Part shown: positions 1-12,896 of the stretch, in pieces
Layout: each line of letters begins with the position of its first letter
How positions within the stretch are numbered: the first letter of the stretch is position 1
Virus record (IMG/VR): IMGVR_UViG_2541047596_000008
Span: 1-12,896 of that record
Strand: one strand, 5' to 3'
Source of the DNA: a virus
Taxonomy: Duplodnaviria > Heunggongvirae > Uroviricota > Caudoviricetes
DNA: 12,896 nucleotides
The notes under the pieces: model-generated
Database searches by the model: none
Seen by the model: only the letters and a program-made list of their open reading frames with translations
What the model was told of the DNA's origin: nothing
Made by a program: the position numbers and the translations under genes

Positions 1-267
1 TTACTCTGCAGGTGAAGTCGGCCACTCAATATCAGGTGCAGTTGATGTATCAACACGATTCAACAATACCCGATATTTATTCCATGCCTCCAGCAACGAT
101 CTTTCTTCCGCCGTTGCGATTTCCAGATCTACAGCATCCTGCAGTGGCGCAATATACTCACTGAATTCCTGGATGTGGAACTGTGTGGTGACGGTCTTCC
201 AGTCATTCGGCTCCTGCTGTATCGAAGCATACCAGGCTATTTCAATATCGCTATGCTGCGGCAGCAT
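1..267 (-). CDS. Tail fibre assembly protein remnant (C-terminal chaperone domain only, 88 aa)
   Basis: The C-terminal 55 residues ([45 protein letters not shown]) are near-identical to the C-terminus of the full tfa at 1047..1631; the N-terminal part is unrelated. ATG at 265-267 and TAA at 1-3. Confidence 0.7.
20..165. repeat. Direct repeat copy A (tfa C-terminal coding sequence), about 85% identical to 1069..1214
   Basis: By eye the nucleotide strings ggccactcaatatcaggtgcagttgatgtatcaacac ... ttccagatct(a/g)cagcatcctg recur at both positions in the same orientation. Confidence 0.7.
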
Positions 268-294
268 TTAACCCCTTGTAATTCATCGCCATAA

Positions 295-323
295 TTGATT
301 TAATTCACAAATAAAACTATAAC
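295..323 (+). promoter_or_regulatory. Candidate sigma70 promoter for the methyltransferase gene (TTGATT, 17-nt spacer, TATAAC)
   Basis: Hexamers at about 295-300 and 318-323 in an AT-rich stretch directly upstream of the ORF. A GGTGA Shine-Dalgarno at 326-330 favours the ATG at 336 over the ATG at 324 as the true start. Confidence 0.3.
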
Positions 324-992
324 ATGGTGAAATCAATGAAAAAAAACACAGATGATGGGGCTAAAATTTACACACCACTTACCCTAAAGCTTTATGACTG
401 GTGGGTTTTGGGAGTATCAAATCGGCTTGCATGGGGATGTCCTACAAAGGAACACCTTCTTCCACACTTTCTGGAACATGTAGGTAACAACCATCTGGAT
501 ATTGGTGTTGGAACTGGGTTTTACCTTACTCACGTACCTGAGAGTAGTCTGATATCTTTAATGGATTTGAACGAAGCTAGCCTGAACGCGGCATCTACAA
601 GGGCTGGGGAATCAAAAATTAAACATAAAATTAGCCATGATGTTTTTGAACCTTATCCCGCGGCGTTACATGGTCAATTTGATTCCATTTCCATGTTTTA
701 CCTTCTTCACTGCCTGCCTGGAAATATATCTACAAAAAGCTGTGTAATACGCAATGCGGCGCAGGCCTTAACTGACGATGGAACTCTATACGGAGCCACA
801 ATTCTTGGCGATGGAGTTGTGCACAATAGCTTCGGTCAAAAACTGATGCGCATTTACAATCAGAAAGGCATCTTTTCAAACACAAAAGATTCCGAAGAAG
901 GCTTAACACATATACTCTCAGAGCATTTCGAGAATGTTAAAACCAAGGTTCAAGGTACTGTAGTAATGTTTTCCGCTTCAGGGAAAAAATAG
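324..992 (+). CDS. Class I SAM-dependent methyltransferase (prophage moron); true start probably the ATG at 336
   Basis: Motif I LDIGVGTGF (glycine-rich SAM-binding loop) followed by an acidic residue at the end of the next strand (LMDLNEA). AT-rich relative to the flanking tail genes, opposite strand to them, and sandwiched between tfa and a tfa remnant. This arrangement resembles the tfaD-ybcY-tfaX arrangement I recall from E. coli K-12 prophage DLP12 (from memory, unverified). Confidence 0.75.
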   Translation: MVKSMKKNTDDGAKIYTPLTLKLYDWWVLGVSNRLAWGCPTKEHLLPHFLEHVGNNHLDIGVGTGFYLTHVPESSLISLMDLNEASLNAASTRAGESKIKHKISHDVFEPYPAALHGQFDSISMFYLLHCLPGNISTKSCVIRNAAQALTDDGTLYGATILGDGVVHNSFGQKLMRIYNQKGIFSNTKDSEEGLTHILSEHFENVKTKVQGTVVMFSASGKK

Positions 993-999
993 CATCCAA

Positions 1000-1032
1000 C
1001 CGCAGCACGTTCTTGCTTAAGACGTGCTGCGG
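1000..1032. terminator. Stem-loop between the convergent methyltransferase and tfa genes (11-bp perfect stem, 11-nt loop)
   Basis: ccgcagcacgt (1000-1010) pairs with acgtgctgcgg (1022-1032). On the minus strand the stem is followed a few nt later by a T-run (TATTTTTT), consistent with termination of the tfa transcript. Confidence 0.5.
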
Positions 1033-1046
1033 CATAATCCCAATGA

Positions 1047-1631
1047 TTACTCCCTGACAGGGTTCGTAGGCCACTCAATATCAGGTGCAGTTGATGTATC
1101 AACACGGTTCAGCAACACCCGATACTTTTTCCAGGCTTCCAGCAATGAGGTTTCTTTCTCCGTTGCAATTTCCAGATCTGCAGCATCCTGAAGCGGCGCA
1201 ATATGCTCACTGGCTACCTGCATCAGGTTGTTTTTTGTTTCTTCCGCCTCCCGGATCCGGAACAGTTTTTCTGCTTCCGTATCCTTCACCCAGGCTGTGC
1301 CGTTCCACTTCTGAAACTCCCCTTCCGGCGATAACCAGGTAACATTTTCCGGTAACGGACCGAGTTCAGAAATAAATAACTCGTCCCCTGACGCTACGTC
1401 ATAAACCGTTTTCCCCCGATGGTCTTCAACGAGATGCCACGATGCCTCATCACTGTTGAAAACAGCCACAAAGCCAGCAGGAATATCTGGTGGTGCAATA
1501 TCGGTACTGTTTGCTGGCAGACCTGTATGAGGCGGAATATATGCGTCACCTTCACCAATAAATTCATTAGTTCCGGCCAGCAGATTATAAATTTTTATGG
1601 TCCGTGCTTGTTCACTCATTCTGAATGCCAT
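1047..1631 (-). CDS. tfa: Tail fibre assembly protein Tfa (194 aa)
   Basis: The translation ([44 protein letters not shown]...) is near-identical over its whole length to my recollection of phage lambda Tfa. Its start ATG overlaps the stf stop (TAATG). Confidence 0.9.
1069..1214. repeat. Direct repeat copy B (tfa C-terminal coding sequence), partner of 20..165
   Basis: See copy A; same orientation, about 85% identity by eye. Confidence 0.7.
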
Positions 1632-4600
1632 TATGCAAGCCTCACAATATAGTTAAATGCGATGTTTTTGACGGTGTTTTCCGCGTTACCCGCAGCGTTA
1701 ACGGTGATGGTGTGTCCATGTGAACCAATCGCAACGGAGTGCGTATGCGCACCAATACCTACAGTATGTGCATGTGCGCCAGAACTTGCTGCAGTACCAG
1801 ACAGCGAGTGGGTATGAGCACCTGCTGACTGTGTCTGAATACGTTGATAATACGATCTATAGGAAGAAGTCTCCGGGCTTACTTGATACTGTGAATTCTG
1901 GACATAAGTGAACCCACCGCCATCATAAAATGCTAACGCAGAACCGCCGCCTCCTGGCCAACGAATACCATTACCATGAGTATGAACACCGGCAGACCCC
2001 GTAGAGCCACTCAGACTGTGCGTATGCGCCCCGGTGTTATTCGTGGATTTAGTGCCGTAATCAAACGACGATGTGGTTTTCGTCCCCAAATCCGTACTGG
2101 ATGCGCTGGCGCTGTGGGTGTGCGATTTTATGCCGTCCTGTTCCTGAGACAATACGGCCCGGCCACTGGCGGGTTTGCCCTTGATTGTCCAGCCGCGCAT
2201 ATCTGGAATAACACCTGAAGGATAGGCAATAGCCAGTTTCGGATATGCTGCCTTATCAAACGTCTGCCCCTGCATGATCGCATAACCTGCAGGTGGTGTA
2301 TCTGATGGCCACGGCAGCGGAACACCTGGCGGAAACGCTTCAATATTTGCCGAGCCGTCAAATTTTACGCCGTTAATTGTCCTTGCAGTTTGCAATTTGG
2401 TTGCTGTGCTTGCATTACCCGATAAAGATCCAGTGATACCACCACTCGCGTTTAATTTAGTTGCAATTGTAACATTGCCAGTATGGTTACTAATTATAAA
2501 CGGCCTTAAGCTATTGTGCGTACCAAGACTGTTACCCGAATCTGTCAACATAAAATATGTGTTTGATCCATCATTTCGGATAAAGAATCCATAGTTGCCA
2601 TAGGCAATACGCAGACCATTTGCTGACCTTGAAATAACCTCACCAGCAGCAGTTAAACCACCTGAAAGAGTCCCTCCAGTTAATGCCAATGCCCCAATAT
2701 TTGAAGGGGTCAATGTGATATTTGCACTACCATCAAATGACACACCGTTAATCGTTCTGGCTGCCTGAAGTTTCGTGGCGGTCGCAGCATTACCTGTAGT
2801 GTTTTGATTACCGGTAGCGTTGACTCCAGGCAAGTTGATATCTGCCGATCCATCAAATGCCACGCCCCCAATCTTACGTGCTGTCTTGATCTTGGTCGCA
2901 GTATCTGCGTTTCCGGTCAAATTACCAGTAACACTACCACCAACTTTTAGTCCATTACCGATGGACACCAACCCTGATCTTAAGTTTATAGAGAATGGTC
3001 TTAATGAACCGATGTCTCCATTTTCCCCCTCCCCTTCATTAGTCGGAATAAGATGAAGATGATCTTCGGAACGCCTAAAAATAAGGCCAAAGGCTTGGTT
3101 GAATATTCGAAGAGCATTTATCGTGCTGATTTTTAACTGCCCTCCCATTGTGTCGCCAGTTTTTTGAACTGAACTATCTTTAACAGTTTTAACTGCCTTT
3201 GGCGTTGCCGCCAGCTTTTCACTGGTGCTGTTTGTTGCACTGCTGAGCTGTACTATCCCCTTTTTCGTCGTGCTCGCATCCTCCAGCGCCACGGCGGATG
3301 CAATATCCTCTGCCCGTTTTGCTGCTGTCTCGGCGCGCGTTGCCGCGGATTCAGCAGCAACTTTGCTCTGAGATGCAGCCATCGCACTGCCTGCCGCCTC
3401 TGATGCTTTCGTTGTTGCTGTCGTGGCACTACCTTTCGCTGCTGACGCTTGTCTGGTCGCCTCATCTTTTGAAGCAGACGCAGATGATGCCGATGACGCC
3501 GCTGAACTGGCTGACGATGCGGCTGCCGCCTTAGAGGAAGCAGCATTGTCTGCTGAAGTCTTTGCATTTGTTTCAGAGGTTTTTGCTGCAGAAGCAGACC
3601 TCGCTGCTGCAGTGGCTTGCTCAGTGGCTTTGCCAGCTTTCGTTGTGGCTGTTGAAGCGGATGATGCGGCGCTTTCTGCCGATTTTCCGGCGGCGGTGGC
3701 ACTGGCTGAGGCCTGCCCGGCACTTGTTGACGCGGCACTGGCAGATAATGCAGCCGCTGTTTTTGAACCTGCCGCAGCTGAGGCGCTCTGTCCCGCTGCT
3801 GTTTCAGAAGACTTAGCGTTCGTCTCGGACGTTTTTGCCGCCTTCGCGGAATTTCCTGCCGCCGTTGCCGAGGAAGCTGCACTACTGGCACTTGATGATG
3901 CATTCGTTTCTGAAGATTTCGCTGCCTCTTTTGAGGCCGCCGCACCCCGTGCCGAGGTGGCAGCTTCTGACGCCTTCGTGGTCGCTGTGGATGCAGAAGT
4001 GGCTGCCGATTTTTGTGATGCTGCGGCATTCGTTTCTGACGTTTTCGCGGCACTGGCGCTGGTAGCTGCCGCGCTTTTTGATGACTCTGCAGCAGCAGCA
4101 CTTTTTGCTGCTTCACGGGCCTTTGTCGATGCCGTTCCTGCGCTGGAAGACGCTGACTGAGCCGACGACGCGGCCTGTCCGGCTGACGTGCTGGCGGCAC
4201 GTGCTGAGGCTGCAGCATCGGTTGCATGAGTTGCCGCCTCGCTGGCTGATGCACTGGCATCGCTGGCTGATTTTTTCGCGGCTGCCGTATTCTGTGCAAC
4301 CGCGGAGGCGTTACGTGACACCTCTTCCACCATCTGCTCAAAGCGGCGCAGTGCCTCCGGTCGGACATCATCCTCCGTCATGGCACCGAGAAAATCATTC
4401 AGCGTACCTGGTCTGGAACCTTCATAGACGGTAATGGTCCCGGCATGTGAAGGCGGAAAACCTTCAACCAGCAGGGTGACGCTGTACTGGCCATGCTCAA
4501 CATCCATGCTGTAACGTCCGGCTTCATCCGGATTTTCAGAGGCCACCGTGTTCACCACCACCGTGCTGCTGGTTCGTCTGGCCTTCAGCACAATGGTGCA

Positions 4601-4657
4601 GTTCTGTACTGGTTTTCCTGTGCCATCTTTAAGCACGCCAGAAATTTTTACTGTCAT
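1631..4657 (-). CDS. stf: Side tail fibre protein Stf (1008 aa), mosaic
   Basis: The N-terminus ([20 protein letters not shown]...) and the C-terminal HxH-rich tip (GAHTHSLSG..., [49 protein letters not shown]) match my recollection of lambda Stf. There is a long Ala/Ser/Thr-rich low-complexity region with recurring KTSETNA units and three copies of a phage tail-fibre repeat (GN-A-TATK-TAR-I-GV-FDGSA-I). Confidence 0.9.
3220..4300 (-). repeat. Low-complexity Ala/Ser/Thr-rich repetitive coding region inside stf
   Basis: Protein residues about 120-480 are dominated by A/S/T with recurring [15 protein letters not shown] and [10 protein letters not shown] units. This region produces long spurious ORFs in other frames on both strands. 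Confidence 0.7.
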
Positions 4658-4670
4658 ACTTTTCCACCAA

Positions 4671-4704
4671 TAAAAAAAGCCCGCAGCAGTGACGCCACGG
4701 GCTT
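4671..4704 (-). terminator. Probable rho-independent terminator downstream of lom (minus strand)
   Basis: On the minus strand a GC stem (AAGCCCG...CGGGCTT) is followed by TTTTTTTATT, lying between the lom stop and the stf start. The stem is imperfect and the loop long, so confidence is modest. Confidence 0.4.
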
Positions 4705-4808
4705 CAGGACAGTGTAACTTTACGTTTCCTCAAACGCAGTTCACCCCATAAGGTGGATGAACCTGCGTATCATAACAATATTTACAGAAGATAAATCGGC
4801 GTCTGTTG

Positions 4809-5408
4809 TCAGAAACGGTATCCGATACCAACAATAAATGCATCCGTTCGCCAGTCGCCACTACCGGAACCTTCATAAGCAAGGTCAATGGTTACGGATT
4901 CGGTCGGGTTAAACTGCACGCCAGCCCCCCACGCCAGAGACGTGTTGCTGTGGCGACCGTCATCACTTCCGGTCAGCACATCGTGCGTTTTCCCCTTGTT
5001 GTCAGTTACGCGGAGATAATCCCCGGAGAAAGTCGACACACGGCTGTAAGCCACACCCACCATCGCATACGCGCTGAACCATTCATTCACGCGTACAGAC
5101 GGCCCCGCCATCACGCTGAACCAGCGGTTACGCACGGAATCTTCATGCCAGCGGGTATCGCTGTAGCGCGTTTTTTGCTCATCCTCAGCATTGGCATAAC
5201 TGAAGGACGTAATCAGCCCCAGCGCGTCCGTAAACTCATAACGGTATTTCACGTTAATCCCGTTCAGATTATCGCTGCCGGGAGCGTTCGTACGGGCATG
5301 AAGATACCCCGCGCTCAGTGTGGACTGATGTTCAGACGCCCATGCAGGCGCACCGGATACGGACAGACAGATGGCTGCGGACAAAATGGCTGCACAAACT
5401 TTACGCAT
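4809..5408 (-). CDS. lom: Lom outer-membrane protein (Ail/Lom family beta-barrel)
   Basis: Signal peptide MRKVCAAILSAAICLSVSGAPAWA, C-terminal aromatic residue (GYRF), and near-identity to lambda Lom as I recall it. GAGG Shine-Dalgarno about 7 nt upstream. Confidence 0.92.
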   Translation of the reverse strand: MRKVCAAILSAAICLSVSGAPAWASEHQSTLSAGYLHARTNAPGSDNLNGINVKYRYEFTDALGLITSFSYANAEDEQKTRYSDTRWHEDSVRNRWFSVMAGPSVRVNEWFSAYAMVGVAYSRVSTFSGDYLRVTDNKGKTHDVLTGSDDGRHSNTSLAWGAGVQFNPTESVTIDLAYEGSGSGDWRTDAFIVGIGYRF

Positions 5409-5431
5409 AATTACCTCTCGCTTTTCTGCAA

Positions 5432-5456
5432 TAAAAAAGGCGCCATTTCTGGCGCC
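5432..5456 (-). terminator. Rho-independent terminator between the J-like remnant and lom (minus strand)
   Basis: Minus-strand hairpin GGCGCC-AGAAAT-GGCGCC immediately followed by TTTTTTATT. Confidence 0.55.
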
Positions 5457-5475
5457 CGTATTGGGGTTATAAAAT

Positions 5476-6126
5476 TCAGCTAATCGTGATGCCTGCAGTG
5501 GCTTTCTTCATCACAACAACCAGCAAATCGCTGATACTTGCTGTGGGATACCAGCCATTTACCCACCATGCTGATACAGAAAACTCCAGCGTCATGTGGC
5601 CGCGACCAGCAGGCATATCAATAACACCACTGTAAATCAGCGTATTATCCAGCGCGGTACGGTTATAAATTTCAGCACCGTTTTTCCGTACTATCAGGCG
5701 GCATGACGAATAAGTATCGCTGTTCTCCCGCTCATGTCTGGCACCGCTGAAAGCCACCGCCGGAATAACAATCTGCCGGTTAAACGGCTGATCGTCATAA
5801 ACCCTGACGGTAATGGTTCCTGATGGCCAACGCTCCGGTGCACGGGAGTCACGGGGGAAAGCCTTACCCACTGTTTTAACGAGATCGCCTTCAATCTGGT
5901 TTGCAGACAGTTTCCCTCTGATGACACAGTTCTCGTTAATGGTGACATTATTGAGCGTGCCGGTATTCGCCGTGATGGCTCCACTGATATAAGGGGTTAT
6001 GGCCACCGGACTACCAAACGGCTGCCAGCCCTCTTTCAGTTTATGTGTCAGCTTTTCCGCAAGATCTGACGGCGACGCCGCTCTGACAACATCATAGTGT
6101 TTAAATGCCATGGTTCTTTCCACCAT
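5476..6126 (-). CDS. Probable C-terminal remnant of the central tail fibre/host-specificity protein J (about 210 aa retained)
   Basis: Position only: it sits immediately upstream of lom with a 67-bp gap, as J does in lambda. Base composition switches abruptly to AT-rich at about 6127, and the reading frame is open upstream to a stop near 6196 without a convincing start signal. I cannot recall the J C-terminal sequence well enough to confirm homology. Confidence 0.5.
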
Positions 6127-6371
6127 CTGAAAAATGATTCTTTAAAATACCTGACATGTAATACAGAAAAAACACAAAACCATACCTTAATTAAAAACCT
6201 CATCATCAAGCAGATATGCATGGATAAACTACAAGACGAGATATAAACCACCCTGCATTTAAATAAACAATAAACAACATCAGAAAAATAATTCTGCTCT
6301 ATGGTTTACAATCAAAAATATCATTTATACTTTTCAGAACATCACCAGCAAGGCATAAACAAGGAAACTAA

Positions 6372-6707
6372 ATGAAGTGGATTGTGATTGATACAGTTAT
6401 CCAGCCATCATGCGGAATATCTTTTTCAGTCATATGGAGTAAAATAAAATTAATAATCTGGTATCAATCGGATGCTTTCTTACCTCCTGAAAGTATATTT
6501 ACACTGACTCACACAGGCATCATGCTCAATAACAAAGTGCTGCCTGTAACCATTTACAACGTAGTACCATTCAATAAAACATTCTGGAATTTAATCAAAA
6601 ACAGCCAGGAATGCCCTACAAATACAGATAACGTATTGAATGAATGCTTTAATAACCGTTGCACTCTGCAAATATGTCCTTATGGGCTAAAACAACAAAG
6701 TCCATAA
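6372..6707 (+). CDS. Hypothetical protein, AT-rich cargo gene (111 aa, Cys-rich C-terminus)
   Basis: Good Shine-Dalgarno (AAGGAA, about 5 nt before the ATG) and a candidate promoter upstream (TTTACA, 17-nt spacer, TACTTT, about 6303-6331). About half of its Ile codons are the rare ATA. The C-terminus has four Cys spaced as C-x11-C-x4-C-x4-C ([23 protein letters not shown]). No family recognised. Confidence 0.4.
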
Positions 6708-6741
6708 GGAGTTTACTCACATCTGACAAAATCAATATAAA

Positions 6742-6763
6742 CAGCCCCTCCGGAGAGGGGCTG
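6742..6763. terminator. Strong GC hairpin (9-bp perfect stem, 4-nt loop), likely bidirectional terminator for the convergent cargo units
   Basis: CAGCCCCTC-CGGA-GAGGGGCTG; on the minus strand it is followed by TTTATATTGATTTTG. It lies 35 nt after the stop of the 6372..6707 ORF. Confidence 0.45.
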
Positions 6764-7154
6764 GAGAGTGGCGCTATGTGCCATTGCATGGTGCCGGGTG
6801 CCTCCCGGTGAATTCAGTACCAGCACCTGAATCCGCGATTATCCCATATACCTACTCGCTGATTGCCCCTCCGCACAGGGGGATTCACCATGCCAGTTTC
6901 TTTTAACAAACTCCCCGCAAACCAGACAACAGTCAACCGCCTGAATTGTGAAGTATTTAAAAATTTCTCCCGCTAACTGATACCCGGCTAACAGTCTGGC
7001 GTTTTCTTTTTCAGCAACGGGAAAGCAGCAACCACCACACCCGCCACCAGCACACCGTCAGCCAGCACTGACATTATCCGGCTGCTGCAATGCCATTCAC
7101 AAAAACAGTAAGCAATCACTTTTTACCGTAACCGGTGATAATCCAGATATGTAT

Positions 7155-7511
7155 CTACCCCAGATGAGTAATCCGAAGTTCATCCATACCACAGGTCCTG
7201 GCTATTCTGTTGTACTCCTGAACAAGAGCAAATAATTCTGAATTAGCCACCATGAACTCATCGCAAACCCTCTGTATAGCATCACTATTCAGAATAATAA
7301 CGTCTCTTCCCGAAAGACGATCAGGAGTACAGAACAAAACTGTCAAACGGCTGAAGGCCTTTGCTCGTTCTGCATTGACTATATCAATACGCTGCCTAAG
7401 GATGAAACACCCCGACGCCTCATCAATATTCACTCTACCCACACCATATGAATGATAAATATTTAATGCTGAAAAAACCATTAGACCGTATAACAAACAC
7501 TCAATCAACAC
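7155..7511 (-). CDS. Hypothetical protein, cargo ORF immediately downstream of the tRNA cluster (118 aa as tracked)
   Basis: The tracked start is a GTG with no Shine-Dalgarno; the first ATG is at codon 11. It is rich in rare AGA/AGG/ATA codons. No family recognised; it could be a remnant. Confidence 0.35.
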   Translation of the reverse strand: MLIECLLYGLMVFSALNIYHSYGVGRVNIDEASGCFILRQRIDIVNAERAKAFSRLTVLFCTPDRLSGRDVIILNSDAIQRVCDEFMVANSELFALVQEYNRIARTCGMDELRITHLG

Positions 7512-7618
7512 TTAACAGAACTTTTATTTTTGACAAACATATAATATTTTCAACAATATCCTGAGCCAGGTATATTTCAGTATAAGGCTCTGCCGAAAGG
7601 AATCTGGAAGAATGAATA

Positions 7619-7695
7619 TGGCGCGCTGTACTGGATTCGAACCAGTGACCGATTGCTTAGAAGGCAATTGCTCTGTCCGGCTGAGCTAACAACGC
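7619..7695 (-). tRNA. tRNA-Arg (anticodon UCU)
   Basis: The minus-strand sequence GCGTTGTTAGCTCAGCCGGACAGAGCAATTGCCTTCTAAGCAATCGGTCACTGGTTCGAATCCAGTACAGCGCGCCA folds as a cloverleaf with anticodon loop CTTCTAA, a GGTTCGAATCC T-arm and an encoded CCA. Confidence 0.85.
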
Positions 7696-7708
7696 ATGAT
7701 GCAGATAA

Positions 7709-7785
7709 TGGACCGCCATCGGGGACTTGAACCCCGCGCAGCCAGCTTCGAAGGCTGGCGCTCTTTCCTGATGAGCTAATGGCGG
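7709..7785 (-). tRNA. tRNA-Arg (anticodon UCG)
   Basis: The minus-strand sequence ...TAGCTCATCAGGAAAGAGCGCCAGCCTTCGAAGCTGGCTGCGCGGGGTTCAAGTCCCCGATGGCGGTCCA has anticodon stem CCAGC/GCTGG, loop CTTCGAA and a GGTTCAAGTCC T-arm. Confidence 0.8.
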
Positions 7786-7792
7786 TATGTGA

Positions 7793-7868
7793 TGGTGGCC
7801 CTTGCTGGATTTGAACCAGCGACCTGGCGATTATGAGTCGCTCGCTCTCACCACTGAGCTAAAGGGCC
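7793..7868 (-). tRNA. tRNA with CAU anticodon, most likely tRNA-Ile2 (lysidine-modified, reads AUA), alternatively tRNA-Met
   Basis: The minus-strand sequence GGCCCTTTAGCTCAGTGGTGAGAGCGAGCGACTCATAATCGCCAGGTCGCTGGTTCAAATCCAGCAAGGGCCACCA closely resembles E. coli ileX-type tRNA as I recall it; anticodon loop CTCATAA. Confidence 0.85.
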
Positions 7869-7904
7869 GGGAGCAGAATAATAACGGTCCGTAATTAATT
7901 CCGC

Positions 7905-7931
7905 AATAAAAAACCCGCTCGGCGGCGGGTT
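7905..7931 (-). terminator. tR'-like rho-independent terminator downstream of the Q-like gene
   Basis: Minus-strand hairpin AACCCGC-CGCCGA-GCGGGTT followed by TTTTTTATT, located between the candidate late promoter and the tRNA cluster. Confidence 0.6.
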
Positions 7932-7978
7932 GTAGAAACTCTTCTAACGTCAGGCATAAAAAGCCCATTGTTATGACG

Positions 7979-8006
7979 AATTTACCACAGATTCCGGAAA
8001 AATCAA
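7979..8006 (-). promoter_or_regulatory. Candidate late promoter (pR'-like) and presumptive Q-utilisation region
   Basis: On the minus strand TTGATT (8006..8001), a 16-nt spacer, then TAAATT (7984..7979), starting immediately after the Q-like stop. This is the same position as pR' relative to Q in lambda. Confidence 0.4.
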
Positions 8007-8011
8007 CCTTG

Positions 8012-8833
8012 TTACCTAGTTACCTTTTTTAACTGCCGCTCAGCCCATGCTTCTTCAATATCAAACCGGGTCACCAGCGCATCATAGAATTTCTTAACTG
8101 TTTTTTCCCATGACGCGCGTGTTATCTGGTTTGTCACCTCGCATATAGCATTAAATGCCTCCGTTGATGGTAGTCTTTCATAGCCACGACCACCACAACG
8201 CTGGCAGTCTCTGATAACAGGCATACCACGTTTTACCGACTCTTCACGATGAATGGCGACACCACGCCCACGGCAATCCTTACAGGCGGTGGAAACCTCA
8301 CCCTTTCCGCCACACTCCGGACAGGCAACTTTTACCACCTCCCTGACTTTTTTCCATTCTTCCCAGTAAGACGAATACACACCTTTCGTACACTTTGCCC
8401 ATACCGGCGGCTTACCATCCGGATACTGGACCTTGTTTGTAAAAACTACGCTTTCAATAAATTTTTCCCCATAGCAACAAGGGCACTGCTTTTTACTCGC
8501 TGCGCTGCGGGCATAATCCTCAAAAGCGTACGAAGCCATAATGCGCATCACTACCGGTTTTATTTCTGCCGGAAGTTTTCTCAACGCCGCCACACGATCG
8601 CACCGACTGAGTGCATAATCTGCCAGTAATTCTGTTGCCCGCGCCCTGTCATTCATACTGATGCCCATTTTCCCCAGGAACGCAGAAAAACCCATCTCAG
8701 CCCGATTCTGTGTCATGCCCTGCGCGGCCATCACATCAGTGATACTCAGCGCATCTTTTGACGTTGAGGCCGATGCATCGGTCAGGCCAGGGGATTTTGG
8801 GGAGTAGTATTTCGGTAAATCTTCCAGTTTCAT
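8012..8833 (-). CDS. Putative late-gene antitermination protein (Q-like) with four CxxCxGxG zinc-finger repeats
   Basis: Position: after rusA and before a promoter, terminator and the tRNAs. The C-terminal half carries CPCCYGEKF, CPECGGKGE, CKDCRGRGV and CQRCGGRGY. Size and position fit the larger Q-like proteins of E. coli prophages. The family assignment rests on synteny and zinc-finger content, not on a recognised alignment. Confidence 0.6.
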   Translation of the reverse strand: MKLEDLPKYYSPKSPGLTDASASTSKDALSITDVMAAQGMTQNRAEMGFSAFLGKMGISMNDRARATELLADYALSRCDRVAALRKLPAEIKPVVMRIMASYAFEDYARSAASKKQCPCCYGEKFIESVVFTNKVQYPDGKPPVWAKCTKGVYSSYWEEWKKVREVVKVACPECGGKGEVSTACKDCRGRGVAIHREESVKRGMPVIRDCQRCGGRGYERLPSTEAFNAICEVTNQITRASWEKTVKKFYDALVTRFDIEEAWAERQLKKVTR

Positions 8834-8847
8834 TTTTTGACCTGCTC

Positions 8848-9210
8848 TTAATGCATTATGGGGTAAATCTTCACCCCCAGACGTCCACCAGATACTGGCT
8901 GACCACGAACGATATTGATTTCATCAAACTGCTCATCGTCCATTAACACTCCCGCATGCGTCAGCGCATCCAGCGGTGCTTTCAGGATATTGTCCAGGTC
9001 GCGACGACGCTTATCCGGTGGCTCTGCAATCACCTTTATCGCCAGCCTTCCGGACAGGTTTAATTTCAGCCGCTGCTGGCGAACAATTAGCGCCACATCA
9101 CGGCGATAACGCTTTCCGGCCTCCGAGATGAAATACGTATTGCCATGACGTCGCCAGTAGGTATTCACCGTCGGCGGGTAAGGCAAAACAAATTCTATGC
9201 GTTCAGTCAT
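8848..9210 (-). CDS. rusA: Holliday junction resolvase RusA
   Basis: 120 aa with the motif PDKRRRDLDN and a downstream acidic MDDEQ, close to E. coli RusA as I recall it. The start ATG abuts the upstream stop (TGAATG). Confidence 0.88.
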   Translation of the reverse strand: MTERIEFVLPYPPTVNTYWRRHGNTYFISEAGKRYRRDVALIVRQQRLKLNLSGRLAIKVIAEPPDKRRRDLDNILKAPLDALTHAGVLMDDEQFDEINIVRGQPVSGGRLGVKIYPIMH

Positions 9211-10269
9211 TCATGCTTTCCACTTCAGGACACCCGAATTTCTCGCGTGCATTAAAAAACGAATCAGCAACAACAGCTGGCTGCCGTGTTTTTCTTCAAA
9301 ATCTTTTACCCCGGCGTGCAGTTCGTTATGACATTTACGGCACAGCGGAATAACAAACAAATCATCAGCCTTTGTTCCCATACCTCCCAGGCCATGACCA
9401 ATGATGTGATGCGGATCATCTGCCTGATTACCGCACGTCATGCATTTCTGCGTTTTTACCCAGCGCGTGTATACAGGCATCTCTTCCCGTTGTGGTTTCT
9501 GGCGCTGGAGATACTGAGCCGGAGACTCCGGATCAACGGCGATGCTTACTAACGTCTTTTCCTGGAGTGGGGGCTGTTGCTGGTGGACGTGAAGTGGCAG
9601 CGCAATATTTTTTGTGCGCTGCTTCAGTATGCTGGTGGCAGTCTGTTCTCCCGGTACGATGTCACTCTCACGGTATACGGAGCGGATTTTTTCCACCGGT
9701 AATCCCAGTGAACGACACAATACAGACTCCGGAAGCGCATCAGCCACCTGATTGCAGACCGCCCACCAGGATAATTCGGCCAGCGATAACTCCCTCTCCT
9801 GCGTACCGCTGATTGCGTGACGGATGACGTCAATCATCCATGCTGACAAGTTTTGGTGAGCAAGTTGCTCAAGTGATTCTGAGGTCTGGTCACACAACTG
9901 GTTGTCGCAGTGCCAGCACAACACCATTGCGCCGGTACCATAACGGTGAATGACGGTTTCACTGTGGTGATAATCACCGTGTGGCCACTGGCAGGATTTA
10001 ATATGGCGCAACAGCCAGTCAGACAGTGCACCAGCGCCGCCAGCAGCACGAATCACACGCTCATTGCTGAAAAATGGCAGTAATGATTTATCCTCCGCCA
10101 GCGGCTGGCGAACGGCAGGGACGACTCCGGATGGCAGGCCGCACATGCTTTTCGGTTCCGGCTCCACCAGCACTCGAGGATTATGAAATATCTGTATGGA
10201 TTCACGGCCCGGCTTAAGGACCACCAGCCCAAGCTCAGGCACCAGAACAGGTCTAAGTAATACCCGCAC
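9211..10269 (-). CDS. DUF968-type phage protein with C-terminal HNH-like zinc-finger motif (nin-region gene); N-terminus possibly over-extended
   Basis: C-terminal CMTCGNQADDPHHIIGHGLGGMGTKADDLFVIPLCRKCHNELH (CxxC, HH, CxxCH). Position upstream of rusA. An internal ATG at codon 42 has a GGAG-like Shine-Dalgarno and may be the real start. Confidence 0.6.
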   Translation of the reverse strand: MRVLLRPVLVPELGLVVLKPGRESIQIFHNPRVLVEPEPKSMCGLPSGVVPAVRQPLAEDKSLLPFFSNERVIRAAGGAGALSDWLLRHIKSCQWPHGDYHHSETVIHRYGTGAMVLCWHCDNQLCDQTSESLEQLAHQNLSAWMIDVIRHAISGTQERELSLAELSWWAVCNQVADALPESVLCRSLGLPVEKIRSVYRESDIVPGEQTATSILKQRTKNIALPLHVHQQQPPLQEKTLVSIAVDPESPAQYLQRQKPQREEMPVYTRWVKTQKCMTCGNQADDPHHIIGHGLGGMGTKADDLFVIPLCRKCHNELHAGVKDFEEKHGSQLLLLIRFLMHARNSGVLKWKA

Positions 10270-10398
10270 GTTACCTCCAGATCCGTTGCTGGAAAGTGCG
10301 GGACGGACGTGGTGGGCGTTCGGAATAAGGCAGCCTGACAGAGATTATCCAGTGCCGATAACCAAGTAAAAGTCACCGCTGACGAAGTAAACAAAATT

Positions 10399-11478
10399 AT
10401 GCAGGCAGCCAATATCAGCCAGCCTGACGCCGATAAGTTGCTTGCTGCATCACGTGGTGAATTTGTTGAAGGGATTAGTGACCCGAATGATCCGAAATGG
10501 GTTAAGGGGCTCCAGACCCGCGATTCTGTGAACCAGAACCAGCATGAATCGGAACGGAACTACCAAAAAGCGGAACAAAACAGTCCAAATGCGTTACAAA
10601 ACGAGCCAGAAACGAAACAGCCTGAACCAGTAGCGCAACAGGAAGTGGAAAAAGTCTGCACCGCCTGCGGTCAGACCGGCGGCGGCAACTGCCCTGATTG
10701 TGGCGCGGTGATGGGCGACGCAACATACCAAGAAACATTCGATGAAGAGTATCAGGTTGAAGTTCAGGAAGATGATCCGGAGGAAATGGAAGGCGCTGAA
10801 CATCCACACAAGGAGAACACTGGCGGCAATCAGCATCACAATAGCGATAATGAAACTGGCGAGACGGCAGATCACCCAATTAAGGTGAACGGTCATCACG
10901 AAATCACATCCACCAGCAGGACGTGTGACCATCTAATGATCGACCTTGAAACCATGGGAAAAAATCCTGATGCCCCGATCATCTCAATAGGTGCAATATT
11001 TTTCGATCCGCAAACCGGAGATATGGGACCGGAATTTAGTAAGACTATCGATCTGGAAACTGCTGGCGGAGTCATTGATCGGGACACCATTAAATGGTGG
11101 CTTAAGCAATCACGCGAAGCGCAATCTGCCATTATGACCGATGAAATCCCGTTAGATGATGCACTGTTACAATTGCGAGAATTTATCGACGAAAACTCCG
11201 GTGAATTTTTTGTTCAGGTTTGGGGAAATGGAGCCAACTTCGACAACACGATTTTGCGCCGTTCATACGAACGGCAGGGGATCCCCTGCCCGTGGCGTTA
11301 CTACAACGATCGCGATGTACGCACAATCGTTGAGCTGGGGAAAGCCATAGACTTCGATGCCAGAACGGCTATTCCATTCGAAGGTGAGCGCCATAATGCA
11401 CTTGATGACGCCCGTTACCAGGCAAAATACGTTTCAGTTATCTGGCAAAAACTGATCCCGAGTCAGGCTGATTTTTAA
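10399..11478 (+). CDS. DEDDh-family 3'-5' exonuclease with a long acidic N-terminal extension containing a C4 zinc ribbon
   Basis: Exo I motif MIDLETMG, Exo II motif VWGNGANFD and Exo III motif [10 protein letters not shown] in the C-terminal roughly 180 aa. The N-terminal roughly 180 aa is low-complexity and acidic with [16 protein letters not shown]. It lies just upstream of xis and int, the position of early-left recombination or accessory genes. Confidence 0.7.
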
Positions 11479-11539
11479 TGTTCAACCGTCGCCAGTTGTC
11501 GTTGATATTCTGCAACTGGCGCGTTCCGGAGTGATAGCC

Positions 11540-11809
11540 ATGAGCGAACAGTACCTGATAACGCTCGACGAGTGGAAACCAAAACGGTTCAGTCTCCCAA
11601 TAACAAACACTACCCTGGTGAAATACGGAAAACTAGGATACATCGTTCCAAGGCCACAAAAAATTCGTGGGCGTTGGCTGATAGATCGCCGAGCAGTATT
11701 TGTTGGGCCTGGTGAAACGGGAATTGCGCCGGAAATTCATACTGGCGATGATGATGCACTGAAGGAGATTTTAACTCATGTCACCGAGGCCACGAAAAAA
11801 CAGCACTGA
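11540..11809 (+). CDS. xis: Excisionase-like protein (Xis)
   Basis: Small basic protein immediately upstream of, and overlapping, the integrase gene. GGAG Shine-Dalgarno 8 nt before the ATG at 11540; the tracked ORF begins at an upstream GTG at 11531. Assignment is mainly positional. Confidence 0.55.
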   Translation: MSEQYLITLDEWKPKRFSLPITNTTLVKYGKLGYIVPRPQKIRGRWLIDRRAVFVGPGETGIAPEIHTGDDDALKEILTHVTEATKKQH

Positions 11810-12896
11810 CGTAGCCGGTCTTTACGAAAAGTTTGATCGCAGAACTGGCAGAGTTTACTACCAGTATAAAAATCCTGTGACTGGAAAATTTCACGGACTC
11901 GGAACAGACAAAGGTAAGGCAGAAAAAATCGCTTCCACAGCCAATCAGCGAATAGCTGCAGCAGAAGCTGAATATTTCATGCGCAAAATTGATGAAAGTC
12001 CGTCAGCAACAAAACGTCGGGGTATCAGATTAAAGGCATGGGTTGATCGATATCTGAAAATACAGGACACGCGACTGAAAAATGGAGATATTGCAGCTAC
12101 AACTCACAAAGAAAAAACTCGAATGGCTGCATACCTGGTTTCCCGTCTGGGAAACCACCCATTGAAAGAACTGGAAGTAAGAGACTTTGCATTAATACTG
12201 GATGAGTGGCTGGATAAAGACATGGTCAGCACAGCGAGAGTAAATCGTGGATTATGGGTTGATATTTATAAAGAAGCACAGCATGCAGGGGAAGTTCCTC
12301 CTGGATGGAATCCTCCGGAGGCTACCCGTAAACCGATCCCTAAAGTAACCAGAGCCAGGCTCACCATGGAAGACTGGCAAAAAATTTACAATGCAACGCC
12401 TGAAAAACACTTTATCCGTAACGCAATGCTTCTTGCGATTGTTACTGGTCAGCGCCGTGATGACATTTGCCACATGCGTTTTTCAGATGTGTGGAACGAA
12501 CACTTGCATATCACCCAGGGAAAAACCGGAATGCGTCTGGCGTTACCGCTTACACTACGCTGTGATGCCATTGGGATAACGTTAAAAGAAGTTATTGATG
12601 GGTGCCGAGACAGAATATTAAGTCCATATCTAATCCATAGTCGGCACCAGAAACAACCGAAGCCGATGAGTAAAGACAACCTGAGCGACTACTTTGCCAA
12701 AGCACGGGATCTGGCTGGGATAATTCCACCAGCAGGAAAAACTCCGCCAACATTTCATGAACAACGCTCTCTATCAGAACGGCTGTACCGTGCACAGGGT
12801 ATCGATACAAAAACATTACTAGGACATAAAGTCCAGGCAACCACCGATCGCTATAACGATACTCGAGGTCAGGAATGGGTTAAGTTGGTTATTTGA
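11778..12896 (+). CDS. int: Lambda-family tyrosine integrase
   Basis: Catalytic-core motifs TGQRRDDICHMRF, HEQRSLSERLY and LLGHKVQATTDRYNDTRGQEW (catalytic Tyr) align with lambda Int as I recall it. AAGGAG Shine-Dalgarno upstream. The 5' end overlaps xis. The gene is transcribed towards the right edge, so the att site should lie just beyond the window. Confidence 0.9.
   Translation: MSPRPRKNSTDVAGLYEKFDRRTGRVYYQYKNPVTGKFHGLGTDKGKAEKIASTANQRIAAAEAEYFMRKIDESPSATKRRGIRLKAWVDRYLKIQDTRLKNGDIAATTHKEKTRMAAYLVSRLGNHPLKELEVRDFALILDEWLDKDMVSTARVNRGLWVDIYKEAQHAGEVPPGWNPPEATRKPIPKVTRARLTMEDWQKIYNATPEKHFIRNAMLLAIVTGQRRDDICHMRFSDVWNEHLHITQGKTGMRLALPLTLRCDAIGITLKEVIDGCRDRILSPYLIHSRHQKQPKPMSKDNLSDYFAKARDLAGIIPPAGKTPPTFHEQRSLSERLYRAQGIDTKTLLGHKVQATTDRYNDTRGQEWVKLVI

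Follow-up and report, generated by a model that had tools for sequence, protein, structure and literature searches.

How did a complete methyltransferase gene come to lie between a working tail fibre assembly gene (tfa) and what looks like the remains of a second one, and what might its product do for the host? We examined these questions in the virus record IMGVR_UViG_2541047596_000008 of IMG/VR, positions 1 to 12,896; the window hereafter means this whole stretch of 12,896 nucleotides. An initial annotation, made from the letters alone, had read the arrangement as the footprint of a tail-fibre-module exchange that trapped a moron. The explanation developed below takes the locus to be the right-arm end of a lambdoid prophage with a YbcY-family cargo gene, and we hold it to be probable as a whole, including the origin of the left flank by fusion, selection on the methyltransferase and the class of its substrate. 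The trio of genes is already known, being the intact form of the tfaD–ybcY–tfaX trio of the cryptic E. coli K-12 prophage DLP12; as a common cargo methyltransferase between a working tfa and a most likely dead fusion gene, the locus is very common and ordinary.

The locus and its distribution

The window comprises an entire lambdoid prophage, heavily deleted, that lies between potB and potC. It retains exonuclease, DUF968, RusA and Q antiterminator genes, three tRNA genes and a match to STnc100, together with an ORF in which a DUF1737 N-terminus is fused to the C-terminal receptor-binding domain of J, and past this ORF lie lom, stf and tfa (Table 1). The intact tfa is 92.9% identical in nucleotide sequence to that of lambda. 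Window positions 1-5990 are 100% identical to the potB prophage of ATCC 25922 and of many other strains.

Table 1. Features of the locus and their positions in the window
Feature	Position	Strand	Remarks
Window extent	stop codon of 88-aa ORF to stop codon of integrase		int 11778-12896
Chimeric 88-aa ORF, counterpart of K-12 TfaX (phrog_2341)	1..267	-	phrog_2341 match 1-88/88
Second tfa allele, last 57 codons and stop	1..174	-	Caudo_TAP at ORF aa 31-87; PGAP "partial tfa" 1-174 only
Truncated phrog_3893-type 79-aa gene, first 31 codons	175..267 (ATG 265-267)	-	fused in frame to tfa fragment
Recurring cassette: methyltransferase, upstream region and start of 79-aa gene	181..1004	+	
Divergent spacer	268..335	.	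sigma-70-like elements facing methyltransferase
Methyltransferase ORF, YbcY family (phrog_2132), intact	324..992	+	222 aa; Methyltransf_12/23/25/11
Stable hairpin	1000..1032	.	between convergent methyltransferase and tfa; possible bidirectional terminator
tfa, tail fibre assembly gene, lambda Tfa type, intact	1047..1631	-	194 aa; Caudo_TAP E 4e-44; phrog_105
stf, side tail fibre gene, client of Tfa	1631..4657	-	1008 aa; phage_tail_N, Gp34_trimer, Collar and Phage_fiber domains

Of 5426 complete E. coli genomes, 1499 contain at least 80% of window 1-1700, and 3798 (~70%) contain the methyltransferase block 181-1004 at 95% identity or more. The trio also occurs in the plaque-forming temperate phages PhiR26_1, PhiR29_1/2, PhiR30_1, 2G7b and ev243, where an alpha/beta hydrolase gene, ompT and int come after it. 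The suggested comparison with DLP12 proved exactly right, with 96.7% identity over window 21-1485 (1465 nt). No functional study of either ybcY or tfaX was found in the literature.

The methyltransferase and its probable substrate class

The methyltransferase is complete, as had been claimed: its ORF runs uninterrupted for 222 codons on the strand opposite tfa and matches the Pfam families Methyltransf_12/23/25/11. Its true start is probably M5 (nt 336), which is invariant among the homologues and at which the phrog_2132 profile begins. K-12 ybcY has a 2-nt deletion at window 338-339, beyond which the frame remains open; as this deletion removes the conserved start, the K-12 copy is dead. An AlphaFold2 model (38 homologues; mean pLDDT 90.6) displays the full seven-strand, Rossmann-like class I fold capped by an N-terminal helical lid. 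The glycines of motif I (G61/G63/G65 of the GxGxG) and the acidic residues following strands 2 and 3 (D81 and D106) are invariant in the 38 homologues, and the protein thus has the features by which class I SAM-dependent methyltransferases are recognized. Given this full fold and these invariant residues, an incomplete SAM-binding fold, the finding that would have undone the assignment, is not what the model shows.

The target had been regarded as not deducible from sequence. This stands for the exact substrate, but the class can be narrowed. PDB sequence matches were to JHAMT and UbiG (E ~1e-3), and NCBIfam returned only sub-threshold matches to CpaM, RquA and PmtA (16-18 bits against cut-offs of 175-390). 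Structural neighbours of the predicted fold are overwhelmingly small-molecule or lipid methyltransferases, accompanied by a few RNA-modifying enzymes such as CmoA and METTL6; no DNA methyltransferase figures among the top structural matches. UbiE/UbiG/Coq5, PmtA, phosphoethanolamine N-methyltransferase, JHAMT, DhpI and BelI share only 12-21% identity with the protein, and none of them stands out as a single best neighbour. Taken together, the sequence and the model suggest that DNA is a very unlikely substrate and that YbcY most probably methylates a small molecule or a lipid of the host cell. That it instead modifies DNA or RNA, for anti-restriction or epigenetic control, appears decidedly improbable. 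The ORF matches no DNA-methyltransferase Pfam family, DPPY and PCQ motifs of the DNA-methyltransferase type are not seen in its translation, and the single-domain model of 222 residues leaves no room for a target-recognition domain, so that neither the catalytic motifs nor the recognition domain of the N6A, N4C or C5 enzymes are present. The best matches in both sequence and structure are to small-molecule or lipid enzymes, and the homologues found across Enterobacterales are stand-alone chromosomal genes. These homologues, at 56-68% identity in Salmonella, Enterobacter and Yersinia, have no conserved neighbours or pathway in common, and PADLOC gave no defence-system match for the methyltransferase.

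The gene is evidently under purifying selection, with a dN/dS of 0.21 against the Citrobacter copy and of 0.17 against the Salmonella copy. The cluster of methyltransferases 100% identical to each other has 6589 member sequences, and strain E2348/69 retains an intact copy beside ompT in a very small DLP12 remnant.

The left flank and the direct repeat

The ORF at the left edge of the window had been called a tfa remnant. This description fits its nucleotides 1-174 but not the rest (codons 1-31), which comes from a gene of the phrog_3893 type, a family of 79-aa phage proteins. Since Caudo_TAP covers residues 31-87 only, residues 3-37 match phrog_3893, and the 79-aa gene exists intact elsewhere, these matches identify the 88-aa ORF as an in-frame fusion between the first ~31-36 codons of the 79-aa gene and the last 57 codons of a tfa. 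The intact 79-aa protein of Citrobacter matches phrog_2341, the family of the chimera itself, at residues 2-36 (E 4.8e-15), and tblastn gives 75% identity over residues 1-36 at the start of the 79-aa gene. The fusion junction falls at TTCCTGGA (~167-174), which is present in both parents. The same junction is shared by the window, K-12, PhiR26_1 and 2G7b, that is by all variants of the trio that were compared, which points to a single origin of the fusion. A 79-aa ORF upstream of the Yersinia methyltransferase homologue, considered as a possible phrog_3893 relative, turned out to be unrelated. In strain AR_0150, PGAP places a frameshifted "DinI family" gene at window ~169-248, on the other strand of the phrog_3893-derived codons; this looks like an annotation artefact.

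The tfa part of the chimera and the intact tfa share a repeat of 158 nt, window 17-174 (copy A) and 1066-1223 (copy B), which aligns without gaps at 136 identical positions (86.1%) and has its longest perfect block, of 38 bp, at 20-57 = 1069-1106. The repeat estimated by eye at 20-165 and 1069-1214, with about 85% identity, was therefore no misreading. It encodes a conserved domain of the Tfa chaperone, as had been stated, but this is the C-terminal helical domain and not the fibre-specific part of Tfa. Where PMC9608196 summarises North et al. 2019, the C-terminal domain is proposed to serve trimerisation and the variable N-terminal domain to bind the fibre. The comparison of the two copies likewise upholds their direct rather than inverted orientation. 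The larger ORFs of the window contain no resolvase-family Pfam match and hence no invertase, and no meaningful inverted repeats occur in window 1-6200; with direct repeats besides, the segment is not invertible, in agreement with the first reading.

Copies A and B differ by 11.5 synonymous and 10.5 non-synonymous changes (dS 0.42, dN 0.09), giving a dN/dS of 0.22, a ratio drawn from a small sample of only 22 differences. As differences of this kind accumulate between two genes that are both still in use, and not after a duplication followed by neutral decay, the two copies evidently stem from two parental tfa alleles rather than from a local duplication. According to the contrary account, the cassette entered a single tfa and duplicated ~170 nt of its 3' end, and the copies then diverged in place. 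The close bracketing of the cassette by direct repeats would suit such an event, yet we give it very little credence. The copies are 14% different, at a ratio typical of functional divergence; the trio itself is 97-100% identical between strains. On the left the junction is internal to a different gene (phrog_3893) and not at the end of the cassette, and neither a transposase nor terminal repeats are present.

A functional Tfa combines a variable, fibre-binding N-terminal domain with the conserved C-terminal helical domain; the 88-aa ORF has only positions 75-131 of the 131 in the Caudo_TAP profile and is without the fibre-binding domain. It has moreover been damaged repeatedly. In 2G7b it carries a 7-nt deletion that shifts the frame, in K-12 a Trp codon has become a stop that cuts TfaX to 61 aa, in PhiR26_1 the last 42 nt are lost and the 3' end is replaced, and in E2348/69 it has been deleted with the methyltransferase kept. 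Three kinds of 3' end were seen: that of the window type is complete to the tfa stop codon and is followed by potB-type flank, in PhiR26_1 and 2G7b the homology breaks off near nt 43, and in K-12 there is a patch resembling the intact copy. By these comparisons the chimera is most likely a decaying by-product, a fusion product without function. One may ask whether it is rather a functional small protein, for instance an accessory chaperone, or a Tfa C-terminal domain that hinders superinfecting phages in assembling their fibres, in view of its in-frame fusion with an ATG of its own, its membership of a recurrent PHROG family (phrog_2341) and an RpoD site found by genomic SELEX on the tfaX side of the K-12 spacer. 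Its independent inactivation or truncation in 2G7b, K-12 and PhiR26_1, its loss from E2348/69 although the methyltransferase is retained, the missing fibre-binding domain and the lack of a PADLOC match speak against such a role, for which we see hardly any likelihood. A small-RNA gene (Rfam IS009) in place of a coding remnant, as matches to RF02111 at 1090-1288(-) (222 bits against a gathering score of 117) and at 41-244(-) (108.8 bits) might be taken to say, is a very unlikely reading of the repeated element, because both matches lie on the coding strand within Tfa-domain coding sequence, the substitutions between the copies are codon-patterned and several base pairs of the model are broken in the second copy.

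A recurring cassette in a cargo slot

The methyltransferase is also found without neighbouring tfa sequence. Citrobacter contigs (L007-L010) have 91.6% identity to window 181-1004 with no tfa on either side, and in them the ORF divergent from the methyltransferase encodes the intact 79-aa protein and is followed by a UmuD-like gene. Plasmid-like contigs of Salmonella have 87.6% identity to window 267-998, here too without tfa flanks. These alignments show that the cassette 181-1004 recurs as a unit in more than one mobile context. Several phages, among them HK225, Erwinia phage Midgardsormr38 and vB_EcoS-733R5, have the intact 79-aa gene right after their tail-fibre genes and read in the same direction. 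HK225 has dinI, on the other strand, in the gap that separates tfa from this gene, and the methyltransferase takes up the same slot here, just downstream of tfa and on the strand opposite the late genes. Hence the proposal that the moron was trapped by a fibre exchange does not hold: the gene stands where cargo is usually carried, after tfa and ahead of the 79-aa gene, and its cassette exists without tfa flanks as well. It does have two marks of a moron. It is inserted between sequences that are adjacent in relatives, since 46 genomes join the phage flank directly to a single tfa at potB, and its base composition sets it apart (41.1% GC against 48% in tfa and 52% in stf), which makes it AT-rich, as had been noted, to a moderate degree.

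The other half of the first reading, an exchange of tail-fibre modules, is sustained. In 2G7b, ev243 and PhiR49_1 the homology to the window ends at 1167, inside the right-hand repeat, and unrelated fibre genes lie upstream; on these boundaries the conserved C-terminal segment of tfa is evidently a recombination joint.

The direct repeats had further been said to make the methyltransferase deletable by homologous recombination. This is possible in principle, and the 46 genomes with the same potB site, the same phage flank and a single tfa, all without a methyltransferase, are empty sites, but no recent deletion of this prophage type was seen among 5426 genomes. The empty allele of O104:H4 is of the remnant type at nt 1-19 and of the intact type from nt 58 on, so that the switch falls within the 38-bp identical block. 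This allele would equally fit a crossover between the repeats or an ancestral empty phage whose lineage later gained the trio by homologous exchange. Elsewhere the O104:H4 prophage has only 82-92% identity to the window and is thus not a recent derivative of it. For deletions of this prophage type we searched with the predicted crossover product, consisting of the flank, nt 1-57 and nt 1107-2100, which reaches into the window-type stf. No recent deletion was found among the 5426 genomes: the best 60 matches to the product were all undeleted and aligned in two pieces at 98.5-98.6%, none of them in a single piece near 100%.

Expression

Two sigma-70-like elements lie in the spacer, TTAACC-16-CATAAT at 268-295 and TTGATT-17-TATAAC at 295-323, and in a promoter scan of the spacer promoter-like sites were no commoner than expected by chance. 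The hairpin between the convergent genes is predicted to be stable (dG -23.9 kcal/mol, z -5.6 on the + strand; -28.5 kcal/mol on the - strand); it is without a canonical U-tract and lies outside the Citrobacter homology block. The spacer between ybcY and tfaX in K-12 is near-identical to that of the window, and genomic SELEX in K-12 located RpoD-holoenzyme sites facing both genes, in addition to H-NS binding (PMC3946193). With the scan at chance level and the hairpin lacking a U-tract, it is on this SELEX of the homologous spacer that the case for autonomous expression rests, and we consider that the methyltransferase is probably transcribed from a promoter of its own in the lysogen. Because it points the same way as int, leftward early read-through across att in the circular genome, as inferred from the lambda map, may possibly express it during lytic growth as well.

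Proposed origin and significance

We propose that in the ancestor of the trio stf was followed by tfa, by the methyltransferase on the opposite strand and by the 79-aa gene. One illegitimate crossover at the shared TTCCTGGA would have fused the 79-aa gene with the C-terminal third of a tfa belonging to another lambdoid phage, swapping everything beyond the junction and leaving two direct copies of the conserved Tfa C-terminal segment. Through later homologous exchanges in this segment the trio would then have passed from one fibre module to another, and likewise between att/int modules. A phage in which stf, tfa, the methyltransferase and an intact 79-aa gene follow one another was not recovered, and the window-type trio could be derived rather than primordial.

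As to the role of the gene, we put forward, tentatively and as less than an even prospect, that the YbcY methyltransferase is a lysogenic-conversion enzyme kept by selection, which may methylate a host lipid, a quinone or an exogenous small-molecule toxin to the benefit of the fitness of lysogens. Behind this reading stand its presence in ~70% of complete E. coli genomes, the purifying selection and its survival with ompT in otherwise erased remnants. If true, it would provide a role for a gene that ranks among the commonest uncharacterised prophage genes in E. coli. YbcY is intact in thousands of E. coli genomes; standard knockout screens in K-12, the strain used for most genetics, cannot address its substrate, since K-12 has only a dead copy. 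The architecture, for its part, illustrates clearly that the conserved 3' end of tfa is a place where lambdoid phages recombine their tail-fibre and cargo modules, and its biology is not new. The refinements offered here are that the methyltransferase occupies a standard cargo slot and that the tfaX-type ORF is a chimera, by which the K-12 "gene" tfaX is explained as a fusion of two gene fragments.

Comparison with known systems

The closest counterpart is the DLP12 trio of K-12, whose three elements agree with those of the window in order, in orientation and in the fusion junction. The two differ in that ybcY is a pseudogene in K-12 and the methyltransferase is intact here; in that the chimeric ORF has 88 aa and reaches the native tfa stop here, whereas a nonsense codon ends the K-12 TfaX; and in the site of the prophage, which is potB/potC followed by att in the window and argU followed by appY and ompT in DLP12.

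The invertible segments of Mu (G/Gin), P1 (C/Cin) and e14 (P/Pin) are similar in having two tfa-type copies beside a tail fibre gene. Here, however, the copies are direct, and the serine invertase, the inverted repeats of crossover sites, the alternative fibre C-terminus and the opposed fibre/tfa sets that characterise such segments are absent.

Morons, in the concept of Hendrix and Juhala, are known from lambdoid phages, lom and bor of lambda being examples. The methyltransferase resembles these, and dinI after tfa in HK225, as an extra gene of lower GC content between genes that are neighbours in relatives, with promoter-like elements, a flanking hairpin and a position on the opposite strand at the end of the late operon. 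It departs from them in that the insertion comes with a gene fusion and a direct repeat of 158 nt, and in that its autonomous expression is a prediction.

A deletion scar and the neighboring tRNA cluster

The window contains an ORF of 216 amino acids, in which a DUF1737 N-terminus is joined to the C-terminal receptor-binding domain of the tail tip protein J. DUF1737 forms the N-terminus of the nanS-p-type esterases, which are encoded downstream of the antiterminator gene Q in Stx-like phages. This fusion is the scar of a large deletion; the genes for lysis and for the head are gone, as are most of those for the tail, and the prophage is therefore defective. The J fragment is separated from the tRNAs by an AT-rich region (GC about 30% at 6100-6500) with two further ORFs, of 111 and 118 amino acids, which had no match in Pfam or PADLOC. 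The three tRNAs are Arg-TCT, Arg-TCG and one with a CAT anticodon, assigned to Met by ARAGORN and to Ile by PGAP in a related strain; a match to the STnc100 sRNA (132 bits) is also present.

Features of the window and of related loci
Feature	Position	Strand	Remarks
DUF1737-J fusion ORF	5476-6126	-	216 aa
WP_001309429.1	937-1074	-	45 aa, RefSeq 'hypothetical protein'
RF02111 match	1090-1288	-	222 bits
RF02111 match	41-244	-	108.8 bits
ORF	6372-6707	+	111 aa
ORF	7155-7511	-	118 aa
STnc100 match	6733-6922	-	132 bits
Three-tRNA cluster	7619-7868	-	downstream of Q (8012-8833)
Rce1-like protease gene or fragment	2328-3158 of L012		Salmonella plasmid-like contig
Rce1-like protease gene or fragment	6170-6361 of L022/L023		Yersinia island

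The methyltransferase and its surroundings

The Rfam putative sRNA family IS009 (RF02111; gathering score 117) has a match in each of the two sequences that encode the C-terminal segment of Tfa, the higher-scoring match exceeding this score and the other falling below it. What this family models appears to be conserved coding sequence of tfa, and not an RNA whose existence has been demonstrated. An annotation artefact probably accounts for WP_001309429.1, which overlaps the hairpin, the stop codon of tfa and the methyltransferase gene at its 3' end.

Downstream of methyltransferase homologues in two unrelated contexts, in Salmonella and Yersinia, we observed a gene, or part of one, encoding a membrane protease that is Rce1-like (CPBP-type), an association that may be coincidental. 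In E. coli E2348/69 (NC_011601.1 513026-521793) the DLP12-site prophage, adjoining the argU tRNA, comprises only a partial int, a partial tfa, ompT and an intact YbcY methyltransferase of 218 amino acids; here every phage function is gone and the cargo genes persist.

Follow-up and report, generated by a model that had tools for sequence, protein, structure and literature searches.

A probable composite cargo region with iraL, an STnc100 sRNA and a conserved 92-codon gene in a degraded potB-type lambdoid prophage

Organization of the late region

The window, by which we mean the entire stretch of 12,896 nucleotides that was analysed, is a heavily deleted lambdoid prophage of the potB type that is read mostly on the minus strand. 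The features with which we are concerned lie in its late region, and are listed here from the Q gene leftwards.

8012-8833, minus strand: Q-type late antiterminator gene, 273 aa (Pfam PF03589 Antiterm, E = 6.3e-55)
7979..8006, minus strand: candidate pR'-like late promoter (TTGATT, 16-nt spacer, TAAATT), read from the sequence
7912..7931, minus strand: tR'-like intrinsic terminator, a 7-bp stem with 5 G-C pairs followed by the T-run TTTTTATT
7619..7868, minus strand: three tRNA genes of the ileZ-argN-argO type (CAU, Arg-UCG, Arg-UCU), found by ARAGORN and Rfam tRNA
7155..7433, minus strand: 92-codon gene with a GTG start, encoding a small acidic protein predicted to form a helical hairpin (phrog_2873 match)
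6988..7119, minus strand: gene for a 43-aa DUF3927 / TciB-like single-pass membrane protein (Pfam PF13064, E = 1.3e-26)
6733..6922, minus strand: prophage sRNA, Rfam STnc100 (RF02076), 132.4 bits (gathering score 47)
6742..6763, minus strand: hairpin with a stem of 9 bp, 7 of them G-C, and TTTATATTGA after it; the intrinsic terminator of STnc100
6372..6707, plus strand: iraL, RssB anti-adaptor gene, 111 aa (100% amino acid identity to the CFT073 protein)
6305..6371, plus strand: iraL promoter (TTTACA ... TATACT), transcription start site at 6339 (5'-RACE match), and a 5' UTR that contains the Shine-Dalgarno sequence AAGGA
5476..6126, minus strand: chimeric ORF at the left edge of the island, the N-terminus of DUF1737 joined in frame with the receptor-binding domain at the C-terminal end of J

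The Q gene forms the upstream end of the late operon, and the corresponding genes of Eco889 and CFT073 are annotated "antitermination protein". The candidate promoter lies directly after the Q stop codon. It agrees with consensus at eight of 12 positions, which is under the threshold of the promoter scan, and we infer only from the letters of the DNA that it may be the pR'-like promoter. The tRNA block is 94.6% identical to ileZ/argN/argO of the Stx2a phage WGPS8, and the tRNA with the CAU anticodon is named tRNA-Ile in the RefSeq annotation.

An earlier note on this DNA had read the minus strand in the order Q-like gene, candidate late promoter, tR'-like terminator, three tRNAs and then cargo, and all of these features are present. 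So are the two ORFs that it gave as the cargo, one of 118 aa (7155-7511, minus strand) and the other of 111 aa (6372-6707, plus strand), although the STnc100 sRNA and the DUF3927 gene had both been missed. The island had been described as markedly AT-rich. This is true of 6000-6750 (GC 0.31-0.39) and of 7050-7650 (GC 0.39-0.47), set against flanks of about 0.50, but 6600-7050 has a GC content of 0.48-0.53 and the bias is therefore patchy.

iraL and the STnc100 sRNA

Compared residue by residue, the 111-aa ORF proves to be IraL, which has been characterised in the uropathogenic E. coli strain CFT073, and it is hence already known. All 111 residues are identical between the window protein and C_RS06710 of CFT073 (c1429; WP_000871291.1), and the protein thus falls within the published definition of iraL matches as those at least 95% identical (PMC4045071). 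It also passes the NCBIfam model of the IraM/IraL family, NF007393, scoring 162 bits where 121 are required (E = 4.7e-48), residues 1-110 aligning to positions 1-113 of the 114 in the profile. RefSeq names the gene "anti-adapter protein IraM" in complete E. coli genomes.

The closest structural reference is IraM. Residues 1-78 of IraL are 60% identical to the crystallised protein (PDB 8TWD), and ten of the 13 residues with which IraM contacts RssB in the crystal of the complex (clusters I-III) are identical in IraL, namely I4, I6, W22, K26, I42, C14, F18, W30, I61 and Y62. The remaining three are T13S, H63N and I64V. We regard this conservation as supportive rather than decisive, because IraL is reported to bind RssB in a different manner from IraM. 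IraM bridges both domains of RssB and is induced by Mg2+ starvation, whereas the reported binding of IraL is to the N-terminal domain only, and its reported action is in log phase (PMC4045071). The IraM of K-12 (b1160, the Mg2+-starvation anti-adaptor) belongs to the same NF007393 family, with a published identity of 59% to IraL, and the two proteins have in common an N-terminal motif and a C-terminal ICPYGLK motif. They differ in allele group and in location, the K-12 gene adjoining e14, and relative to K-12 IraM there is a 4-residue C-terminal extension in IraL.

In CFT073 it has been demonstrated by experiment that IraL is an anti-adaptor which binds RssB, and that RpoS is stabilised by it in log phase (PMC4045071; Hryckowian et al. 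2014). Given the identity of the two proteins, IraL of the window would be expected to bind RssB and to stabilise RpoS against ClpXP. The promoter region is equally well preserved. The start of the iraL mRNA determined by 5'-RACE, ACATCACCAGCAAGGCATAAACAAGGAAACCA, matches 6339-6370 of the window at 31 of 32 bases, with a single mismatch, and of the 50 bases upstream of the iraL start 48 are identical to CFT073 (96%), with TATACT 7 nt before the start. The promoter-like and Shine-Dalgarno signals that had been attributed to this ORF thus coincide with a transcription start mapped experimentally.

The locus as a whole resembles that of CFT073. Q, the three tRNAs, DUF3927, the STnc100 region, iraL and the DUF1737 gene occur there in the same order, and both the potB prophage type and the integrase are shared with the window. 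The two differ in that an IS200 separates Q from the tRNAs in CFT073 but is absent from the window, and in that the CFT073 prophage is intact, with its lysis, head and tail genes, whereas that of the window is deleted.

The space between iraL and the late-strand genes is occupied by STnc100, a known family of prophage sRNAs related to PasD. The covariance match is full-length, covering model positions 1-206 of 206, and the GC hairpin at 6742-6763, with a fold energy of -18 to -19 kcal/mol, is the 3' stem of the Rfam model. This hairpin had been taken to be shared between the two ORFs. It is certainly there, but its T-run is found on the minus strand only, and it would therefore end the STnc100 or late-strand transcript and not that of iraL. 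We considered a bidirectional terminator and rejected it, as the plus strand lacks a T-run. Both of the published STnc_100 qPCR primers match the window exactly, at 6801-6820 and 6871-6890, and the same primer-target sequence has been detected by RT-qPCR in vesicles of STEC (PMC12370729). A discrete STnc100 RNA is predicted for the window locus. Like other STnc100/PasD sRNAs, the window copy has a terminal Rho-independent hairpin and a site in the late region just upstream of the esterase/DUF1737 gene, with the difference that in the window iraL is inserted between the two. A promoter scan revealed no intact sigma-70 promoter for STnc100, nor for the 92-aa gene described below. The prophage sRNA HnrS was checked as a possible STnc100; the paper describing it (PMC13502914) contains neither its sequence nor any mention of STnc100, and no link was made.

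A conserved 92-codon gene and its DUF3927 neighbour

The other ORF of the earlier note, of 118 aa, does contain a real gene, but the conserved part is limited to 92 codons that begin with the GTG at 7433. In alignments of homologues the conservation starts at V27 of the 118-aa ORF, and we rejected the longer frame as a gene model since its N-terminal 26 codons are not conserved. In one homologous locus (L006) there is an in-frame stop 5 codons before the start of the 92-codon gene, and in another (P0017) the N-terminal extension is adjacent sequence derived from an IS. The homologues are 91-95 aa in length with a common start position, and this is equally so for those with identities of 33-42%.

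Three diverged lineages (69-70% nucleotide identity) all retain the 92 codons without an indel. The ratio dN/dS for this frame is 0.20-0.32, and changes at third positions are about twice as frequent as those at first or second positions, while the two wrong frames give dN/dS of about 1 and contain 5-10 stops. Judged by these comparisons, the 92-codon gene is a real, conserved gene under purifying selection. The absence of an NCBI call might be explained if the frame were open just by chance, within a spacer or regulatory region that is AT-rich. PGAP/RefSeq leaves the gene unannotated in CFT073, in Eco889 and in every copy of at least 98% identity among the matches listed, and its GTG start is preceded by a weak Shine-Dalgarno sequence (GGTG/GGGT), both of which would fit such a frame. 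Yet NCBI does annotate a subfamily that is 64% identical (with WP_ accessions), and the codon substitution pattern, the constant length of remote homologues and a confident structural model all argue against chance, which we regard as very improbable.

That model, calculated with AlphaFold2 (pLDDT 85), has two long antiparallel helices with a short loop between them. The protein matches the profile of phrog_2873 over its full length (E = 1.7e-70, positions 1-108 of 108), and nothing significant was obtained for it from Pfam, NCBIfam, PADLOC or the sequences of the PDB; three fold searches with the model returned generic coiled coils only. The earlier note could place neither ORF in a recognisable family, and had proposed profile and structure-based searches of both proteins. 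The 111-aa protein was identified as IraL by the NCBIfam model and by comparison with CFT073. For the 92-aa protein such searches yielded only phrog_2873 and the generic coiled coils, and here the statement holds in that the protein matches no family of known function. It is the only truly uncharacterised part of the island.

The distribution of the family is narrow. Homologues of the 92-aa protein are confined to Escherichia and Citrobacter; among 1.84 billion representative proteins they form 22 clusters when grouped at 90% identity and 19 when grouped at 50%. Within E. coli, 1312 of 5426 complete genomes (about a quarter) contain DNA of the gene, and the gene is intact in CFT073, in Eco889 and in phage mEp460. 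In other prophages homologues lie in the same late region, at times beside a TerB-like gene and DUF3927; an AraC-type gene precedes the homologue, and in one locus (L014) it is upstream of the TerB-like gene and DUF3927.

The neighbouring gene belongs to DUF3927 by Pfam, with a score of 92.7 bits for PF13064 against a cut-off of 25, and also matches phrog_1470 (E = 1.5e-11). The protein has one hydrophobic segment, SVLADGVLVAGVVVAAFPLL, followed by KKK, and the gene is annotated by PGAP in Eco889 and CFT073. In relatives PHROG 2873 and PHROG 1470 recur together in the interval from Q to holin with a TerB-like gene between them. The window differs in that the TerB-like gene is absent and just 35 bp separate the two ORFs. 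A literature search for TciB produced unrelated matches only. From the fold class and the gene neighbourhood, which are the sole basis for assigning functions to these two proteins, our best guess, held with low confidence, is that the 92-aa protein could be a small cytoplasmic regulator that binds another protein. With similarly low confidence, the DUF3927 protein might be its membrane-acting partner.

Two probable modules joined at STnc100

The position of the cargo relative to the Shiga toxin genes was established by alignment with the Stx2a phage WGPS8 (L012), which served as the Stx2 reference. Window 7611-7908 aligns to ileZ-argN-argO of the phage and 5990-6951 to the region downstream of stx2B, and between these stx2AB (L012 2586-3956) replaces window 6951-7611, which comprises the 92-aa gene and DUF3927. 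By this alignment the two genes lie exactly at the position of stx2AB, between the argO tRNA and STnc100. A stx moron lies on the Q-dependent late transcript in the interval from the argO tRNA to STnc100 and the nanS-p gene, and the aligned flanks place the window cargo in the same interval. The stx2AB segment of the phage (2586-3956) has no counterpart in the window, and no homologue of StxA or StxB was found among the ORFs of the island in Pfam or NCBIfam. The stx slot is, by the alignment, the interval from the argO tRNA to the DUF1737/nanS-p gene, and the inference of the earlier note on the position of the cargo was sound, as was the statement that neither ORF resembles the toxin subunits. 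The exact stx position does not extend to iraL, which lies one module past the stx slot, at a place where many Stx2 phages carry an IraM-family gene of their own.

Stx2 phages (Stx2a_WGPS8, phage 2851 and the 933W type) and the window have a common scaffold. It runs from Q, pR'/tR' and the ileZ-argN-argO tRNAs to the cargo, and continues with STnc100, an IraM-family gene on the opposite strand and the DUF1737/nanS-p gene. They differ in the cargo between argO and STnc100, which is 660 bp (the 92-aa gene and DUF3927) in the window and 1370 bp of stx2AB in the Stx2 phages, with no similarity of the former to StxA or StxB, and in the type of Q gene, of 273 aa in the window and 144 aa in the Stx2 phage. 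In L012 a copy of STnc100 lies 75 nt downstream of stx2B, in agreement with its published placement, and beyond it on the opposite strand is an intact but unannotated IraM-family gene of 107 aa (L012 2012-2335), 74% identical to IraL and 65% to IraM. IraM-family genes were found in 41 phage records, mostly of Stx2, Stx2a and Stx2c converting phages, of which a few annotate iraM. Genes of the IraL family are thus found together with stx rather than in alternation with it. The idea that the cargo alternates with stx applies to the 92-aa and DUF3927 genes, which are replaced by stx2AB in L012, but not to the IraM-family genes. Many Stx2 phages have a mostly unannotated IraM-family gene right behind stx2, and if this is functional the toxin phages would also alter the stability of RpoS.

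Other phages contain one part of the window or the other. Phage 640R1 has in common with the window only 5988-6951, that is iraL and STnc100, and mEp460 only 6785-8100, that is the 5' part of STnc100, DUF3927, the 92-aa gene, the tRNAs and Q. The slot is empty in phage phi296, where the tRNA is followed directly by STnc100 and then nanS. Two other loci (L002 and L008) have two copies of STnc100 each, and every copy follows a cargo gene. As judged from these alignments, the modules assort independently. They allow an exact map of which cassette lies at the stx position and which at the iraL position, with copies of STnc100 marking the boundaries.

These comparisons suggest that the segment from Q to lysis in this degraded lambdoid prophage of the potB type contains a moron region of composite make-up, in which two independent modules are joined at STnc100, and we consider this explanation very probable. 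Module A would be the late-strand cassette directly after the three tRNAs, made up of the 92-aa and DUF3927 genes and then STnc100. From its position it would be expressed in intact relatives in the manner of stx2, by Q-dependent read-through from pR'. The hairpin of STnc100 would terminate the cassette, and STnc100 may also provide homology for the exchange of cassettes. Module B would be iraL, which has a sigma-70 promoter of its own and runs convergently to the late operon. This arrangement should permit its expression in the lysogen without Q, and might allow such expression to survive decay of the prophage. IraL would then bind the N-terminal receiver domain of RssB and block the delivery of RpoS to ClpXP, and RpoS spared in this way would be high in exponential growth. 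Module B would accordingly provide a function in lysogenic conversion, as has been demonstrated in CFT073 and as the identity of the protein suggests for the window.

The earlier note had seen in the island the best candidate for an undescribed function in lysogenic conversion, defence or anti-defence. Lysogenic conversion proves to be the right kind of function, but it is exerted by a protein that had already been characterised, and PADLOC lends no support to defence. In PADLOC-DB there was no match for the three window proteins, and a distant homologue alone gave a weak one (E = 0.009, 12.6 bits). Could the island nevertheless be a truly undescribed system of this kind, with the two ORFs as novel effectors? 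The 92-aa protein is without a match in the databases searched (Pfam, NCBIfam, PADLOC and PDB), its gene is exactly at the stx position and its family is tiny, with just the 19 clusters at 50% identity. However, the larger ORF, which also has the better expression signals, is the characterised IraL, the hairpin is part of a known sRNA family, DUF3927 is a known Pfam family, and the two ORFs, as parts of separately assorting modules, do not constitute one system. We consider an undescribed system of two novel effectors quite improbable. A narrower proposal concerns the slot itself. The 92-aa protein, alone or with DUF3927, might be an unrecognised late moron that in non-Stx lambdoid prophages replaces the Shiga toxin and has a new host-directed, exclusion or anti-defence role, and this we hold to be possible but rather unlikely.

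Most of the locus is already known, being made up of IraL, an sRNA listed in Rfam and a DUF of Pfam. The literature already describes iraL as regulating the general stress response, both in uropathogenic E. coli and in Shigella, and our analysis adds nothing new on either the gene or the sRNA to which the hairpin belongs. The 92-codon gene is the exception, being conserved, sited at the stx position and missing from RefSeq annotation in the near-identical copies among the matches listed.

State of the prophage

Two large deletions were mapped against the CFT073 prophage. From the DUF1737 gene to the 3' end of J about 23.5 kb have been lost, among them the genes for lysis, head and tail, and this deletion has generated the in-frame DUF1737::J chimera, in which Pfam recognises DUF1737 (residues 8-50) and Ig_GpJ_C (residues 86-216). 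A BLAST map places the junction near 5988-5990. The DUF1737 part is the start of a gene of the nanS-p type, and J is the tail-tip protein. A further deletion, at approximately 10351-10360, has removed about 8.5 kb of the early, immunity and replication region. The DUF1737::J junction occurs in none of the 5426 complete E. coli genomes, and neither junction was found in GTDB species representatives. We found no complete genome collinear with the window, whose three thirds (left, middle and right) are each near-identical to different strains. With the lysis, head, tail, immunity and replication genes lost, module A may never undergo Q-dependent expression in this prophage.

Since the deletions have removed lytic and immunity functions, and the chimeric ORF abuts the island, iraL and its neighbours might be taken for inert relics of a decaying prophage with no present function in the host. 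The state of the island itself speaks against this. The coding sequence of iraL is 100% identical to the functional CFT073 allele, with 48 of 50 promoter bases and the same sequence at the transcription start, and the small genes, the three tRNAs and STnc100 are all intact. The deletions, moreover, stop precisely at both sides of the block from Q to iraL, which fits its retention. We therefore regard inert relics as highly improbable. The region is also widely maintained, in that some part of 6000-7900 is matched in 3337 of the 5426 complete E. coli genomes, and at least 80% of it is kept in 863 of the 5426.

Deletion junctions and mosaic composition

At the left of the late region there is an in-frame fusion of parts of two genes, joined near 5988-5990, in which the C-terminal part derives from the tail-tip protein J.

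5476-6126, minus strand: in-frame chimeric ORF, in which the N-terminal DUF1737 part of a nanS-p-type gene is followed by the C-terminal receptor-binding domain of J

Compared with the CFT073 prophage, about 23.5 kb carrying the lysis, head and tail genes is deleted at the DUF1737::J chimera. None of the 5426 complete E. coli genomes searched has this junction, nor do the GTDB species representatives. A second deletion junction lies at about 10351-10360, where some 8.5 kb containing early, immunity and replication genes has been lost compared with CFT073, leaving behind a truncated gene.

10399-11478, plus strand: truncated exonuclease ORF

This second junction too was not found among GTDB representatives. 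The segments delimited by the two junctions match different strains, with positions 1-5990 having 100% identity to ATCC 25922-type strains, 5988-10360 having 99.9% identity to Eco889 and 10351-12896 having 99% identity to CFT073. The whole window is not collinear with any complete E. coli genome, and it represents either a rare prophage with deletions or a chimera of assembly or construction. Within the central segment there is a further difference from CFT073, where an IS200 element is located between the late antiterminator gene Q and the tRNAs (21558-22263 in the CFT073 prophage locus). The window has no IS200 at the corresponding position (7904-7910), and the candidate late promoter and terminator (pR'/tR') are therefore contiguous with the tRNAs.

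Late-region cargo and its boundaries

A relative of the RssB anti-adaptor gene iraL is present in the Stx2a phage WGPS8, directly behind stx2B and the prophage sRNA STnc100, and oriented convergently to stx.

WGPS8 (AP012540.1) 2012-2335, plus strand: intact 107-aa IraM/IraL-family gene, 74% identical to IraL

Genes of this type are found in 41 phage records, chiefly Stx2, Stx2a and Stx2c phages, mostly without annotation, and we found no paper in the literature that tests the 107-aa gene of Stx2 phages. Mosaic breakpoints among four related loci fall within or beside STnc100 (window 6785-6951), and some relatives have two copies of STnc100, one after each cargo gene. STnc100 appears to delimit the late-region moron cassettes at their 3' ends. 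It also contains an antisense reading frame that is probably spurious.

6778-6906, plus strand: 42-aa ORF within STnc100; PGAP labels its counterparts in relatives a partial "hypothetical protein" pseudogene

Of the 5426 complete E. coli genomes, 1312 contain the DNA of the conserved 92-codon gene (7155-7433, minus strand), and none of the matches listed at 98% identity or above has a PGAP feature under it.

Tail-fibre side and left end

The 1008-aa tail-fibre protein (ORF 1631-4657) includes a long low-complexity stretch rich in Ala, Ser and Thr, encoded at 3150-4350 on the minus strand, where the GC content rises to 0.55-0.62 and the AT skew is strongly negative. Two further features lie to its left.

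1090-1288, minus strand: IS009 match (Rfam RF02111, 222 bits), within the region of the tail-fibre assembly genes
324-992, plus strand: 222-aa ORF past the tail-fibre assembly genes, at the window's left end

The aligned block 1-5990 includes a RefSeq annotation for a class I SAM-dependent methyltransferase, and by position the 222-aa ORF is a candidate for this enzyme.

Follow-up and report, generated by a model that had tools for sequence, protein, structure and literature searches.

The window considered here is the complete 12,896-nt stretch of DNA, and its features are collected in Table 1. When the whole window was searched with ARAGORN, exactly three tRNA genes were found, all on the minus strand between positions 7619 and 7868. 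The three genes were also matched over their full length by the Rfam tRNA model at 58–72.5 bits (E values of 1e-10 to 1e-14; gathering score of 29). Both methods give the order CAU, UCG, and UCU for the anticodons on the strand that encodes Q, and the trio named in the original prediction is confirmed in this respect. A cloverleaf was obtained for one of the three tRNAs by single-sequence MFE folding; this result was set aside because the covariance model and ARAGORN both recognize all three.

Table 1. Positions, strands, and identifying evidence for the features of the window
Feature	Positions	Strand	Basis
DUF1737::J C-terminus in-frame fusion ORF	5476..6126	-	product of the 23.6-kb deletion
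Anti-adaptor IraM (111-aa ORF)	6372..6707	+	NCBIfam NF007393, 162 bits (cut-off 121)
STnc100 prophage sRNA element	6733..6922	-	Rfam RF02076, 132 bits (gathering score 47)
DUF3927 small protein, 43 aa	6988..7119	-	Pfam PF13064, E 1e-26
ORF118 (118-aa ORF), small gene	7155..7511	-	phrog_2873, E 2e-70
tRNA-Arg, anticodon UCU (argO), reads AGA/AGG	7619..7695	-	ARAGORN (tct) and Rfam
tRNA-Arg, anticodon UCG (argN), reads CGA/CGG	7709..7785	-	ARAGORN (tcg) and Rfam
tRNA-Ile2-like, anticodon CAU (ileZ)	7793..7868	-	ARAGORN (cat) and Rfam
Putative tRNA promoter pT	7878..7906	-	aligns with 933W "pT; putative tRNA promoter"
tR′-like intrinsic terminator, between Q and the tRNAs	7912..7931	-	terminator scan
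pR′-like late promoter	7967..8005	-	elements read from the sequence
Late-gene antiterminator Q, 273 aa	8012..8833	-	Pfam PF03589 (Antiterm), E 6e-55
Second deletion junction, 11.1 kb lost	10360..10363		blastn against L006

The tRNA with the CAU anticodon is identical over its length to ileZ of phage 933W, and a gene identical to it is annotated as tRNA-Ile in RefSeq. It agrees with ileX of Escherichia coli K-12 at 68 of 76 positions, the anticodon stem-loop being the same, and it retains the C4–G69 and C5–G68 pairs of ileX, which we take to be determinants for TilS. The label of tRNA-Met that ARAGORN attaches to this gene was rejected, since the genuine K-12 ileX receives the same label. From its ileX-like body, the CAU tRNA is assigned to the Ile2 type rather than to elongator or initiator tRNA-Met, as had been proposed, and it would read AUA provided that C34 becomes lysidine. 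The UCG tRNA aligns with argN of 933W with a few differences. The UCU tRNA and K-12 argU have identical anticodon loops, and both of these genes encode the 3′ CCA; position 37 is A in the window and G in argO of 933W. The stems of the window tRNAs differ from those of ileX and argU by paired changes, and the window genes are phage-borne and clustered.

The trio together with the putative pT is 95.0% identical over 277 nt to positions 21108–21385 of 933W (AF125520). The block of homology starts at the putative pT and extends to approximately 10 nt past argO, and the flanking sequences are unrelated. The window and 933W share the three anticodons, their order, their location on the Q strand, and their site, which lies between Q/pR′/terminator and the first cargo of the late region. 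Judged from these alignments, the trio represents the known lambdoid (Stx-type) ileZ-argN-argO cassette, first annotated in the Stx2 phage 933W, and the earlier comparison with the tRNAs upstream of stx is borne out. The two phages differ in the Q allele and the pR′ region, which are unrelated in sequence, and in the downstream cargo, which is stx2AB in 933W and ORF118 with the DUF3927 gene in the window; the prophage of the window is also a deletion remnant.

The cassette follows Q, a putative pR′, and a terminator and is the first element of the late operon. Q is named "antitermination protein" in RefSeq. We infer a late promoter pR′ from the elements TTGATT (8005–8000), TGG plus TAAATT as the −10 element (7987–7979), and a pause-like AACAAT (7972–7967), a region that we take to resemble pR′/qut of phage lambda. 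This site scores below the threshold of the consensus promoter scan, as does the putative pT, which consists of TTGCGG, 17 nt, and TATTAT, with the −10 element ending 9 nt before the 5′ end of the first tRNA. The tR′-like terminator has a stem of 7 pairs, 5 of which are G–C, followed by TTTTATTG, and terminators are annotated at the matching relative position in 933W.

The window was compared by blastn with an intact relative (L006), in which the gene order is Q, tRNAs, cargo, holin, lysis, head, and tail. Positions 5988–10360 of the window correspond to positions 29684–34056 of L006, and positions 10363–12896 correspond to positions 45166–47699. On this comparison, the window is an intact-type prophage with two deletions. 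The first, of 23.6 kb with its junction at 5988–5990, removed the lysis and head genes and most of the tail genes, and left a fusion ORF in which Pfam DUF1737 (residues 8–50) is joined to Ig_GpJ_C (residues 86–216). The second took the immunity and replication region. The whole window as one contiguous sequence was found in no complete E. coli genome. Positions 6100–8900 are 100% identical to the corresponding region of intact prophages; the deletions are therefore probably recent, and the retention of the cassette in the window is uninformative with respect to selection.

Three protein-coding genes lie near the cassette. The 111-aa ORF is 62% identical to K-12 IraM over 107 residues and over its full length, carries the same name in RefSeq, and is assigned to the IraM anti-adaptors (RssB inhibitor family); as such, it would bind RssB and thereby stabilize RpoS. 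It is encoded on the strand opposite to the tRNAs and is convergent with the late transcript. ORF118 and the DUF3927 gene occupy a block of 642 bp (7605–6964) that is absent from the prophages of strains NU14 and 55989 (L015 and L016), where the flanks of the missing block are 95–98% identical to the window, the cassette and STnc100 are 22 nt apart, and the slot is empty. With this pattern of presence and absence, as is seen for morons, the two genes appear to constitute a discrete inserted cargo module. A promoter-like site with 9 of 12 consensus matches is found for the module at 7553–7526, and an intrinsic terminator was detected by the terminator scan at 6763–6742, inside STnc100 and outside the inserted block. 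The STnc100 element after the cargo is also found in 933W, NU14, L002, and L008, and from this layout it is the element that closes the cargo slot. The arrangement of cargo followed by STnc100 with a terminator is like that of the Q-to-S morons of lambdoid phages (stx, iraM, and AraC-like regulators). The STnc100 sRNA is already known from prophages and is related to PasD (bioRxiv 10.64898/2026.05.13.724894).

ORF118 is not annotated by RefSeq in the intact relative or in any of the 14 full-length matches listed. The possibility that the ORF is spurious for this reason was rejected for codons 27–118, where dN/dS is 0.27 against a 60%-identical homologue, relative to values of 0.8–1.2 in the shifted frames. 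ORF118 thus appears to be a real gene under purifying selection. The value for codons 1–26 is 0.81, and this part is likely a non-coding extension of the ORF; translation probably starts from the GTG at 7433 to give 92 aa, and remote relatives are 91–95 aa long. One divergent comparator (P0017) was excluded, since its start adjoins an IS3-family element. The family is small, with 21 representatives, and no match to ORF118 was found in Pfam, NCBIfam, or PADLOC. The AlphaFold2 model is a helical hairpin (pLDDT of 83) for which the search of the PDB gave no significant match (best E-value of 0.45).

Codon usage was evaluated for the 61 CDS of the intact relative against a host baseline of 33 core genes (13,678 codons from one 50-kb region). 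In the host genes ATA represents 4.7% of the Ile codons, and AGA plus AGG (AGR) and CGA plus CGG represent 3.0% and 19% of the Arg codons, respectively. The corresponding values for the intact prophage are 16%, 18%, and 30% (p values of 1e-13, 4e-24, and 4e-7, respectively), and the codons read by the cassette are approximately 1.5 to 5.5 times more common in the whole phage than in the host core genes. When 59 codons are ordered by the excess of phage over host, AGA is 1st, AGG 2nd, ATA 3rd, CGG 7th, and CGA 12th. The rank-sum P of 2e-5 for the cassette codons is the same without ORF118 and iraM, and overstates the significance in both cases, since codons are not independent and an AT-shifted genome raises A-ending and AGR codons generally. 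Removal of the two ORFs leaves the ranking almost unchanged, with AGA, AGG, and ATA still in the first three places; together they contribute 9 of the 110 ATA codons (8%), 6 of the 155 AGR codons (4%), and 2 of the 255 CGA and CGG codons (1%) of the intact phage. The anticodons of the three tRNAs match codons that the phage uses above the host; the broader proposal that the trio reads host-rare codons is upheld. The excess is present in the early genes and in the late genes taken separately; the beneficiary would thus be phage translation in general, and AT-rich cargo would benefit incidentally.

This result fits the codon-compensation model, in which phage tRNAs match codons that the phage uses above its host (Bailly-Bechet, Vergassola and Rocha 2007, as cited in PMC7946995). 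The model, in the form cited there, covers whole phage genomes, whereas the original prediction applied it to two adjacent cargo ORFs. With moderate confidence, the cassette is proposed to serve the codon bias of the whole phage, and its adjacency to the cargo would reflect the layout of an insertion hot spot rather than codon matching.

Rare-codon tRNAs upstream of stx in Stx phages have been proposed to aid the translation of stx. By analogy, the trio could have been kept beside the cargo because it is needed to translate ORF118 and IraM, which we regard as quite unlikely. A literature search provided no useful paper on ileZ/argN/argO or on the tRNAs of Stx phages in relation to rare codons. 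The manual codon counts made earlier for the two ORFs were all exact upon recount. The 11 Arg codons of ORF118 are AGA (3), AGG (3), CGA (1), CGG (1), and CGT (3), and 3 of its 11 Ile codons are ATA. In iraM, 6 of the 13 Ile codons are ATA, and the only Arg codon is CGT, a point absent from the earlier account. These values place ORF118 (for AGR) and IraM (for ATA) at the high end of the gene-by-gene distribution for the prophage. ORF118 is also located directly downstream of the tRNAs on the same strand, and stx2A of 933W is similarly rich in these codons (ATA, 15 of 20; AGR, 8 of 24).

Relative to the rest of the window, the expected enrichment was found, weakly, for ATA in iraM (6/13 vs 35/178, p = 0.036) and for AGR in ORF118 (6/11 vs 43/186, p = 0.030), and was not found in ORF118 for ATA (p = 0.39) or for CGA plus CGG (p = 0.79); all four tests are one-sided and uncorrected. 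Relative to the rest of the prophage, ORF118 and iraM are nominally enriched at p = 0.007 and 0.010, respectively. The enrichment fades when composition is taken into account. Against composition-matched genes the p values are 0.065–0.09, and in a logistic model controlled for GC3 the uncorrected P values are 0.06–0.10 for ATA in iraM, 0.04–0.055 for AGR in ORF118, and 0.42 and 0.85 for ATA and CGA plus CGG in ORF118, respectively; with five tests in this model, no cargo enrichment survives correction. A need of the cargo also leaves the UCG tRNA unexplained, given the absence of CGA and CGG enrichment in ORF118 and the single CGT of iraM. A modest extra benefit of the cassette to the cargo is nevertheless conceivable.

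The genomic distribution argues in the same direction. Of 5,426 complete E. coli genomes, 3,061 contain the trio, with 7,595 places in total; the DNA of ORF118 is found at 1,346 places and the iraM allele of the window at 1,604 places in complete genomes. From these counts, at most 18–21% of the cassette copies can adjoin ORF118 or iraM. The cassette and the cargo do not travel together, and empty slots exist. The match of phage mEp460_ev081 to the window (98%) covers DUF3927, ORF118, the tRNA region, and Q, and ends short of iraM, and phage vB_EcoS-640R1 carries iraM with ileZ only and without the Arg tRNAs. The K-12 iraM is itself rich in ATA (8 of 18) and has no tRNA gene within approximately 2.7 kb in one direction and 4 kb in the other. 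In L008, the AGR-reading argO has decayed upstream of cargo genes in which 4 of 7 and 6 of 13 Arg codons are AGR. The claim that the tRNAs are there to support the co-located cargo is therefore not supported, and the codon match is a property of the whole phage.

It is also conceivable, although unlikely, that the cassette has little translational effect and persists as a conserved block at a recombination hot spot where cargo is exchanged, being a recent relic in the window. The sharp edges of homology with unrelated sequence on both sides are consistent with such a passenger, as are the slots on either side of the cassette: NU14 and 55989 carry a methyltransferase in the upstream slot, and the downstream slot holds stx or ORF118. 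Decay and variation of the cassette, with argO lost in L008 and ileZ as the sole remaining cassette tRNA in L002, and the probably recent deletions in the window point the same way. However, full-length matches to the Rfam model and 95% identity maintained between unrelated flanks argue for purifying selection, and a neutral passenger would not predict that the anticodons coincide with the top-ranked phage-specific codons. Furthermore, DS26-1 carries a different array at the equivalent site, Ile2-Lys(UUU)-Thr(UGU)-Gly(UCC), immediately upstream of the holin gene, and this array also reads over-used codons: GGA, ACA, and AAG are ranked 4th, 6th, and 9th, respectively, in the table of phage-over-host excess.

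Phage tRNAs can also act in counter-defence, as is established for other phages, and the Arg and Ile2 copies could sustain late translation under attack by anticodon nucleases or toxins that cleave or deplete the tRNAs of the host. Enzymes of the colicin D type, for instance, attack tRNA-Arg. The trio includes two Arg isoacceptors, and we know of no tRNA-Arg with a UCG anticodon among the tRNA genes of K-12. The adjacent DUF3927 protein matches PHROG 1470, which bears the label "TciB-like ... resistance to colicin", and the tRNAs come first in the late transcript. Nuclease-evading phage tRNAs have been reported with escape substitutions; in contrast, ileZ has the anticodon stem-loop of ileX, the UCU tRNA has the anticodon loop of argU, and no substitutions of that kind are present. 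No PADLOC match was found in the cargo, and the codon excess already accounts well for the choice of anticodons. This function is thus very unlikely for the cassette. In an extended version, the cassette would serve mainly against tRNA-cleaving or tRNA-depleting host systems rather than for codon supply, tRNA-Arg would be a main target of these systems, and the non-host UCG isoacceptor with the additional UCU and Ile2 copies would maintain late translation; DUF3927 and ORF118 could share a protective module with the cassette. This version is given the least credence.

For service to the codon bias of the whole phage, the proposed course of expression, modification, and effect on translation is drawn from sequence. 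The tRNAs would be transcribed weakly from pT and heavily once Q antiterminates late transcription, and the three tRNAs would be released from the transcript by host enzymes. For AUA to be read as Ile, the CAU tRNA would require host TilS, and its charging would be by IleRS. The trio would then add decoding capacity for ATA, AGA/AGG, and CGA/CGG. The presence of ORF118, DUF3927, and IraM near the cassette would result from a hot spot for cargo that separates the cassette from the lysis genes and in which STnc100 elements close the slots. To our knowledge, phage lambda itself has no tRNA genes, and the cassette would therefore not be essential to lambdoid phages. In the remnant, any contribution of the cassette would be limited to slightly supplementing the tRNA pool of the host, with expression from pT. 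The remnant lacks nearly all of the late genes, and the proposed main beneficiary is absent here.

The cassette is already known from annotations of 933W and of thousands of E. coli genomes, and phage tRNAs are routinely explained by rare codons, so its value as a discovery is small. The useful correction is that the choice of tRNAs follows the bias in codon use across the whole prophage and not that of two neighboring genes, and the comparison cautions against reading too much into rare-codon counts from short AT-rich ORFs. For annotators, the locus provides a modular map that runs from the cassette through the cargo slot to STnc100, and a conserved gene, ORF118, whose widely distributed DNA is unannotated in RefSeq wherever it is listed.

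Three tRNA genes, all on the minus strand, were detected in the window by ARAGORN, and each scores 58–72.5 bits with the Rfam tRNA model (gathering score 29). The anticodons CAU, UCG and UCU named in the original prediction are thereby borne out. The Met label given to the CAU tRNA by ARAGORN was dropped, since the genuine K-12 ileX receives the same label. The CAU tRNA is identical to ileX at 68 of 76 positions, with an identical anticodon stem-loop and with the C4–G69 and C5–G68 pairs retained, and a gene identical to it carries the RefSeq annotation tRNA-Ile. Judged by these sequence features, the proposed Ile2-like assignment is the right one. Counter-defence directed at tRNA-cleaving systems is an unlikely role for which nothing speaks positively: this stem-loop and the UCU anticodon loop are identical to those of the host, and a search of the cargo for defence-related matches returned none. 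Position 37 of the UCU tRNA, the base 3' of its anticodon (window 7656), is A in the window and in host argU, whereas argO of phage 933W has G there. The acceptor-stem pair 4–69 of this tRNA is U–G in the window and U–A in 933W.

Table. Coordinates of features in the window and of related elements in other prophages
Feature	Position	Strand	Basis or remark
First segment	1–5990		L006 117–6106
Second segment	5988–10360		L006 29684–34056
Third segment	10363–12896		L006 45166–47699
Deletion junction	5988–5990		23.6 kb
Deletion junction	10360–10363		11.1 kb
DUF1737::J C-terminus fusion ORF	5476–6126		
IraM (anti-adaptor), 111 aa	6372–6707	plus	NCBIfam NF007393, 162 bits (cut-off 121)
STnc100	6733–6922	minus	Rfam RF02076; ends in intrinsic terminator
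ORF118	7155–7511	minus	PHROG 2873 member
tRNA-Arg, anticodon tct (UCU; argO)	7619–7695	minus	ARAGORN, Rfam tRNA model
tRNA-Arg, anticodon tcg (argN)	7709–7785	minus	ARAGORN, Rfam tRNA model
tRNA, anticodon cat (CAU; ileZ)	7793–7868	minus	ARAGORN, Rfam tRNA model
Putative pT	TTGCGG 7906–7901, TATTAT 7883–7878	minus	17-nt spacer; aligned with 933W pT
Intrinsic terminator upstream of tRNAs	7931–7912	minus	~40 nt beyond pause-like element
pR'-like promoter	7967–8005	minus	TAAATT -10, 6 nt, then AACAAT pause-like element; read from sequence
STnc100 in L013 (933W)	1404–1609		
STnc100 in L016 (one of the NU14 and 55989 prophages)	1760–1969, 2247–2437		
STnc100 in L002 (vB_EcoS-640R1)	4634–4822, 5098–5291		
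STnc100 in L008 (divergent prophage)	1344–1556, 4650–4839		

Codons were counted in the 61 intact CDS of L006, an intact relative of the prophage in E. coli NZ_AP022207.1, and in 33 core genes of the same genome. With one 50-kb region as the host baseline, and with codon classes that are not independent of base composition, the prophage and host fractions are 0.16 and 0.047 for ATA among Ile codons (p = 1e-13), 0.18 and 0.030 for AGA plus AGG (AGR) among Arg codons (p = 4e-24), and 0.30 and 0.19 for CGA plus CGG (p = 4e-7). The excess of all three classes is seen in early genes and in late genes taken separately. When the 59 degenerate codons are ranked by phage-over-host use, AGA (5.5x), AGG (4.3x) and ATA (2.7x) occupy ranks 1–3, followed by CGG at 7th and CGA at 12th. 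Five random codons would rank this high with a rank-sum probability of 2e-5, a value unchanged without ORF118 and iraM. These two ORFs together hold 9 of the 110 ATA, 6 of the 155 AGR and 2 of the 255 CGA plus CGG codons of the intact phage. The cassette would supply added decoding capacity for codons overused by the phage as a whole; PMC7946995 cites codon compensation for exactly these Stx-phage tRNAs.

The trio had instead been proposed to support translation of the adjacent cargo ORFs. The manual codon counts behind that proposal were exact on recount: iraM has ATA at 6 of 13 Ile codons and CGT as its sole Arg codon, and ORF118 has AGA 3, AGG 3, CGA 1, CGG 1 and CGT 3, with ATA at 3 of 11 Ile codons. 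From these small counts (~100 codons per ORF), iraM ATA and ORF118 AGR are enriched over the remainder of the prophage (p = 0.010 and 0.007, respectively) and of the window (p = 0.036 and 0.030). The p values become 0.09 and 0.065 against low-GC3 prophage genes, and 0.06–0.10 and 0.04–0.055 in a logistic model on GC3. ORF118 ATA and CGA plus CGG are not enriched relative to the rest of the window or in the GC3 model. The enrichment of the cargo ORFs is thus nominal and is lost under controls. AT-rich acquired genes usually show high ATA and AGR use; in K-12, iraM has ATA at 8 of 18 Ile codons and mcrA has ATA at 8 of 21 and AGR at 9 of 17, and no tRNA genes were found in the 7-kb K-12 locus containing both. 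The original observation of trio and codon counts is therefore confirmed, but its interpretation is supported only in part, since the match is to the whole phage and not to the cargo in particular. A role dedicated to ORF118 and IraM is disfavoured on this ground and by the independent distribution of cassette and cargo.

IraM of the window is 62% identical to K-12 IraM, and its gene is oriented convergently to both the tRNAs and late transcription. RefSeq annotates ORF118 neither in L006 nor at the 14 listed full-length matches, out of 1,346 places. Relative to a 60%-identical homologue, dN/dS is 0.27 for codons 27–118, with 0.8–1.2 in shifted frames, and 0.81 for codons 1–26; remote relatives are 91–95 aa in length. 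On these values ORF118 is judged a real gene under frame-specific purifying selection, probably with its start at GTG 7433 and a product of 92 aa. The protein is predicted to fold as a helical hairpin (pLDDT 83), for which a structural search gave no significant match. An ORF118 homologue adjoins an AraC-family regulator gene in the divergent prophages L008 and L012.

The ileZ-argN-argO cassette is an already known element. The Stx2 phage 933W has an annotated trio ~95% identical to that of the window, and its record gives the codons recognised by each tRNA. The shared block starts at the 933W feature "pT; putative tRNA promoter" and stops ~10 nt past argO. Outside it the two sequences are unrelated on both sides: Q, the late-gene antiterminator, and the late promoter pR' differ, and stx2AB in 933W stands in place of ORF118. 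A neutral passenger or recombination anchor would agree with these modular boundaries but leaves unexplained the coincidence of the anticodons with top-ranked phage-specific codons. Upstream of the tRNAs, the -10 and pause-like element resemble those of lambda pR'. From this promoter, the terminator and the pT within the block, the cassette is predicted to stand first in the Q-dependent late transcript and seems to have its own putative promoter. Because of this leading position, the main beneficiary of the added decoding capacity would be the late-gene translation burst, with AT-rich cargo gaining incidentally; expression and translational effect are roles read from sequence. A short constitutive pR' RNA of ~60 nt is expected, since the terminator lies ~40 nt past the late promoter region. 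PMC7547250 reports StxS, an sRNA of Stx phages, as a transcript of this class.

Across 5,426 complete E. coli genomes, the cassette occurs at 7,595 places in 3,061 genomes, ORF118 at 1,346 places in 1,185 and the iraM allele of the window at 1,604 places in 1,446. Cassette and ORF118/iraM do not travel together. In the NU14 and 55989 prophages the cassette lies 22 nt from STnc100, with flanks 95–98% identical, and window 7605–6964 (642 bp, ORF118 and DUF3927) is missing as a discrete insertion; what these prophages carry instead is an inserted DNA methyltransferase module on the upstream side of the cassette. In 933W the slot is filled by stx2AB and then STnc100. A 98% match in phage mEp460_ev081 spans DUF3927, ORF118, the tRNA region and Q and ends short of iraM. 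STnc100, a known PasD-related family of prophage sRNAs (bioRxiv 10.64898/2026.05.13.724894), recurs with its terminator after each cargo unit between cassette and holin gene, directly after stx2B in 933W. These elements look like fixed downstream boundaries of cargo slots, and the conserved cassette most likely lies near ORF118, DUF3927 and IraM because it and the STnc100 elements bound a cargo-insertion hot spot. Partial RefSeq "hypothetical protein" annotations overlie STnc100 elements on the opposite strand.

Variant tRNA arrays appear at the same prophage position. E. coli DS26-1 (L018 2345–2654) has an Ile2(CAU)-Lys(UUU)-Thr(UGU)-Gly(UCC) array without cargo, directly before the holin gene, which reads GGA, ACA and AAG, the 4th, 6th and 9th codons of the phage-over-host ranking. 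In L008 (330–830) argO is decayed, although AGR codons are frequent in the TolA-like and AraC-like cargo that follows downstream (4/7 and 6/13). Phage vB_EcoS-640R1 has iraM with ileZ (L002 5642–5717) as the only tRNA left.

The window is a lambdoid prophage. In L006 the gene order is integrase, excisionase, exonuclease, immunity and replication genes, DUF968, RusA, Q, the three tRNAs and cargo, followed by holin and lysis genes, head, tail, J, Lom and tail fibre. The window has this layout with DNA cleanly deleted at two internal sites (23.6 and 11.1 kb); the 23.6-kb deletion created an in-frame fusion ORF. Its first two segments are 99.9% identical to L006 and the third only 97.9%; the arrangement occurs as one contiguous stretch in 0 complete E. 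coli genomes of the collection searched. Owing to the deletions, the cassette now lies in a remnant that lacks the immunity region, the lysis and head genes and most of the tail genes, where tRNA expression would come at most from the putative pT. Window 6100–8900 matches the corresponding stretch of intact prophages at 100% identity, which makes recent deletions probable; retention of the cassette here is uninformative on selection. Beyond the tail-fibre genes, the opposite strand encodes a class I SAM-dependent methyltransferase (324–992, plus strand; PHROG 2132, GC 0.41, ATA 4/12), one more AT-rich cargo gene, remote from the tRNAs. The tail-fibre assembly gene contains a match to the Rfam sRNA candidate IS009 (1090–1288, minus strand, 222 bits), and window 17–163 is a partial duplicate of the 3' end of that gene, 88% identical to 1066–1212.

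Follow-up and report, generated by a model that had tools for sequence, protein, structure and literature searches.

A DEDDh exonuclease open reading frame in a lambdoid prophage is probably the 3' remnant of a gene with a RecE-type N-terminal region

The N-terminal region of full-length RecE boosts linear-linear recombination. The nuclease domain of the protein has been placed at residues 564–866 (PMC11611040). In the Rec modules of lambdoid phages, DnaQ-type nucleases encoded very near int were described in 2025, and DnaQ-like 3'-5' nucleases usually inhibit recombination (PMC12315714). EcD (HREX), an E. coli homologue of the T4 exonuclease DexA, has been reported to digest DNA containing 5hmC and to protect against T4; the HREX signature is a Trp (W152 in DexA) and an acidic residue (D169) for 5hmC recognition, together with loss of the Asp at the tetramer interface (D90) (PMC12153337). 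The locus described here combines relatives of both RecE and DexA. It lies within the window, the whole 12,896-nucleotide stretch of viral DNA that was analyzed.

A mechanically called ORF of 359 codons is open without interruption on the plus strand from 10399 to 11478. Its catalytic half is, by homology, a DEDDh (DnaQ-like) 3'-5' exonuclease domain in which all catalytic residues are present. Pfam assigned residues 178–349 (10930–11445, plus strand) to PF16473 (Rv2179c-like; the domain is also DexA-like) with E = 5e-68 and 228.6 bits against a cut-off of 27, and the match takes in positions 2–177 of the 177-position profile. The DEDDh motifs named in the original prediction are intact on the plus strand: Exo I at 10942–10950 (D182/E184, MIDLET), the Exo II Asp at 11242–11244 (D282, WGNGANFD) and Exo III at 11392–11409 (H332/D337, HNALDD). 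The Exo I Asp and Glu and the Exo II Asp are invariant in a three-way alignment with T4 DexA and the mEp235 exonuclease; Exo III, which MAFFT offsets in that alignment, was placed by motif. Among solved chains the best match is 8KEL_A, an exodeoxyribonuclease of 227 residues that corresponds to T4 DexA by alignment (E = 4e-7). No YqaJ/lambda-exo PD-(D/E)XK domain was matched by Pfam in the ORF, in agreement with the earlier view that this is not a lambda Exo (RecB-like) enzyme. AlphaFold2 modeling of the 359 residues gave a mean pLDDT of 32 and a pTM of 0.19, too low for a usable model, from a shallow alignment of 24 sequences, whose rows are mostly 92–100% identical to the query, with four at 69–88%. 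The homologue search with the ORF covered matches less than about 1.7 times as long as the query, most of them partial entries from E. coli; full-length homologues were taken from RefSeq annotation and a search of cluster representatives. Rfam recognized no RNA element in 10000–11600. Two antisense ORFs (10502–10879 and 10594–10932) were set aside as mechanical by-products of the coding strand.

The 177 residues that precede the nuclease domain are acidic, as had been predicted: 36 Asp and Glu stand against 12 Lys and Arg (net charge −24), and only 15% of residues are hydrophobic. They contain a Cys4 knuckle (C87, C90, C98 and C101; 10657–10701, plus strand) that is a putative zinc-binding site. 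The four cysteines of the proposed zinc ribbon are thus present, but the spacing given for them, CxxC-x9-CxxC, was wrong; it is C87-x2-C90-x7-C98-x2-C101, i.e., CxxC-x7-CxxC. All four are invariant in an alignment of 17 sequences; in the alignment of 24, three are invariant and C87 is kept in at least 90%. The acidic low-complexity linker occupies residues 102–177 (10702–10929, plus strand), and residues 103–177 hold 20 Asp and Glu versus 3 Lys and Arg in 75 residues. The equivalent segment of RecE has 22 versus 2. The knuckle itself is found in K-12 RecE (C517–C531) and in divergent cluster representatives (P0247, P0270 and P0291), and so is retained in sequences less than 50% identical; it is absent from the other RecE-family representatives examined.

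Knuckle and linker fall within a block (residues 10–163; 10426–10887, plus strand) that is homologous to the distal N-terminal region of RecE (exonuclease VIII). The block is 67% identical to RecE 454–592 (BLASTP, E = 7e-66), which makes the protein a relative of RecE in its non-catalytic half, and the similarity extends to the DNA (10431–10873 versus recE nucleotides 1365–1765, 78%). Judged by this homology, the "zinc ribbon and acidic linker" is the distal part of the RecE N-terminal region and not a novel appendage. In the full-length protein of E. coli G1/2, residues 58–617 align with RecE 50–592 at 59% identity over 567 residues, and PF06630 (Exonuc_VIII) is recognized in the intact protein with E = 3e-35; the window ORF, which keeps only the equivalent of RecE 454–592, has no PF06630 match. 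PF12684 (DUF3799), the PD-(D/E)XK 5'-3' nuclease domain at the C-terminus of RecE, which RecE itself matches at E = 4e-28, was found neither in the window ORF nor in its full-length relatives. Homology to RecE stops at about RecE residue 592; the shared block enters the published nuclease range by about 28 residues and stops before the Pfam PD-(D/E)XK match, which runs from RecE 615 on. The intact protein is, on this comparison, a RecE N-terminal region with a predicted DexA-like 3'-5' exonuclease in place of the PD-(D/E)XK 5'-3' nuclease.

The start of the ORF was located by comparison with the closest intact relative, the prophage of E. coli G1/2 (L002), which is about 99.9% identical on both sides and served as the reference for the deletion. 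Window positions 5988–10360 correspond to 129–4501 of L002 at 99.93%, and 10351–12896 to 12953–15498 at 99.88%. The two segments meet at a junction, 10360|10361, at which 8,461 bp are missing relative to G1/2 and which carries an imperfect 10-bp microhomology at 10351–10360 (AGTGCCGATA versus AGTTCCGCTA; 8 of 10 positions match). On the right lies the retained 3' portion of a RecE-N::DexA-like exonuclease gene (10361–11478, plus strand), assigned by collinearity as about codons 442–813 plus the TAA stop. On the left is the remnant 3' end of a hypothetical gene (10270–10360, minus strand; L002 CDS 4412–4684, minus strand) that lies upstream of the DUF968 gene in intact prophages. The exonuclease gene of G1/2 (L002 11639–14080; 2,442 nt) codes for 813 residues, and the junction cuts it at about nucleotide 1324, codon 441/442.

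In RefSeq the intact G1/2 gene codes for 813 residues and its counterpart in the DH5alpha Qin prophage (L001) for 825, and the window ORF is 100% and 99.9% identical, respectively, to the last 1,080 nt of these genes. Because ATG 10399 is internal (Met455 of the 813-residue protein, Met467 of the Qin version), the N-terminal region comprises about 630 residues and not about 180. The frame runs on upstream of 10399 as far as the junction, and the in-frame TGA at 10336–10338 sits in unrelated DNA beyond it. From collinearity, no gene starts where the ORF does. Two exonuclease profiles in PHROG, of 530 and 823 positions, give the same picture, with the ORF aligning only to their C-terminal 359 positions. 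What had been taken for a complete gene with an N-terminus of about 180 residues is what an 8,461-bp deletion left of the 3' part of a 2.44-kb gene.

By a microhomology-associated deletion, sequence that lies immediately upstream of the DUF968 gene was brought next to codon 441/442 or so. The deletion took out the early promoters and the 5' 54% of the exonuclease gene; also gone are hokD, the replication genes, cro/cI, ydfABC and dicB, and with them the whole immunity and replication region. The DUF968/HNH gene (ydfU-like; 9211–10269, minus strand; PF06147, E = 3e-63; annotated in L002) is now the divergent neighbor of the exonuclease remnant. Downstream are the excisionase gene (11540–11809, plus strand; L002 CDS 14142–14411; Pfam Exc; Shine–Dalgarno dG −6.1) and the gene for a lambda-type tyrosine integrase (11778–12896, plus strand; Pfam Arm-DNA-bind_1 and Phage_integrase), which by genomic context marks the prophage end adjoining potC. 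xis and int directly follow the exonuclease gene in the window, in DH5alpha Qin, in G1/2 and in the complete phage PhiR42_1. The window no longer contains the early-left operon in which the ORF had been placed, since the deletion removed all that had separated the DUF968 gene from the exonuclease fragment.

We consider it probable (roughly 85%) that the ORF is what remains, at the 3' end, of a gene widespread in lambdoid prophages; this copy lost its front half and its promoters by deletion and is most likely silent or weakly expressed. Upstream of ATG 10399 the predicted anti-Shine–Dalgarno duplex is worth −0.6 kcal/mol, compared with −6.3 for the genuine start codons of full-length genes. 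A scan of 9900–11600 returned no sigma-70-like promoter, where shuffled sequences give 1.9, and no relevant promoter or terminator for the fragment. Neither a native ribosome-binding site nor a promoter or operon context was found for ATG 10399. Since the ORF begins at an internal Met that lacks a ribosome-binding site and a recognizable promoter, the present copy is most likely a pseudogene fragment that is silent or, at most, weakly expressed; both scans are consensus-based, and weak or read-through expression is compatible with their result. The statement that no Shine–Dalgarno sequence precedes the internal Met of the nuclease domain (Met180) was roughly right: an AGGA is present (anti-Shine–Dalgarno dG −5.0), but at about 14 nt upstream it is too far away for a typical site. 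The frame and the catalytic residues are intact, and a translated product remains compatible with the data.

Three other accounts of the ORF were weighed. The junction could be an artefact of draft assembly, the real locus having a full-length gene. The window is indeed 100% identical to a contig of a draft assembly (CAPL01000131.1 of GCA_000333195.1), and E. coli genomes hold several near-identical copies of the gene (median, 2 places per genome), a situation in which assemblers can go wrong. The identical protein is also encoded in a second record (L004), a short contig that lacks the junction and has an inverted duplication upstream. Against this, the sequence shared at the junction amounts to no more than an imperfect 10-mer, far below assembler k-mers, and overlaps of that sort do not typically lead to mis-joins; the contig is continuous for 115 kb through host genes and is reported from 2 samples; and independent natural truncations of the gene are common. 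A similar one arose in strain 3PT, where PGAP labels the gene a pseudogene missing its N-terminus, and in other genomes, too, disruption of the gene's upstream part leads to a call of the identical 359-residue ORF. We give an artefact only a slim chance. The original prediction, a complete early-left gene coding for a zinc-ribbon/acidic N-terminus of about 180 residues and a DEDDh exonuclease, draws on two sound observations, that the two parts are in frame and that the Cys4 motif and linker are conserved. It is scarcely credible given that the frame extends upstream of the ATG to the deletion junction, that intact relatives more than 99% identical code for 813–825 residues from starts with a Shine–Dalgarno sequence, and that PHROG and RefSeq models are 530–825 residues long; collinearity with the G1/2 and DH5alpha prophages has already refuted it.

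The truncated ORF might instead be expressed as a domesticated knuckle-linker-exonuclease, for example, a guard against phages with modified DNA in the manner of EcD (HREX). Its frame and DEDDh residues are intact, gene callers report it, and its stand-alone relatives T4 DexA and EcD are active (PMC12153337). Yet it has neither a Shine–Dalgarno nor a promoter-like signal, and its junction is unique: a search of 5,426 complete E. coli genomes found it in none. The open frame is uninformative on selection, because the sequence is 100% identical to intact copies; under the remnant reading it would only reflect how recent the deletion is. Nor are the HREX-defining residues clearly matched. In a low-identity alignment the equivalent of DexA W152 is Tyr302, with W299 three residues earlier, and the equivalent of D90, which is Ala in EcD, is apparently kept as Asp; at 28% identity no alignment of the D169 region was possible. 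With the 359-residue ORF, PADLOC returned no more than a generic match to a CRISPR-associated DEDDh protein (E = 5e-6), and with the full-length protein none. We regard domestication as improbable. The same PADLOC result lends no support to the suggestion of a nuclease aimed at substrates of host defence, and the sole published defence-type relative, EcD, acts in the opposite direction, for the host against phage (PMC12153337). With a generic match and without clear HREX signature residues, both defence and anti-defence readings were set aside.

The in-frame fusion, by contrast with the claim of a complete gene, is real: one reading frame runs through both parts, in the window as in every intact homologue examined. 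A stop codon separating them occurs by design in none of these homologues, and separate calls appear only in disrupted copies. Stand-alone homologues of the exonuclease domain do begin at Exo I, much as had been expected; the mEp235 gene (182 residues, 58% identity) is an example. The fusion architecture was found in thousands of E. coli genomes, in complete phage genomes, in PHROGs and in several clusters that share less than 50% identity with each other; in PhiR42_1 the version adjoining xis and int has 823 residues. Depending on the cluster representative, the RecE-type N-terminal module precedes a PD-(D/E)XK nuclease, a DEDDh nuclease or no nuclease. The RecE-N::DEDDh fusion is therefore genuine and conserved but already known, and the window ORF represents a prophage gene in ordinary decay rather than a novel exonuclease with a zinc ribbon. 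A literature search for RecE with DEDDh in prophages, for Rv2179c in prophages and for ydfE of Qin as an exonuclease returned nothing.

The parental protein would be a 3'-5' exonuclease that depends on Mg2+, with its gene adjoining xis and int and expressed from the early-left (pL) operon. Its RecE-type region may act as a scaffold or targeting module, with the nuclease held on a flexible acidic tether, and by analogy with T4 DexA its likely substrates would be DNA ends in phage DNA transactions. This biochemical role is drawn from distant relatives (28% identity to DexA). A role in recombination is uncertain, because the elements that carry the gene (DH5alpha Qin, G1/2 and PhiR42_1) have no single-strand annealing protein and because DnaQ-like nucleases generally act against recombination (PMC12315714). 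No recT follows the gene in these three or in the window.

The apparent compact zinc-ribbon exonuclease is an annotation trap produced by prophage decay, and the proper label for the ORF is a 5'-truncated pseudogene fragment. Nothing here is new enough, or specific enough to the locus, to rank high, and the parental family is of modest interest to specialists in recombineering and phage recombination. The homology shows a RecE N-terminal region recombined, near the start of the nuclease domain of RecE, onto a nuclease of opposite polarity, and this swap argues that the region has a role of its own, independent of RecE's nuclease. An idea that we think unlikely, if worth stating, is that the RecE-type region is a portable targeting or scaffold module that is coupled interchangeably, in lambdoid phages, to nucleases of opposite polarity or to none, and that truncations might stay active. 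If so, its combinations would be with a PD-(D/E)XK 5'-3' nuclease (RecE), with a DexA-like 3'-5' nuclease (the parental gene) and with none ("RecE-2"), and the role of the RecE N-terminus could be tested directly by comparing the three architectures. Natural truncations such as the 359-residue fragment, which keeps knuckle, tether and nuclease, would in that case offer constructs already made for dissecting the protein, and such fragments might exclude, for example, phages with modified DNA.

Among known systems, T4 DexA (PDB 8KEL) belongs to the same DEDDh family, with 28% identity (E = 4e-7) and conserved Exo motifs; DexA and EcD differ in being stand-alone proteins of about 180–230 residues. 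EcD is a different gene, since according to its cloning primers it starts MIDTET and ends TIPETYD. Rv2179c of Mycobacterium tuberculosis, the founder of PF16473, is related through the Pfam match over the full profile length; it is a 3'-5' exoribonuclease by its Pfam description, whereas DexA, the nearest characterized phage relative here, is a DNase. With the mEp235 exonuclease the domain shares 58% identity, and this enzyme too is encoded in an early-left operon near xis and int. However, it is a protein of 182 residues with its own Shine–Dalgarno sequence, encoded between ssb and abc2 and after erf, whereas the lineage of the window is fused to a RecE-type N-terminus in a prophage without an annealing protein.

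The RecE-type N-terminal region also occurs in the nuclease-less "RecE-2" proteins of lambdoid phages (PMC12315714), some of which (P0243, P0245 and P0247) have the same knuckle and linker; these proteins end in a short hydrophobic tail and have no nuclease domain, and in one locus (L009) gam, recT and yqaJ come after the gene. RecE of the Rac prophage in E. coli K-12 has the Cys4 knuckle and acidic linker in common with the present protein, its gene likewise lies in an early-left operon near xis and int, as does the parental gene, and the N-terminal region is without an assigned function in either protein (PMC11611040). In Rac, recE is followed by recT, which is not the case here, and the window copy has lost PF06630 and about 440 codons. 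The two proteins part most clearly in their catalytic domains, PF12684 with 5'-3' polarity in RecE and PF16473, a DEDDh domain of predicted 3'-5' polarity, in the gene described here.

The ORF at 10399–11478 (+ strand) runs uninterrupted for 359 residues. Pfam assigns residues 178–349 to the Rv2179c-like 3′-5′ exonuclease domain PF16473 (E = 5e-68; 228.6 bits against a cut-off of 27; full profile), and all of the DEDDh residues are present: D182 and E184 (MIDLET), D282 (WGNGANFD), and H332 and D337 (HNALDD). The exonuclease motifs predicted for the C-terminal half are thus borne out. So is the acidic nature of the first 177 residues, which contain 36 D + E against 12 K + R and just 15% hydrophobic residues. 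This region had also been credited with a CxxC-x9-CxxC zinc ribbon; the four cysteines were found, but their spacing is CxxC-x7-CxxC. The descriptive part of the original prediction was essentially correct, far beyond chance. The reading of this region as a complete N terminus of about 180 residues, however, did not survive comparison with other genomes.

The ORF is a 5′-truncated remnant of an already catalogued prophage gene. A megablast search located it in 4,739 of the 5,426 complete E. coli genomes searched, with query coverage of at least 80% in 4,072; what it matches there is the final 1,080 nt of a far longer annotated gene. Intact copies encode 825 residues in the Qin prophage of DH5alpha (locus L001, 10603–13080; WP_000048348) and 813 residues in strain G1/2 (locus L002, 11639–14080; WP_115202336). 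The G1/2 prophage, the closest intact relative, occupies the same potC-adjacent site as the window and has xis, int, DUF968, rusA, and Q genes in common with it. Window positions 5988–10360 align with L002 129–4501 (99.93% identity) and 10351–12896 with L002 12953–15498 (99.88%), from which it follows that 8,461 bp are missing from the window relative to G1/2. The deletion junction, 10360|10361, lies inside an imperfect 10-bp microhomology (AGTGCCGATA versus AGTTCCGCTA). Judged by the G1/2 annotation, the lost segment held hokD, replication genes, cro/cI, ydfA/B/C, dicB, one DUF1482 gene, and about 441 codons from the 5′ end of the exonuclease gene. The reading frame is open from the junction through the ATG at 10399, which corresponds to Met455 in the 813-residue protein; an in-frame TGA (10336) sits in the unrelated left flank. 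Two PHROG exonuclease profiles (530 and 823 positions) aligned to the ORF over their last 359 positions only. The predicted in-frame fusion is nonetheless real and conserved, since it is found in the intact prophage genes and in the complete phage PhiR42_1, where an 823-residue version lies between a ydfD-family gene and xis/int.

Signals for expression of the truncated copy were sought. Pairing of the 20 nt before 10399 with the anti-Shine-Dalgarno sequence is weak (−0.6 kcal/mol), compared with −6.3 for the genuine starts of the full-length genes and −8.8 for int of the window. No sigma-70-like promoter was found in 9900–11600 (shuffled sequence yields 1.9), and DUF968, the upstream neighbor, runs divergently. 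Together with the ends of the PHROG profiles, these observations argue against expression from ATG 10399, and this copy is most likely silent. Translation from Met455, should it occur, would probably yield an active nuclease, because in relatives the domain is sufficient on its own.

The window is 100% identical to contig CAPL01000131.1 (assembly GCA_000333195.1), and its junction is absent from all 5,426 complete E. coli genomes searched. The same gene has commonly been truncated independently elsewhere. At the Qin locus of E. coli 3PT (L005, 4092–5916), a different deletion has fused sequence from upstream of ydfU/DUF968 with the mid-portion of the exonuclease gene; PGAP labels this copy a pseudogene without its N terminus, and both flanking genes are marked partial. 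Decay has run in parallel here, at another prophage site. A 359-residue ORF with 99% identity is called in further genomes, in which the part of the gene before it is absent, lost beyond a contig end, or annotated as an ORF of its own; in five loci reaching rspB, it lies at the Qin (rspB-adjacent) site. Over its 1,080 nt the window copy does not differ from intact copies (100% identity), so its open frame shows the deletion to be recent and is no evidence of selection. Against all of the Qin-type copies (L001, L005, L010, and L012–L015), homology begins exactly at 10367. This position marks the mosaic boundary at which two unrelated variants of the protein's N terminus meet, and it lies just 7 nt from the deletion junction.

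Other parts of the window were annotated as well. A 216-residue ORF (5476–6126, − strand) joins a DUF1737 N terminus (residues 8–50) to the receptor-binding C terminus of tail-tip protein J (residues 86–216), and appears to be a second deletion scar through which this prophage lost its lysis, head, and tail genes; RefSeq places a truncated DUF1737 pseudogene at the corresponding position in G1/2. Between this J remnant and a tRNA cluster lie, side by side, an IraM/PmrD-like anti-adapter gene (6372–6707, + strand) and an Rfam STnc100 sRNA match (6733–6922, − strand; 132 bits versus a gathering score of 47). The three tRNAs (7619–7868, − strand), downstream of the Q antiterminator, are Arg-tct, Arg-tcg, and one with a CAT anticodon, called Met by ARAGORN and Ile by RefSeq in the matching G1/2 locus. 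The Q gene (8012–8833, − strand) matches the Antiterm domain in two stretches and, below threshold, a DnaJ-type CXXCXGXG zinc finger (29.6 bits versus a cut-off of 32.7). A SAM-dependent methyltransferase gene (324–992, + strand) is flanked by tail-fiber assembly (tfa) genes (1–267 and 1047–1631, both − strand), one full and the other a C-terminal-only fragment; an Rfam IS009 RNA match (1090–1288, − strand; 222 bits) falls within the full one.

The N-terminal part is related to RecE, exonuclease VIII of the K-12 Rac prophage. Residues 10–163 match RecE 454–592 with 67% identity (E = 7e-66), and at the DNA level 10431–10873 matches recE nt 1365–1765 (78%). The intact G1/2 protein contains PF06630 (Exonuc_VIII) and is 59% identical to RecE residues 50–592. 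RecE has its own cysteine knuckle (C517–C531, CNACGQTGGDNCPDC), followed by an acidic stretch with 22 D + E in 70 residues. On these similarities, what looked like a novel appendage is the distal end of RecE's N-terminal region. Homology ends at about residue 592, before the Pfam PD-(D/E)XK match that starts at RecE 615; as the nuclease domain is given as residues 564–866 (PMC11611040), the shared block ends slightly inside that range.

This N-terminal module is narrowly distributed. When 1.84 billion cluster representatives were scanned in full with HMMER, the 177-residue part gave only 80 matches (E ≤ 1e-3), 36 of them with E ≤ 1e-10, and the source-named matches in the first homologue search were all Escherichia or Shigella. 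Pfam scans of long representatives revealed four kinds of architecture: PF06630 with PF12684, i.e., RecE proper (P0259, P0291, P0294, P0299, and P0305); PF16473 joined either to PF06630 (P0242, P0273, and P0308) or to a different, Qin-K-12-type N terminus (P0241 and P0244); PF06630 with the nuclease domain absent (P0243, P0247, P0292, P0313, and others); and, in one case (P0258, 703 aa), PF06630 and RecT in a single polypeptide, where a deletion may have fused recE with recT. All four cysteines of the knuckle are invariant in 17 sequences of the close family; in a 24-sequence alignment, three cysteines are invariant and C87 is kept in at least 90%. Among divergent representatives, it occurs in P0247, P0270, and P0291 and is absent from others, which makes the knuckle a feature of the RecE-family linker that is conserved but not obligatory. 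P0243, P0245, and P0247 combine the same knuckle and acidic linker with no nuclease domain, and such proteins terminate in a short hydrophobic tail; a fragment of this form (L009, 1217–1942) precedes gam, recT, yqaJ, and lar. These nuclease-less forms are probably equivalent to the "RecE-2" proteins, RecE relatives missing the nuclease domain whose roles are not established (PMC12315714). Phages often carry stand-alone homologues of the nuclease domain: 773 phage records match, 737 at <60% identity, just 24 cover at least 80% of the query, and the lower-identity matches listed span only about residues 176–352. In mEp235, a stand-alone 182-residue gene (58% identical) has its own Shine-Dalgarno sequence and follows erf and ssb, before abc2.

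The parental protein would be a metal-dependent 3′-5′ exonuclease, expressed from pL and held by a flexible acidic linker on a RecE-type scaffold with a small putative zinc knuckle; its target may be DNA ends in the course of phage DNA transactions. Participation in classical single-strand-annealing recombination is doubtful, because no annealing protein is encoded beside the gene in L001, L002, or PhiR42_1 and DnaQ-like 3′-5′ nucleases generally oppose recombination (PMC12315714). The same paper notes DnaQ-type nucleases whose genes lie very close to int.

The RecE-N::DEDDh fusion is included in PHROGs and is routinely annotated as "exonuclease," "3′-5′ exoribonuclease domain-containing protein," or "exodeoxyribonuclease VIII," although our literature searches found no paper describing it as such. 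The closest solved chain to the window domain is PDB 8KEL (E = 4e-7), and the structure of T4 DexA has been solved (NAR 2025, PMC12153337). EcD, an E. coli homologue that stands alone, is reported to digest DNA modified with 5hmC and to give protection against T4 (PMC12153337); by its cloning primers (start MIDTET, end TIPETYD), it is a different gene. The residues that define the defense type in that study are not clearly present here: in a weak alignment (28% identity), DexA W152 aligns with Tyr302 and D90 apparently with Asp. RecE carries a PD-(D/E)XK nuclease (PF12684, E = 4e-28), whereas the parental protein has a DEDDh domain in its place; given the homology up to about residue 592, the parental protein is therefore the RecE N-terminal region with its PD-(D/E)XK nuclease replaced. 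The point of interest that is left is this enigmatic RecE N terminus with its conserved Cys4 knuckle, coupled to nucleases of opposite polarity.
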